Positions 1 to 63,768 are shown, numbered from the whole stretch's first letter. The stretch: DNA of 63,768 bases, filler included, from an uncultured bacterium (GCA_964449065.1; 11 parts of 11 records of this genome joined end to end with filler, not necessarily neighbours in it), one strand, 5' to 3'. Numbers and translations: made by a program. Notes: generated by a model not told the origin, from the letters alone.

Positions 1-268
1 TTAAAGCTCGCAACAATACCTACCGTATAAAATTTTGCGTAACATGAGTTAATAATCAATTTTGGTTACCGGTTCTTTAGGTATTCTTTTTGATTTTTCA
101 AGGACTACACTTCACAATAGGAAGGCGAACCTGATTCGCTCATCCTGTTTCCCTTCGTTATAAATGTTGGCAAGATCGTTAGAGCAATTTTCGTTTGTAT
201 AAAGGCCGACATTGCGCGTACTTACTCGCTGTAGCCGGTGCTCTCCAGCGATTCAACTCTGAAACGCG

Positions 269-1615
269 CTAATACAGTTCCCAAGAAGGTACGGCCGAAT
301 CTTCGATTGCGTTGTTCTTAAATACATACACCCGGCCGCTAACGGCGTTCTCCGCGCGCGCTGCATCAAGAATTGTGCATAAAACAGCAAGGTCTGTGTC
401 GCCGTCTCCGTCAAAATCATCTTTCACGGAAAAACGCGGTTCTTCCTCGATTGCCAAGGCTGCAACTTCAGTAAAAAATCCATTATCGTTCTCAAATAAT
501 TTCAAGCGGGGTACCAGCAGCGCCCCTTGTTCAACCTGCTGTACTTCTTGGACGGATACTAGCAAATCCACATCGCCATCCATATCAAAATCTTCCGCCG
601 CGACCGAATAGGCGATTCCAACCAAATCGATACTCTGTGCCGGGGTTAAGGTATCACCGGTATTGAGCATGATCTCGACCGATGCTTCCTGCCCCAAAAA
701 ACTTAATACATTATCGGGAGCGGACTGCCCGACCAATGTCACGGCAATGTCGGTTAAGCCGTCGCCGTTAAAATCCGCGGTATCTAAATCCCACGGGGCA
801 AAATCCACGGGAATCGTGACAAAGGGATTCACTCCCGCGTTCGAACCCAAAAACAGTGTGACATTTGTTTCTTCTAAAATGAGATTTAATTCCGGAATGG
901 TTATCGTCGGAATCCCTTGATTTAAGCCTACTACATCCAAAAACCCGTCATCATTAAAATCAAAGGCGAGTTCATCGACAACACTGCCTTGTACCTCAAC
1001 TTCCTGTGCGGTAGTAAAATTGCGGTTGCCTTGATTTTCAAAGAGATCGATGCCGGAATCAAATGTTATGATGCTGGCTAAATCAAATGCCAACTCTCCA
1101 TTATTGCCCACAATCACATCATTCATTCCATCTTGATTAAAATCGGTGATAATGACGGAAGAGGGGACACCGCGCATCCCGATGGATTTTTGTTCGTAAC
1201 TTCCATCTCCGTTGTTAAAGAGCATCACAAAACGGGCATTGGTAAACGGAACATTGGTGTTTTCGATGTTTTGCAACTGGGCGGCCGCGATGTCATCCAG
1301 CCCATCGCCATCCAAATCGCCCACGCTTAATGCCACCGGGTGCAGCAGGTCATTTTGCAATGGCAGTTCGATAATCTCCGTGAATTCTCCGGTGCCGTCA
1401 TTCAAGGCGATCGTGAACGCGTGGTCAAAAATATCCGCGATGACCAGATCAATATCTCCATCGCCATCGATATCACCGGAATCAATGGTGCTGCTTTGCA
1501 ATCCCGTAAAAAAGATTTGCGACAATTCGATTTTGAGTTCAGCCCAAGTTGGCTGTGTGGTCATTACAGTGGCCCATCCAATAAGACCGATTGCCAAAAG
1601 TACATGTTTCTTCAT
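269..1615 (-). CDS. Secreted FG-GAP/VCBS repeat (beta-propeller) protein with C-terminal SAVPSWELY motif
   Basis: Repeated GD[ILF][DN]GDGxxD motifs. N-terminal signal peptide MKKHVLLAIGLIG...TWA, with ATG at 1615 chosen as start. Confidence 0.85.
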   Translation of the reverse strand: MKKHVLLAIGLIGWATVMTTQPTWAELKIELSQIFFTGLQSSTIDSGDIDGDGDIDLVIADIFDHAFTIALNDGTGEFTEIIELPLQNDLLHPVALSVGDLDGDGLDDIAAAQLQNIENTNVPFTNARFVMLFNNGDGSYEQKSIGMRGVPSSVIITDFNQDGMNDVIVGNNGELAFDLASIITFDSGIDLFENQGNRNFTTAQEVEVQGSVVDELAFDFNDDGFLDVVGLNQGIPTITIPELNLILEETNVTLFLGSNAGVNPFVTIPVDFAPWDLDTADFNGDGLTDIAVTLVGQSAPDNVLSFLGQEASVEIMLNTGDTLTPAQSIDLVGIAYSVAAEDFDMDGDVDLLVSVQEVQQVEQGALLVPRLKLFENDNGFFTEVAALAIEEEPRFSVKDDFDGDGDTDLAVLCTILDAARAENAVSGRVYVFKNNAIEDSAVPSWELY

Positions 1616-1784
1616 ATCTTTACCCTCGAAATGGTTAAATTGAATAAACGAATACAATAACAGTAGTACAGTTTCTCATAGACAAAGTAACAAATTTGTG
1701 AAAATTTGTCACAAAAAAATAAAATGGTTGCTAAATCACTTCCAAAAAACTATATTGATAGAAAAAAGTGGAAATGTAAGTCCA

Positions 1785-2345
1785 ATGAATAAGAGAACCC
1801 AGGCGTTTACACTCATCGAATTACTCATTGTGGTAGCCATCATCGCCATTTTGGTGCTGATTGTGGTGCCGAATTTTATTACCGCGTTGGTGAAAAGCCG
1901 AGTCGCCCGCAGCCAAGCTGATATTAACTCTATCAGCAACGCCATCATGATGTATCGTACGGATAGCAATCGGTTACCGCCGTTATTGTTACCCGGAGAA
2001 GGCACGCAAGTTGTTTTAAAGCCCCAACATATTTCGCAACTCTTTTATTTGACTACACCTATATCTTATATAAATGCCAGTTCAGTCGAAAGCCCGTTTT
2101 CGTTTACGCACGGCTACTGGTATTACAATTGGGAATTTTTTGTCGAAACCACCGGCAAACCGCGTATGTTTTATTGGAACAACCGCAACAATCCCGAACC
2201 CTCCACCTGGATGATTTCGACAATCGGTCCTAACGGTATCCAATTCCCCTACCAAGTGCTGGAAGACAACATTCTAATGTTTCACGATTACAATCCCACC
2301 AACGGTATTGTCAGTGGCGGCATCATCCAAAAACATGGGACGTAA
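1785..2345 (+). CDS. GspG-like type II secretion pseudopilin / prepilin N-methylation domain protein
   Basis: Class III signal KRTQA|FTLIELLIVVAII. LTTPISY and SxGPNG motifs shared with the genes at 35732 and 60797. Confidence 0.85.
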   Translation: MNKRTQAFTLIELLIVVAIIAILVLIVVPNFITALVKSRVARSQADINSISNAIMMYRTDSNRLPPLLLPGEGTQVVLKPQHISQLFYLTTPISYINASSVESPFSFTHGYWYYNWEFFVETTGKPRMFYWNNRNNPEPSTWMISTIGPNGIQFPYQVLEDNILMFHDYNPTNGIVSGGIIQKHGT

Positions 2346-2453
2346 CCAAACCCTCATCAACTCGTACTTAAATCCCGGCACGAAAAGTTGTTGATTGATC
2401 CCGGTTTGGATACACTATCCATGCGATCAAGATTCTATATAAAGGGTTAGAAT

Positions 2454-5400
2454 ATGTTTCGATTATATCTGCTAGTGCTTTTCATTTCTTTGGGGTTTCT
2501 AACATATCCTCTCTCCTATTCAAAAGCACCTGTCCCAACAAGCAATGATCAAAACCGCATAATCGTTGTTTTAAAAGACCAGCCCGTATTGGTCTATCAA
2601 AAAGAACTTTCCGGCAGCAAAACGATCCATTCCGCGCGATTTCAAGCCAAATCGGCCGCCGCTCAACTCTACGCGGATGGCATCGCCGCCAAACAGCGTA
2701 GCGTGGAAACATCGATCAAGCAAATCGATCCAACCGCAAACGTCCTCAACCGTATGGCGCATGTCATCAACGCAATGGTTGTATCGATGGATGCATCGCT
2801 ACAAGATCAACTGCGTTCTATTCCGGAAGTCAAATACACAGCTCCCGTTACCAAAGTCAGGCCCTTCTTAACCCGCAGCCATACCGTGATGAATGTTGAA
2901 CCGGCTTGGGAGCAAGTGGGTGGACAGGAACAAGGCGGAGAAGGAATCTTCATCGCGGTAATCGATACCGGGATCGATGTGACCCATCCTTCTTTTGAGG
3001 ACGAAGGCTACGAGCGTCCCCAAGGGTTTCCCAAGGGCAATACACAGTTCACCAACAACAAAGTCATTGCCGCAAGAACCTTTCCCCCACCCGGCACACC
3101 ACAAGACGATGTTACGCCGGATGATACAGATGGCCACGGAACCAATGTGGCTTCGATTGCCGCGTCCAATCTGGTTTCATCCCCCTTGGGGTTAATGTCT
3201 GGCGTTGCACCCAAAGCATTTTTGGGGAACTATAAAATATTTTTTAGGGATGGGGCAGGCAGCGACCAAGTGATTGCGGGCATCAATGCCGCGGTACAAG
3301 ACGGTGCCCATGTCTTGAGCATGAGCTTCGGTTCCGAAGAATATGCCGATCCCCAGCATGACCCGCAAGTCGAAGCGGTCCAAAACGCCATCGATATGGG
3401 GGTAACCTGTGTATTTGCAGCCGGAAACGAAGGCCGCCCCCTCATGATCGGCAACCCGCAACAAGTTGAAGACGCCATAGCCGTGGCCGCTTCCCAAAAC
3501 GCGCACAATTCATCCGGGGATCCCAATACCTTATCATTCTCCGCCATTATTGAAGACATAACACAAGTATTATCCAATGTAAACGCCAACTTTGGCTTTG
3601 GTATCGATCGATTGATTGAACCACACATTGGGACATTTCGTATTCAAGATGTGGATGTGCTGGATGGCGGAGAATTCGGCGGGGAATCGGACGGATTGCT
3701 ATGTGAAGACCTCCCGGAAGATGTACGCATCGACGATTGGCTTTTGGTGCGCCGCGGGGATTGCCTATTTACCGATAAGGTCAACCGGGCACAAGCGGCT
3801 GGTGCGAAAGGGGTTATTTTTTACGACAACAACTTTAATCAGGATTTAAATACCTTTCATGGTGTAGAAAACACGCAAATCCCCAGTTTAATCATATCCA
3901 ATGTACATGGCAGGCAATTAAAAACCGCGATAGCCACTGGAAAAGAAGTTTTTATCACCATCGAACCCCGTGTTCGTGAAACCGATCCCAATAAAATGGC
4001 CTCATTCAGCAATCTCGGCCCTTCCGTCAACTTCACCGTTAAACCGGATATTTCAGCAATCGGTTTGGGAAGTTTCGGCGCCACGCAAAATGATTTTAAC
4101 AATTCCGGAGAACAAAATGAAAACGGGTTTGCCAGTTACACCTGGCTGGATGGCACCAGTATGGCAACCCCCCGCATCTCCGGTGTGGCGGCACTGGTTA
4201 AGCAACAACATCCGGATTGGCCCCCCGCTTGGATTAAATCCGCCATCGTGTTAAGCGCAACCCGAAGATTAACCAGCCCGTTTAGCGACAATCCGGCGGA
4301 AATCATCAAGCAAGGAGGTGGTTTGGCGGATACCGGTGCGGCATTGAATATTGACACCTTAGTGGTTCCGCCTATTGTAGGATTTGGGGCGCAATCGGTG
4401 TTTGCCAATTCATCTGTATCGCGTTGGATTGAAATAGTCAATACTTCCGGCCAAGAATATACGTACTCATTATTTCAAATCCAAACGCCAAACAAACCGA
4501 TATTGATCCCATCCATATCACAGTTCATTTTAAGCCCAGGTGAATCCATCCACTTTCCCGTTACCATGCAGCTGAACAACCAAATGCTGATTCAAGATCA
4601 TGAAGTGGTTCTCTTTCTGGAAAATTTAACGACCGGAGAAAAACAAGTCATTCCAACTTGGGTTAGATTATCAAACAATGTTCCGCCTTCCGGTGATATT
4701 CTGCTGGTTGATGACGATGAAGGCCGCACCTTTGAGACCTTCTATTCCCAACTGCTGTCAGAATTGGGTGAATCGTTCACCCGGTGGGATGTGAATCTTC
4801 AGGGAGAGCAATATCCAAACCTCAGTTATCTCCGCAACTTTAAAACTGTTATATGGTTTATGGGGGAAAAAAGTTTAAACACGCTGGGAGATGAAACCTC
4901 CCGCATATATTTAGAAGCCTTCAATTCCCGCCATTTGTATGAAACCGCGATGGCGCAATATTTGGCGGAAGGCGGCACCCTGTTCCTTTCCGGCCAGGAT
5001 TTTATGGATGACAAAGAATCCGCCATGATTTCCCGCGAGGTGTTGCACACGTTCATACGGGATAACAAATTCACCTTTCCTACCATTGATCGTGACGCTA
5101 CCGCGAACACCATTCAAGGCGTTGCCGACAACCCGGTGTTCAATGGTCTTGGGCCGTTTGAATTATCGTTTCCGGATAATTTTGAAGACCTAAGCGACCG
5201 TTTGTTTCCCGATGACGATACCGCACAACCTGCGTTCTTCTCCAACGGATCACAACGGCGTTTTGTGGGGATGACAGTAGATGCCTGCTCTTACAAAGCC
5301 GTGTTCTTGGCGTTTCCTTTGGAAGCGCTGAATGAAGCCGATGCCGGGCAAGTCTTATCCCGTTCTTTGGATTGGTTTGATGAGGGAGTCGTGCGCAGCC

Positions 5401-5714
5401 GTCCGAAATTGGCGTCAATTTCTCCACAGCAAATAGAGTTGAGCGATGCCCCCCAACCGCTGCAAGTGGAAATCAACGGAGAAGGATTTGCCTTGTTGAA
5501 CGGCTACCGTGCCTATTTGGGAGATACCGCGTTGATGGATGAAGCACGGCAATCCTGCAGCCTGTTAACGGCAACCATCCCCGCTGATATGAAAGAAGGG
5601 ACATATACGCTTCGAGTTGTAACTGGTGCAGGGCATCAACTGGTGCTGCCAAACGCGTTTGAAGTGATTCATACGCCGCCCGTTACAATTGAGAATTGGG
5701 AAGTGTTGGATTGA
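2454..5714 (+). CDS. S8 subtilase (Vpr-like) with I9 prodomain, PA domain and C-terminal Ig-like/IPT domains; ends VTIENWEVLD
   Basis: Catalytic motifs IDTG, HGT, AAGN and GTSMA. PA motif RRGDCLFTDK. Signal peptide present. Confidence 0.9.
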   Translation: MFRLYLLVLFISLGFLTYPLSYSKAPVPTSNDQNRIIVVLKDQPVLVYQKELSGSKTIHSARFQAKSAAAQLYADGIAAKQRSVETSIKQIDPTANVLNRMAHVINAMVVSMDASLQDQLRSIPEVKYTAPVTKVRPFLTRSHTVMNVEPAWEQVGGQEQGGEGIFIAVIDTGIDVTHPSFEDEGYERPQGFPKGNTQFTNNKVIAARTFPPPGTPQDDVTPDDTDGHGTNVASIAASNLVSSPLGLMSGVAPKAFLGNYKIFFRDGAGSDQVIAGINAAVQDGAHVLSMSFGSEEYADPQHDPQVEAVQNAIDMGVTCVFAAGNEGRPLMIGNPQQVEDAIAVAASQNAHNSSGDPNTLSFSAIIEDITQVLSNVNANFGFGIDRLIEPHIGTFRIQDVDVLDGGEFGGESDGLLCEDLPEDVRIDDWLLVRRGDCLFTDKVNRAQAAGAKGVIFYDNNFNQDLNTFHGVENTQIPSLIISNVHGRQLKTAIATGKEVFITIEPRVRETDPNKMASFSNLGPSVNFTVKPDISAIGLGSFGATQNDFNNSGEQNENGFASYTWLDGTSMATPRISGVAALVKQQHPDWPPAWIKSAIVLSATRRLTSPFSDNPAEIIKQGGGLADTGAALNIDTLVVPPIVGFGAQSVFANSSVSRWIEIVNTSGQEYTYSLFQIQTPNKPILIPSISQFILSPGESIHFPVTMQLNNQMLIQDHEVVLFLENLTTGEKQVIPTWVRLSNNVPPSGDILLVDDDEGRTFETFYSQLLSELGESFTRWDVNLQGEQYPNLSYLRNFKTVIWFMGEKSLNTLGDETSRIYLEAFNSRHLYETAMAQYLAEGGTLFLSGQDFMDDKESAMISREVLHTFIRDNKFTFPTIDRDATANTIQGVADNPVFNGLGPFELSFPDNFEDLSDRLFPDDDTAQPAFFSNGSQRRFVGMTVDACSYKAVFLAFPLEALNEADAGQVLSRSLDWFDEGVVRSRPKLASISPQQIELSDAPQPLQVEINGEGFALLNGYRAYLGDTALMDEARQSCSLLTATIPADMKEGTYTLRVVTGAGHQLVLPNAFEVIHTPPVTIENWEVLD

Positions 5715-5810
5715 AAAGATGACGAAAATAATGATGAATCTGAGTAGTGGGGAAGTAGAATAGTGTTCAACCCATCATGATCCATTAAACTTCTGTCATT
5801 TGTAATTAAA

Positions 5811-5900
5811 TAACTCACGTTACACGCTACATTATGATATGCCCATTTTTCTCATCGTTCGCTGAATCTATCACCCTCTCCCACCGGGAGAGGGACGGGG
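5811..5900 (+). repeat. Repeat family R1 (TAACTCAYGTTACGCA end plus CCCTCTCCC-N4-GGGAGAGGG hairpin), cut by contig end
   Basis: Near-identical to 35243-35382, 57980-58177 and the reverse complement of 29682-29736. Confidence 0.85.
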
Positions 5901-6000
5901 NNNNNNNNNNNNNNNNNNNNNNNNNNNNNNNNNNNNNNNNNNNNTTAATTAATTAANNNNNNNNNNNNNNNNNNNNNNNNNNNNNNNNNNNNNNNNNNNN
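5901..6000. other. Artificial contig linker
   Basis: N44-TTAATTAATTAA-N44, stops in all six frames. Identical linkers at 11856-11955, 17808-17907, 23721-23820, 29582-29681, 35383-35482, 41181-41280, 46952-47051, 52583-52682 and 58178-58277. Confidence 0.98.
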
Positions 6001-6573
6001 CAAAAAGCGTTAGACCGCTGCCATGTCGCGCTGTTAATGATCGACGGTTCGACCGGACTCACGGAAACCGACGCCAAAGTCTTCGGTCTCGCCAAAGATG
6101 CCGGCAAAGCCGCCATCATCCTTGTCAACAAATGGGATGTCGCCTTAGAAGACGAACACACCGCTGGTGAGTTCGCCAAACAAATCCGCAAAGAAATGCC
6201 CTTCTTGCATTATGCCCCCATCGAATTCATTTCCGCGATGACCCACAAACGCGTCCACCGCATCTTCCCCCGCATCCAAAAGGTATTGGAAGACTATCAA
6301 CGCCGGGTATCCACCGGGAAACTCAACGACTTATTGGAGGGGATTATCGCGAAAAATCCTCCTCCAATTCACAAAGGCAAATCTCCGAAAATCTACTATT
6401 TAACCCAGGCCGAAACCCAGCCGCCTACCTTCATCGGGTTTGTTAATTACCCCGATGCCATCCATTTTTCCTACCAACGCTATTTGGTGAACCAGCTGTA
6501 TGAAGCGTTCGGCTTTGACGGAACGCCAATTCGGTTATTCTTACGAAAACGCGGAAAACAAACGGAAGAATGA
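6001..6573 (+). CDS. der: Ribosome biogenesis GTPase Der (EngA), 5'-truncated
   Basis: Second G-domain motifs NKWD and ISA, then a KH-like tail (KIYYLTQ, PPTF, YQRYLVN, FGFDGTPI). Confidence 0.95.
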   Translation, partial: QKALDRCHVALLMIDGSTGLTETDAKVFGLAKDAGKAAIILVNKWDVALEDEHTAGEFAKQIRKEMPFLHYAPIEFISAMTHKRVHRIFPRIQKVLEDYQRRVSTGKLNDLLEGIIAKNPPPIHKGKSPKIYYLTQAETQPPTFIGFVNYPDAIHFSYQRYLVNQLYEAFGFDGTPIRLFLRKRGKQTEE

Positions 6574-7268
6574 ACAGCCTTCTCGCTATCGTGATCGCAT
6601 ACATGTTGGGTTCGGTTCCCTCCGCCTACTATGCCGGAAAGTGGATCAAAGGCGTCGATCTGCGCACCGCCGGCAGTGGCAATTTGGGCTTCACCAATGC
6701 GCTTCGTGTCTTGGGGCTCAAATGGAGCATCCCGGTTTTGTTGTTTGATGTGTTAAAAGGCGCGGCAGCCATATTCATTGCCTTTCAACTGACTTCTTTT
6801 CCCATCAATTTCGTGACTGAGATCTCGTATGAAGAAGCCCAATACAAAGATTACGTAATTGTCTTCAGCGGACTCGTTGCAATCATAGGCCATAATTGGA
6901 CGATCTTTCTCGGCTTTAAAGGCGGCGGTAAAGGAGTGGCAACATCCGCGGGGGTATTTTTGGCGCTGACACCCATACCGTTCTTCATCACTCTCGCGGT
7001 CTTTCTTGTGATCCTGTTTTCCTCCCGCTATATGTCGCTGGCATCGATTCTTGGGGCTGTGACATTGGCTGTTAGTTGCTATGGTTTATTTTTCTTGGAT
7101 TCAACTTTCGCTCCCAATAAAGTGACTTTGGGATTTGTATTTATCGCGGCGTTGCTTGTGATCATTCGACACACCGGCAACATGAAACGTTTGCTGGCTG
7201 GGACCGAAAACAAGTTCAGCCTGTCAAAAAGGAAAGAGGCAGTCGATGGAAATCATTCCGGCAATTGA
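6570..7268 (+). CDS. plsY: Glycerol-3-phosphate acyltransferase PlsY
   Basis: GSVP, GSGNLGFTN, GHNW, GGKGVAT and RHTGN motifs. Follows der. Confidence 0.95.
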   Translation: MNSLLAIVIAYMLGSVPSAYYAGKWIKGVDLRTAGSGNLGFTNALRVLGLKWSIPVLLFDVLKGAAAIFIAFQLTSFPINFVTEISYEEAQYKDYVIVFSGLVAIIGHNWTIFLGFKGGGKGVATSAGVFLALTPIPFFITLAVFLVILFSSRYMSLASILGAVTLAVSCYGLFFLDSTFAPNKVTLGFVFIAALLVIIRHTGNMKRLLAGTENKFSLSKRKEAVDGNHSGN

Positions 7269-7983
7269 TTTGCGCGGCGGCAAAGCTGTTCGCTTATATC
7301 AGGGAGACTACGACCAAGAAACCGTCTACTTTGACGACCCGGCCGATGCGGCAAAGCAGTGGGAGTGCGAAGGGGCACCCCGCATCCATTTGGTCGATTT
7401 AGACGGGGCGCGTGACGGCGTGATGAAAAACCGCAAAGCACTTATTACCATCCGCGAAAGCGTCAATGTACCCACTCAACTCGGCGGCGGCATCCGCACG
7501 ATGGAAGATGTGGAGCGCGTGCTGGAAGACATCAAAATCGACCGCGCCATTCTCGGCAGCGTCTTATTGGAACATCCCGCTTTTGCCAAAGAGGCGGCAA
7601 AAAAATACCCGGATCAAATTATTCTCGGCATCGATGCCCGCAACGGCTACATGGCCACCCGCGGCTGGCGCGAAGACAGCACCATCCTCGCCGCCGATGT
7701 TGTCAAAGAATTTGAAGGCTACCCCTTCGCGGCAGTGATTTATACCGACATTGCGATGGATGGAACCCTCAAAGGGCCTAACTACGACGCGCAGGTTGAA
7801 ATGGCGGGTGTCTCTCCCTTTCCGGTGATCGCGTCCGGCGGCGTTGGGACCTTAGAGCACATTAAAGAACTCGCCTACCTCGCTTGCACCGAAGAAGGCC
7901 AAAACATCTGCGGCGTCATCACCGGCAAAGCCCTTTACGAAAAAAAGTTCACCATGAAAGAAGCCCTCGAAGCCGCCATGTAG
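7246..7983 (+). CDS. hisA: ProFAR isomerase HisA
   Basis: IIPAIDL, HLVDLDGA, GGGIR, YTDI..DG and ASGGV motifs. Confidence 0.95.
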   Translation: MEIIPAIDLRGGKAVRLYQGDYDQETVYFDDPADAAKQWECEGAPRIHLVDLDGARDGVMKNRKALITIRESVNVPTQLGGGIRTMEDVERVLEDIKIDRAILGSVLLEHPAFAKEAAKKYPDQIILGIDARNGYMATRGWREDSTILAADVVKEFEGYPFAAVIYTDIAMDGTLKGPNYDAQVEMAGVSPFPVIASGGVGTLEHIKELAYLACTEEGQNICGVITGKALYEKKFTMKEALEAAM

Positions 7984-8243
7984 CATAAGACCAAACTGCA
8001 TATAAAAAGTGAGTGATCGTTCACGCAACCATACGGGATCATGAAACGGTAGGGTGAAACTGTAGGGATCAAAGCGAAGCGTAGCCCACCACTCGCGAAG
8101 CGCAACCCTAGGAGGGCGAGGCTCCCGCCGAGCCGGAAGAACGCTTTTCTTCCCCGATAAGCCGAAATAATAATGGCGTTAAACTTTTATGACCTGAAAA
8201 TGCACCCGCTGTTATTCGCGTGAATTGGCGTGTATTCGCGGTT
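7984..8243 (+). repeat. Repeat family R2 (~260 bp, contains GGAGGGCGAGGCTCCCGCCGAGCC hairpin)
   Basis: Homologous to the reverse complement of 23991-24274. Both copies start right after a TAG stop. Confidence 0.8.
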
Positions 8244-8288
8244 ATACCATACCCAATTTGGATTGTTCACTAAAATCAAAACGGCTTA

Positions 8289-8431
8289 ACAGATTGCTTC
8301 GTTTGATTGCCAAGGAAAAAACTTCTTTAAAACCGGTTGAATTTTTATGGTTTATGGTTCTCTTCGCCCCCCTCTGTCCTCCTTGTGTCGGACATCTCCC
8401 CCAAATGCTTTGGGGGAGACACAGAGGGGAT
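8289..8431 (+). repeat. Repeat family R3 (ends in TCTCCCCCAAA-tgc-TTTGGGGGAGA hairpin)
   Basis: Near-identical to 23821-23960. Partial inverted copy at 46914-46951. Confidence 0.85.
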
Positions 8432-8577
8432 TGTGAAAAACACAATCCCTGAAATTTATTACAAAAAACGCAAAAAATTTTATGAATTCAATGACATTGA
8501 CCCTTAAGTGGGAGGGACAACAACAAATACTGTCTTCTCAATCCTGAAACGCTCTTGCAAAAAATCCCCCTCGATCC

Positions 8578-9498
8578 TCAACGGGGCGGCAGTTTTGGAT
8601 TTAAAGAACTTCCTCTTTTCTGTTGTTCTTCTTTATAAAGTTTCAAATACTCTTCCTTGGTGATGTCATCAATCGGCGGATACCAATTGTCCGCAATCTC
8701 TAAAGCCGATGAAGACAATACATGATAGGTATACGGCTGCGCGTCAATTTCCGGCGAATCGTTAAAACGCGATAGCTGCTTATTGAGTTTTCCTTTCGCC
8801 AACAAAAAGATCAGCAAAAATTCCGGCGGACTTTGCGGATTCTTCACCTTCTTGATCGAACGGAATCCCTGGTTTTCGTCGGCATCTCCATACTGCTTCC
8901 ACAACACATCGCCTTCTTTGGATACCACCGCGGTTCCCACGCTGTATTCCAAATGGCCGGTGGCATCTTTCACCACATCTTCCGCGTGAAACTCGCCGGT
9001 CACCGCAAAATAAAAACCGTGTTGGCGCATATTCACCAGCCCAAACGAAATGTCCGTAAAACTGTACGGCTCCACATGCAGCATCACTTGTGAAGATTCA
9101 ACCGCTTCGCCCTCCGGCACTTCAAACCGCAAACGCTTTTTATCCTCTCCCAGTTCGGTAAAGGGATAAATGATGGAGAGAGGATTGAAATACGTCTTTC
9201 CAAGGTATTCAATGGGTTGATCTTCGTCACCCGGTATCCCCCCCAATTTTGCCCGCTCTCCAATCGCGCGGCGCAAGCTCGGATACAGCCCTTTATAGTC
9301 ATTGCCGTATTTAAACATATACGAGCCGTTCAAATTGATGAATTCCCGCCCCGCGGCTTTGGCCTCGTTTACTTCCTCAAGCGTTTTGCAGGTGGCAATG
9401 TCATAATCCTCCGGATTCGGCCGGTCTTGCGCCATGACCGAATGAGAAAGAGTTATGAAAAGTGCTATGGTAACACTTAGGATTTGTCGTGCTTTCAT
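8578..9498 (-). CDS. Hypothetical secreted protein
   Basis: Long ORF with signal peptide MKARQILSVTIALF...VMA. No family recognised. Confidence 0.65.
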   Translation of the reverse strand: MKARQILSVTIALFITLSHSVMAQDRPNPEDYDIATCKTLEEVNEAKAAGREFINLNGSYMFKYGNDYKGLYPSLRRAIGERAKLGGIPGDEDQPIEYLGKTYFNPLSIIYPFTELGEDKKRLRFEVPEGEAVESSQVMLHVEPYSFTDISFGLVNMRQHGFYFAVTGEFHAEDVVKDATGHLEYSVGTAVVSKEGDVLWKQYGDADENQGFRSIKKVKNPQSPPEFLLIFLLAKGKLNKQLSRFNDSPEIDAQPYTYHVLSSSALEIADNWYPPIDDITKEEYLKLYKEEQQKRGSSLNPKLPPR

Positions 9499-9604
9499 GG
9501 TTTTTCCTTTTACTTGATACGTTATAAACAATATTGGATGTTTTGTATATTCATGTAGTATATCGTAAGAACGCTAAACTGAAAATTACCGGCATATTCC
9601 CGTT

Positions 9605-9705
9605 TAGAGCAGTTTCCAAAAGTATGTTCGTATTGGGGAGCATCGGCTTCCAGCCGGTACAGGATAAAACGTTTTGTAATCCGAACGTATTTTTGGCAAT
9701 CCCTA
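9605..9705. mobile_element. Short inverted-repeat-bounded (MITE-like) element with internal REP-like hairpin
   Basis: Left end TAGAGCAGTTTCCAAAAGTATGTTCG versus right-end reverse complement TAGGGATTGCCAAAAATACGTTCG. Internal GCATCGGCTTCCAGCCGGT. Confidence 0.5.
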
Positions 9706-9741
9706 TAATGATTTGATGGAGTCTCTCATCAATGGAGCATT

Positions 9742-11556
9742 ATGAAAAACCAAGCCTTGTTTCAAAAGAACATTTCCCTCATCAGCCAACTCTACCCGAA
9801 CTATTCATCCATTATCCATTCCGCCCCCGATAGCGGTACTCTGCAAATCACCGCCTTGGGCCAAAACGCGTATCTATGCGAAAAAAAAGATGGAAACGCG
9901 AACGATGACAACAATAAATGGATCCACGGCCCCGATGACCCTTGGAAAACCGCCGAAACCACCATCAAACGGACCGATTGGCAAACCACCGATACCTTTA
10001 TCATCATCCGCCCCGGTTTGGGATATGTTCCGCAAACGCTCTATTTAAATCTGCGCAAAGGCCGCAACGCCCAGCGTATGCTGCTGGTTGAAGACAACAT
10101 CGAACTCTTCCGCGAATCGCTCTATCTTTTCGATTGGACCGATGTTTTGCGCTCCGACCGCACCATTCTTCTTCTTCAAGAAGACCCCATTGCCGCCTGC
10201 CTGCACTTTTTTCAAACCAACCCGGTTTCACTCTTACCTATAATATCCGCCGTGTGCGGTGTCGAGGTCGGTGTAGACGAACACCGCATCATGCAGGAAC
10301 TCCAGCAAAAAATGACACCGCTGGCGCACACGGTGACACAGGCCTCCAACAACTACCTGCACGAGATTCAACAGCATTACGAACAGGTAAAGACAGACGA
10401 GACACATAAAAAAAAGATTGTCCTGGTTGAGCCGGAACACGATTATCTCGCCAACGGCATTACCGAAGGCTTTAAGCAAAGCGGCTGCGAGGTTGAAACA
10501 TTTAAAGGCAACCTGCGGCTGCTGCGCTTTTTAAAACCCTATGCCTGGCTGGTGTATACCCGTGAACTCTATCCCGATGTGCTTCTGTGGATGAACCGCT
10601 GCTCCCTCTCCATCGAAGGCGCGCATCATCTGAAAGATCTACCCATCGCAAAAGTCTTGTGGTTTTTAGACAGCCCCAAACGCGTGGAAACCACCAAAGA
10701 AGAAATCGAAGCGGTCGATGCCTACTTCTCCTTTGATCCGACTTATCTGGACTTCCTCAAGCAACTCAGCGGCAAAGAAGGGCACTACCTTCCCACCGCC
10801 GCGGGCATCAAACCGCTGCCGGAAAACCTGCCGGATCAACCCCGCAATCCCCGCCAAGGGCCGGAGGTCGGCTTCTTAGGCTCGCTCGCGGTATCCCGCT
10901 TTCAAAGCGTCCGTGATTTCTGGCAGCAGCGCGACCCCGAATTCATAACCATCCTGGACGGCATTGTGGAAGACTACCTGCAAGACCGCTCCATCTCATT
11001 GGAGGACCGCTTTAACCAATCTCCCGGAAAACAACGCATGGATTACCAAGGCTTCGTCGTGCTGTATCTGGAAGAACGCGCTACGTACATGCACCGCTTG
11101 CGCACCCTGCAAGCGGTGAAAGATTACGGACTGAAAACCTACGGCGCCCCCGAATGGGGCAACAGCCAATGGGCGGAAGATTTGGTGTCATGCTACGCCG
11201 GATTCGCCCCGCAATATGAAGAAGAATTGCCAAGTGTGTATTACAACACCAAAATCAACATTAACGCTTTTCATGTGCAATGCGAAAACGCCACCAATCC
11301 CAGAATATACGATGTCCTCGCGGCGGGTGGGTTCTTGCTCACAGAATACCGCCCCGCCATCGAACAAGAATTCGAAGAGGGAAAACACTTGGCGTGGTAT
11401 AAAAATTTGGATGAACTCAAAGAAAAAACCGAATATTATCTGGAACACGAACAAGAACGCGAGGCGATTGCCTTAGAAGGGCAAAAACACGTTCTTCAAC
11501 ACGGCACCTACCAAGTCCGCGTGCAAAAGATTCTGGATGTGCTCAATGAATTATAA
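9742..11556 (+). CDS. CgeB-family glycosyltransferase with Maf-like N-terminal region
   Basis: C-terminal YYNTKININ, NPRIYDVLAAGGFLLTE and EREAIA..G..HV...HTY-type motifs. N-terminal WIHGPDDP and PGLGY. Confidence 0.8.
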   Translation: MKNQALFQKNISLISQLYPNYSSIIHSAPDSGTLQITALGQNAYLCEKKDGNANDDNNKWIHGPDDPWKTAETTIKRTDWQTTDTFIIIRPGLGYVPQTLYLNLRKGRNAQRMLLVEDNIELFRESLYLFDWTDVLRSDRTILLLQEDPIAACLHFFQTNPVSLLPIISAVCGVEVGVDEHRIMQELQQKMTPLAHTVTQASNNYLHEIQQHYEQVKTDETHKKKIVLVEPEHDYLANGITEGFKQSGCEVETFKGNLRLLRFLKPYAWLVYTRELYPDVLLWMNRCSLSIEGAHHLKDLPIAKVLWFLDSPKRVETTKEEIEAVDAYFSFDPTYLDFLKQLSGKEGHYLPTAAGIKPLPENLPDQPRNPRQGPEVGFLGSLAVSRFQSVRDFWQQRDPEFITILDGIVEDYLQDRSISLEDRFNQSPGKQRMDYQGFVVLYLEERATYMHRLRTLQAVKDYGLKTYGAPEWGNSQWAEDLVSCYAGFAPQYEEELPSVYYNTKININAFHVQCENATNPRIYDVLAAGGFLLTEYRPAIEQEFEEGKHLAWYKNLDELKEKTEYYLEHEQEREAIALEGQKHVLQHGTYQVRVQKILDVLNEL

Positions 11557-11668
11557 ATGTGGTTATGTTGGCTAGGTGAGTGAAAAGGCACTTTCTCACA
11601 GAGTCTGATCTATCCTACCTGAACTCAAATGTTATTGATTTAAGCAATCAACCTTGAATCGCATTATC

Positions 11669-11855
11669 TTCTCCCCCAAGTCTGGAAGACACAGAGGGGG
11701 GAGTGTGGAGTAACCGGGTAGCACCGGCTTCCAGCCGGTGTGTCAACCCATACAACTTCATGAAAATAAGTAACTCATGTTACGCAATGAAGAGACTGTT
11801 GTTGTTATCCCCCCTTATTAAGGGGGGGTAGGGGGGGATCGAAGCACGCTTTCAA
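11669..11855. repeat. Cluster of REP-like hairpins and one R1 end motif at contig end
   Basis: GCACCGGCTTCCAGCCGGTG at ~11721, TAACTCATGTTACGCA at 11771, and a poly-C/TTATTAA/poly-G hairpin at ~11809. Confidence 0.75.
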
Positions 11856-11955
11856 NNNNNNNNNNNNNNNNNNNNNNNNNNNNNNNNNNNNNNNNNNNNT
11901 TAATTAATTAANNNNNNNNNNNNNNNNNNNNNNNNNNNNNNNNNNNNNNNNNNNN

Positions 11956-12589
11956 ATGCAGCGTGATGGGACAAGCCGCTGGAACAGCGGCCGCGTTGTG
12001 CGCCAAACACCAATGCGCTCCAAAAGAATTGCGCCATGACGCCATTAAAGAGTTGCAGCAAACCCTGCTGAAAGACGATGCCTATATCATCGGTGTGGAA
12101 AACAGCGATCCGTACGATCTCGCCCGCAACGCTTGGGTCACCGCATCCAGCGCCATGCCCGGTTGGTGGGCTGCGGACAATGTGATCAACGGCATCCACC
12201 GCGGCGTCAAACGGGTAATGAACCGCTGGGGTTCGCTGCCGGATCAAGATATGCCGCAGTGGATCGAATTGCGCTTTCAAGAACCACAGCGTATCCGTGA
12301 AATTCATCTCACATTCGATACCGGTCTCAACCGTCAGCTGACCCTTACTCACGCGGATGGACACCACGCCAAACAGGTTTGGGGACCGCAGCCCGAAACC
12401 GTCCGCGATTACGAAATACGTCTCATGCACGGCGAACAATCCAAAACCTTGTGCAAAGTAGAAGGCAACTATCAACGCAAAAAAATTCACACCATAGACG
12501 CGGAAACGGTTGATGCTATACGTGTGGTGGTTCATGCAACCAACGGCGATTCGTCCGCGCGAATCATGGAAATCCGCGCCTATGCCTAA
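11956..12589 (+). CDS. FAD-dependent oxidoreductase C-terminus with discoidin-like domain, 5'-truncated
   Basis: MGQAAGTAAAL and LQQTLLKDD followed by QWIELRF, LTFDTG and ARIMEIRAY. Confidence 0.8.
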
Positions 12590-12623
12590 CCCAACAAGAT
12601 AGAAAAGGTAAAGTAAGAACCAT

Positions 12624-13970
12624 ATGGTCGAACTGCCGTCTTCGTTTGAGAAAATCGACACCGTCATTTTGGATATGGACGGTGTGCTTACCAGCGAACA
12701 AGCCTATTGGGACAGCGCCGGACTGGTCATTCAAGATATCCTCGAAAGTCCGGCGTTTTTGGGGTTAAATCCCCACGCTTTCTCACCCGTGCTGGATGTT
12801 TTTTATCAGCGCTTAATTCGCGGATCCCGGATGGAATGGCGCAAGTATTTGCCGCCGGATATCATCACTCACTTTAAAACCAAAGGCATCAACAGCAATT
12901 GGGATCTGGCCTATATTGTTCTTGGGCTGTATTTGGCACTGTTATACCGAACCCCGATAACGGCTTTGTTTCATCATGTTAACCAACCGAATGAACAAGA
13001 ACCCACCGATGCCCGGGACATTCCCATCGATGTTCCCGCCGAAATCAACATGATGCAATCTTCATTAGAGCCGGTTTGGGAAAGCGTGTTGGCCAGCGTT
13101 AAGGAGAAACGATGGCAAGATATTCTGCGTTTGGATCAAATGTATCTGTGGGGAGATTACTTTCGCCGCAAAGGGGTACAGGTATCCCCCATATCGCATG
13201 TCGATCTGCGCATTATGGATGACTTCCACCCCGATGTACGCGGGCTGGCCCTGTTGCATGAAGTCAACCACCTCATCGACCGGCAGCACCGCCACCGCAT
13301 CGAACTCTTCGGTCGCGAAAGCTTGTTATGGGAAGACTGCCGCTTGCTGTTTCAAACCTGGTATCTGGGAAACAGTCTCTATAACGAATTCTACGACACT
13401 TCATTTCCCTACAACAGCAAACCCGGGTTAATCCACGGAGAAATCCCCTTGCATGGAAACGAAAAAACGCACGAATGCCTATCAAAATTGCGGAATGCTG
13501 AATTCACACTGGGGATCAGCACCGGCAGACCCAAACGGGAAATTTTCACCCCGTTAGAAGGATGGGACATGCTGCGTTATTTTTCTCCAAACCGCATTTC
13601 TACATATGACGAGGTGGAAGCCGCCGAAATGGAACTACAGACAACAGGGTATTCAAAAGCTTTGGGGAAACCCCATCCTTTCATATTTCTGCGTTCCATC
13701 TATCCCGGAACGGATACAAAAACATTATCCGAAATGGAATCCTTGATTCCCGACGCGGAATCTGTTCTGATAGTAGGAGACTCCTTAGCCGATATCTGGG
13801 CGGCGAAAACCATCGGTTGCCGCACAGCGGCTGTGTTGTCGGGCGCCATCGGCCCATCCTCGAAAAAAGAGATGGAAGCAGCCCATCCAGATGTGATATG
13901 CCGCGATATGATCGAACTGACCGAAGCCCTGATCCAAATGAAACAAGCGAAAGGAAACCCCGCCCCATGA
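12624..13970 (+). CDS. HAD-family hydrolase with large cap insertion
   Basis: LDMDGVL, STGR, GKPHP and VGDSLAD motifs. Confidence 0.85.
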   Translation: MVELPSSFEKIDTVILDMDGVLTSEQAYWDSAGLVIQDILESPAFLGLNPHAFSPVLDVFYQRLIRGSRMEWRKYLPPDIITHFKTKGINSNWDLAYIVLGLYLALLYRTPITALFHHVNQPNEQEPTDARDIPIDVPAEINMMQSSLEPVWESVLASVKEKRWQDILRLDQMYLWGDYFRRKGVQVSPISHVDLRIMDDFHPDVRGLALLHEVNHLIDRQHRHRIELFGRESLLWEDCRLLFQTWYLGNSLYNEFYDTSFPYNSKPGLIHGEIPLHGNEKTHECLSKLRNAEFTLGISTGRPKREIFTPLEGWDMLRYFSPNRISTYDEVEAAEMELQTTGYSKALGKPHPFIFLRSIYPGTDTKTLSEMESLIPDAESVLIVGDSLADIWAAKTIGCRTAAVLSGAIGPSSKKEMEAAHPDVICRDMIELTEALIQMKQAKGNPAP

Positions 13971-14905
13971 AACGCAGAACCTTTGTTGCTTCCACGACCG
14001 CAGCCCTAACGGCTCTTCAACAAAACGCGCAAAGCCAAGAACCAAAATACCGCGTGGGGATATTGGGGACGGATAACAGCCATTCCGGCGCCTTTGCCAA
14101 GTTGATTAATGTCGACAACGCTATCCCCAATGCCAGGGTTGTCGCCATGTACGGCCAAGAACCGGAACGCACCCAGGAAATGGCTACCAAAGGGCAAGTC
14201 AAAACCATTGTCGAGAACCCCGAAGACATGATGGATTTGGTGAATGTGGTATTCGTGGTCTTTCGCCACGGTGATTTGCATAAAGATTTTGCGATGCCCT
14301 TTATCGAAAAAGGCATCCCGACCTTTGTCGATAAGCCTTTCGCGCTCAAAACCGATGACGCGTATGAAATGTTGTATGCCGCGAAAGAATTTAATACCTA
14401 TATCAGTTCTTTCTCTACCGTGCGTTGGGGAAGCGCGGTGATGGAACTAAAAGCAAATCTTGTGGATGGAGACCCTGTCATCACCGGCGGTACAGCCGGG
14501 CCGGGTTCTGCCGAGAGCCAATACGGCGGCTTCGGCTTTTACGGCATCCACGCGATTGAACTGTTAACCCACACCATCGCCGACCGCGTTACACACGCCA
14601 GCGCCATTCGCGAAGGCAACCGGGTGGCAGGGACGGTAGTAACCAACTCAGGCAAAACCTTTTCCATCCATATCGCGGAAGGCTTGAGAGGATTCAGGCT
14701 ATTTTATTGTGACAAAGAAGGCAACCACCAGATTGCAACCGGCGGCGATTACCACAACGGGCTCCAAGCATTCTTCGACGGGTTGGAACACAACAAACCG
14801 CCGCTCTCGTATGAAGACATGTTTGAACCGGTTGCCATGATCGAAGCGATGGAACAATCCATGCGGCAAGATGGTAAACGCATGGAAGTGAAATGCTTTT
14901 GTTAA
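13967..14905 (+). CDS. Gfo/Idh/MocA oxidoreductase with Tat-like signal
   Basis: MKRRTFV start overlapping the upstream stop (ATGA). GILG, FVDKP and YGIH motifs. Confidence 0.85.
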   Translation: MKRRTFVASTTAALTALQQNAQSQEPKYRVGILGTDNSHSGAFAKLINVDNAIPNARVVAMYGQEPERTQEMATKGQVKTIVENPEDMMDLVNVVFVVFRHGDLHKDFAMPFIEKGIPTFVDKPFALKTDDAYEMLYAAKEFNTYISSFSTVRWGSAVMELKANLVDGDPVITGGTAGPGSAESQYGGFGFYGIHAIELLTHTIADRVTHASAIREGNRVAGTVVTNSGKTFSIHIAEGLRGFRLFYCDKEGNHQIATGGDYHNGLQAFFDGLEHNKPPLSYEDMFEPVAMIEAMEQSMRQDGKRMEVKCFC

Positions 14906-16353
14906 TCTGTTGAATCAACCGTTGATTCAAGCGTGTCGTCTATTGGCTGGGATAAATTCGCATAATCCAACCATTCCACTCCCGTGTACGCGTTGCTGTC
15001 GATGGAGATAATCCCCATCGCCAAAAGCAGCCGCGCCATTAGTATCATGTAGTCATACCGGGTTGTCACCACATCGGTTTGTGCTTCCACCAGTTCGGTG
15101 ATGGATTGCGTCACATCCAGCGTATCCGCCAATCCTTCTTGATACAGGTTTTGGAAGCGCGCTTGGTTTTCGCGCGCCACCTTTTCCGCTTCGATGGCGA
15201 TCTGCAAATTGCGAAACTCTTCCTGCACCGCCAGAGCGGATTGTTCCACTGATCTCTGCACCATGCGTATCGTATCTTCCAAACGCCGGCTCTGCGCGCT
15301 GCGTTCTTCTTTGGTGCGCCGCATTTTGGCAACCCGCCGCCCGCCTTCAAAAATCGGGACATCAATGGCGGCGAAGATGCGCCATTCTTCCTCTTCAAAG
15401 TTCAATTCATTTTCACGAAATCCCCAACTGCCGCCGATCCGCGCGCGCGGATAAAATTCACCCTTCGCGATTGCGACCGCTTCATCCTGCTGCTGCAAGA
15501 CAAGCGCAGCAACTTTGATGGCGGGATTTTTCGTTTCAGCAATATCAAACAACCGGTCGTATTGTTTCAGTTGATTCAACATTTCTTCCGGGGGATTGTA
15601 TTCCACCAACATTGTGTTTTGCAACTCACGGTTCGCGTTCACGCGAATGCCAATAATCTCATTAAAAGCGACAATAGCTTGATCACGCGCGATTTCCGCC
15701 GAGACAATATCCCGCATCGCCGATGACCGGGTCAATTCCGCCCGCAATACATCCGTACGAATCCGCATCCCCACTTCAAAATTGGTTTGCGCGGTGTCCA
15801 ACTGCTTTTCCGCCAATTTCAAACGCTGCTGCTGTACTTCCAGCAATTCGTTGGCACGAAGCACATCCATAAAGGCGGCAATGGTATCGAACACCACCTG
15901 CTGTTCCTGCCCGATTTCCTGCCATTGCGCCGCTTCGTCCCGCAATTCGGATAGCGTGATTTCTCCCAACACCGACCGGTCGAACACCAACTGGCTGAAT
16001 TGAAACTGGTTGGTAAAAACCTCCCCCGTAAAGCCGCCAACATTATCAAATGTAAAAACGTCTTCCAAAGCCGGGGGCAAATCCGGCGCCTCAAACTCAA
16101 ACAACTCCGATTCCGAATTGCTCGATTCGCTGTTGAACGAAACTTGCGGCAAATACGCGCTTTTCGCTTCCCATATACCGTGCGTGGATGCCTTGGCATT
16201 ATGCCGCACGGCGATTAGTTCGCGGTTGAGTTCCAACGCGGTTTCCACCGCTTCCTGCAAGGTGATTTGGGCGGGTAAAGAGACCGGAAATCCAATAGCG
16301 ATCAAGAATACAAGAAAATAAAACCACACAGCGTTATACATTTGATATCCCAT
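14902..16353 (-). CDS. TolC-family outer membrane efflux protein
   Basis: TLQEAVETALELN and YLPQV motifs, duplicated OEP halves, PIFEGG. Confidence 0.9.
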   Translation of the reverse strand: MGYQMYNAVWFYFLVFLIAIGFPVSLPAQITLQEAVETALELNRELIAVRHNAKASTHGIWEAKSAYLPQVSFNSESSNSESELFEFEAPDLPPALEDVFTFDNVGGFTGEVFTNQFQFSQLVFDRSVLGEITLSELRDEAAQWQEIGQEQQVVFDTIAAFMDVLRANELLEVQQQRLKLAEKQLDTAQTNFEVGMRIRTDVLRAELTRSSAMRDIVSAEIARDQAIVAFNEIIGIRVNANRELQNTMLVEYNPPEEMLNQLKQYDRLFDIAETKNPAIKVAALVLQQQDEAVAIAKGEFYPRARIGGSWGFRENELNFEEEEWRIFAAIDVPIFEGGRRVAKMRRTKEERSAQSRRLEDTIRMVQRSVEQSALAVQEEFRNLQIAIEAEKVARENQARFQNLYQEGLADTLDVTQSITELVEAQTDVVTTRYDYMILMARLLLAMGIISIDSNAYTGVEWLDYANLSQPIDDTLESTVDSTD

Positions 16354-16602
16354 CCTATGAAAAGAATTGAAGGTTTTCTTTGTCGGATCTAAGTTGAGTA
16401 TATTTTTTCGTTGGAATTATATTAGGGATACTGCTATTTTCTTATTGGTGAATCATACGTTGTTTTTACCGTTTTTGCCCTATGGAATAGAGTAACGGTA
16501 CCAGTAGATAAAGTTGAATATCTGCTGTTTACCGGCTAATGTATTCCGGCCACAATCATCTCGTATGCAAACGCCATTCAAGAAAATCAGCGCATCATTC
16601 GT

Positions 16603-17807
16603 CTAATCGGAGATACAATACACCGCTTTTTCAGACCGGATAAACAATTTCCCATCCGATACCGCTATGGAAGCCTGGCATTTTTCCCCAATCGAATTGG
16701 AAGCGATTTTCTTGAACTCATCACCATCTTCAATAATGGTGGTTACACCTTCCATCGACAACAAGTATATTTTTCCATCCACCCACACCGGAGAAGCATA
16801 ATGATTGCCGCCAACGCGTTCCCGCCAAACAATTTCACCCGTACCGGCTTCCCGGCAGGCCGCGATCCCGCCATCGGTTACCGAATACAGATAGGGCTTC
16901 ACATACAGCATGGACGGCACATTCGGCGTGGCCGTGCGGTCTTTCCAAACCACATGAGAATCCGTCACATTGCCTTGCCCGCCCGGCTTCACCGCTACGA
17001 TGTAATGATCCATAAACCCGGTATGGGCATAAATCAACTCATCCCCAATAATCACGGAAGGCACAACCCCCTCCCCGCTGGTATCCACCGTCCAAATCCG
17101 TTCGCCGTCATCCAAATCGAACGATTGAATTACATCCCCCGCGGCGCTTATCAGTCTATCGTCTCTATCGTCTCCATTGTCCCCATAGAGAATGTTGGGT
17201 GTCACATGGCCGATCCGCGACAGCCCCCGGTCGCCGATCCATTCTTTTTTTCCGGTGTTCTTATTCAGCGCCAAAATGAACGACTCATCCCATGGAATCT
17301 GCCATCCCACTTTGCGGTCACCGGTTTCGGCGCTGTGGTCAAAAGGTATAATCAGCAAGTCTTCATACAAACGCGGAGAAACACCCAAGCCGTGCTGGCT
17401 GTAATAAGGGTAATCTTTGTTGATCCACACGATCTCTCCCGCGTAATCAACCGCGGCAACAAAGCCATTATTGTATAGCACATACACATTTGTACCATCG
17501 GTAACGGGTGTTGGTGTTGCATAGGAATTTTGACCTTGGATACGTTTTAGTTCTTGCCTGAAGATCTCTTTATTCCATTTCTCTTTACCGCTATCCCGGT
17601 CCAAACAAATTAACCGGCATGACCGCCCTTCTTCCGTAGCGGTTGTAATGAACACGTTCTCTTCATAAACGATAGGAGATGACCAGCCATTGCCGGGGTC
17701 TTCATATTTCCACAACACGTTTTCCTTCGCGCTCCATTCGGTGGGGACATTCGTCTCAGCAGAAATCCCTTGCCCTGTCGGCCCGCGAAATCCCGGCCAG
17801 TTTTCCG
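16603..17807 (-). CDS. PQQ-binding-like beta-propeller repeat protein, 5'-truncated
   Basis: ENWPGFRGP start, SSPIV/YATPTP/YASPV repeats, G..vW motifs. Confidence 0.85.
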
Positions 17808-17911
17808 NNNNNNNNNNNNNNNNNNNNNNNNNNNNNNNNNNNNNNNNNNNNTTAATTAATTAANNNNNNNNNNNNNNNNNNNNNNNNNNNNNNNNNNNNN
17901 NNNNNNNATGA

Positions 17912-18223
17912 TCAAACATCATCTACATTGTGAATCTTTTCTTCGTGTAAGGCTTTCACGTACTGCTGTAACTGAACCAATGTTTGGTCGTTTTCTTTCA
18001 CAATCCGGTTCGAGCGTTTTTTATACCAACCTCTATCTTGTTTCGCGTATTCTTTTGGGTTCACTTCCAATTGCCGCATGATCCCTTTTTCTTTCGGTTT
18101 GACTTTTTGCCTTTGGATTGGGTCCCACAAATACACAACGATAATGGCTGCTAAAAGCAGGAAGCAGATTCCAATCTTTACTTCCGGAGAAACCGCGTAC
18201 TCTATGTACTCGAACACCCGCAT
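17912..18223 (-). CDS. Small hypothetical membrane protein
   Basis: One hydrophobic helix, co-oriented downstream of gyrA. Confidence 0.45.
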   Translation of the reverse strand: MRVFEYIEYAVSPEVKIGICFLLLAAIIVVYLWDPIQRQKVKPKEKGIMRQLEVNPKEYAKQDRGWYKKRSNRIVKENDQTLVQLQQYVKALHEEKIHNVDDV

Positions 18224-18406
18224 CCTGATTGTCCCTGTTCTACTGATGTTGCTTTCTCTATTAGCAACCAGGATGCCATTTCATTTTAAGAGGCGTAATT
18301 TATTGATATATATAAAGTTATGCGTCTATAATCATTATAAGAATCAATTTGATAACTCCGGCAATATCGTCCTTTCCATGGGAATGCTAGGAAAATTATA
18401 CCTTAT

Positions 18407-20881
18407 TTAATTGCTTTCGGTTGTTTCCGGTTCAACCATGTTTTCTTTTGGTGTTTGTGTGGCTTCTGGAAGACCGCCGATGGCGCCGACTTCATCGCCT
18501 GAATCCAATTTGATCAAGCGCACTCCCTGTGTATTGCGTGAAATCATGCGGATACCGTTTACGCTGGTGCGGATCGCGATGCCTTTTTTGGTAATCATCA
18601 TAAACTCGTCATCGTCGAATACTTTGAGGATGCCGATGACATCGCCGTTGCGTTCATTGGTTTGGATATCTTTGACACCTTTGCCGCCGCGTTTTATTTT
18701 TCGGTATTGCGAGACTTCGGTACGTTTGCCATACCCTTTTGTGGTGACGGTTAAGAGATGTGCTTCTTCACGGCAGACGACCATACCGACGACTTTGTCG
18801 TCTTTCGCCAACCGGATGCCGGTCACACCGCGTGCGGTGCGTCCCATGGGGCGTACGTCTTCTTCTTTAAAGCGGATCGCCATTCCCTTTTTGGTGGCCA
18901 ATACAATTTCATCGTTGCCCGTGGTCATCCACACGCTTAACAGGCGGTCGCCTTCATCAAGGCTAATGGCATTAATGCCGGCTTTGCGCGGATTGGAGAA
19001 AGCGGTCAATTCAGTCTTTTTAACAATGCCGTTTTCGGTGGCGAAAATAAGGTAGCGGTCTTCCGTGAATGCGGATACCGCGACCATCGTGGTGACCGTT
19101 TCACCTTTCTCCAGTTCTAGCAGATTGACGATTGCCTTTCCTTTGGTGGCGCGCCCGCCTTGGGGCAGTTCAAAGACTTTTTTCCAATGCACACGTCCCC
19201 GATCGGTAAAGAAGAGGATGTAATGGTGAGTCGAAGCGATAAACAAATGCTCGACAAAGTCTTCTTCCTTGGTATCCATCGCGGTGATGCCGCGGCCGCC
19301 ACGTATTTGTTTGCGGTAGACCGATGTGGCAATGCGTTTCACATAGCCGCCGTGTGAAACCGTGACAACCATGTTTTCTTCCGCGATCAAGTCTTCAATT
19401 TCCAAATCATCGGCATTGGCGATGATCTCGGTGCGGCGGGCGTCGCCGTATTTCTTTTTGATTTCAAGCAGTTCTTCTTTCATGATGCTCATCAAGAGTG
19501 AGGCATCATTTAAGATTGTGCGGTAGTATTCGATATCTTTGAGAAGTTGCTGATATTCTTCTTCCAGTTTTTCACGCTCCAACGCGATGAGACGCTGCAG
19601 TTGCATTTCGAGAATGGCTTTGGCCTGAACTTCCGTCAGCTCAAAGCGGCTAACAAGTCCGTTCATGGCTTCTTCACGGGTTTGGGAGGCACGAATCAGA
19701 GCAATTACTTCATCGATGTTATCAACCGCGATGCGAAGGCCTTCGAGAATGTGAGCACGCGCTTCGGCTTTTTGCAGGTCAAACAGGGTTCTGCGTCGGA
19801 TGACCTCACGGCGGTGGTCGACAAAATGCGCCAGCAATTCCCGCAGGGTGAGGTATTGCGGGCGGTTGTTCACCAGCGCCAAGAAGATGATGCCGAAGTT
19901 GGACTGCATGCTGGTGTGTTTGTAGAGTTGGTTGAGGATGACTTCGCGGTTTTCGCCGCGTTTGAGTTCGACCACCACGCGCAAGCCGTCGCGGTCGGAT
20001 TCATCGCGGACCCCGATCATGCCTTCGATTTTCTTTTCACGCGCGAGTTCGGCGATTTGCTGAATCATCCGCGCTTTGTTGACCATATAGGGGATTTCGG
20101 TGATCACAATGGCTTCTTTGCCTTGCGGCAGCTGCTCGACTTGGGTGACGGCCCGCATCACCACTTTGCCGCGTCCGGTGGAGTAGGCTTCACCAATGCC
20201 TTCCCGCCCGCAGATATAGGCACCGGTAGGGAAATCGGGGCCTTTGATGTGCTGCATCAGTTCGCGGGTTTCGATTTCGGGGTTGTCGATCATGGCTACG
20301 GTAGCGTCGATGACTTCGCTGAGGTTGTGGGGCGGCATGTTGGTTGCCATCCCGACAGCGATTCCCGTAGCCCCATTGACCAACAGGTTCGGAATTTCCG
20401 CAGGGAGAACGCTGGGTTCTTCGAGCTGGCCGTCGAAGTTGGGAACAAAATCGACCGTATTTTTCTCGATATCCGTTAATAGGGTTTCGGCTATGGAGGA
20501 TAAGCGGGCTTCGGTATAGCGGTAGGCCGCCGCATTGTCACCGTCGAGCGAGCCAAAGTTGCCCTGGCCGTCTACCAACGGGTAGCGGTAAGAGAAATCC
20601 TGCGCCATCCGCACCAAGGTGTCATAAATGGCCGAGTCACCGTGGGGGTGGTATTTACCCATGGTTTCTCCGACGATACGGGCGGATTTTTTATAGGGGG
20701 CGCGGTGAGTCAGCCCTAAATCCTTCATGGCATAGACGATACGCCGTTGGACGGGTTTGAGGCCGTCGCGGACATCCGGCAGGGCGCGCTGCACGATGAC
20801 GGACATCGCATAGTTGATATACGATGTCTTCATTTCGTCTTCGATATTAATGGGGCGAATGCGTTCGTTTTGGGTGTACAT
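18407..20881 (-). CDS. gyrA: DNA gyrase subunit A
   Basis: [23 protein letters not shown] and GyrA-box QIRGGRG. SD GGAGAAGG before the ATG at 20881. Confidence 0.97.
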
Positions 20882-21165
20882 ACCTTCTCCAGCGCCTGGC
20901 AAAAAACCAAAGACAAATCAGGCGTTCATTGATAAACTATATTCGAAAAGAGGTTTAGGAGGGTTTTGGTTTTTATTTGTTTCATGAATGCTACTGTAGC
21001 CTCAACCTAAACCCGTTCATGTTAACGAGTTTATTCCAATATACAAATTTTACGCTATTTTGGATAGAAATTCAATGGTAAGATAGTCGGTATTTGCATC
21101 TAAATGTAATGTTGATAGCGGGTTTGCAATTGTCAATATTTTGTGAATATTCTGTGGAGAGATAG

Positions 21166-22011
21166 ATGAAAACAATAGGCTTATGTCTTGTATTATTTGC
21201 TGTATCGATTTTACCTGCAAGTGCGGATTTACCGTTTTTTGACGATACCTCAATCCAATCGCTGCAAATGGTGAAAGAGATGCACTCGAAAATGACCAAG
21301 GATGGAGAACTTTTTACCTTTGAGTCTCCATCGTATGGCATTGAACGCGGCGGGGAAAAAACCAAGTGGATATCGATGTATATCGATATCCAGAATGAGC
21401 GTATTGCGGTGCGTTGGGTTGATGGAGTAAACCGGCCGGAAAATTTTCTACATCCGGATCAACTGCGGATTTATAAGGATCAAACCTTCTATGATATATC
21501 GCACCAAGCCAAGCGGGTGTATATCGATACCATCGATTTTCGACAACTGACTTCATATTTTTCTCTTGGCGGCTGGTTTTATGATGGGATCAACTTGAGC
21601 AAAACGGTATCATCGCTTTCATCCGGCCAATTGACGCAGCATGAAGAGGGGATTGCCGGTTTTTGGCTGCGGAAGCCGCAAACGCAATATCCGGCGCAAA
21701 TCTTTATTAACGAAGAAACCCAGCGTGTTGTAAAAGTGCAAACGGTGAATGATGATCCGCGATTTGGTGGGGATAAGATTGAAACGGAAGAAAGCTTTGA
21801 GTGGGCCAACGTTCCGGAGACCGATTTTTGGTACCCCAAAGTAATCCAATCCCACACCGATGGGACGAAAGGGATTGTAACCGTATCAAAAACCTGGGTG
21901 CGGGCAATCCAAATCAATCCCGATATTCCATCGTACTCCTTCAATACGGATTATCCGGAGGATTACACCGTCATCGACCGGAGAAATCTCTTAAAACCGC
22001 CCCGGTTTTAA
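21166..22011 (+). CDS. Hypothetical secreted protein (possibly LolA-like fold)
   Basis: Signal peptide, SD GGAG. C-terminal INPDIP..F....P...TVID resembles LolA-like carriers (weak). Confidence 0.6.
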   Translation: MKTIGLCLVLFAVSILPASADLPFFDDTSIQSLQMVKEMHSKMTKDGELFTFESPSYGIERGGEKTKWISMYIDIQNERIAVRWVDGVNRPENFLHPDQLRIYKDQTFYDISHQAKRVYIDTIDFRQLTSYFSLGGWFYDGINLSKTVSSLSSGQLTQHEEGIAGFWLRKPQTQYPAQIFINEETQRVVKVQTVNDDPRFGGDKIETEESFEWANVPETDFWYPKVIQSHTDGTKGIVTVSKTWVRAIQINPDIPSYSFNTDYPEDYTVIDRRNLLKPPRF

Positions 22012-22021
22012 CCCGCGGGCT

Positions 22022-22050
22022 TTGAGTGGTTTGCGTGCTTATTGTACAAT
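22022..22050 (+). promoter_or_regulatory. Putative sigma70 promoter
   Basis: TTGAGT-N17-TACAAT. Confidence 0.4.
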
Positions 22051-22227
22051 GACAACGATTTATACTTAATAAGTTCGATCCGGTGTCATGAGACAGACTG
22101 GTGGGCTGCCGGATTAAGATGACTCTTAACCGTTTACTCTACTTCACGCTTGAGGGTTTGAAGCGGTATCGTGGTCGTAAGAGTGACGAGCCTACCCTAC
22201 CAATACTGATGTATGGAGAATGATATC

Positions 22228-23720
22228 ATGCGCGGTACACCCATCGGCATTGTAATGCTTAACGACGAACGTGAGCATGTCTACACCCAAAACAATCCGG
22301 AAAACATGAAGGTAGTCAACGCCTGGGCCGATCTGATCAAAAAGAAAGTGAAGAATGCTGATGGTACCGCGCCTGAAGTGGTGGTGGGCAGTGAGATTAT
22401 TGTTGGGACTCGCTCCGCGCAAAAGGTGGGTGAGGAACTTTCGCGCGCTAACTGCAAACAGATCATCATGCTGTACAACGTATGGAACTTCCCGTTTTTG
22501 TGCTGGCCGTTTTTGAACAGCCTGGGCGATGTTCCGGTTTTGAGTCTGTCTAACAACAACGGAGAGTTTCCCGGGAATGTTGGATTGTTGGCAACGGACG
22601 GCGCCCTGCGTCAAGCGGGGAAACGCACCCACCGCGTCATCGGCGAATTGAAAGATAAAAAGACGCAAGAGAAAGTGATTGCGTGGATTCGCGGAAGCCA
22701 AGCCGCGACCACGATCCACAACGAAGTCTTCGGCTGCTACGGCGGGCACTCGATGGGGATGGAGACCGGGTTCGCGCATCTGACCCCGACGCTGAAATCG
22801 TTGGGATGCACCATCCGCCAGATCGATCAACTCTGGCTGGTGAAGGTGATGGAAACCATTGACCAAACCGAAGTCACCAAGGGCCGCAAATGGTTCGAAG
22901 AACTACTGGGCAAACGGTTGAAGTATGACGGGCACATGTTGACCGAACAAACCTTGGAAACGCAAATCCGTCTCTACCTCGCGATGAAAGAAGTGAATGA
23001 AGACAAAGGCTTTGACTTTTGCGGGCTCAAAGGCCAGCGTGAAATGACGGAGCATGTATGCCTTGGCGATGTCCCGGAAATGATCATGAACGATCCGTAT
23101 GATTGGAACGGGGCGAAAGAATCGGTGGTGTGCTCGACCGAGGCGGATGTTTACGGCGCGATCTCCATGCAGTTGCTGAAGTATATCACCGGCGGATTGC
23201 CCACTCTGTTTATGGATGTGCGCTTGTATCATCCCAAACTCGATTTGTGGGACTTCGTGAATTCCGGCAATCACTCCAGTTGGTACGCGGCGCGCAGCTT
23301 CAAAGCGGAAGAGAACTTTAAATCCATTACCTTTCACCCGGCGTTGGAGTATTACTTTAAAGCGGGCGGAGCATCGGTTGAGTTTGATGCCGCGCCCGGC
23401 AAGTTGACCTTTTGCCGTTTGGGCTTGTGGGATGAAAAGCCGTATATGATTATTGTGCGAGGCGAACAAGCGAAACTTCCGCAAAAAGAGCGGAACAAAC
23501 TCAACAAGATGACCAACCCCACCTGGCCGCATGTCCACGCCAAATTGGAATGCGGGTTTGAGGAATTCACGAGTGTGTTTCCGTGCAACCATATTTTGGG
23601 TGTGGATGGGGATTGTGTGCAGGCGTTGGTTTATGTGTGCGAGATTACCGGCATCAAGCCCATCGTACTGGGCAAATCCAAAAAGGGTTTGGAAACGCCG
23701 ATTTGGGAGATGGTGGGTTA
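22228..23720 (+). CDS. L-fucose isomerase-family protein (stop codon clipped by linker)
   Basis: GGHSMGM, GQRE, NDPYDWNG, TEAD, FMDVR, NSG, WPH and NH motifs. GGAG SD before the ATG at 22228. Confidence 0.85.
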
Positions 23721-23820
23721 NNNNNNNNNNNNNNNNNNNNNNNNNNNNNNNNNNNNNNNNNNNNTTAATTAATTAANNNNNNNNNNNNNNNNNNNNNNNN
23801 NNNNNNNNNNNNNNNNNNNN

Positions 23821-23966
23821 ACAGATTGCTTCGTTTGATTGCCAAGGAAAATACTTCTTTAAAACCGGTTGAATCATTCTGGTTTATGGTTCTCTTCGCA
23901 CCCCCTCTGTCCTCCTTGCGTCGGACATCTCCCCCAAATGCTTTGGGGGAGACAAAGGCTTTTGCG
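23821..23966 (+). repeat. Repeat family R3 copy
   Basis: Matches 8289-8421. Confidence 0.85.
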
Positions 23967-23990
23967 GGTTGGAAGCATGCGCCACATTTT

Positions 23991-24274
23991 AAACCGCGAA
24001 TGCACGCGAATTCACGCGAATAACAGCGGGGGTATTTTGGATTGCCGGGGAAGAAAAGGATTCAGCCTTTCTTTTGCTGAGGTGTATCGCGCGCGAATTT
24101 AACAAACCTCATAGCAAGTGGAATGAACGGGTGCTTCCGGCTCGGCGGGAGCCTCGCCCTCCCAGGGATTGCTTAGCAAGTGGTGGGGTACACTTCGTTT
24201 TGGGCTTACCTTACAGTTTCATTGTCCGGTATGGTTGCGTGAAAGATCACTCACTTTTTAAATGCAGCTTGGTG
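23991..24274 (-). repeat. Repeat family R2 copy
   Basis: Reverse complement homologous to 7984-8243. Confidence 0.8.
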
Positions 24275-25618
24275 CTACTTGTCTTCTTCGCGTTTGGTGG
24301 CGCTGGCCATGCGTTTGACTTGGTCTTTGCTGTCTTCCTTTGCTTTCTCCGGCTGCTTCACAATCTTAATCTTCCGCTTTGAGGCCCCTTTCAGTACATC
24401 ATAAATACGCCCATGCACCGAGCCTTCTTCGGTCAAGCGGCTTAAAGCCGATTCCACCATTGACGATTGCACTTCCGCCAAACTCTTTTGGCTGTTGATC
24501 ACATCGATTTCTTTGCGGCGTTTTTTGTAATCGTCTTCCAATGCCGCTTTTTGGTCAATCACCTTTTTGTATTCATCGGAAGAGGTATCCAACCGGGTGG
24601 TTTTGGTTTCAATCTCCATCATGATCCGTTCGTATTCCGGGAGGAATTTTGCAAAACCTTCTTCCATATGCTCAGCGGTGTAGTTTAACACATCCGACTG
24701 CAGATTCAGGATGTTGTGTTGTTTGCGCAGCATTTCTTCCTGCATCGACTGCATCAAGCTGAAGTCATAGGCCACGATTCGCTTTGACTGGTTGTAGTCT
24801 TTCAAGTGCCTGCCAATGCGTTTGATGATATCCGGCGCGAGGTTGGGCGGAACAATATCCAACTTAATCAAGATCAGCGAGCGGATTAAATTTGGGATCA
24901 AATTCAACGCGGGATACTTGGTCATGTACTCATTGATGCGCACTTCCAAATCCAAAAACTCGCGTACGGTTTTATCCAAGGATTTGCTGAGCCGGTCATG
25001 GCGGCGCCGAAAATTTTCCAGCACTTCCGTTTCCGTTTTTTCGTAATTGACTAACTGTTGGATCAAATAGTCGGCAATTTCCAATAGCAAATAACTGGAT
25101 ACTTCATTAAAGTGATTGACATCGAATGCTTGGTCGAGAATGCCGATAAACAACCGGTAGAGCGGGTGCTTGCTGTCAATCAAATCCAAACTGCGCTGAA
25201 TCGCCCGAATTTCTTCCGGCGTGTAGACCATTGAGATTTCGGTGTAGAAGATGGGGGGCGGGATTTGATCGCGGGGCGGGGTAATGTAATCGATCGGCTG
25301 AATTTTCACCGATATGACGCCGCTGGTTGAAAATTGGTACAATTGATTGTGGATATCCAGCAGAGAGGAAAAAAACACCGCGACTTCCTGCTCGCTTTTG
25401 CCTTGAAGGTGTTCATCCAAATTTTGCAGAATTTCATGCAGTTCTTCACGTTTGGATTGCACCAACTGGCGGGGATCGCTTATTTTGGCTTCATCCTCTC
25501 CCGGCAAACCGATTGGTTCATCAACAGACCGGAACGTCGAGAAAATTACCTCGCGCAACGACTCATGCAGGTTGGCGCTTTTTTCGATTTTATAAAATAA
25601 ATCGCTTATCGAATCCAT
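24275..25618 (-). CDS. Hypothetical helical/coiled-coil protein
   Basis: ORF of about 450 aa, charged and heptad-rich at the C-terminus. Start uncertain (25618 or 25666). Confidence 0.7.
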   Translation of the reverse strand: MDSISDLFYKIEKSANLHESLREVIFSTFRSVDEPIGLPGEDEAKISDPRQLVQSKREELHEILQNLDEHLQGKSEQEVAVFFSSLLDIHNQLYQFSTSGVISVKIQPIDYITPPRDQIPPPIFYTEISMVYTPEEIRAIQRSLDLIDSKHPLYRLFIGILDQAFDVNHFNEVSSYLLLEIADYLIQQLVNYEKTETEVLENFRRRHDRLSKSLDKTVREFLDLEVRINEYMTKYPALNLIPNLIRSLILIKLDIVPPNLAPDIIKRIGRHLKDYNQSKRIVAYDFSLMQSMQEEMLRKQHNILNLQSDVLNYTAEHMEEGFAKFLPEYERIMMEIETKTTRLDTSSDEYKKVIDQKAALEDDYKKRRKEIDVINSQKSLAEVQSSMVESALSRLTEEGSVHGRIYDVLKGASKRKIKIVKQPEKAKEDSKDQVKRMASATKREEDK

Positions 25619-25675
25619 AGAATGTACACGTAACGTAAGTTTATATTGGCATTTTACCCGATTCAAACGTTATCC

Positions 25676-27424
25676 CTACTCTTCCACATCACTTTTTCCA
25701 TCAAGCCATTCGATCAGCTGGGCAATGCGGTGTTTGTAGGTGTGATGCATCAACACCGTTTCTCTTCCATGCCGCGCGATCTCCGCCCGTTCGTTTTCAT
25801 GCTGCCTATAGTATTCAATCGTTTCCGCCAATTCGCTGGGAGTATGAAACACGTCTAAATCCTTGCCGATGGTAAAGAATTCTTCTAATACCGGCCGGTA
25901 TTGGCTGAGCAAAAATCCCCCGCACGCCATCACATCATATACCCGCATCGGAATCCCTTCATCAATTTGGGGATGAAAAAGGTGCAGGTTGATTTTGGAG
26001 GCCGCATACACTTCCGGTGTTTGGGTTTCATAATCCAGTGAATATCCCACATAAGATTGAGCCAAATTCCCGGTAAATTCCCGCTTGCCCCACAACGCGT
26101 CACCATAGATGGCAAGCCCATACGGCTGTGCGGCGGAGAGGTAGGATACCCGCAACCGGTTGGCTGCCAGTTGCAGCACAAACCGGATAAACTTCGGTTC
26201 TTCTTTGGGATTCAAATGCTGGGTCTTCTCAATCAACTCTTGCTGAAACTCCAAAGGGGATAATTCCCACCCGGTGCGGATCGCTTGATTGATGATTTGC
26301 ATTAACTGCATAGACCGCTGCCGGTCTTGCGCAATATACTGCATCGAACGCCGTAATCCCGTTGCCCCCACAAACGTAATGGGAGCTGGAGGCTGCAAGG
26401 TTTCTTGCGGTTCAAAGCGTTCGAATCCGGTCGCGGCCGGTAGATATCCGGCCCGTGTGCCGAATATAGGCTGCAAATACCGCAAATGACCACGGTCAAA
26501 GGTTAAGGCAAGATCAAACGATTCACGCATCGAAGGATCTAAATCGTACACCCGGTCATAAAACCAGCAAACACGCTTTACGCCCTCATGTCCCATATCC
26601 GCCAATTCCTCCGGATGGAACAAACTGCCATAAAACCCCAAAGCGATTTCCGGAATAATGCCGCACGTCTGTTTCCAAGTATTCATCCCACGCAAAAACC
26701 TGCTCAGGGCGGGAGACCGCTCCGCGCGCACGGTTGAATAGCCCAATGCTTCCGCGCCGCGCAAAACCGCCGCGAACACATTTTCCGGACTGCGCGACAT
26801 CACACAAAAAGCCCGGCTCTTTTGATAGACTGCCGGCTGTTTTGGAGTTGCCTGCAACATTGCTTGCAACTGATGCATGGATGCTTGATCCGTCTCGGAC
26901 AGCACGGAACCTGGAAGGATTCGATTGCCATTGGTAACCAATTGGGGATACCGTTGAATTATATCCCGCGTTTGAGAGAACAAATCTTCATCCGTAACCA
27001 GCAGACACAATTCCGCATCCAGCAGCATGGCGCTGTCCCAGCGGCACAGCCATTCCCACAACAAGCCCAAGCGGTTTTCGCACACAATGAGACGGCATTG
27101 GGAATATTGCTCCCGCAAGAGTCGAGGCACATATCCCAATCCCGCTTTCCATACGATTACGGTTTGCGGAGTGGAAGCCGCAAGCACCCCCGCCCAACCG
27201 TTCGCTTGGCGCAGGGGATCCTGCGGGCCGTGAATCCATTCCCGGTCCGAAGCACATTCTTTCCATGCAGTCACGATGGAGGGCGTTATTTCTTCCAATT
27301 GATACGCGCTTGGCTGTCCGGATTGTTTCTGCGCGGACACTTGTTTCTCCAAACGGGGGACAAAGTCCGGATACAAATTTCGCAGGCGGTGTATATGGGT
27401 GGAGCTTGAAAATGGGAGGTTCAT
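25676..27424 (-). CDS. CgeB-family glycosyltransferase with Maf-like N-terminal region
   Basis: YAASKINL, MRVYDVMACGGFLL and HTYKHR motifs. WIHGPQDP and AGLGY. Paralogue of 9742..11556. Confidence 0.8.
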   Translation of the reverse strand: MNLPFSSSTHIHRLRNLYPDFVPRLEKQVSAQKQSGQPSAYQLEEITPSIVTAWKECASDREWIHGPQDPLRQANGWAGVLAASTPQTVIVWKAGLGYVPRLLREQYSQCRLIVCENRLGLLWEWLCRWDSAMLLDAELCLLVTDEDLFSQTRDIIQRYPQLVTNGNRILPGSVLSETDQASMHQLQAMLQATPKQPAVYQKSRAFCVMSRSPENVFAAVLRGAEALGYSTVRAERSPALSRFLRGMNTWKQTCGIIPEIALGFYGSLFHPEELADMGHEGVKRVCWFYDRVYDLDPSMRESFDLALTFDRGHLRYLQPIFGTRAGYLPAATGFERFEPQETLQPPAPITFVGATGLRRSMQYIAQDRQRSMQLMQIINQAIRTGWELSPLEFQQELIEKTQHLNPKEEPKFIRFVLQLAANRLRVSYLSAAQPYGLAIYGDALWGKREFTGNLAQSYVGYSLDYETQTPEVYAASKINLHLFHPQIDEGIPMRVYDVMACGGFLLSQYRPVLEEFFTIGKDLDVFHTPSELAETIEYYRQHENERAEIARHGRETVLMHHTYKHRIAQLIEWLDGKSDVEE

Positions 27425-27443
27425 GCAACGTACACGTTTCGTC

Positions 27444-28439
27444 TCAACTGGAATCGGGCTGCAGAAAGACTTCCTTCATCTTGTTGTAATCGCTTAGTTC
27501 GCGCTTCGGTTCCGGATAGGATATCAAATGATCCAAGATCACCTGCACAATATCTTCCCCCGCGTCTGGGTCTTCGCCCAACACGGTTTCTTCCAACAAT
27601 TGCTCCACAATTTGCTTGGCCCGCAGGTATTGGTTGTCGGGATTGAGTTCCTGCCACAAGCCGCTATCCACCAGCATGGCAATGAGTTCATGCCGGTGCA
27701 TGTTGACATAGCCCTCGCCTTGGGCAAATTGCCGGCATTTGTTCAACAAATACCGTACCGATAAAAACAAGCGAACGGTGGTTGGCTGCGAGATTTCTTC
27801 GTTGGCATATTCTTCTTTGGCAAACATAATAAATTCTACCAAACGGTTGGAATCCACCGCGTTGATACGCCGGCCTTCCAACTCGATTAATTGCACCTCA
27901 TGCAGGCGCTGCAGGATAATCGACATTCGCTGCACAGAAACCAAATTGAGGAGTTGCAGGTTTTCTAAAAAGGACAGGCACAATTGTTCCGGCGAGGCTT
28001 CGATGCGGGAACACAACCGTAACAAGGTACAAATCCGCAGCCAGCATTGCGGGGATTGAATGTCGCTGGATTTTCGCAGCAGTGCGTGATTCTGTCTCAA
28101 TTTGTGGCAGATCAACTTCATAATAACTTCCGCAATCTCGGGAGAGCGCCGAATGATGGTGCGGATGCGGGTTCTGTCCAGCACAATCAACACACAGTCG
28201 TCAATCGCGGTCACCGTCGCGGAGCGGGGCGCGTCATCCAAAATCGCCAATTCACCAACAATATCCTTCGCACCGGTCTCGCCTAAAACTGTCTTTTTGC
28301 CTTCCAACTCTTTTTCGACCAGCAGGCGGCCTTTCACAACAAAGTATGCGCACTGGCCGATCTCACCCTCGGTCATAAGGATGGTGCCCTTGCGCACTTG
28401 GATGGTCTCCTTCGCGAGTTCTTGTAAAGCGTTTGCCAT
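27444..28439 (-). CDS. cNMP-binding (Crp/Fnr-like) domain protein
   Basis: EGE.G..AY.V.KG and GELAILDDAPRSATV motifs. Confidence 0.85.
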   Translation of the reverse strand: MANALQELAKETIQVRKGTILMTEGEIGQCAYFVVKGRLLVEKELEGKKTVLGETGAKDIVGELAILDDAPRSATVTAIDDCVLIVLDRTRIRTIIRRSPEIAEVIMKLICHKLRQNHALLRKSSDIQSPQCWLRICTLLRLCSRIEASPEQLCLSFLENLQLLNLVSVQRMSIILQRLHEVQLIELEGRRINAVDSNRLVEFIMFAKEEYANEEISQPTTVRLFLSVRYLLNKCRQFAQGEGYVNMHRHELIAMLVDSGLWQELNPDNQYLRAKQIVEQLLEETVLGEDPDAGEDIVQVILDHLISYPEPKRELSDYNKMKEVFLQPDSS

Positions 28440-28651
28440 AATCAAAGACCAAATAAACGGTTTTCCATTGTAACTATATGAATGGCCGGCAATAAATACC
28501 GATTTAATTTACTATTGTAACCTTAATTTGCAATCCAAATAGATTCACCTTCAGAATAATTTTAATTGAAGCATAATAAGCGTTTGTGCGTTTACACGGA
28601 ATTCTGAGTTTAAAAGTGTACCGTTATTGATTCTGTAACGGGAAGGAATGA

Positions 28652-29581
<930 letters not shown>

Positions 29582-29681
29582 NNNNNNNNNNNNNNNNNNN
29601 NNNNNNNNNNNNNNNNNNNNNNNNNTTAATTAATTAANNNNNNNNNNNNNNNNNNNNNNNNNNNNNNNNNNNNNNNNNNNN

Positions 29682-29736
29682 TCAGCGAACGATTAGAAAA
29701 ATGGGCATATCATAATGTAGTGCGTAACGTGAGTTA
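29682..29736 (-). repeat. Repeat family R1 partial copy
   Basis: Reverse complement is near-identical to 35243-35296. Confidence 0.85.
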
Positions 29737-29737
29737 A

Positions 29738-30601
29738 TCATTTGGCTGCTGGCAATTTCACACTTTGCCGGGGATCGAGCGCGTCGCGCAGGCCTTCACC
29801 CAAAAGGTTGAAGCCCAACACCGTGACAGCCAATGCCAATCCGGGGAAAAGCGACGCCCACGGCGCCACGCGGATGGATTGCGTTTCATAATTAATCATG
29901 CTTCCCCAGCTAGGTGTGGGCGGCTGCGCTCCCAATCCCAAAAACGAAAGCCCCGCTTCTGACACAATAGCCTGTGCAAGCCCCATCGTCCACCAAATTA
30001 AAGCGGGGACATAAGCATTGGGGATAATATGCAGCAAAATGATCCGTGCATCTCCCGCGCCGTACGCTTTTGCCGCTTTTACATATTCCATCTCTTTGGT
30101 GACCATTACCTGCGAGCGCATCAGCCGGGCCATACTCGCCCACATTACCGCAGAGAGCGCGATAAACACAGAAAACAATCCCTCGGTAAATACAATCGCA
30201 ATCGCAACCACCAGCAGCAAAAACGGGAACGCAAGGGTGATATCCACAATCCTCTGCAAGATCATATCCACCTTGCCGCCGTAATAGCCGGAGAGGCAGC
30301 CGATAAACATGCCGATGATAAGGCCGGCGGTACGGGTAGTGACACCGATTCCCAATGAGATTTGGGTGCCGTAGATCACACGGGTGAACACATCCCGCCC
30401 CAATTGATCGGTGCCGAACCAATGATCCCACGAGGGCGCGGCATAGCGGTCACGCAGGTTGATTTCGTTTGGATCGTACGGGCACAAGAACGGCGCGAAG
30501 ATAGCCGTTAGGATCAACAGCGATGCAATAATACCTCCGGTGATGATGAATGGATGCATCCATTTTGAATGATGAGTGATGAATGATGATTTTAGAATCA
30601 A
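29738..30601 (-). CDS. Peptide/nickel ABC transporter permease (OppC/DppC-like)
   Basis: HWFGTDQLGRD, EAA-like EYVKAAKAYG, SFLGLG and NLLGEGLRDALDP motifs. Confidence 0.93.
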   Translation of the reverse strand: MILKSSFITHHSKWMHPFIITGGIIASLLILTAIFAPFLCPYDPNEINLRDRYAAPSWDHWFGTDQLGRDVFTRVIYGTQISLGIGVTTRTAGLIIGMFIGCLSGYYGGKVDMILQRIVDITLAFPFLLLVVAIAIVFTEGLFSVFIALSAVMWASMARLMRSQVMVTKEMEYVKAAKAYGAGDARIILLHIIPNAYVPALIWWTMGLAQAIVSEAGLSFLGLGAQPPTPSWGSMINYETQSIRVAPWASLFPGLALAVTVLGFNLLGEGLRDALDPRQSVKLPAAK

Positions 30602-30624
30602 TTTTTTACTCTCGTATATTATTC

Positions 30625-31208
30625 ACTGATGTTACGCTCATCCTGATTGACGAATACTTAAAATGAATTTTGGTTATACACCCAATTTTTTCGTGAAACA
30701 CAAGGTCTTTCTTGTCTTCTTCCTTTGGGCTACTCTCCGTACACAAATCATCTTGAGTCACGGATGTCCCCGAATGATTTGAACCGCGAATACACGCCAA
30801 TAAACGCGAATAACGACTTTGTCGATTCCAGTCCATAGGGTTTCAACCACAATATCGTCTATCATGGACGCGAACAAGCCCAGATTATTTTTATCTCATG
30901 AAATATGGTCTGATAGAAACGAGCAAGTTTACCAGTCTGACTTAGAGATTGACACACCGGCTGGAAGCCGATGCTCCCCACCAATTTAGAACTTTGCGCA
31001 CCATAAAAAACTATGTACGGAGAGTAGTCCTTTGGGAGAAGACAAGAAATGAGGGCGAAGAGAGCAATAGCCCCTTTGACATTATTGCGTATTCATAGAT
31101 TCATAACCCCTCAAACCCTCACCCCAACCCTCTCCCAGTGGGCGAGGGCGATAGATGTAGCGAATACTTCAAATAATGTGCATATCGTAATAAATGCGTA
31201 ACATCAGT
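30625..31208. mobile_element. ~585-bp MITE-like composite element between the two permease genes
   Basis: Perfect 13-bp terminal IR ACTGATGTTACGC / GCGTAACATCAGT. Contains a CGCGAAT 10-mer array, a CCGGCTGGAAGCCGA hairpin and the R1 hairpin. Confidence 0.65.
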
Positions 31209-32134
31209 TAATCGTAACGTACTCTAGGATCAAGATAGGCGTAGAGCAAATCGACGATTAGATTAATGAAAATAAAAAGCAGCGCGAAGAAAAGGACGGA
31301 ACCGTTAATCACCGGGTAATCCCGCTGTTCGATCGCGGTCACCAGATGACGCCCCAAGCCCGGCCAGGAGAAGACTTTTTCCGTTAGTACAGAGCCGGAT
31401 AAATAACTGGCAAAATCCAGCCCGATGATGGTTACAATGGGGATAATCACATTCGCGAAGGCGTGTTTGCCGATCACGATTACCGGATGCAGCCCCTTCG
31501 CTTTGGCGGTCAGCAGATATTCCGCGTGCAGCACTTCCAGCATACCCGCGCGGGTCATGCGGGCGAGGAAGGCCACCGATTGCGTGCCCAACGCAATCGC
31601 CGGGAGGATCAAATACTTCACGCTGCCGTCGCCATAGCCGGAGGGCGGCAGCCAGTTTAACTGTACGCTGAAGAAATAAATCAGCAGCAGCCCCAGCCAA
31701 AAGACCGGGGTGGATATCCCCAAGAGTGAGAGCACCATCGCGATGCGGTCATACCAGGTATTGGGCAAAAGCGCGGAGACCAGCCCCGCTGTAATGCCGA
31801 TCACAACCGCCACCAGCATGGCTGAAAACGCCAAGCGGAATGTGTAAGGGAAGCGTTCCGCGATGATTTGGGTCACCGGGCGGTGGCTGTCGTAGGATAT
31901 CCCCAAGTCTCCCTGGCAGAGGTTCGCCAAGTACATGCCGTATTGCATTGCAATGGGTTGATCGAAGCCATACTTTTCCCGGATATTCTGCTTCTGTTCT
32001 TCGGTGGCGCGCTGTCCCGCCATCGCATCGACCGGGTCACCGGGCGTGGCACGACTGAGGAAGAATGTGATCGTCACCACACCTAAGATCACGGGAATCA
32101 TTAATAGCAAACGTCTTGTTAAATATGTAATCAT
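31208..32134 (-). CDS. Peptide/nickel ABC transporter permease (OppB/DppB-like)
   Basis: PGDP, GDLGIS, TAKAKGL, FSWPGLG, RDYP and LDPR motifs. Confidence 0.93.
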   Translation of the reverse strand: MITYLTRRLLLMIPVILGVVTITFFLSRATPGDPVDAMAGQRATEEQKQNIREKYGFDQPIAMQYGMYLANLCQGDLGISYDSHRPVTQIIAERFPYTFRLAFSAMLVAVVIGITAGLVSALLPNTWYDRIAMVLSLLGISTPVFWLGLLLIYFFSVQLNWLPPSGYGDGSVKYLILPAIALGTQSVAFLARMTRAGMLEVLHAEYLLTAKAKGLHPVIVIGKHAFANVIIPIVTIIGLDFASYLSGSVLTEKVFSWPGLGRHLVTAIEQRDYPVINGSVLFFALLFIFINLIVDLLYAYLDPRVRYD

Positions 32135-32138
32135 AGAG

Positions 32139-32915
32139 TCATTTCAGTTTCAACATTTTTCGCTTCATATCTAAATGCTGTTGTGTTGCAATTCGATTTG
32201 CTTCACTTCGAATGGTTCGGTTACTACTATTTTGAGCATCTAAAATTAATTGATAATATTCTGGGTTTTCATTGAAAAGATATAAAAAACAGGCGATATC
32301 CAGGGTTTGTGTAACACATGCACGCGTTGTGTCATCCATTGTTTTCTGAATTTTAGTTCGATTCTTTTCATCAATAGGCAATACGGTTTTATGTTGTTGG
32401 AATATCTTATTCGACCAAAATGATTCTGTGTTGATCTGGTCTTGAAGGAAGTACGTATAGACTTCCGGAGCGGCTTTTGAATTTAAATAAATAGAATCTG
32501 TAAGTTTAGACAGTAGGCCAATGTAGTAAAAAAGTGTTTCTTGGCTGTTGAAATCATAGTCCCTGTCTAATAAATTTAATATTTTCTTTTGAACCATAAA
32601 AGGATCATCTGAATGGTGTTTTACATAAATATAAAGCGCCGATTGCCAATAACGGCTCTTGCTTTGATCTGCTATCACGTCTTCCAGAAACAAACCAAAA
32701 TCCAATTCCATTTTATTGAGTTCTATATAGACATTATCTACAAATATAGAAGCACCAAAACCACAATAGCCTTCCGGCTTTGGCTGAGTCAATTCATCCA
32801 ATTCGAAATAAAAGTGATTTAATGCTTTTTGTAATTTTTCTTCTTGGGCTGATAGGTATTCATGATTCCCAATTAGCAAAATGACAATTGCATAGAGTTG
32901 AACTAATTTTTTCAT
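32139..32915 (-). CDS. Hypothetical AT-rich secreted protein
   Basis: 258-aa ORF with signal-like N-terminus. Visibly AT-richer than flanks. Confidence 0.6.
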   Translation of the reverse strand: MKKLVQLYAIVILLIGNHEYLSAQEEKLQKALNHFYFELDELTQPKPEGYCGFGASIFVDNVYIELNKMELDFGLFLEDVIADQSKSRYWQSALYIYVKHHSDDPFMVQKKILNLLDRDYDFNSQETLFYYIGLLSKLTDSIYLNSKAAPEVYTYFLQDQINTESFWSNKIFQQHKTVLPIDEKNRTKIQKTMDDTTRACVTQTLDIACFLYLFNENPEYYQLILDAQNSSNRTIRSEANRIATQQHLDMKRKMLKLK

Positions 32916-33050
32916 GATTGATTCCCTACAAAGAATTTTGTGTCGTTAAATATCGACAGAACTTCATATTGCTTCAATTTTGGCTATTAAATAACTCATT
33001 TTACTTGATATTAAAAAATAGCAGGAATTTGTTTGAACAAATAATTGTCA

Positions 33051-33380
33051 TCAGGGTATTCCCAACTGAATTTTAACCGCTGCATTAATCTTTATCATAT
33101 CTTCTTTGGACAATGTTCCTGAACGATTGTATAAGCGCAGCTTACTGACGGTGGTGAGTTGATCCGCCAAGGCTTTGTTTTCTTTACCGTTCAGATACAC
33201 GATTGCTTCACTGGGATAAACGCGGTTTATTTTGGAAGTTAATGGAACCACTTGTACCCGATTCAGATATTGATTTGAACTATTATTGCTTAGAATAACA
33301 GCGGGACGGGTTTTCTTGATTTCACCGCCTATCGAGGGATCAAAATTTACCCACCAAACCTCACCCCTATTCATCTTCAA
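33051..33380 (-). CDS. PemK/MazF-family toxin
   Basis: RGEVWWVNFDP, GGEIKKTRPAVILS, VVPLTS and DQLTTVSK motifs. Confidence 0.92.
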   Translation of the reverse strand: MKMNRGEVWWVNFDPSIGGEIKKTRPAVILSNNSSNQYLNRVQVVPLTSKINRVYPSEAIVYLNGKENKALADQLTTVSKLRLYNRSGTLSKEDMIKINAAVKIQLGIP

Positions 33381-33591
33381 TATCCCCGCATGTGGCTTCC
33401 GACCAATCTAAGGCTTCGGTTTCGCGTTTCGTATCTTTTGCCATTTCTTTATATGCCTCATCCAGATCACGGTGGGTTACATGCGGGCGTAGTAAATCCT
33501 CTACGAATTTATCCACACTATTCGGTTCGATCGTATCGTATAAAGCGTTGTATACGTTTTCATCAATTTGGATCGTAAGTTGTTTATTCAT
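33367..33591 (-). CDS. Putative antitoxin
   Basis: 74 aa, overlaps the toxin start. KQLTIQID (RHH-like) N-terminus and acidic YKEMA.D..RE.EA..W C-terminus. Confidence 0.8.
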   Translation of the reverse strand: MNKQLTIQIDENVYNALYDTIEPNSVDKFVEDLLRPHVTHRDLDEAYKEMAKDTKRETEALDWSEATCGDIEDE

Positions 33592-33642
33592 AATCTCTTC
33601 TCCATAATAGGTAGTATAATCTGGCTAAAGAGGATTACAAAA

Positions 33643-35217
33643 CTATTTTGGGATCTCCACTTTCGCGTCCAAAACACGTGTACCGTTAAAAATCAGTGGT
33701 ACCTCATAATGCTTCAGCCAGGGCTGCGTTACGATGTATTTTGCGCGGTACCAGAGAAAAATGGCAGGGGCTTGTTCAAAGATTACGGCATTGGCTTGTC
33801 TAAGTAGTTCTTCGCGTTTCTCAGGATTCTGCTCCTGCTGTGATGCTTCGATGAGGCTGTCTACTTTCGGATGACTTAACCGTGAACCGTTCACCAACCC
33901 GATTTGCGATGAGTGAAATAGCGGGTATAAAAAATTATCGCCATCGGGATAGTCTCCATACCAATTTTGAAAGCATAGATCGAACTCGCCGTCCAGCATC
34001 ATGCGTTTGTAGGTGACCCACTCCATCTGCTGCAAACGCACTTTGAGACCAAAGCGCTTCCATTCGGCTTGAATGATTTCACCCAATAACCGTAAGGCAT
34101 TATCGTTGGATGGAATCAGAAATATGAATTCTCTATCCATGCCTTTATAGTTCTCTATGACGTTTTGCGCTTCTTCCGGTTTGTAAGGGTAGGGTTCCCG
34201 GTTTGGGTCGTAACCCGTAATTCCTTTCGGAACCGGGCCGCTGGCGACCACACCGGCGCCTTCACGTACGGCATCCAGCATCAATTTTGTCTCAATTGTT
34301 TTGCTCAATGCCCGTCTGACTTCGACATGGTTGAAGGGTTCGCGTTCGGTGTTGAACAGCAGTTGATCCAGGACAAGTTCTTGCTCTAACCGGGTATGGT
34401 CTTTCCATTGGGGATGGGTTTTCCAGCGCAAGATTTCCGCTTCGGGCAGCGGTTCAATCGCGGCGATGTTTCCGGTTTCGAATTCGGCGATCATGGTGAA
34501 TTCGTTGGTTATGATCCGCAGCATGAGACGGGACATTGCGGGTTTTTCTTCTTTCCAATAATTCTCATTACGAACAAAGGAGACATACTGATCGTGTTTC
34601 CATTCTTCAAATATCCACGGCCCGCTGCCGACGGGTTGTTCGCTGAAGGGGATTCCCTTTGCTTCGGCTTTTTCGACTTCTTCACGGGGAACGATGGAAG
34701 CGGCCGGCATCGCCAGCATGTTGATGAAAGGGGTAAAGGGTTGATCCAGCTGAATCACCAATTCATGATCGCTCACTGCCTGGATTGATTCGACCCGTTC
34801 CAGCACCCAAGCCGAACGCGCGGCAGTTTTGGGGTCAAGCACCCGCTCGAATGAGTACACGACATCTCCGGCAACCACGGTTCTGCCGTTGCTAAATTTG
34901 GCGTTGGGATTGAGTTGAAAGGTGTAGGTTTTGCCGTCGGAAGAAATTTTCCACGATGCGGCCAAATCGGGATAGATGTTCGCGTCTTTATCAAACCGCA
35001 CGAGGTTGGAGAAAATGAATCCAATGAGTTTGCCATCCAAGAAGCCCCAGGTTAACGCGGGATCAAGCGTCGCGGGGTCTTTTTCATCGACCAGAACCAG
35101 CGTGCCGGGGTCGGGCGGCAGGACATAAAAGCGCCCATCTCCTGAAGGATTGCCGCATGAAGAGAAAAGAGAGACTGCGAAAAGAAATATTAATATCGGT
35201 CTGTACAGCATAGTCAT
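33643..35217 (-). CDS. ABC transporter substrate-binding lipoprotein, family 5
   Basis: Lipobox FSSC. TLDP, PDLA.SW, FSNG..V.A.DV.YS and PVGSGP motifs. Confidence 0.92.
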   Translation of the reverse strand: MTMLYRPILIFLFAVSLFSSCGNPSGDGRFYVLPPDPGTLVLVDEKDPATLDPALTWGFLDGKLIGFIFSNLVRFDKDANIYPDLAASWKISSDGKTYTFQLNPNAKFSNGRTVVAGDVVYSFERVLDPKTAARSAWVLERVESIQAVSDHELVIQLDQPFTPFINMLAMPAASIVPREEVEKAEAKGIPFSEQPVGSGPWIFEEWKHDQYVSFVRNENYWKEEKPAMSRLMLRIITNEFTMIAEFETGNIAAIEPLPEAEILRWKTHPQWKDHTRLEQELVLDQLLFNTEREPFNHVEVRRALSKTIETKLMLDAVREGAGVVASGPVPKGITGYDPNREPYPYKPEEAQNVIENYKGMDREFIFLIPSNDNALRLLGEIIQAEWKRFGLKVRLQQMEWVTYKRMMLDGEFDLCFQNWYGDYPDGDNFLYPLFHSSQIGLVNGSRLSHPKVDSLIEASQQEQNPEKREELLRQANAVIFEQAPAIFLWYRAKYIVTQPWLKHYEVPLIFNGTRVLDAKVEIPK

Positions 35218-35242
35218 TCTTTGTATGTGACTTACATATTAC

Positions 35243-35382
35243 TTACTCACGTTACGCACTACATTATGATATGCCCATTTTTCTAATCGTTCGCTGCATC
35301 TATCACCCTCTCCCACCGGGAGAGGGCCGGGGTGAGGGTTCGGGAGGAATAAACCTCTAATTACGCGACTGCGTCATGGGGA
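35243..35382 (+). repeat. Repeat family R1 copy at contig end
   Basis: Matches 5811-5900 and 57980-58120. Confidence 0.85.
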
Positions 35383-35482
35383 NNNNNNNNNNNNNNNNNN
35401 NNNNNNNNNNNNNNNNNNNNNNNNNNTTAATTAATTAANNNNNNNNNNNNNNNNNNNNNNNNNNNNNNNNNNNNNNNNNNNN

Positions 35483-35634
35483 CCGTACACGACCTGCTTT
35501 CGTTTGAGCGGCAATGGCTCAAGCGGGCGGAAAACGCGTATGAGTATGCCCGTCAGAATTTGGATATTCATCAATATGCGCCGGAATATAAAAAACTGTT
35601 TCTCAAGTATTCCGTAAGGCCGCGAAAAAAATAA
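35483..35634 (+). CDS. 3' fragment of a CDS, probably a GT-B glycosyltransferase
   Basis: Open frame ...RAENAYEYARQNLDIHQYAPEYKKLF...KK*, resembling the terminal helix of GT4-like enzymes. Confidence 0.5.
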
Positions 35635-35666
35635 GGAGAAACGTTAGTAAAAACCTTAATTTCTTG

Positions 35667-35695
35667 TTGATAAATTATAATTGTTTCGCTATAGT
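35667..35695 (+). promoter_or_regulatory. Putative sigma70 promoter of the pseudopilin gene
   Basis: TTGATA-N17-TATAGT, followed by SD GAGGAGG. Confidence 0.55.
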
Positions 35696-35731
35696 TTAAG
35701 GGTGTTGAGTTATCCTGAGGAGGAAATTGTT

Positions 35732-36361
35732 ATGGAAAAGCTGTTTTCAAAACGTGGATTTACTCTTATAGAGTTACTCATTGTTGTCGCCATCATCGGT
35801 ATTTTAGCGGCAATTGCTGTGCCCAACTTTTTGAATGCGCAAGTGCGCGCCAAAGTCTCTCGTTCGGTATCGGATATGAAAAATGTCGATACCTCGCTGG
35901 AAATGTACCGCATGGACAACAATACCTATCCACCATGGCGCAAAAACCGGGCGCTAGAATCCGGGGATCCGATACACCCAAACCAAATCCGGTTTTACCG
36001 TCTTACCACTCCTGTTGCCTATATGAGTTCGATCGCAAGAGATCCATTCGTGAACTTCAATGACTTTAGCGATTACGAAAAGTGGGGAACGGCTTATGAT
36101 TATGTGGATAACAATGATCCCGATGACGGTGGTCACTCCAACGCCTATTGGTATGCATGGCGCATCAACAGTTGGGGACCCGACGGTATCAATCACTGTG
36201 CCGGCACCTGCAATGGCGGGCCTGGGTGCCCTAACGGAAAAGCCCTGTTCTTGTATCAATCATCAAACGGTTTAAACAGTCTTGGCGACATCGTTCGTGT
36301 GGGGCCAAAAGGTGGAAACTTCCCCAATGTGGAATGCCATATTTCCAATAGCATCAATTGA
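35732..36361 (+). CDS. GspG-like pseudopilin
   Basis: KRG|FTLIELLIVVAIIGILAAIAVPNF, LTTPVAY..S...DPF, SWGPDG and SNGL.S.GDI motifs. Confidence 0.88.
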   Translation: MEKLFSKRGFTLIELLIVVAIIGILAAIAVPNFLNAQVRAKVSRSVSDMKNVDTSLEMYRMDNNTYPPWRKNRALESGDPIHPNQIRFYRLTTPVAYMSSIARDPFVNFNDFSDYEKWGTAYDYVDNNDPDDGGHSNAYWYAWRINSWGPDGINHCAGTCNGGPGCPNGKALFLYQSSNGLNSLGDIVRVGPKGGNFPNVECHISNSIN

Positions 36362-36379
36362 ATTTTGAAATTACACTGC

Positions 36380-36422
36380 AAAAAGCCCCACGTTGCAAGC
36401 CGGGGCTTTTTTTCGTTTTTTT
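36380..36422 (+). terminator. Rho-independent terminator
   Basis: AAAAGCCCC...GGGGCTTTT hairpin followed by a long T tract. Confidence 0.75.
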
Positions 36423-36495
36423 ACTTACGAAATATTGGAGGATTATTTGAAATTGTGCTACGATTCCCTAAACGTTCACTCCTGTACCTAAAACC

Positions 36496-37956
36496 ATGCA
36501 ACGAATCTTGCTTCTAATTTTGCTGGCATCTTTATGGTCGAATCAAGCTGCTCCTCAAACGGATGAGGCTGACAAAATCGATATGATTGAAAAACGTTTG
36601 CGCGCGTTGGAAAGCAAATTGGGCATCGAACCATCCGGGAAAAACCAACAAACACTGGATGCGATTTTAGAACGCTTGGAATCGCTGGAAAAAGCAGTCT
36701 TTGACCAAAAGCAGGATGATACCTCAGAACCGCAAACGGATGCAGAAGATACCGGTGAAGAAATGGAATGGCAAGAATGGACCGGAGACGAACCCGCATC
36801 CGCCGAAGAGGGTATGCAATGGCAGGAATGGACCGGCGAAGAAGACCTAGAGCAGTTTATGGATGAAATGCAGCCCGCCAGCAGCAGCGGTGGATATTTA
36901 GACCGCTATGGCTCACCGTTTGGATTGGAATTGAATGGGTATGGTGTGGCTTCATACACCTATAACCGGCAAACAAAAAAAAATTCATTTAGCGCGGACG
37001 GACTGGAACTGGATATCACCAAACGAATAACCGATTGGGCGATGTTCGGCGCGGATTTAGACTTCTTTAATGAAGGTCTTGACCCGATTTTCCCCGCATT
37101 TCGGCACGGCGGATTCGGCAGCGGGACGGGCGGTGGGATATACGGAACATCCAGCGGCGGCGACGATGACGATGACTTTATTTTAGAGCAACTTTTCGTC
37201 CGCAGCCGCGTGGCAGATAACGCCGAGATAACCGTGGGGAAATTTAACGTACCGGTGGGGTTGGAAAGCCGCGACCCCCACAGCCGTTACGCGGTCCGCC
37301 CCAGTTTGCTTTTTCCACTCTGGCCGCGTGATTTAACCGGGGTAATGGCTACCTATAAAGTTAACGAACAACTTTCGATCAGCCCCTACATCTTTAACGG
37401 ATTTGATTTGGATCAAAACAACAACGAGTCGTTCATTTACGCGCTTTATAACAACTATCAAATGACCGAAACCTTCAATATCGCCGCCACGGTCGCGTAT
37501 GGCCCTCCCCTTCCGGATAACAATTCGGATGACGCGTTGCTGCTGGATGCGGAATTCCGGTATACAGGTATTCCCAACACATGGCTTGGGCTGGAATACA
37601 TGTATGTTACTGCGGAGACAGACCACGTCGCTTCATTAACCCGGAACAATATATTTGATGTGCGGTATCAAGGATTTTTGGGGATGGCCCATTACGATTT
37701 TACCGATTTGTTCGGCGTTACCTTGCAATCCAGTTTTGTGAAGGATGAAGACGGCTTTATTTGGGGAGTGCCGCAAGACCGGTGGGAAATTTCCATTATT
37801 CCATCCCTGCAACTGACGGAAGCCTTTGAATTGCGGGCACAATATCAACACGTGCAAACGGATGCCTTGATGACCTTTTTGCAAAACGACGGCAGAACGC
37901 GTATACTGGATGATAAAAACGACATCTTTACACTTTCAGCAATCGTATCTTTTTAA
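36496..37956 (+). CDS. Outer membrane beta-barrel (putative porin) with N-terminal coiled-coil and acidic repeat
   Basis: Signal peptide, LEQ and TVGKFNVPVGLE motifs, amphipathic strands, terminal Phe. Confidence 0.75.
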   Translation: MQRILLLILLASLWSNQAAPQTDEADKIDMIEKRLRALESKLGIEPSGKNQQTLDAILERLESLEKAVFDQKQDDTSEPQTDAEDTGEEMEWQEWTGDEPASAEEGMQWQEWTGEEDLEQFMDEMQPASSSGGYLDRYGSPFGLELNGYGVASYTYNRQTKKNSFSADGLELDITKRITDWAMFGADLDFFNEGLDPIFPAFRHGGFGSGTGGGIYGTSSGGDDDDDFILEQLFVRSRVADNAEITVGKFNVPVGLESRDPHSRYAVRPSLLFPLWPRDLTGVMATYKVNEQLSISPYIFNGFDLDQNNNESFIYALYNNYQMTETFNIAATVAYGPPLPDNNSDDALLLDAEFRYTGIPNTWLGLEYMYVTAETDHVASLTRNNIFDVRYQGFLGMAHYDFTDLFGVTLQSSFVKDEDGFIWGVPQDRWEISIIPSLQLTEAFELRAQYQHVQTDALMTFLQNDGRTRILDDKNDIFTLSAIVSF

Positions 37957-37958
37957 TC

Positions 37959-38639
37959 ATGAAAACATCGAGTTTTTTTCTTGTGTTACTTTTCTTTTGT
38001 TCCATCAGTTGGGGAGCGGATATTTCCGGTACCGTAACCTTGAAGGAGAAAACTTTAACGGGCGAGCGGCAAGCCGAATCGGTTACCGGTGTAGCGGTTT
38101 ACTTGCTGCCGGTTGATGAAGCCACCATAGCCAAAATCAACGAATTGCCCGTCGCTTTTGAAATGCTCAACCAAAAGAACAAGCAATTTATCCCCCAGTT
38201 GTTGGTCGTACAAAAAGGGGCGGAAGTACGTTTCGGCAACGCCGATCCCTGGTTCCATAATGTTTACAGCAACGATCCCAAATTTGACTTGGGCCGGTAT
38301 CCCCGCGGCTTTTGGAAGAAACAGGTATACACCAAAACCGGGGTACACCATGTCTATTGCGATATTCACCCCAACATGCACGCGGTGGTGTATGTTGTAG
38401 ATACCCCTTATTACACACGGACGGATGAAGAGGGAAATTTCGTGTTGGCAAATATACAGCCTGGCAGTTACCAACTTGTTGCCTGGCAAATACGCTCCAA
38501 ACCTGTTGTAAGAGATTTGAGCGTAACGGATGAAGATATCACAGGCATTAAAATCAAAGTAACGGAAACACGGATCCAATCTGTTGAAGATGAGAAAAAC
38601 GCGCCCTATTCACGCTCGCTGCTTCGAAAATTAAAATAG
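37959..38639 (+). CDS. Periplasmic cupredoxin / carboxypeptidase-regulatory-like domain protein
   Basis: Q..KQF.P, N.D..FHNV, YCDIHPNM and TD..GNF....I.PG.Y...AW motifs. Confidence 0.8.
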   Translation: MKTSSFFLVLLFFCSISWGADISGTVTLKEKTLTGERQAESVTGVAVYLLPVDEATIAKINELPVAFEMLNQKNKQFIPQLLVVQKGAEVRFGNADPWFHNVYSNDPKFDLGRYPRGFWKKQVYTKTGVHHVYCDIHPNMHAVVYVVDTPYYTRTDEEGNFVLANIQPGSYQLVAWQIRSKPVVRDLSVTDEDITGIKIKVTETRIQSVEDEKNAPYSRSLLRKLK

Positions 38640-38641
38640 CT

Positions 38642-40567
38642 TTATCCGGTTTTCTGAGGCAATTTTACAAAAAACGTAGTCCCTTTTTCGACTTCGCTCT
38701 CGCAATAAATTTGTCCACCATGATCTTCAATAATCTTTTTACAGATATCCAGCCCCAATCCTAACCCTTTGTCTCCTTTGGTGGAGAAAAACGATTCCCA
38801 AATCTTCTCCCGATTCTCTTCCGGGATGCCGCAGCCGTGGTCTTCGACCTCAATCACCGCCATTCGGTTTTCTTTCTTCAACCGAATGTGTAAGATTCCC
38901 GCTTTCTCCATTGCATGGCCGCCGTTGCGGATCAGGTTGATGATTACCTGGCCGATACGTTGGTGATCACATTCTATTTCTCCCACATCTTCATACTGCT
39001 CATCGAGTTCGACATGCTTGAGTTCATTATCAAACCGGCAAAACGCCACGGTGCGTTTCAGTGTATCTTTTAACGGCTTTGTTTCGCGGGTGTATTCCAC
39101 ATTTTGGTTGGAGCGGGCGAAATTGCGGATGTCATCCAGCATGCGTAAAATATAATCGCGGGCATCCAGGATCATTTGGGTGTAGGTTTGTACCTGCTGG
39201 TCTTTGGGGTATTGCTGGCGGATCAGTTCCGCGGCCATACCAAAGCTGAGCTGATTGCGAATTTCGTGGTTGATAGCACTGGCAACCGAACCGATACTGG
39301 CCAGTTTTTCTTTTTGGATTAATTCATCTTGCAGGCTTTGGATTTGCTGAATCCGGTTGAGGATCGAAACCCGCATTTGTTCGAGTGTCTGCGAAAGAAA
39401 ACCCATCTCATCTTTCGAAGCGTATTCGATTTTGTATTCCAAGTTTCCGTTGGATAATTCGTTGGCCGCATCCACCAAAATATCGACCGGCCGGGTAACG
39501 CTTTTGGAGGTGAAGTAGCCGATTGCAAACCCGATCAGAAGCGTTACGGCTGCAATGAGAAGGATTGAAAGGTTGAGATCGTTTAAGAACGCGGATTCGG
39601 CCTCGGTTTTGGATGTAACCAGCAGTTGATAAGCAATGGTTTCACCGGCAGGGTTGGTCAGGTTCCAGTATTTGCCGGTCATTTCTTCGCCGAGGAAGTC
39701 AAAACTCAGTTCGGTTTGGCCGTTTTCACCATTCGTAGAAGCTTGGGGCAGTGAATCCATAAACGCTTTCATCATCACATCGCCGAAATTGTCGTTGCGG
39801 TTGGTTTTGATGTTGGTGGCGAGTCCCCTCCCGCTATGAGAAATAAATGTAATATAAATATCCCCAAAGCCGCTGCTTTCTTGCTGAATGCTTTCAATAC
39901 TGACCGTCTCGCGAATAAAATTGGAATCGAGTTTAATCCCTGTAGCGATATAGCCTAATATATCATTGGAACCGGTTCCGGTTTCTTCTTGTACATAATA
40001 GATCGGTTCCAATACGCCGTGATAGAGTTCATCCCCATAAATAAAGGGAGCATTGTTTTCTTGAGCGCCGGTTAAATCCCAAATGGGCAATTCGGAAGCA
40101 TTATTTGTGTGTATGGGCAGCCCTTGATCAAACAAGATGTTGCCGTTTACATCCAATAATAGCAAAAAATCCATATCCAATACATTGTCGAAGCGTCTCA
40201 GCATGGTTAAAACGACATCCCGTACCGTAGCCTGGGCGGATTGCACCAGCATTTCTTGTGTAATTGGCTCGTTGTCTTCTGCTTGTTGAAATTCAGAGGG
40301 GTCGAACTTGAATGATTCATAATACGTCAGTAAGGCTCCCTCTAAATCCCGCCTGCCGGAGAGCATTGCCCCTTTTGTGACTTGCGCGTCAATGGCATGA
40401 TACTGAACTTTGTCCAGCGTGTTATAGACCCGGCTGATCTGATCATCAATTACACGGCTCACTTGCTGCTGGATAACAGGAGTTGCCGCGAAATAGACTC
40501 CCGCGAGGGCTAACAGCAAGATTATGGATATGGAAAGAAAGATTTTGGTTCGAAATTTAAACTGCAT
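38642..40567 (-). CDS. Membrane sensor histidine kinase with HAMP domain
   Basis: Two TM helices, HAMP, HEIRN H-box, NLIRN, DHGCG and GLGLGL motifs. Confidence 0.92.
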   Translation of the reverse strand: MQFKFRTKIFLSISIILLLALAGVYFAATPVIQQQVSRVIDDQISRVYNTLDKVQYHAIDAQVTKGAMLSGRRDLEGALLTYYESFKFDPSEFQQAEDNEPITQEMLVQSAQATVRDVVLTMLRRFDNVLDMDFLLLLDVNGNILFDQGLPIHTNNASELPIWDLTGAQENNAPFIYGDELYHGVLEPIYYVQEETGTGSNDILGYIATGIKLDSNFIRETVSIESIQQESSGFGDIYITFISHSGRGLATNIKTNRNDNFGDVMMKAFMDSLPQASTNGENGQTELSFDFLGEEMTGKYWNLTNPAGETIAYQLLVTSKTEAESAFLNDLNLSILLIAAVTLLIGFAIGYFTSKSVTRPVDILVDAANELSNGNLEYKIEYASKDEMGFLSQTLEQMRVSILNRIQQIQSLQDELIQKEKLASIGSVASAINHEIRNQLSFGMAAELIRQQYPKDQQVQTYTQMILDARDYILRMLDDIRNFARSNQNVEYTRETKPLKDTLKRTVAFCRFDNELKHVELDEQYEDVGEIECDHQRIGQVIINLIRNGGHAMEKAGILHIRLKKENRMAVIEVEDHGCGIPEENREKIWESFFSTKGDKGLGLGLDICKKIIEDHGGQIYCESEVEKGTTFFVKLPQKTG

Positions 40568-40645
40568 TTCACCGCTCCGGTGTGGGTAAGATCGTGATGA
40601 CATTATACGGAAATTATTGTGGAAGTGCAGAAGAGAGCGTCATTT

Positions 40646-40769
40646 TAGAGTGTTACAGATTTGCGTAGTAGTTGTAGGATGCATAGGGGCACATAGGTGC
40701 ACATTGCAATGTGCACCTATACACGAATGCGAAATCAAATATCGGTTTATCCAACCCTGAAATGCTCTA
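40646..40769. mobile_element. MITE-like element enclosing a REP palindrome
   Basis: Ends TAGAGTGTTACAG and (reverse complement) TAGAGCATTTCAG match 10/13. Internal perfect palindrome ATAGGTGCACATTGCAATGTGCACCTAT. Confidence 0.5.
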
Positions 40770-40858
40770 ATAATGCAAAAGAAAAAGAATCAAACACCTA
40801 GAAGAAAACATCTTTAAGAGTAGAAAGGATTGGGTATAATGTGAAAAGAAAAACACAT

Positions 40859-40932
40859 GCGCCAGTAGCTCAGCTGGATAGAGCAACTGCCTTCTAAGCA
40901 GTCGGTCACAGGTTCGAATCCTGTCTGGCGTA
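40859..40932 (+). tRNA. tRNA-Arg(TCT)
   Basis: Acceptor GCGCCAG/CTGGCGT, anticodon arm ACTGC-CTTCTAA-GCAGT, T-loop TTCGAAT. CCA not encoded. Confidence 0.96.
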
Positions 40933-41037
40933 TTTTGATTTTACTTTACCTACGATACATCCAGTAAAACGCCGTTTTGAAAAGAAAAAATCGAGTAATT
41001 CCAGGATGTCAAAAGAAAGTGAGTTATTTTTCTTTTC

Positions 41038-41180
41038 GTAACAGGTCAGCGATATGAAGTGCATTTTCAAAAAATCGAATCGATTTTCTCATTCCTCCCC
41101 CAATGAAATGGGGGAGGCTAGGTGGCAATATCATTGACTTAATCAAGTTCCTGGCGGTTTTTGTAATAAATTAGAGCGTT
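41038..41180. repeat. One end of repeat family R4
   Basis: GTAACAGGTCAGCGATATGAAG plus CCTCCCCCAAT..ATGGGGGAGG hairpin. 41125-41172 also resembles 8456-8504 inverted. Confidence 0.65.
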
Positions 41181-41300
41181 NNNNNNNNNNNNNNNNNNNN
41201 NNNNNNNNNNNNNNNNNNNNNNNNTTAATTAATTAANNNNNNNNNNNNNNNNNNNNNNNNNNNNNNNNNNNNNNNNNNNNAGAGAGCCATAATCCGTAAA

Positions 41301-41488
41301 GTAATAAGTCAGCCGTTTGAAGAAAGTTTTCCCCTCCCAAGCCTGGGAAGGGTTAGGGGAGGGTTGATCCGGTTTTGTAAGAGAGTGTCTTACCCCCCCT
41401 CTTAACCCCCTCCTAACCTCCCCATTGCATTGGGGGAGGAATAAGGAACCTTTTTTTGATTTTTTACTTCACACCGCTGACCTGTTAC
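41301..41488. mobile_element. 188-bp MITE-like element (R4)
   Basis: 22-bp terminal IR with 18/22 identity (GTAATAAGTCAGCCGTTTGAAG vs GTAACAGGTCAGCGGTGTGAAG). Internal C-run/G-run hairpins. Confidence 0.6.
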
Positions 41489-41666
41489 GTTTCTTCTTCG
41501 CTATATCCCTCAAGGCTTTTTTTGAGGGTTCGTCACTTGTCATTGTTTTTAGGATGATAGAAACCGGGAAGCACCGGCTTTTAGCCGGTAAATGGATGTG
41601 CACTATAGATATCTACGCAAACCGGAATCGCTCTTGTGCGGTAGAGGGATCGAATGGAAGTGGAAA

Positions 41667-41954
41667 TCATCCGTTACCCAGATAATTCTTATTCATTCTA
41701 TACACAAATGCCAGCACTTCTGCCACCGCTTGGTACATCTCCGGCGGGATGGTGGCCGATAGATCTACCGTGCTTAACACTTCCACCAAATCGGGATCCT
41801 GATACATGGGGATGTTGTGCTCTTGCGCGATACGCAAAATCTCTTCTGCTATAGATCCTTGACCCTTTGCCACCAAGCGCGGCGCGTCATCTTCGCCCGC
41901 TTTATACTTCAGCGCGGCAACTTTTTTCCGTTCCGGCGGTGTTGCAAAATCCAT
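41667..41954 (-). CDS. Small FlhB C-terminal-like (EscU/YscU/HrcU family) protein
   Basis: AALKY, APRLVAKG.G..AE.I...A...IP and IPPEMYQAVAEVLAFVY motifs. Confidence 0.9.
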   Translation of the reverse strand: MDFATPPERKKVAALKYKAGEDDAPRLVAKGQGSIAEEILRIAQEHNIPMYQDPDLVEVLSTVDLSATIPPEMYQAVAEVLAFVYRMNKNYLGNG

Positions 41955-42232
41955 AATTGCCTACCGTTTCGTTTCCGGCGTTTGACTGATAGTGGTATTC
42001 CCTTTTTTCTGGAACCATAAGAAAACGTGTCAGTAATACCATTTCCAATTCGGATTGTTAATTTAGCGCGGTGAGAAGCCTCAGCGAAAGAAGGGCTTCG
42101 CACCTTTCTTACTTGACAATCCTAACTAACATCGGTTTAGGACCCTGTAAGCGATAGACGTACCGGTTTTCATTCTCAACAATCCAAAATGAAATCGGTT
42201 GAAACAAAAACCGCGCAATACTTGCATGGCGG

Positions 42233-43018
42233 TCAGGGTCTCACATGAAATGGTTCCAGCAGCCAGCCCACAGGATCAATCCCAAAAACCATATTCAGTC
42301 CCATTAACACCAGCAACGTATAGATCACGCGGTTAAACCACGTCTCGCTGATATGCTTGTTCATCCAAATCCCTGTAAATACCCCCAGCGGAACCAACGG
42401 CAGCAGCAGCAAACTGGTTTGCAATCGCGGCACATTGATCATATCCAAATAGAAATAGGATGGCAGCTTGGCAATGTTCACAATCGTAAACAACGTCACC
42501 GTTGTCCCAACAAACAAGCGTTTGCCCATATTTTGCGGAAGCAAATACATCGTCGCCACCGGCCCGGCGGCATGCGCCAAAGTGGACGTGACCCCGACAC
42601 CAAAGCCAAATCCCCACCCATGCCAAAACTTTGGATGATAGTCTTTCAACTCATCAAATATCCAACTCTTACCGTATTGATACAGCACAAACAACAAACA
42701 AATAATCCCAATCCAAAACTTGAGAGTGGCTTCGTCAATTCGTCCTAAGAAGAAACTGCCCGTGATGATCCCGACCATCACACCCGGCAGCATCCAAAGA
42801 ATGTTTTGCTTGGAAAACAACCTCCGGTAATGGTACAGCGCAAACCAATCGCAAACACACAGAATCGGCAACAATACTCCCAGCGCTTCATGCGGAGGAA
42901 TTACCAGCATAATAATCGGCACGGCAATAATCCCCACGCCCCCGCCAAAACCGGCTTTCGCGATTCCAACCACGACAACCGCGAATCCGGCGATAATGTA
43001 AGTGATCACTGCATCCAT
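42233..43018 (-). CDS. Sulfite exporter TauE/SafE (TSUP) family protein
   Basis: G.AKAGFGGG and HAAGP motifs, multiple TM helices. Confidence 0.88.
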   Translation of the reverse strand: MDAVITYIIAGFAVVVVGIAKAGFGGGVGIIAVPIIMLVIPPHEALGVLLPILCVCDWFALYHYRRLFSKQNILWMLPGVMVGIITGSFFLGRIDEATLKFWIGIICLLFVLYQYGKSWIFDELKDYHPKFWHGWGFGFGVGVTSTLAHAAGPVATMYLLPQNMGKRLFVGTTVTLFTIVNIAKLPSYFYLDMINVPRLQTSLLLLPLVPLGVFTGIWMNKHISETWFNRVIYTLLVLMGLNMVFGIDPVGWLLEPFHVRP

Positions 43019-43130
43019 GTTCTTTCCCTACGCGCAATCAGTATCCAACAGAATAGTCGCGCGATCCCCTGCATGTAAGCGTCGACTAAATGGTATCCGC
43101 AAGAAGCACAAACACAGTTTCAACCATGTA

Positions 43131-43164
43131 TTGCCACGAATTACCACGAATTGCCACGAATTGC
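43131..43164. repeat. Tandem 10-bp repeat (TTRCCACGAA)x3
   Basis: Read directly from the sequence. Confidence 0.8.
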
Positions 43165-43232
43165 GTCTTTATCTCTTCTTCAAAAAAAGTATGATGATAA
43201 AACGCAAATCCGAAAGGAATAGGTGATCTGCC

Positions 43233-44534
43233 ATGTCATCTCCCAATGTATACCGTCGTCATTTTATGGTCACGGTCGGAGCAAGTTCACTGACCTCGGT
43301 GATTCCGTTCAATGCTGTCTCCGCCTCCAAACCAAAACCGCCCAACATCTTACTGATCGTCGCCGATGATTTGGGCTACGAAAAACTCAGTTGTTACGGC
43401 GGGTTGGATGTTCAAACCCCTCAACTCGACCGTATGGCACACAATGGCATTCGCTTTTCCCGAGCCTATACCAGCCCGGTTTGCACACCCTCACGCATGA
43501 GCCTCTATACAGGGCTGTATACGCCGCGCCACAAATACACGACAGTCCTTCCCGTCCATCTGGGCACCAAAAAAGCCGTCGATTTTTCCTCCATGCCCAC
43601 AACCGCGAACATGCTCAAACAAGCCGGATACACCACATCCGTCACCGGCAAATGGCAGTTGGCCGCGCTGGAATTCCACCCCGGTCATTGCCAACACGCC
43701 GGGTTCGATTCCTGGTGTGTATGGCAGATATGGAAAGATGGGGCCAAAACCAAGCGCTATTATAACGCCACTCTCAATCAAGACGGAAAAATTCGCGGCG
43801 ATATCAAAGATCAATTCGGCTCCAATGTTCTAACCGATTATGTCATCCATCAAATGAAATCCGCCCAAGAAAACAAAAAGCCCTTCTTCATTCAACACAA
43901 CATGTTCATGCCTCATTACCCTATCATCCAAACACCTTTGGATAAGCAAAAGGGCAGGGAAGCCGGTTTGGATCACATGATCGAATATATGGACAAGGAA
44001 GTCGGACGGCTGCTGGATGCAATCGGCGAGTTGAATCTCGCGCGCGATACCATCGTGTTCTTTGTCGGAGACAACGGCACCGATACCAAAGAAGTCCGAA
44101 ACACAAAAGAGGGCAATGTGACCGGTGGCAAACGCGACTTGAACGATGGGGGTATGCATATCCCCTTACTCGCATATCGTCCTGGACGTATCCCCGCGGG
44201 AACAGTCAATAATGATCTGATCGATATGACGGATTTCTATCCAACCCTCTGTGATTTGGCTGGAGTGGAGATCCCCAATGACCAAATTATTGACGGCATA
44301 TCCTTTCAACAAATCTTAGATGGAACGGGTGCAGGCAAACGCGATTGGGTGACGGGGGGTATCTACGATGACTTTGTTGTCTTCGATGGAAAGTGGAGGC
44401 TCCATCATAAAAATGAAGTGCTCATGGATTGCAGAAACCTTCCTGATGAAACACCGGCCGATATGAATTCTCATGAGGCCATCGCGGCAAAACAAAAACT
44501 ATTGCCCGCGTTAACCCGGTTGCGAAATATGTAA
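43233..44534 (+). CDS. Formylglycine-dependent sulfatase with Tat-like signal
   Basis: PNILLIVADDLG, CTPSR, GKW, PH.P and DNG motifs. N-terminal RRHF. Confidence 0.92.
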   Translation: MSSPNVYRRHFMVTVGASSLTSVIPFNAVSASKPKPPNILLIVADDLGYEKLSCYGGLDVQTPQLDRMAHNGIRFSRAYTSPVCTPSRMSLYTGLYTPRHKYTTVLPVHLGTKKAVDFSSMPTTANMLKQAGYTTSVTGKWQLAALEFHPGHCQHAGFDSWCVWQIWKDGAKTKRYYNATLNQDGKIRGDIKDQFGSNVLTDYVIHQMKSAQENKKPFFIQHNMFMPHYPIIQTPLDKQKGREAGLDHMIEYMDKEVGRLLDAIGELNLARDTIVFFVGDNGTDTKEVRNTKEGNVTGGKRDLNDGGMHIPLLAYRPGRIPAGTVNNDLIDMTDFYPTLCDLAGVEIPNDQIIDGISFQQILDGTGAGKRDWVTGGIYDDFVVFDGKWRLHHKNEVLMDCRNLPDETPADMNSHEAIAAKQKLLPALTRLRNM

Positions 44535-44718
44535 AAATCTTGCAGAACGATCTGTTTGATTTGAATCGGATCAACATTCCATGAGAAACGATTGAGGCAC
44601 GTCAAACCTCTGAACTATTTTTATTTACAAGATAAAATCCCTTACGAACCAAAACAGGTGAATGAGCACATGTTTCGATAGGTGCCAGTATCCATAATCT
44701 ATATTTTTCGGCATAAAT

Positions 44719-46770
44719 ATGACAGCACAACTCTGCACTACGCCACGATACAAAGTTGAGGATTTCCGGGATTTCCTCGATGCGGTTTACAACAAACTCT
44801 CTGCTTATACCGTAGGTCAAGTCGCGAGAGGTATCCCCGAACTCGAACGCGCCGATCCCGACCGCTTCGGCATCAGCATAGTTGATGTCTGCGGCCATTC
44901 TCTTTCCATCGGCGATGTCGATGTTCCCTTCACCATGCAGTCGGCCATCAAACCGTTCATCTATGGATCGACCATCGAAAATTTATCCGACGAAGAACGC
45001 GAAAATCTAATTGCCAAAATCGGCTTTGAACCGACCGGCACCCCCTACAACTCTCTTCTCCAGCAAGAAGATATCGAAAAGGGCGTGTTCAATCCCATGC
45101 TGAATGCCGGGGCCATCGTCACAACGGCTTCCATTAAAGGGAATTCAATGGAAGAACGCTGGGGGAGGCTAACCCAAATGGTCGCCAAATTTGCCGGACG
45201 GCAACTTTCGTTGAATACTGCCGCGCTGGAATCCAAAAAGAAACACGACCACCGCATTCTCGCGCTCGCTCACCTCATCTATTCGGAAGGCTTACTGACA
45301 GGCGATCTGGACGAAGCCATGGAACTCTATTGCCGGCAGTGCTCCATTGAAGCCACATGCCGCGATGCCGCCGTGATGGCGGCAACCCTGGCCAATACCG
45401 GCGTCAATCCCATCACGCAAACCCAAGTGGTCAAACCGCTGATCGCCCGCAATATGCTGTGCGTGATGTATACCTGTGGATTGTACAACTTCTCCGGCCA
45501 ATGGGCATACCGTGTCGGGTTACCGGCAAAATCAAGTCTGTCCGGTGTGGTCTTATGTATCGTTCCCAATGTTTGCGGTATCGCGATCTATTCTCCACGC
45601 CTTGGCAAAAAACTCATTAGTCTTCGCGGAATTAAAGTCTGTGAGGCCTTTTCAAAAGAGTATAGCTTTCATATCTTCTTCAACCAACACAAACCGGATG
45701 AAAAAGACAAACTCACAGGGAGGGAAAACGGCGATCCCGAACCCCCCAATCAAAATAAGAATCCCAGTTGGAGAAAAAGCCGAATTGTGATTTCGGCGCC
45801 CAGCCGCAAAGAGTTTGTTAGCCAAAAAAGAAAGACGTTTCATTTCGCGAAATGTTCAGAAATTCTTACGGAGCAATATCACAAACTCAAAACCATTCAC
45901 GACGGAACCGTTTACCAAATCGAACACGGGATGCAAGAAATGAACCCCAACTGGTTTGGCGTGTGTGCGGTCTCCACAACAGGAGACATCTTCCGAATTG
46001 GTGATCACGACCAAAACTTCTTAATCCAGTCGATCTCCAAGATCTTCACCTATGGCATGGCGTTGGAAGATTACGGCAAGAAATATGTCTTAAGCCGCGT
46101 TGATGTCGAACCCACCGGCAAGTCGTATGATTCCATTATTCGTGTACAACAAAAAACCAAACGACCGCACAACCCCATGGTGAATGCCGGTGCCATCGCT
46201 ATCTCCAGTCTCATTCAGGGCGAAACGCCCGCCCTGCGCCTAACCCGCATTTTGGATATGTATCAGCGCTACGGGGGGCGAAAGTTTCATGTGGATATGC
46301 CGACCTACATTTCGGAACAAAACGGCGGCTATCGGAATCTCTCGATCGCCTACCTGTTGCGGAATTTCAATATGATTGAAGGCGAAATCCTGCAAACGCT
46401 TGACCTCTACCTTCAGCAATGTTCCGTGGTGTTAAACTGCTACGATTTAGCATTAATGGGCGCCACTCTTGCAAATGGAGGCACGAACCCGCTTACCAAA
46501 GTCCAGGCCATAAAAACCAAATACGTGCAGGATGTTTTGAGTGTTATGTTTACCTGCGGGATGTATGACTTCACCGGCGAGTGGGCATACAAAATCGGTT
46601 TTCCGGCAAAAAGCGGCGTGAGTGGAGCCATCGTAATCGTGGTTCCCGGAGAATGCGGCATCGCCATCTACTCTCCCCCGCTGGATTGGCGCGGCAACAG
46701 CGTTCGCGGTATCAAACTCAGTGAAGCCCTGTTTAAAGAAATGAATCTACATATCTTTGATCCGCATTAA
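44719..46770 (+). CDS. glsA: Glutaminase A-family protein with two tandem glutaminase domains
   Basis: Two copies each of QS..K, NPM.NAGAI, Y..QCS, TCG.Y..[ST]G.W and PAKS motifs. Confidence 0.9.
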   Translation: MTAQLCTTPRYKVEDFRDFLDAVYNKLSAYTVGQVARGIPELERADPDRFGISIVDVCGHSLSIGDVDVPFTMQSAIKPFIYGSTIENLSDEERENLIAKIGFEPTGTPYNSLLQQEDIEKGVFNPMLNAGAIVTTASIKGNSMEERWGRLTQMVAKFAGRQLSLNTAALESKKKHDHRILALAHLIYSEGLLTGDLDEAMELYCRQCSIEATCRDAAVMAATLANTGVNPITQTQVVKPLIARNMLCVMYTCGLYNFSGQWAYRVGLPAKSSLSGVVLCIVPNVCGIAIYSPRLGKKLISLRGIKVCEAFSKEYSFHIFFNQHKPDEKDKLTGRENGDPEPPNQNKNPSWRKSRIVISAPSRKEFVSQKRKTFHFAKCSEILTEQYHKLKTIHDGTVYQIEHGMQEMNPNWFGVCAVSTTGDIFRIGDHDQNFLIQSISKIFTYGMALEDYGKKYVLSRVDVEPTGKSYDSIIRVQQKTKRPHNPMVNAGAIAISSLIQGETPALRLTRILDMYQRYGGRKFHVDMPTYISEQNGGYRNLSIAYLLRNFNMIEGEILQTLDLYLQQCSVVLNCYDLALMGATLANGGTNPLTKVQAIKTKYVQDVLSVMFTCGMYDFTGEWAYKIGFPAKSGVSGAIVIVVPGECGIAIYSPPLDWRGNSVRGIKLSEALFKEMNLHIFDPH

Positions 46771-46840
46771 AACGTCTCAGAGTTGGATAGACAGGATCTG
46801 TCGCTGCCTCCCCCCACTTCTTCTAATAAAATACTTATAC

Positions 46841-46885
46841 CAAATAGAAAAGTTCACTATGAATGACGGAACGGAAAATAGTATT
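46841..46885 (+). repeat. 45-bp repeat (R5); exact inverted copy at 47052-47096 on another contig
   Basis: CAAATAGAAAAGTTCACTATGAATGACGGAACGGAAAATAGTATT. Confidence 0.85.
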
Positions 46886-47242
46886 CACAATAGTGCAGGC
46901 ATCTTGCCTGCAAAAGCCTTTGTCTCCCCCAAAGCATTTGGGGGAGATGTCNNNNNNNNNNNNNNNNNNNNNNNNNNNNNNNNNNNNNNNNNNNNTTAAT
47001 TAATTAANNNNNNNNNNNNNNNNNNNNNNNNNNNNNNNNNNNNNNNNNNNNAATACTATTTTCCGTTCCGTCATTCATAGTGAACTTTTCTATTTGAAAA
47101 TGGTATTACCGGTAGGGATGCAGCCGCAATTTATGAGTTGAGCCGGGTTCCAAATCTCATTCACCGAATGGTTCCCAATAGTTCCACACATAGTGATCTT
47201 CATACAGGCAAAAGCGGCCGTTTATTTTTTTAGTCGGTATAG

Positions 47243-48190
47243 TCATGAAAATTGTTTGTCATTTGCCTGTACTGGCCCTCCCGATTCAAAACCAATCACC
47301 TCAACCCGTACATGCTCCCCCAAAGGCCGCCACACCTTCGGATTGCTCCTTACAAAAAAGACGGTCGTGGGTATTTTCATAGCGGAGGAAACATGAGTTA
47401 TCCCGCTGTCATTCCCCATAAACCGCCCGCAGTGCGAAAGTACAGCTGCCAGCTGTCTTAACCGCATACCTTCAAGAATGACATAGCGGTAATCCCCACC
47501 CAAATGATTGAGAAATCCCGAAACCGCATCCCCATCCGCCGGTCCTTTTGGTATCAATAGAATTGCCTTGTTTTTCAGTGCCTCAATCGCTTGCAGAAAC
47601 AAATCAAATGAAGCCATCTTCTCTTGTGAGCCCGCCCCTACATGCAAACCAAGCAAAAACAGACTGCCATCATAGTCTGAGTGATTCTCCAGCCATTCCT
47701 TCCCGCGCTTTTTTTCTTCTTCACGCAAAACAATCCTGGGAACGAACGCGTTCTCATATTCAATCAAGCCATTCAACGCTTTCAAATAATGTTCCGTGAT
47801 GTGAATATCATCCCGCTTCGGCAGCGGCGGGTGTGTCACAACAACCTGATCCTGCCGCTGTCTCAACTTGACCGGCAGCGCGTCCGAATGAACATACCCA
47901 AAATACAAGACCGCGTCAAAGCCCGCAAAATATTCTTGCAACCGCTGATGCGGCTGCCCATCCACCGAAAACAGCGATTCCATGCCGGGTTGATCAAATG
48001 CCACCGCCTGATTCGCCATCCCTTCTCCAACCAGCAGCTCCACCCGCTCCACATGACCCATTACTTCAATCCACGCGTCCGGCAATGCCGCACGGATAGA
48101 TTGCACCACCGGCGAAAGCAAAACCGTATCTCCCACCGCCCCATTGCGGATTATCAACCAGCGATTTAAATTTCGGTTTTTCATATACAT
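47243..48190 (-). CDS. GT9 glycosyltransferase (LPS heptosyltransferase-like)
   Basis: IIR.GAVGD.VL..P, H.GAG and GNDSGITH motifs. Confidence 0.9.
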   Translation of the reverse strand: MYMKNRNLNRWLIIRNGAVGDTVLLSPVVQSIRAALPDAWIEVMGHVERVELLVGEGMANQAVAFDQPGMESLFSVDGQPHQRLQEYFAGFDAVLYFGYVHSDALPVKLRQRQDQVVVTHPPLPKRDDIHITEHYLKALNGLIEYENAFVPRIVLREEEKKRGKEWLENHSDYDGSLFLLGLHVGAGSQEKMASFDLFLQAIEALKNKAILLIPKGPADGDAVSGFLNHLGGDYRYVILEGMRLRQLAAVLSHCGRFMGNDSGITHVSSAMKIPTTVFFVRSNPKVWRPLGEHVRVEVIGFESGGPVQANDKQFS

Positions 48191-48233
48191 TGGAGTGATA
48201 GAAATGGCGTATCGTTTTCTAAGAAGATTGGGT

Positions 48234-50111
48234 TTATTCGCGTGCATTCGCGGGTTTGAAAAAGGGTTTGGGTTTGATCTGATACACAAATTTACCGCGG
48301 TGTTGAAACAACACATTCAGTTCATTCGAGCGGTAATCTTCCGGCAATTCAAAGAAGTCGTTGGGTTCTACAAAATGAGTTACCCCTGCTTCTTTGAGTT
48401 GATGAACAATCGCCGCCGGTTCCAGGGAACGCAAACCGTCTTCCAATCCGGGAATGTATCCAAACTTATTCTTGGCAATAAACTCTCTACGCAGCGGATA
48501 CCCCATCCCCAACACCACCGCGTCTTGCGGCAAGTGGTCATTCGCCCACTCGATCAGCGGATAATCCGGGAAGCGGTTGCGCAGCCAAACCTTGCGTTGT
48601 TCTTCGGTTAAGACTGGAAAAAACGTTTCCCGCTGATCATTCAACTGGCTGAAGCGGTAGCTGATATCATTCACAAAAAAGAACAGGAGGAAAAGCGGAA
48701 CCAACATCCGCCCCGCCGCGCTGCGTTCGACCGCGTTTTGATGCAGCAGCAACAGCAGTTGCGCGGTTGGAATTGCCAGCAGCGCCAGCGTGGCATAAAA
48801 GAAGCGTCCGTCATGATTATCGGTTGCTATAAAAAATGCGGTGGAGGAAAGAACTACAAAGGCAATCAGCCCGCCTTGAAACGGCACCCGACGAAAGTCT
48901 TCTTTGCTCTTGGCAAAAAGGGGATAAAAAAGTACCGCACTTATTCCAATCAAAAAGAGCGCATTGCCATCAAGCATAAGACGGTTAAACCGCATCCACA
49001 AAAAGGGCATGAAGTTGCCGAACTCAAACACTTCCAAGGAGGGGGCGTGTCCCCGGAAAAAGGCATACGCTGCTTGTGCCGCGGGTGTATGGTATCCAAA
49101 AACATGCGGCAGCAAAGGATAGACCGGATTGAGAGTCCACACAAAATTCAGAACCATCCAGGGCAGGAAGGGAAGCGGGACAATAATCAACGCCAATATA
49201 AGCGAAACGATTTTATATGTGGAAATCTTTTGTATGCTGGCGAACAAGCAAATCAAATACCCCGGCAAAAACACCACGATGGCGGTATATTTTGTGCCCA
49301 AAGCCATCCCCGCGAACCATGCCGATAAACAAAGCAGCAGTTTCGGGTTGACCACATTTTGTTCATCCCATATTTTTGCCAAACAATACAGAGATAACAG
49401 TTGCCAAAATCCCAAGGCCAAATCCACATACGCCGATGTCGCAATAAACCCGAACAACGGCAAAGTCGCTATCAAAAACACCGCCAGCCAGCAGCCGGTT
49501 CGCTTCAGGCCCAACCGTGCCCAATCACAAACGATCATCACTCCGAAAACACCGAACAAAAAGTGAATCAGTTTCGCGACCGAATCGTTGCTGACACTTA
49601 GCGCCAATCCATACAGCATTTCAGTATTTTTGGGCATATAAGAAAAAACATGCCAAGGAATTTCTGTGATTTTTCCCTCCATGAGATATAGTATTGGGAT
49701 CATCAAGTGATAGTCGTAGGGATCGTGCCTTGATTCCGGCGTCATTACCGTTAAAAAACAGAGGGTTAACAAGACAAATGTTCCAATTTGGCTGATAATT
49801 AATATCCAATCGGGATGACGCTCTGCCTGGATTCGTTCGCTTCGAATCAAACGCATTGACCATAAGAGATATCCTGCGCCGAGGATGAGAAGAAATGTCC
49901 AAACCCAAAACAAATAACGGGAGTGGAAAAGTTCACAAAGCCCTAGAAATGTTAAAGTTATCGTGACCGCCGATACGCCGCTTCCCCAAGCCAAAGCGCT
50001 GTACACAGGCTGGCTGCGGAGACCGAATAAACGCAAAAGAATTGCGCCTAATGTTCCGGCCCCAAAGGTAAACACGATCAAGGAACATAAAAAGATGACT
50101 AAATTTATCAA
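48234..50111 (-). CDS. Polytopic membrane protein, GT-C/ArnT-like glycosyltransferase
   Basis: D...YHL..P, YVD, G.A.GTKY, NPVYP and RF motifs, with many TM helices. Confidence 0.7.
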   Translation of the reverse strand: MINLVIFLCSLIVFTFGAGTLGAILLRLFGLRSQPVYSALAWGSGVSAVTITLTFLGLCELFHSRYLFWVWTFLLILGAGYLLWSMRLIRSERIQAERHPDWILIISQIGTFVLLTLCFLTVMTPESRHDPYDYHLMIPILYLMEGKITEIPWHVFSYMPKNTEMLYGLALSVSNDSVAKLIHFLFGVFGVMIVCDWARLGLKRTGCWLAVFLIATLPLFGFIATSAYVDLALGFWQLLSLYCLAKIWDEQNVVNPKLLLCLSAWFAGMALGTKYTAIVVFLPGYLICLFASIQKISTYKIVSLILALIIVPLPFLPWMVLNFVWTLNPVYPLLPHVFGYHTPAAQAAYAFFRGHAPSLEVFEFGNFMPFLWMRFNRLMLDGNALFLIGISAVLFYPLFAKSKEDFRRVPFQGGLIAFVVLSSTAFFIATDNHDGRFFYATLALLAIPTAQLLLLLHQNAVERSAAGRMLVPLFLLFFFVNDISYRFSQLNDQRETFFPVLTEEQRKVWLRNRFPDYPLIEWANDHLPQDAVVLGMGYPLRREFIAKNKFGYIPGLEDGLRSLEPAAIVHQLKEAGVTHFVEPNDFFELPEDYRSNELNVLFQHRGKFVYQIKPKPFFKPANARE

Positions 50112-50189
50112 CTTATCTCTTGCATATTGTCAGAATATTGAGGTATCATTACAATGTATTTTTGCCATAGATAAAAGAGGAGCGGCTAT

Positions 50190-51698
50190 ATGCACTTAAC
50201 ATTTGTTTTCGACGACATCATCCTTGGGCATCAGCCACTCGGTGCGTGTTACATCTCCGCGGTGCTGAAAGAAGCCGGACACAAAGTCACGGCCATCAAC
50301 CTTGATGACGGACCTGAATATGTTGACCGGGTTCGTGAGCTGGACCCGGATGGACTGCTCTTTTCGGTCGCCACCAGCCAGGCTCCCCGTTACTTCGAAG
50401 CCAACCGCAGAATTAAAAAAGAAGTCAAAAAAGACTTATTCTCCATCTTCGGCGGACCGCATCCGCAGTTCTTCCCGCAAATGGTGGAAGAAGAAGGTGT
50501 GGACGCCAGCTGCATCGGCGAGGGTGAGTATCCATGCTTGGAAGTGGTCACCGCGTTGGAAGAAGGGCGCGACCACACCCATGTCGATACCATGCACTTT
50601 AACGTGAATGGAAATATCATCCGCAACGCCGCCCGCCCGTTCATCGGCAAAAACGGCTTAAACGATGTTCCGTTTCCCGACCGCGAATTGATTCGCGGGC
50701 AAGCTGTATGGAACCACCGCACCGGCTATATCATGGCCGGACGCGGCTGCCCCTATGACTGCACCTTCTGCTTTAACCACAAATCCCGCGATATTCAAAG
50801 CGGCCGCTGGACCCGCCAGCGCAGCGTTGATAACGTACTCGCTGAACTGAAGTGGTTGAAGGAAAAATACAAAATCATTTATGTCGCGTTTCAGGATGAT
50901 ACTTTTATCCTCAACCGCCGCTGGCTGCGCTCGTTTTTGCCGCGCTACCGCGATGAAATTGGTCTGCCGTTCATCTGCAACGTCCGCTGCGATTTAACCG
51001 ATGAAGAAGAAGCGCAATTGCTGGGCGATGCCGGCTGCATCCGCGTGGCTACCGGAATCGAAAATGGCGACGATGAACTGCGCCGCACCATCCTCGCGAA
51101 AAACGTATCGACCGAACAAATCATTCGCGCCTGTGAACTCTACAACCAACACGGCATCCGCGTCATCGGCCAAAACATGATCGGTGTCCCCGGAGAGACG
51201 GTAAAATCAGTCATCTCCACCATCGATCTCAACATCCGCTGCAAAACGCATATCAACACTTTCTCATTCTTCGCCCCGTTCCCTGGAACGAAGCTGGGTG
51301 AGATTTGCGAGCAGGATTACGGCTTTACCGGCGACTTAAAAGAACTGCCGCGTGAATATCAAGACGGTCTTGCACCGAGCATTGATTTGGAAAACCGCGA
51401 GATCATCGAACGCATCGGTCACTGCGCGCACTTGTTCGTCAGTTACCCGAAACTGTTTGCCTATACCAAACGCATGTTGAAGATCATTCCAACCTACAGC
51501 CTCAAAGTGAAGTTTTTGGATTGGCTGGTCTACATGAAGCGTGAGTTGATGAAAAAAGGCAACTTGGGTCTCCCGTCCGTTTGGCACCCGCCGAAGTTCA
51601 TCATCGAAGCCATTCACGCCGAACAGCCGGATATCCCAATTCATGACATCGCGCGCGCCGAAAGCCGCGAAGGCGAAGCTCGCAGCCGCGCCGCGTAA
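50190..51698 (+). CDS. B12-binding radical SAM protein
   Basis: PLG..YI, GGPH and GEGE motifs, RGCPYDCTFC, RSVDNV..E and DD.F. Confidence 0.92.
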   Translation: MHLTFVFDDIILGHQPLGACYISAVLKEAGHKVTAINLDDGPEYVDRVRELDPDGLLFSVATSQAPRYFEANRRIKKEVKKDLFSIFGGPHPQFFPQMVEEEGVDASCIGEGEYPCLEVVTALEEGRDHTHVDTMHFNVNGNIIRNAARPFIGKNGLNDVPFPDRELIRGQAVWNHRTGYIMAGRGCPYDCTFCFNHKSRDIQSGRWTRQRSVDNVLAELKWLKEKYKIIYVAFQDDTFILNRRWLRSFLPRYRDEIGLPFICNVRCDLTDEEEAQLLGDAGCIRVATGIENGDDELRRTILAKNVSTEQIIRACELYNQHGIRVIGQNMIGVPGETVKSVISTIDLNIRCKTHINTFSFFAPFPGTKLGEICEQDYGFTGDLKELPREYQDGLAPSIDLENREIIERIGHCAHLFVSYPKLFAYTKRMLKIIPTYSLKVKFLDWLVYMKRELMKKGNLGLPSVWHPPKFIIEAIHAEQPDIPIHDIARAESREGEARSRAA

Positions 51699-51756
51699 TT
51701 CCGGTACACGTTGATAGAAAAATGATAGAAAAATTGCGAACATAGCAAATTTACGA

Positions 51757-51792
51757 AGATGGGTTAAGCGCTTGCATAACCCATCTTTTTTA
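51757..51792 (+). terminator. Rho-independent terminator
   Basis: AAGATGGGTTA...TAACCCATCTT followed by a T tract. Confidence 0.7.
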
Positions 51793-51870
51793 TTTTCAAT
51801 ATTTTCACTTCAAATTATACTATAAAATAGTAAGCAGATTCACCCGTATCCTTCTAAAGGAGTAAACCAG

Positions 51871-52488
51871 TTGCGGATTACTCCTATTATTTGGAAAGAG
51901 AAATATATAGAGAATCTTGAACGCAAACACGATGTTTCTATAGATGAAGTAGAAGAAGTTCTTGACACAAATCCTTTCGTTCGCAAAGTAGCCAAAGGGA
52001 AAGTAAAAGGAGTAATGAATCAGCTAAAAGAAATTAAACTCCCGAACGAAAACAAAATTCAACATATTCAATTGGATTAAAACCAATTGGCAGCAATTGA
52101 TGTTTCCCATTGCGAAGAACTTATAGAATTAAACGTTACGCTCAACGACATTGAAGAACTGGATGTGTCGCAGAATGTAGAATTATTAGTATTGGAGTGC
52201 AACAACAATCCCCTACAAAAAATTGATGTCAGCAATTCTCTGTGGATGAATTTATTGGTTTTATCAGAAGAACAGATAAAAGAAGGGGGTATCCAGTATT
52301 CAAATCCGCGTATGAGAATAAAAGCGGTGCCTCCGATGAAAAGGCAAGGAAACAGGCGTTTTGCTTCTGTTTCTAGAGATGAGTATGTGTTGTTTCAATC
52401 AGAAATGAAGCCGTATATCGAAGCGATCTTTGAGAAAAATTTTCCAGACTTAAATCCCAGTAAATATTTGAATCAATATGGTGAATAA
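51871..52488 (+). pseudogene. Chimera of a BrnT-like toxin N-terminus and a leucine-rich-repeat fragment, with in-frame TAA at 52078
   Basis: IIW......LERKHDVS.DEVEEV, then NQLKEIKL..IQLD*NQLAAIDVS..C.NN.L..IDVS in one frame. Confidence 0.6.
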
Positions 52489-52582
52489 ATGAGATCAAAA
52501 CGCATATTACTGATCGAACTCGGCATCGCGGCGGCGGTAATCTTTTTGCTGTTGTGGGTGATGGTGCCGAAGTTTTTGGCAT
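52489..52582 (+). CDS. Pilin-like protein N-terminus, 3'-truncated
   Basis: MRSKRILLIELGIAAAVIFLLLWVMVPKFLA. Confidence 0.5.
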
Positions 52583-52751
52583 NNNNNNNNNNNNNNNNNN
52601 NNNNNNNNNNNNNNNNNNNNNNNNNNTTAATTAATTAANNNNNNNNNNNNNNNNNNNNNNNNNNNNNNNNNNNNNNNNNNNNGTGTACAACAACAAAATC
52701 CCTCTGAAATTATTTTTACGTAAGATGTTATATATAAGTAGGTTAAGTTAA

Positions 52752-52825
52752 AGCGGGAGGCGGGACTCGAACCCGTAACCTTCTGCTTGGAAGGCAGAAG
52801 CTCTAGCCAATTGAGCTACTCCCGC
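52752..52825 (-). tRNA. tRNA-Gly(TCC)
   Basis: Acceptor GCGGGAG/CTCCCGC, anticodon arm TCTGC-CTTCCAA-GCAGA, T-loop TTCGAGT. CCA not encoded. Confidence 0.95.
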
Positions 52826-52845
52826 ATGGGCGGTGTGAAACCATC

Positions 52846-52873
52846 ATTATCTCTGCCGCTTGGCAATAGTCAA
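52846..52873 (-). promoter_or_regulatory. Putative tRNA promoter
   Basis: TTGACT-N16-GATAAT on the minus strand. Confidence 0.45.
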
Positions 52874-52884
52874 GCAGCTTACGG

Positions 52885-53961
52885 TTATTGTTCAATTATC
52901 TCAACCAGACGCTTAGCGGCAATTTCTCCGCCATAGAAGGCGGGGATTTCACTGGTTTCCCCTCTGCTAAAGCTTTCTTGAAACGATTTAACAAATCCCC
53001 AATCGCCTTGTTTCAATGCCGCTTCGTCAAATCGCGTGATCGGAATGTACCGCGCCGTTTCCCGTTCCATCACCTCATGTTCCGGAAAGTTTTCCCGCGG
53101 CGGATACGCTAACGGAACACCATGAGCGATGCATTCCGTCACAACTCCATAGCCCAGTTTTGTTATGACTCCATCACACATATTCACAATATCCGGGTGA
53201 TATATCGTTTGTGGATCGACCCACTTCACATTCGGGATATCTTTGACGCCTTCATCAAATGTTATAAATGTAATATCGCCCTGCTCTTCAAATCCTTTTC
53301 GCGGAAGCGGGTATTGATTCCCCCCAAACGTGAGCAATACCACCGTCTGTTCATCCGAAAATCCATATTGTTTCCGTGTTTTTTCACGGCTGGTTTTGGC
53401 TCTTCTTGCGATCAGGGGAATATCTTCTATGCGAGGAAAAACAGACAAATCGCCGCATAATGGGGTGCGCAACAATAGATCGCATTGCCGGTAATAATCC
53501 GCGATTTCATCAATCACAGTTTGAAATTCAGGATCAATCCGAACCAACGGTTGAAATATCCAATCCCAACTAAAGTTCCCTATGATTATACTTTGCATTC
53601 CCGTCGCTTTTGCCGCGGCAACCGCCATCGGTGATATATCCCCCACCACAATATTGGTGCCGGTTTGCTTTAATCGTTCTCCCTCGGTTTCGGCAGTGAG
53701 AGGGTAATCCTGTAACAACCGCTGCCAACTGTGCAGCGTCTGCTCATAATCGGATGTCGTGCTATCGATTTGAATCAAACCGATATCGTGAGAGAGATTT
53801 GTATATTCAAACGGACGGTGGATGGAATGATCAAACAACCACCGCGGTACCGCTGTAATGATCTCAACTACGATATCATCCGGCAGATGATTGATCACCT
53901 CGATTTCTCGAGTAGCATGGCCAAACCCATGCGATGATAGATAAAACGCAATACGCGGCAT
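52885..53961 (-). CDS. GT-B glycosyltransferase-like protein (arabinokinase N-terminal / GT28-like)
   Basis: SHGFGHATR, NFSWDWI, TFGG and K.GYG...E motifs. Confidence 0.8.
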   Translation of the reverse strand: MPRIAFYLSSHGFGHATREIEVINHLPDDIVVEIITAVPRWLFDHSIHRPFEYTNLSHDIGLIQIDSTTSDYEQTLHSWQRLLQDYPLTAETEGERLKQTGTNIVVGDISPMAVAAAKATGMQSIIIGNFSWDWIFQPLVRIDPEFQTVIDEIADYYRQCDLLLRTPLCGDLSVFPRIEDIPLIARRAKTSREKTRKQYGFSDEQTVVLLTFGGNQYPLPRKGFEEQGDITFITFDEGVKDIPNVKWVDPQTIYHPDIVNMCDGVITKLGYGVVTECIAHGVPLAYPPRENFPEHEVMERETARYIPITRFDEAALKQGDWGFVKSFQESFSRGETSEIPAFYGGEIAAKRLVEIIEQ

Positions 53962-54047
53962 ACTAATCTCTTACAAAAGAATTCTGTAAAGCAGAGAATT
54001 ATAAACAAGAAATTTTAAGAAGCGAGAGGTTGAAACGTTTGCATTTA

Positions 54048-54929
54048 TCAATTTCGTTTAAATAAGTTGATCACCTCTGCAAGTGAATGGACATGCGCAA
54101 GATGCGCGGCAGCATCCTTTCCCGCAAATCCCATCACATGCAGCCCCTTTTGTTCAAAGCGGGCAATCATTTCATACCCTGAGTCTCGATCCGTATCGGT
54201 TTTGTGAATATGCATGGGTTTAAAACTGCCGCCAACTTGTTTGACCAGTTCTTGCACGCATTCCGCCGTGGATGCATAGGTTTCTGTTTCAACTTGCGAA
54301 TAAGTAATGATCAATTCTTTTTCGCCCTTAACCGCCAAGCGGGCAAACTCCACAAACGATTGGATATCTTTCTGCTTTGGGGTTCGGTCGAAATCACTTG
54401 TAAATCCCGCGTACATGGAGTCTACCAAGACAACCCGCTGGATTTTTTGAACGTGTGCCGGATTTTTTAAAATTTCACGTACCGCCCCGTAGCCCGCGCT
54501 AAAACTTAAAAGTTCAATTGATCCAATTTGTGCGTTCTTTAAAGCACCGGCTTCAATGCATACCCGCAATGCCTGCTCTTGCAGTTGATCAAATCGCTTG
54601 GTGTTCTCAAAGGGAATTTTGTACGCATTGGATCCGCTGCCGGAATTGAAAACCAGCAGCGGATTTTGGGCATTTCGTTCTTCATGCTCATGAATGGCGT
54701 AAGGGAGGGCGGTATGGAAATGGTATGAAAGTTGTATTACGCTCTTTTTATTCAGATATGTTTTGCTGGGGATATACAACTGGGCATATTCATGCAACGA
54801 AACAATATCACCTTGGTATCGTTCAAGTTCAGGTATGGAATCATGGGTTTGAATATGGGTTAGATGCCGCTCTGTGACCGATACACAGCCGCTGAAAATG
54901 AAGGAAAATAACAGGAAGTTACGTATCAT
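54048..54929 (-). CDS. Hypothetical lipoprotein, alpha/beta-hydrolase-like
   Basis: Lipobox FSGC, SFSAGY nucleophile-elbow-like motif, LVDS.Y, late His residues. Confidence 0.55.
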   Translation of the reverse strand: MIRNFLLFSFIFSGCVSVTERHLTHIQTHDSIPELERYQGDIVSLHEYAQLYIPSKTYLNKKSVIQLSYHFHTALPYAIHEHEERNAQNPLLVFNSGSGSNAYKIPFENTKRFDQLQEQALRVCIEAGALKNAQIGSIELLSFSAGYGAVREILKNPAHVQKIQRVVLVDSMYAGFTSDFDRTPKQKDIQSFVEFARLAVKGEKELIITYSQVETETYASTAECVQELVKQVGGSFKPMHIHKTDTDRDSGYEMIARFEQKGLHVMGFAGKDAAAHLAHVHSLAEVINLFKRN

Positions 54930-55007
54930 TCGATTTTGTTGTATCAACTTTTTTGATGTTGGATATATGAACAATGTTCAAAAAGAATCTTATTTTGTTC
55001 AGATATA

Positions 55008-55036
55008 TTGACATCTTTTAGAAAGTTTTTAACAAT
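55008..55036 (+). promoter_or_regulatory. Putative sigma70 promoter
   Basis: TTGACA-N17-AACAAT upstream of SD GGAGG. Confidence 0.45.
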
Positions 55037-55078
55037 GGCATTGAGACATACTAATCTTTTAATACATGGAGGCAAGCA

Positions 55079-56527
55079 ATGAAAAAACAATTTTTCGGTG
55101 TTTTGGGCGGTTTAATTGTAACGGCTGGAATCAGTCTTACTAGCCAGGCGGAAACTGTAGCATTTTTCACCTTCGACGGAATTACCGGTACCTCGTTTTC
55201 AGATGTAACCGGTAATGGTTTTATCGGCACTTTAGGTGTGCCTGCAACAGCGGGTGCCCCCGATATCGTCCCGGGCCCTTCCGGTGAGGCGGGGGATAAC
55301 GCCATCGCGATGTCCGGCGACGGCGGCATGGTGGTGGACGATTCCGCCTTATTCGCTTTGGATATCTTTTCGCCGTTCACATTGCAGGGATGGTTTAAGT
55401 CAGCAGGTACGAACCTAGTGGATGTCCCTAACGCCCTGATTAACTATGGCCGGGGCAGCGGTGGGTATGTGCTGCAAATCGGCGGCGATGAAGGCACGAT
55501 TCAGTACAACCAGCCCGGCGTAGGAACCATTGATTCAGGTGTGCCGTTTCCGTTTGACGATGAATGGCATCATTTGGCATTGGTGAATGACTTCGATACC
55601 CGTACCGTTACGTTCTATTTGGATGGAGAAGAAATCCATTCCGAAGGGGTCGCGGATAACAACTTTGCTGGGAATCCGGAATTGGTCATAGGCCGCTTAG
55701 GGTTCACACCGAACAACCCGACTTTTCAAGGATCCGTAGACCGCATTCGCATAACCACTCTCGCGTTGACACCGGATCAATTGGATTCAGACGCGGCTAG
55801 TCCGAAAGAAATTTTTCCGGATGATACCTTGGTCTTTTTCGGTTTTGATGGCGGAGAATTGCCGTTCCCCAATCAAGGGATTGAATCCGGTTTAAGCATG
55901 ATTACTGCCCGCGGGTTCGCGGCCGGTGCCGAAAACGCTCCGGAATTAAGTGATGACACGCCATCCGGGCTCGAGGGCGATCAAAGTTTGCTTACCGGCG
56001 GCGGCTCTCACGCCTTGGTGTTGGATCCAAACAAAGCGTTGGAAGTTGGCGGCGAAGGCAATGATATGACCCTGGAGGCATGGGTGAAATACGAAGCCTC
56101 CGTGACCAACGACCGTATGGTTATCTTTTATTATGGCCCCGGTTCGTATTCGTTCTCGATCAGCGGCGGTGATCCGCGATTGTTGTTTGTCACCGCGTTG
56201 CGCATTGTTGACTTCAGTTCGCAAAATGCCGTGGTCCCGCCGGATCAATGGAACCACGTTGCCTTGGTTCACCGCGATGGTGTTTCCTTCTCGTTTTATG
56301 TGAATGGAGAACTGATTGAAGAAGATGAATACACCCAAGGAATCCGCTTGGCCGAAGTCAACCAGCTGACCATCGGTTCCGAACCCAACGGTGTCTTGCC
56401 GTTTGACGGCTGGATTGACCGCGTACGCATTAGTAATGTAGCGTTGGAACCGGAAGATTTTGATTCCGACCCGGCAACATTGATTGATGTACCCCAAACA
56501 GCCGTGCAGGAATGGTCGGTATTTTAG
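55079..56527 (+). CDS. Secreted protein with two LamG domains; C-terminal TAVQEWSVF motif
   Basis: Two repeats of T...W.K, W.H.ALV, FY..G and F.G..DR.RI...AL. Signal peptide present. Confidence 0.88.
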   Translation: MKKQFFGVLGGLIVTAGISLTSQAETVAFFTFDGITGTSFSDVTGNGFIGTLGVPATAGAPDIVPGPSGEAGDNAIAMSGDGGMVVDDSALFALDIFSPFTLQGWFKSAGTNLVDVPNALINYGRGSGGYVLQIGGDEGTIQYNQPGVGTIDSGVPFPFDDEWHHLALVNDFDTRTVTFYLDGEEIHSEGVADNNFAGNPELVIGRLGFTPNNPTFQGSVDRIRITTLALTPDQLDSDAASPKEIFPDDTLVFFGFDGGELPFPNQGIESGLSMITARGFAAGAENAPELSDDTPSGLEGDQSLLTGGGSHALVLDPNKALEVGGEGNDMTLEAWVKYEASVTNDRMVIFYYGPGSYSFSISGGDPRLLFVTALRIVDFSSQNAVVPPDQWNHVALVHRDGVSFSFYVNGELIEEDEYTQGIRLAEVNQLTIGSEPNGVLPFDGWIDRVRISNVALEPEDFDSDPATLIDVPQTAVQEWSVF

Positions 56528-56556
56528 GATGAAATTCAAAGTTTTTAAGATTATGC

Positions 56557-56584
56557 GTAGGGGCACGTTGCAACGTGCCCCTAC
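56557..56584. repeat. GTAG-type REP perfect palindrome
   Basis: GTAGGGGCACGTTGCAACGTGCCCCTAC between convergent genes. Confidence 0.85.
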
Positions 56585-56599
56585 GGTTTTATGGTATGA

Positions 56600-57946
56600 T
56601 TACGGCAAAATGATTTCCGTACGCGTAAACGGAATATTTGATACATCAACCGGTAAATGAGAATTCGGGGCGGTATGGACGAAAAAATCTTTTTTGCCGT
56701 CCGGCAGCAGTATTTTCACGCTGTAATGCCCCTGCCGCAAAATAATCGTCTCCTCAAACTGATTGTGCCCGTTTACGGTAATGTTGTTGGGTGGTTGTTT
56801 CATCTGCAATGTTACAGTGCTGTAACCGCGCCGGTCAAACTGTGCTTCTTCGTAAATAAAATGAACCATAATCAGCATGGAAGTGATAACCGGAACCGCC
56901 ACAACGGTTCGATAAAACGAATTGGGAATGATTACCGGCATATACGAAAGCACCAATAACAAACAAGGCGCCGCTTCAAACGCGAATAAATCCCAATCCT
57001 GGTTCATCCCCAAGTTCGGGTGCCACACGATGGTGAATCCCACATAACAAAACGTATACAAAAACAAAAAAAGACGTTCCGGCTTTAATACACTCCGCCA
57101 TCCTGCCGCGTATATTCCCAGCAAAATCACAAACCAATAAATCCACGAACGCATGGCCCAGCCATAAACCCAATCGGCGATATGCCATACCGACAAAAAG
57201 GTATACCAATCCGGCCGCGCGGGGTCGGGCGTCAGCGGAACGAAATTGGTGCTGGGGGATAACCCGTAAATATAGAGCCCAAACATACTGCAATACAGTT
57301 TAAAGATGGGAATGAATGCCAATGGAAGCAGACCAGTCCCGATGCCAATATAGTCACGCCAATACTTATTTTTAAAGACCGGCAACGCCAGCAATGAAGG
57401 CAGCGCAAAGAGAATTCCCAAATGAATCCATGCCGCCAGTGAGAAGATGAGTGCTACCGTTCTTGCACTATACTGATGGCGCAAATACCCCATTCCCACA
57501 TAGCCGTACAAAAATAAAAACACCAAAAATTGCGTGTAATATTCCGTATGGCCATTGCAATACAGCGCCAAGCCGGATGAAAAAAACAATCCCAACACCC
57601 ACAACGGATCTACTTGAATATAGCGTTGATTGAAACGCAATAAAACGTAAATGGAAACCGCACCGGCTAAACACGAAACCAGTTGAATAACAGAAAGCCC
57701 ATCCCAGCCGAGTGGATGGAGGATTCTATAAACCAACTGAAATAGAGATTGGGATAACAGCTCCGAATGCACCATCCAATAGCCCGCTTCCACCATTCGT
57801 TCGATCTGATCGCCGTCGCCCGAATACACGAACGAGCGGTAGTGCCAAAAGAAGCCAAACAGGATGACGCTTACGATGGCGGCATACCCTTCAATCCATT
57901 TTCCATATAAATGATATTCATGTGGTGCGGTTTGATTTTCGATCAT
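56600..57946 (-). CDS. Polytopic membrane protein, possibly GT-C fold
   Basis: About 10 TM helices. SGD, E.Y and DWDL acidic loop motifs. Confidence 0.6.
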   Translation of the reverse strand: MIENQTAPHEYHLYGKWIEGYAAIVSVILFGFFWHYRSFVYSGDGDQIERMVEAGYWMVHSELLSQSLFQLVYRILHPLGWDGLSVIQLVSCLAGAVSIYVLLRFNQRYIQVDPLWVLGLFFSSGLALYCNGHTEYYTQFLVFLFLYGYVGMGYLRHQYSARTVALIFSLAAWIHLGILFALPSLLALPVFKNKYWRDYIGIGTGLLPLAFIPIFKLYCSMFGLYIYGLSPSTNFVPLTPDPARPDWYTFLSVWHIADWVYGWAMRSWIYWFVILLGIYAAGWRSVLKPERLFLFLYTFCYVGFTIVWHPNLGMNQDWDLFAFEAAPCLLLVLSYMPVIIPNSFYRTVVAVPVITSMLIMVHFIYEEAQFDRRGYSTVTLQMKQPPNNITVNGHNQFEETIILRQGHYSVKILLPDGKKDFFVHTAPNSHLPVDVSNIPFTRTEIILP

Positions 57947-57979
57947 AGCAAGTATCTTGAATAGGGTTTTCCGTATTAT

Positions 57980-58177
57980 AATCTCATGTTACGCACTACA
58001 TTATGATATGCTCGTTATTCTAATCTTTCGCTGAATTTATCGCCCTCGCCCACCGGGAGAGGGACGGGGTGAGGGCTTATGGAGACAATACCCCATACGG
58101 ACACGATTGCGTCATAGGGAGCCATCGCTCTCATCGCCCTCATCTCTTATCTTCTCCCAAAGGGAGAAGACGATAGA
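57980..58177 (+). repeat. Repeat family R1, longest copy
   Basis: Homologous to 35243-35382 and the reverse complement of 31030-31210. Confidence 0.85.
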
Positions 58178-58277
58178 NNNNNNNNNNNNNNNNNNNNNNN
58201 NNNNNNNNNNNNNNNNNNNNNTTAATTAATTAANNNNNNNNNNNNNNNNNNNNNNNNNNNNNNNNNNNNNNNNNNNN

Positions 58278-58328
58278 TGTTACGTTTCTTCTTCGCTATA
58301 TCCCTCAAGGCTTTTTTTGAGGGTTCGG
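58278..58328 (+). repeat. Repeat near-identical to 41483-41532
   Basis: TGTTACGTTTCTTCTTCGCTATATCCCTCAAGGCT...GAGGGTTCG. Confidence 0.8.
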
Positions 58329-58375
58329 TGCTCGTCACTCATCACTTGCCTTCCAATTATACGGATGAGGCACAC

Positions 58376-58414
58376 AAAAGAAAACGCCGAAGAGCGTTGC
58401 CACTCTCCGGCGTT
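58376..58414 (-). terminator. Rho-independent terminator of the DegP gene
   Basis: AACGCCGGAGAGTG-GCAA-CGCTCTTCGGCGTT followed by TTCTTTT. Confidence 0.75.
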
Positions 58415-58436
58415 GGTTGTGTCCATAAAGTATTGG

Positions 58437-59981
58437 TTACTTCAGTTCAATCGTCGGTGCAATATAGCGGGCTTGCAATCGTGCCCCGGCACGGTGAATG
58501 TACATCAGGATGGAGCGCTTGTCTTTGCCTTCTTCTTCCATCTTATCACGGATTTTTTTCAACACGTTGTTGAATTCTTCTTCCGTGGTGACATTGGTTT
58601 CCGCCACTTCCGAAATCACGTCGCCGCGCTGCAGATCGGCCGGGGATACATTCCCACCGGGAATGACTTGCGTAATGATCACACCCTTCAGGTCTTTATC
58701 GTAACCTTTTTCACGGGCGACTTCAGCCGTTAAGGTTTGCACATCGATTCCCAATAACGTTTGCGCGAGAGAAGCATCCTCACCGGACGGTTCACCTTCC
58801 CGGCCCAGCATGGCCAATTCTTCGGCTTTCGGGCGTTCGGCAAGGGTTAACTGCTTGGTCAGTTTTTCGCCTTCGCGTGAGATAAGAACTTCAACTTCTT
58901 CACCGACCGGCATTTGCGAAATAACCGATATCAGATGCTCGTTATCGGTGATCTTGGTGCCGTCGACTTCCAAAATCACGTCGCGTTTGTTTAACCCGGC
59001 TTTTTCGGCAGGTGTCCCTTCATTGACGTTCACAATAATGGCACCGTAATCCAGTCCGTATTCTTCTTTAAAGTGTTTTTCCACTGCTGGGTCGGGATTG
59101 AGGTACACACCCAAATACCCGCGGCGTACGCGTTTGTATTCGCGTAAATCCTCGACAACTTTTTTTGCCAAATTTGAGGGAATCGCGAACCCGATCCCCA
59201 AGTTGGCGGGGCGTCCCGCGGTTTGAATGGAATTGTTGATCGCGATCAACTCACCGTTCAGGTTAATGAGCGCTCCACCGCTGTTGCCGGGGTTGATCGC
59301 CGCGGTGGTTTGGATGAAGTCTTTAAACATAAAGCCTTCGGCGGCGCCAACCGGAACGTCTTCATTGGTGCGGCCTTTGGCGCTGACAATGCCTTCACTA
59401 ACGGATTGCTCTAACCCGAACGGATTGCCGATTGCAAGCACCCAGTCGCCGATTTGCAAGGCATCCGAATCGCCGAACTTGGCGAAATCATAGGTGCGGG
59501 TTTCATCCAATTGAATCAGTGCCAAATCGGATTCGGGATCCGTGGCTACGACTTTTGCTTCTACCTCGGTACCGTCGTCCAGTTTAATTTCTAATTTATC
59601 CGCGTCTTTCACGACATGATAATTGGTGACCGCTTGGCCGTCTTTGGAGATGATCACACCGGACCCCTGCCATTGCTGGCGGCGCAGCATGTCTTCATCA
59701 AACATCTCCGGATTGATAAACGGCTTGAAAAATTCCGGGATTTGCTCCAGTTCGGATTCATCAAAATTGACTGGATCGGCCGTTCGTTCCGCCGAAATAC
59801 TCACCACAGCGGGTTTGACCTTATGGATGGCATCACGAAAAGCCTGCGACAATTCGTTGGCATAATTAGCCTGCGCTTCTACCCGCTGCGCGGGGATTTG
59901 CAGCCATACGAATGCAGCAATCAAACAGACCGATAGACTGCATAAGAGTGTTTTGCTTGAGGTTGTACTTCTGGTATTCAT
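58437..59981 (-). CDS. DegP/DegQ (Do) serine protease with two PDZ domains
   Basis: TNYHV, SDLA and INPGNSGG motifs, GYLGV PDZ. SD GGAGG. Confidence 0.93.
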   Translation of the reverse strand: MNTRSTTSSKTLLCSLSVCLIAAFVWLQIPAQRVEAQANYANELSQAFRDAIHKVKPAVVSISAERTADPVNFDESELEQIPEFFKPFINPEMFDEDMLRRQQWQGSGVIISKDGQAVTNYHVVKDADKLEIKLDDGTEVEAKVVATDPESDLALIQLDETRTYDFAKFGDSDALQIGDWVLAIGNPFGLEQSVSEGIVSAKGRTNEDVPVGAAEGFMFKDFIQTTAAINPGNSGGALINLNGELIAINNSIQTAGRPANLGIGFAIPSNLAKKVVEDLREYKRVRRGYLGVYLNPDPAVEKHFKEEYGLDYGAIIVNVNEGTPAEKAGLNKRDVILEVDGTKITDNEHLISVISQMPVGEEVEVLISREGEKLTKQLTLAERPKAEELAMLGREGEPSGEDASLAQTLLGIDVQTLTAEVAREKGYDKDLKGVIITQVIPGGNVSPADLQRGDVISEVAETNVTTEEEFNNVLKKIRDKMEEEGKDKRSILMYIHRAGARLQARYIAPTIELK

Positions 59982-60209
59982 AAAGTTGCCTCCAATAAAA
60001 GTTATGTATTCAATCATCAAGAACGACTGCGATTTCATACAGTAACGAAACTCGATCATGTTTACATCATTTCACAACCCATTCGGTTCCGCCTGCTTCT
60101 TTCTTCAGTGTATAGTTATTATGACTTGCTACAAATGTTCGTAAGAATTTTTTCCTCCGAACCATGTTTGGGAACGAAACCATTCAGTTTCCGTATTGCT
60201 TGCCATTCC

Positions 60210-60797
60210 TTATTTCCCCACCAGCGAATCATCGCAAGGGCGAGAAACGCTTGGGCCGACTCGTGTAATATCCCCCACACTGTTCAATCCATTGGTGGCA
60301 TTGTATGTCACTACATTGCCGAACGACTGCAATCCATCCGGGCCAGCACTGGCGATTCGCCATTGGCTGCAGCGGAATGACGCGCCTAAGGTTTGGTTCC
60401 CCAGGGTGTTATAAACAGACCACGCATCCACATAATCATACGAGTCATACGCCGGGTGCGATTGTTCGACAATGGTTTCGCCGCCGATTGTTTCCAAGAA
60501 CGGGTCCTGCCCGATCGACGACATATACGCAATCGGGGTCGTTAACGGATTCAATCGTGCCGAAACCGGCCATATATTGCCGCCATCAAAAGTGAGAAAT
60601 ACAGGATACATGTTGTTATCCATTTGATACATCTCCAAAGCCGTACCCATGTTCCGTAATTCCGATTCCACTCTTGCGATCTTGGCTTTCAGCTGCGCGT
60701 TTAAAAAATTCGGGACGGCAATCGCCGCCAAAATGCCGATAATGGCCACAACAATTAACAACTCAATCAGGGTAAACGCTTGCAAAGGGCGCTTCAT
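60210..60797 (-). CDS. GspG-like pseudopilin
   Basis: QA|FTLIELLIVVAIIGILAAIAVPNF, LTTPIAY..S...DPF, SAGPDG and TNGL.S.GDI motifs. Confidence 0.88.
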   Translation of the reverse strand: MKRPLQAFTLIELLIVVAIIGILAAIAVPNFLNAQLKAKIARVESELRNMGTALEMYQMDNNMYPVFLTFDGGNIWPVSARLNPLTTPIAYMSSIGQDPFLETIGGETIVEQSHPAYDSYDYVDAWSVYNTLGNQTLGASFRCSQWRIASAGPDGLQSFGNVVTYNATNGLNSVGDITRVGPSVSRPCDDSLVGK

Positions 60798-60996
60798 AAA
60801 GTTTTTCCTTTCGTTTCCGCAAAATGTATAATGCTTTTCTTTAATCTGTTCAGCTTACTAGAAGCGCTGCTATCAGCAAGTTAGGATTGTGATTCTGCTT
60901 TGCGATCCTATAATGGAAAGTTTCACGCCGCTTCATACATTTCGCAGAAATATGTTGAGAAATACCGGCAGTTCTAGACAAGTAAACGAGGTCACA

Positions 60997-63642
60997 ATGA
61001 AAACGCAGGAAATTAGAGACGCCTACCGGGAATTTTTTGTGGAACGGGGGCACACCGCCATGCCCAGCGATTCGCTCGTACCCCGCAACGACCCCACGTT
61101 GCTCTTTACCAGCGCGGGCATGGTACAGTTTAAGCCCTATTTTCGCGGGGAAATGGGCGATGAAATGACCCGTGCCACTACCTGCCAAAAGTGTTTCCGC
61201 ACCAGTGATATCGAAAATGTTGGTTATACCGAACGCCACCATACTTTCTTCGAAATGCTCGGCAATTTCTCCTTCGGCGATTACTTTAAGCAAGACGCCA
61301 TCCGCTGGGCGTGGGAATTCTCCACCGACTATATGAAACTGCCGAAAGAGAAAATCTGGGCAAGCATCTATGAAAAAGATGAAGAATCCGCGGATATCTG
61401 GGTGCAGGAAACCGACCTGCCCGCCGATAGGATTGTCCGGCTGGGTGAAAAAGACAACTTCTGGCCCTCCAGCGGAATCTTGGGACCGTCCGGCCCCTGC
61501 TCGGAACTTTACTATGACCTTGGCCCCGAAGCCGACCCCAACGACCCGGAGGGCATACCCGGTGTGAGCGACCGCTATCTGGAATATTGGAACTTGGTCT
61601 TCACCCAATACGACCGCCAATCCGATGGCAGCCTCTTGCCTTTGACCCGCAAAAACATCGATACCGGACTTGGCCTTGAACGTCTCGCCAGCATTATGCA
61701 GGGAGTACGCTCTAATTTTGAAACCGACAGCATCACCAGCATCATTCAATATTTTGAAAACGTAACGAAAACCAAATTCCGCAACGAGACTAAAACAGAT
61801 GTATCCCTGCGTGTTTTGGCTGATCATCTTCGCGCAACCGCTTTCGTATTAACCGACGGCGTGATGCCCTCCAACACGGGTAGAGGTTATGTGCTGCGCC
61901 GCATTATGCGCCGCGCCATTCGTCACGGTTTACTCTTGGGAATCGAAAAAGACTTAATGTCACCCGCTATCGAAGTGATTGCGGAGAACTATTCGGCGGA
62001 ATATCCCGATGTGAAGGAACGACTTAACTTCACCCGCCGCATTGCCGCCGCGGAAGAAGAGACTTTCCGCTCTACCCTCAACCGCGGATTGGTTATGCTG
62101 GGTGAAATGGCAGATGAAGCCGAAAAAGAAGGCAAGAAGCAACTGCCCGGCGAAAAGGCGTTTGTGCTGTATGACACCTACGGCATGCCCGCTGATTTAA
62201 CCGAAGAAATTTTGAAAGAACGAAATTTAGAAGGCTTCGATCAATCCGAGTTCGACCAATGCATGGAAGAGCAGCGCAAACGCGCGCAAGCCGCCTGGCG
62301 CGGTTCCGGTGAAACCAAAGTTGAAGTGGATTTAAATATTGACCCCACCAAATTCACCGGGTATGAATCCCTGCATGAAGAATCCAAAGTCATCGCGCTC
62401 TATCAAAACGGCAAGCGGATGGATGCTATTGTGGCAGGACAGCCGGTGGAACTCATCACCGAAAAAACGCCTTTCTATGCTGAATCCGGGGGACAGGTTG
62501 GCGATAAAGGAACCATCGAAGCCCTGGGCGACAGTTACGCGATCGTTCGGGTAGAGACCACCCGCAAAACCGCTTCGGGCGTGTATGTTCATATCGGAGA
62601 AGTCGAACAAGGCACCATCAATGAAACCGACAAAGTACAACTGACTGTGGATAAAGAATGCCGCGTTCCGGTTATGAAGCATCATACGGCGACTCACCTG
62701 TTGCAGGCCGCGCTGCAAAAAGTCATTGGTGGTCATGTAAAGCAGGCCGGTTCGTTGGTGGAAAAAGACCATTTTCGTTTCGACTTTACCCATTACGAAG
62801 GCGTAAAACCCGATCAACTGCAAGAGATCGAGCAAATTGTGAATCGGTGGGTCTATGAGAACCATGCAGTCAAAACAGAAGTCACCTCATTGGATGATGC
62901 CCGAAAACGCGGTGCGATGGCGCTCTTTGGTGAAAAATACGGCGATCAAGTCCGCGTGGTTGAAGTGGTCAATGAGCAGGATCAAGAGCATCCGGTGAGT
63001 TTGGAACTTTGCGGCGGGACTCATGTTTCATCCACGGGAGACATCGGCAGCGTCAGGATTCTTGCTGAGAGTTCGGTCTCGGCAGGCAACCGCCGAATCG
63101 AAGCCGTCGCCGGGCCGCTGGCAGTCGAATATACACAAAACGAACATGCCCTCTTACAAAATCTATCATCACGCTTAAACGTTACGCCGGAAGAAACCCC
63201 GGAACGGGTAAACCGCTTGATCGAACAAATCAAATCGCTGGAAAAAGAGAATAAAGAGTTGCGGCAAAAATCCATGCAAAGCGCCGCTACGGATTTCTTG
63301 CAGGATGCCGAAGATATAAACGGGGTGCAAGTGATTACCCGCCAACTGGATGACGCCGGTAAAGATGAACTGCAAGCCGCGATGGATTCGCTGATGAATC
63401 AAGCCCATCAACGCGCCGCTATGCTTGCCTCCGCGGGCAATGGCAGTGTTACATTTATATGCGGTGTGAGCGATGACCTAACCTCGCAGTTAAATGCCGG
63501 CGCGATTGTCAAAGAAGTCGCGAAAATCGCGGGCGGAGGAGGCGGCGGCCGTAAAGACCGCGCCCAGGCAGGCGGCAAAGATTCTAAGAAAATTCCTGAC
63601 GTCTTTAGCCGATTTAAGGAAATCGTATCCCAATCAAAATAA
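60997..63642 (+). CDS. alaS: Alanine--tRNA ligase
   Basis: LLFTSAGM, HHTFFEMLGNFSFGDYFK, HTATH, ELCGGTH and GGGGG motifs. Confidence 0.98.
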   Translation: MKTQEIRDAYREFFVERGHTAMPSDSLVPRNDPTLLFTSAGMVQFKPYFRGEMGDEMTRATTCQKCFRTSDIENVGYTERHHTFFEMLGNFSFGDYFKQDAIRWAWEFSTDYMKLPKEKIWASIYEKDEESADIWVQETDLPADRIVRLGEKDNFWPSSGILGPSGPCSELYYDLGPEADPNDPEGIPGVSDRYLEYWNLVFTQYDRQSDGSLLPLTRKNIDTGLGLERLASIMQGVRSNFETDSITSIIQYFENVTKTKFRNETKTDVSLRVLADHLRATAFVLTDGVMPSNTGRGYVLRRIMRRAIRHGLLLGIEKDLMSPAIEVIAENYSAEYPDVKERLNFTRRIAAAEEETFRSTLNRGLVMLGEMADEAEKEGKKQLPGEKAFVLYDTYGMPADLTEEILKERNLEGFDQSEFDQCMEEQRKRAQAAWRGSGETKVEVDLNIDPTKFTGYESLHEESKVIALYQNGKRMDAIVAGQPVELITEKTPFYAESGGQVGDKGTIEALGDSYAIVRVETTRKTASGVYVHIGEVEQGTINETDKVQLTVDKECRVPVMKHHTATHLLQAALQKVIGGHVKQAGSLVEKDHFRFDFTHYEGVKPDQLQEIEQIVNRWVYENHAVKTEVTSLDDARKRGAMALFGEKYGDQVRVVEVVNEQDQEHPVSLELCGGTHVSSTGDIGSVRILAESSVSAGNRRIEAVAGPLAVEYTQNEHALLQNLSSRLNVTPEETPERVNRLIEQIKSLEKENKELRQKSMQSAATDFLQDAEDINGVQVITRQLDDAGKDELQAAMDSLMNQAHQRAAMLASAGNGSVTFICGVSDDLTSQLNAGAIVKEVAKIAGGGGGGRKDRAQAGGKDSKKIPDVFSRFKEIVSQSK

Positions 63643-63718
63643 ACAACTCAAATAAAAATACTTGCAATATTTTACCATTTCATTTATAATTTCATTACAC
63701 TCTGTAAACAGTTATTAA

Positions 63719-63734
63719 TAACTGATGTTACGCA
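63719..63734 (+). repeat. R1 terminal motif near contig end
   Basis: TAACTGATGTTACGCA. Inverted copy at 36-51. Confidence 0.7.
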
Positions 63735-63768
63735 ATCAATGATTGACGATTGCTTGAAAATGGTTTTT

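Follow-up and report, generated by a model that had tools for sequence, protein, structure and literature searches.

The window, by which we mean the whole analysed stretch of 63,768 nucleotides with filler included, comes from the genome of an uncultured bacterium (GCA_964449065.1; 5.22 Mb in 515 contigs, 47% GC, 86.7% complete) and consists of 11 contigs of approximately 5.5–5.9 kb each with N spacers between them. Because short contigs are joined in this way, the three genes that first drew attention are spread over two of them: the genes for an exported FG-GAP protein and for a subtilase lie on contig C325, and the gene for a LamG protein lies on C335 (Table 1). The reading frame of the FG-GAP gene is open from a TTG at position 1657, and its ATG at 1615 yields the product listed in the table. 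Divergent from it, and upstream of the subtilase gene, stands a pseudopilin-like gene, with its ATG at 1785 in a frame that is open from a GTG at 1698.

Table 1. Tail-bearing and pseudopilin-like genes of the window, numbered from the first letter of the whole stretch
Feature	Position	Strand	Basis or remark
FG-GAP tail: stop codon and ten codons (DSAVPSWELY)	269..301	-	Flagged stretch
Exported FG-GAP beta-propeller gene, tail cargo	269..1615	-	Pfam FG-GAP_3 and FG-GAP; 448 aa
Pseudopilin-like gene, 186 aa	1785..2345	+	Pfam N_methyl; NCBIfam GspG below cut-off
Exported S8 subtilase with PA domain, 1086 aa	2454..5714	+	Pfam
Subtilase tail (PVTIENWEVLD)	5679..5711		
Pseudopilin family member, no adjoining tail gene	35681..36361	+	Pfam N_methyl and T2SSG
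Exported double LamG protein, 482 aa	55079..56527	+	Pfam Laminin_G_3
LamG tail (QTAVQEWSVF)	56495..56524		
Pseudopilin family member, no adjoining tail gene	60210..60797	-	Pfam N_methyl

A sequence-only reading of this DNA had proposed that the three exported proteins, which are unrelated, share a short C-terminal motif built around a tryptophan. Their C-termini do read as it gave them, EDSAVPSWELY in the FG-GAP protein, PQTAVQEWSVF in the LamG protein and PPVTIENWEVLD in the S8 subtilase, and Pfam bears out its domain calls (FG-GAP, Peptidase_S8 with a PA domain, and Laminin_G_3). The window proteins that it had named as lacking the motif, a TolC-like OEP, an SBP_bac_5 lipoprotein, a sulfatase and an HtrA/DegP protein, indeed lack it, as does the porin among the window's envelope proteins that were compared. 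No match to the subtilase was found by tblastn at the orthologous FG-GAP loci or at the corresponding locus of a genome from another genus (G011). For positions 1–5900, a look-up of RNA evidence gave no entry.

A C-terminal tail shared by exported proteins

Crude calling of the window's genome, longest frames first and with no overlaps, gave a set of 4631 ORFs, in which the motif is far too frequent at the C-terminus. From its frequency inside the proteins (349 occurrences), W-x-[LVI]-[YF] should stand directly before a stop 1.1 times; it does so 40 times. No terminal tetrapeptide is commoner than WSLY (13 cases), and Trp is twice as frequent at the fourth-last position as it is overall. A position matrix iterated from W-x-[LVI]-[YF] seeds until it settled collects 72 tailed proteins, where 0.09 would be expected by chance because just 9 of 1,377,483 internal positions reach the same score. 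The resulting consensus is [PG]-[ST]-x-V-x-[EDN]-W-[SE]-[LVI]-[YF], with Phe instead of Trp in 8 of the 72. Placement is strict: 53 proteins end exactly at [YF], 18 continue for one residue and one for two. The LamG tail scores 21.2 on this matrix; that of the subtilase is a weaker variant with one additional residue and scores 17.0 at offset 1. A motif confined to the three proteins first flagged is thereby excluded.

The 72 proteins are overwhelmingly bound for export. A strongly hydrophobic N-terminus is present in 62 of them versus 1541 of the 4559 other ORFs (Fisher p 1e-19), which upholds the association with secreted proteins, and the remaining ten mostly have milder Sec signals or, in a DUF1501 protein, a Tat signal. 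The tail itself contains no transmembrane helix, as had been noted from the first three examples: the highest mean Kyte–Doolittle value over 15 residues in the last 45 aa of the 72 proteins is 1.55. Pfam, run on 40 of the 72, assigns a family to 17 and none to 23. The families are Laminin_G_3 (LamG), CBM9, CBM96, DUF1501, FG-GAP/ASPIC, heparinase II/III, fasciclin, WD40, Kelch with a metalloprotease, DUF5123 and pectinesterase-like, so that lectin-like, carbohydrate-binding, protease, lyase-like, propeller and fasciclin types are all represented.

The FG-GAP family allows the tail to be followed among orthologues. Of the 35 phylum genomes, 24 have an FG-GAP match, namely the window's own and 23 others with one orthologue each, and the tail is kept at 22 of the 24 loci, the two exceptions being a mis-picked frame and a gene broken by a TGA. 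In an alignment of 21 orthologues, which are 28–53% identical to the window's protein, W445 is invariant and V442 is found in at least 90%, while the flanking residues vary. The tail is present in 19 of the 20 nearest public homologues of the FG-GAP protein (the exception ends in WELW), and none of the next 100, more distant, FG-GAP homologues has it. An AlphaFold model of the window's protein, computed from the orthologue alignment, is a confident propeller (pLDDT 89.4, pTM 0.86) with its last strand at residues 426–434. Beyond it, pLDDT is below 50 at residues 441–443 and 446–448, and the last block, 441–448, averages 47; as modelled, the tail is a free peptide outside the fold.

These observations bear on the view that the tail is no signal at all, and instead either caps the end of the structure or is left over from a C-terminal module that spread through domain shuffling or common descent. 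Many cargo proteins end in lectin-like domains whose last strands are similar (F-x-D-N-x-x-V), so part of the resemblance could travel with the domain. A non-signal origin is nevertheless very improbable, given that the tail also stands behind folds with no relation to one another (propeller, subtilase, fasciclin, WD40 and DUF1501), appears unstructured in the FG-GAP model, retains its key residues among divergent orthologues while their neighbours change, disappears altogether from the more distant FG-GAP homologues and is restricted to exported proteins.

At the level of DNA, we searched for [ST]-x-V-x-x-W-x-Phi-[YF]-stop, where the same pattern written backwards serves as the control. The window's genome has 23 matches versus 3 for the control, the LamG tail among the 23, and all 35 species genomes of the phylum yield matches, most of them in excess of the control. 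Enrichment is strong in each of the 19 genomes of the window's family (21–66 matches versus 0–6). The two genomes of a second family have 18 versus 2 and 4 versus 2, the latter genome being 77% complete; four genomes of a third family have 11–23 versus 2–6; seven genomes of the deepest large family have 6–32 versus 1–6; and two families of a single genome each have 5 versus 1 and 6 versus 3. Outside the phylum, 8 outgroup genomes show no enrichment (0–3 matches versus 0–4). These were chosen through their distant PorU-like genes (25–31% identity) and are labelled by their depositors as Poribacteria, Chloroflexia, Terriglobales, Latescibacterota, Handelsmanbacteria, KSB1, ‘delta proteobacterium’ and ‘Cytophagia’.

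Close relatives of the window's genome carry the public names ‘Candidatus Omnitrophota/Omnitrophica bacterium’ and ‘Candidatus Hinthialibacter sp.’, from which we conclude that the phylum is probably Hinthialibacterota. In the part of PMC9324843 consulted, OLB16, now Hinthialibacterota, is described as once placed in Omnitrophota, and the words secretion, C-terminal, pseudopilin and sortase do not occur in that part. We found no description of the tail in the open literature, subscription journals lying outside the scope of the search.

The tail had originally been proposed to be a lineage-specific signal for export or surface attachment, a proposal in which neither of the candidate readers discussed below, pseudopilins and PorU-like proteases, figured. 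The phylum-wide distribution confirms that it is lineage-specific, and its statistics strongly imply that it is a signal; export or attachment is a role that we infer. Judged from sequence, the tail is very probably a functional recognition tag on proteins destined for the outside of the cell.

Pseudopilin genes beside the tailed cargo

The window's own pseudopilin-like gene is one of many. Among the 4631 ORFs of the genome, 110 have pseudopilin-like N-termini, and 103 of these belong to one BLAST family with a common S-N-G-x-x-S-x-G-D end motif. The product of the gene at 1785..2345 has a recognizable prepilin motif (TIGR02532 at 25.8 bits, above the cut-off of 16.3), and its N-terminal part matches the NCBIfam GspG model at 44.8 bits, below the cut-off of 88.85; Pfam gives nothing beyond N_methyl. 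In its predicted structure (pLDDT 69), a long helix at the N-terminus is accompanied by a small sheet. When this model was compared with the PDB in Foldseek, nothing was retrieved at E<=0.001, and even the top rows, for PilW, the Xcp pseudopilus and FimA, were weak, with E values above 2.

Genes for pilins of this kind lie next to tail genes far more often than next to others. An immediate pilin neighbour is found for 17 of the 72 tail genes versus 52 of 1082 other exported-looking genes (p 2.4e-7), the latter defined by a hydrophobicity rule on the crude ORF set, and versus 147 of 4449 genes when all others are counted (p 3.4e-10). Adjacency is thus approximately five times commoner for tail genes than for other exported-looking genes. 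Most of the pairs are on a common strand with a gap of 4–325 bp. Within two positions of a tail gene, 21 of 232 genes encode pilins, where 5.5 would be expected.

The association extends to other genomes. In the genome from another genus (G011), the first 20 tail matches listed led to 27 tail genes, and a pilin gene adjoins 7 of these (binomial p 2.5e-5). A pilin gene adjoins the FG-GAP orthologue, in divergent orientation, at all 24 loci, which represent three families, and these linked pilins are conserved above their cargo, with a mean column identity of 59% versus 47%. On the deepest branch (G001), the three true tail matches all lie 2.2–2.8 kb from pilin matches, of which there are merely 28 in 5 Mb. 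Across the 10 phylum genomes tested, a pilin DNA pattern gives 28–206 matches, and its control gives none. Secretins are widespread too, with 3–9 matches in each of the 35 phylum genomes.

The 8 outgroup genomes show no such pilin expansion, with 0–2 matches to the pattern. Since tail and pilin expansion are both absent there, the tail appears to travel with the pilin expansion and not with the presence of PorU-like proteases, in a comparison that comprises few genomes picked via the protease. Over the 10 phylum genomes, pilin and tail counts are correlated (Spearman rho 0.66), which is a hint only, these genomes being kin; the genome with the most pilin matches (G003, 206) has few tail matches (18).

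The adjacency is partial, and it can be read in more than one way. Just 17 of the 110 pilins have a tail gene as neighbour, and about a quarter of the tail genes have a pilin neighbour. The proximity may reflect co-regulation in loci for polymer degradation rather than physical contact, and a tag that is universal argues for one common reader and against 100 different pilins. Expansion of pilins without the tail may exist elsewhere; Planctomycetota have large prepilin expansions (DUF1559). Fusions of pilin and cargo did not appear among the 110 pilins: only three of them reach 260 aa, with no recognizable cargo-type end or grafted lectin-type module.

The cargo offers a further point of contact with this kind of machinery. 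Type II secretion systems (T2SSs), which depend on a Gsp-type pseudopilus and a secretin, take up folded proteins that have been exported by Sec or Tat, and the DUF1501 cargo carries a twin-arginine signal. This cargo would thus already be folded on arrival in the periplasm, in keeping with a T2SS-type route. We know of no classical T2SS that uses a linear signal.

PorU-like proteases and other candidate readers

In type IX secretion (T9SS), PorU cleaves its substrates and then attaches them to a surface molecule. The window's genome encodes two PorU-like proteins, of 1809 aa (C28) and 1254 aa (C421), each with Peptidase_C25 and CARDB domains, and they suggest a different reader. The tail would be both the recognition site and the leaving group of a sortase-type reaction, with a putative cut at [ST]-x-V, after which the cut protein would be released or its new C-terminus joined to a surface molecule, all of this without a folded C-terminal domain (CTD), PorV or SprA.

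Several features of these enzymes agree with such a reaction. The pair matches NF033707 with 236 and 184 bits, over model positions 62–760 and 74–732 of 1095, so that the likeness to PorU extends well past the catalytic domain. PorU-like matches are found in all 35 phylum genomes, mostly as a pair of proteins near 1800 and 1250 aa in length. The His of GHGG and the Cys of WSC, which we take to be the C25 catalytic pair, are invariant in 12 large PorU-like forms. The usual partners of PorU are missing: PorV is found in none of the 35 genomes (NF033710, which matched the control genome, though below cut-off), and T9SS CTDs exceed their cut-off in only three. A search of the window's genome for SprA (TIGR04189) gave no match, which is weak evidence of absence, since the control was matched nowhere either. 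With PorV not found and the CTDs probably foreign, the two proteins are therefore PorU-like enzymes apparently without a type IX system. The T9SS CTD matches in the window's genome (C415 and C224) and a third, gingipain-like, C25 gene (C342) were set aside as probable contaminants of the bin because of their GC content, which is 33–39% versus 47% for the genome.

The tail sequence gives this reaction some encouragement, as [ST]-x-[VI] opens 48 of the 72 tails and is akin to the CTD cleavage consensus. That consensus is PT/GI in Prevotella intermedia, with Ile the most conserved position, according to the part of PMC11969387 used here; judged by that part, the likeness is loose, P-[ST]-x-[VI] being present in just two of the 72 tails. 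All PorU-like scores fall below the NCBIfam cut-off of 420 bits, the best being 249 bits. Eight PorU-like loci in four genomes have no partner in common across families and no consistent tail or pilin genes. The 8 outgroup genomes hold distant PorU-like genes without enrichment of the tail, so the enzyme family alone fails to predict the tag. A mere leaving group, moreover, would not need the strict placement within 0–1 residues of the end seen in 71 of the 72 proteins. On balance, we regard a PorU-like sortase as an unlikely reader of the tail.

That same strictness can be taken to favour yet another component, which would bind the free end of a true tag: a PDZ protein of the HtrA/DegP, Prc/CtpA or GspC-like type gripping free hydrophobic C-termini, or an outer-membrane receptor that takes up the tail as a beta-strand. 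The motif is tied to the C-terminus, with 53 proteins ending exactly, 18 one residue later and one two residues later, and it ends in a hydrophobic and an aromatic residue with Ser or Glu at position -2, a composition that presumably resembles PDZ ligand classes. The tail is flexible in the FG-GAP model, and the window itself has a gene for a PDZ-containing HtrA-type protease. HtrA-type PDZ proteases, however, are near-universal and explain a phylum-restricted tag poorly, and the one additional residue in a quarter of the tails fits strict binding of the carboxylate poorly. No specific candidate emerged, and a PDZ or receptor reader leaves the pilin adjacency unexplained; the chances of this reader, whether a PDZ protein or a receptor, seem low to us.

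We therefore rank the pilus-type route first among the readers, the PorU-like sortase second and another reader third. The first two may also act in sequence.

A possible pilus-type route and its relation to known systems

Taken together, the tail reads as a phylum-wide end-tag whose likely use, with a probability that we put at roughly 0.4 from sequence analysis, is as an address label for an export or display machine of the type-4-filament class, built from pseudopilins and secretins. In such a route, a folded protein, once in the periplasm, would present the free strand at its C-terminus to a pseudopilin or to the machine that assembles the pseudopilus, and the receiving pseudopilin would often be encoded next door to the cargo gene. 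Once docked, the cargo would either be driven out through one of several secretins or stay attached to a short filament at the surface. In a later step the PorU-like proteases, for which no direct link to the tail was found, may trim or anchor the cargo. The complete scheme, in which a linear ten-residue C-terminal signal serves a pseudopilus-driven route with dedicated pseudopilin docking, passage through a secretin or display on a filament, and trimming or fixing by PorU-like enzymes, is rather doubtful in all its parts at once.

Type II secretion has no known linear signal, and how pilus-type machines choose folded proteins for passage across the outer membrane has therefore long been a question. 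If the proposed route holds, the tail would provide a type II-like route with its first simple sequence signal, and the giant prepilin families of PVC-like bacteria would acquire a function. It would suggest a possible role for prepilin families of at least 100 genes, and for PorU-like proteases outside type IX secretion. The tag would let the presumed extracellular secretome of the phylum be predicted from sequence, and it provides a defined peptide with which the reader could be fished out. Should a reader be found, so short and portable a tag would be of practical use in protein display.

Among existing sorting-signal families, NCBIfam finds no match at E<=10 on 13 C-terminal pieces of 79 residues, in agreement with the initial impression that the tail belongs to none of them. 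One LamG cargo (L015) has a match to TafC (NF052521), which covers the LamG body (residues 52–250) and not the tail.

One close parallel is the type A CTD of the T9SS (TIGR04183/PF18962), which likewise marks Sec-exported lectins, proteases and adhesin-like proteins at the C-terminus. The phylum keeps PorU-like C25 proteases, and the tail opens with Thr/Ser-x-Val/Ile in the manner of the CTD cleavage site (PMC11969387, in the part consulted). That CTD is a folded beta-sandwich of approximately 60–100 residues that includes motifs B, D and E. The tail, by contrast, is 10 residues long, and Pfam reports no Por_Secre_tail, and hence no T9SS CTD, in the three window cargo or in 40 further cargo proteins. 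The PorU-like proteins of the phylum also differ from a PorU that has a CTD, carrying CARDB domains instead.

LPXTG/sortase, PEP-CTERM/exosortase and GlyGly-CTERM/rhombosortase resemble the tail system in that a short, lineage-restricted motif near the C-terminus marks unrelated exported proteins. In these tripartite signals, the motif is followed by a membrane helix and a basic tail. Here, in contrast to these and to MYXO-CTERM, the proteins end 0–2 residues past the motif, with no hydrophobic stretch. The terminal aromatic residue after hydrophobic ones recalls the beta-signal of outer-membrane barrels that is read by BamA, but the cargo proteins have soluble folds, and the barrel proteins of the window (OEP and porin) are without the W motif.

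With type II secretion the system shares GspG-like pseudopilins, here as neighbours of the cargo, and abundant secretins (GspD is the secretin of T2SSs). A classical T2SS has five pseudopilins, whereas the 10 phylum genomes tested have 28–206 pilin genes each, scattered beside cargo genes, together with a linear end-tag. The very large size of the prepilin-type family is matched by the DUF1559/SBP_bac_10 prepilin-like expansion of Planctomycetota, for which, to our knowledge, no tail-tagged partner proteins have been described. A final parallel comes from PilB of Streptococcus sanguinis, characterized in the part of PMC8179133 consulted as a modular type IV pilin with a functional module outside the cell. 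PilB carries its module as part of the pilin itself, whereas the pilin and the module described here are encoded separately, and the tail would, by conjecture, be what joins their products.

Tail-bearing proteins in the window's genome

The ten-residue C-terminal tail is not limited to Sec substrates, because L021, a DUF1501 cargo protein, opens with a twin-arginine signal (MNMNRRSFFQTG...) and ends in TAVPQWSLY. Variants of the tail, F-M-L-Y and Y-M-L-H among them, also end all six members of a family of paralogous exported proteins of 500–850 aa, whose N-termini read, for example, Q-[IV]-G-[IV]-F; three of the six are encoded consecutively on contig C66, and the family matches nothing in Pfam. 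Two copies of the full motif are internal (NTPVMDWNIF... and SPVDEWHLY...), lying 17–59 residues ahead of the called stop, and may mark an old C-terminus that is now read through, or be due to a frameshift or to chance.

Positions of tail-bearing loci, internal motif copies and window spacers
Feature	Position	Description
L192	G001:C12:281000-294000	two large tail proteins in tandem
L193	G001:C12:320000-333000	two large tail proteins in tandem
L021, DUF1501 protein	G000:C263:1757-3097	twin-arginine signal and C-terminal tail
Exported paralogue family	G000:C66:1088-5905, C66:6221, C9:33002-36603, C105:2475	tail variants at C-termini
Internal full-motif copies	G000:C49:8825-11464; G000:C179:6722-7309	
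L015, small LamG cargo protein	G000:C50:18368-19135	NCBIfam TafC match
N spacers	window, 10 sites, e.g. 5901-6000, 11856-11955	

Make-up of the window and foreign contigs in the bin

The window consists of 11 contigs of about 5.5–5.9 kb each, linked by paired N runs, rather than one stretch of the genome, and distances between its parts are therefore meaningless. Outside it, three contigs of the same assembly (C342, C415 and C224) have a GC content of 33–39%, versus 47% genome-wide, and encode two classical type IX secretion CTD proteins and a C25 protease that resembles gingipains and includes a propeptide domain. These contigs are probably bin contaminants from a Bacteroidota-like organism.

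Tandem tail proteins and type-4-filament parts

Two loci of G001, the deepest-branching phylum genome, share one arrangement, in which the first protein of each tandem ends in SEV[AP]SW[RV][LV]Y and the second in W-x-L-Y-R, with a hit for pilins, one of the candidate tail readers, approximately 2–3 kb away; the high GC content of this genome goes with unreliable ORF calls. The load of type-4-filament parts in the phylum is unusual, with 3–9 secretin matches in each of its genomes (G000–G034) and 28–206 prepilin-type genes per genome in the 10 tested.

LamG cargo and haloarchaeal fimbriae

The small LamG cargo proteins L015 and L036 match the NCBIfam model TafC (E values of 1e-12 and 1.5e-6, far under the cut-off), and the match spans the LamG body. 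TafC is a subunit of the Tat-dependent fimbriae of haloarchaea.
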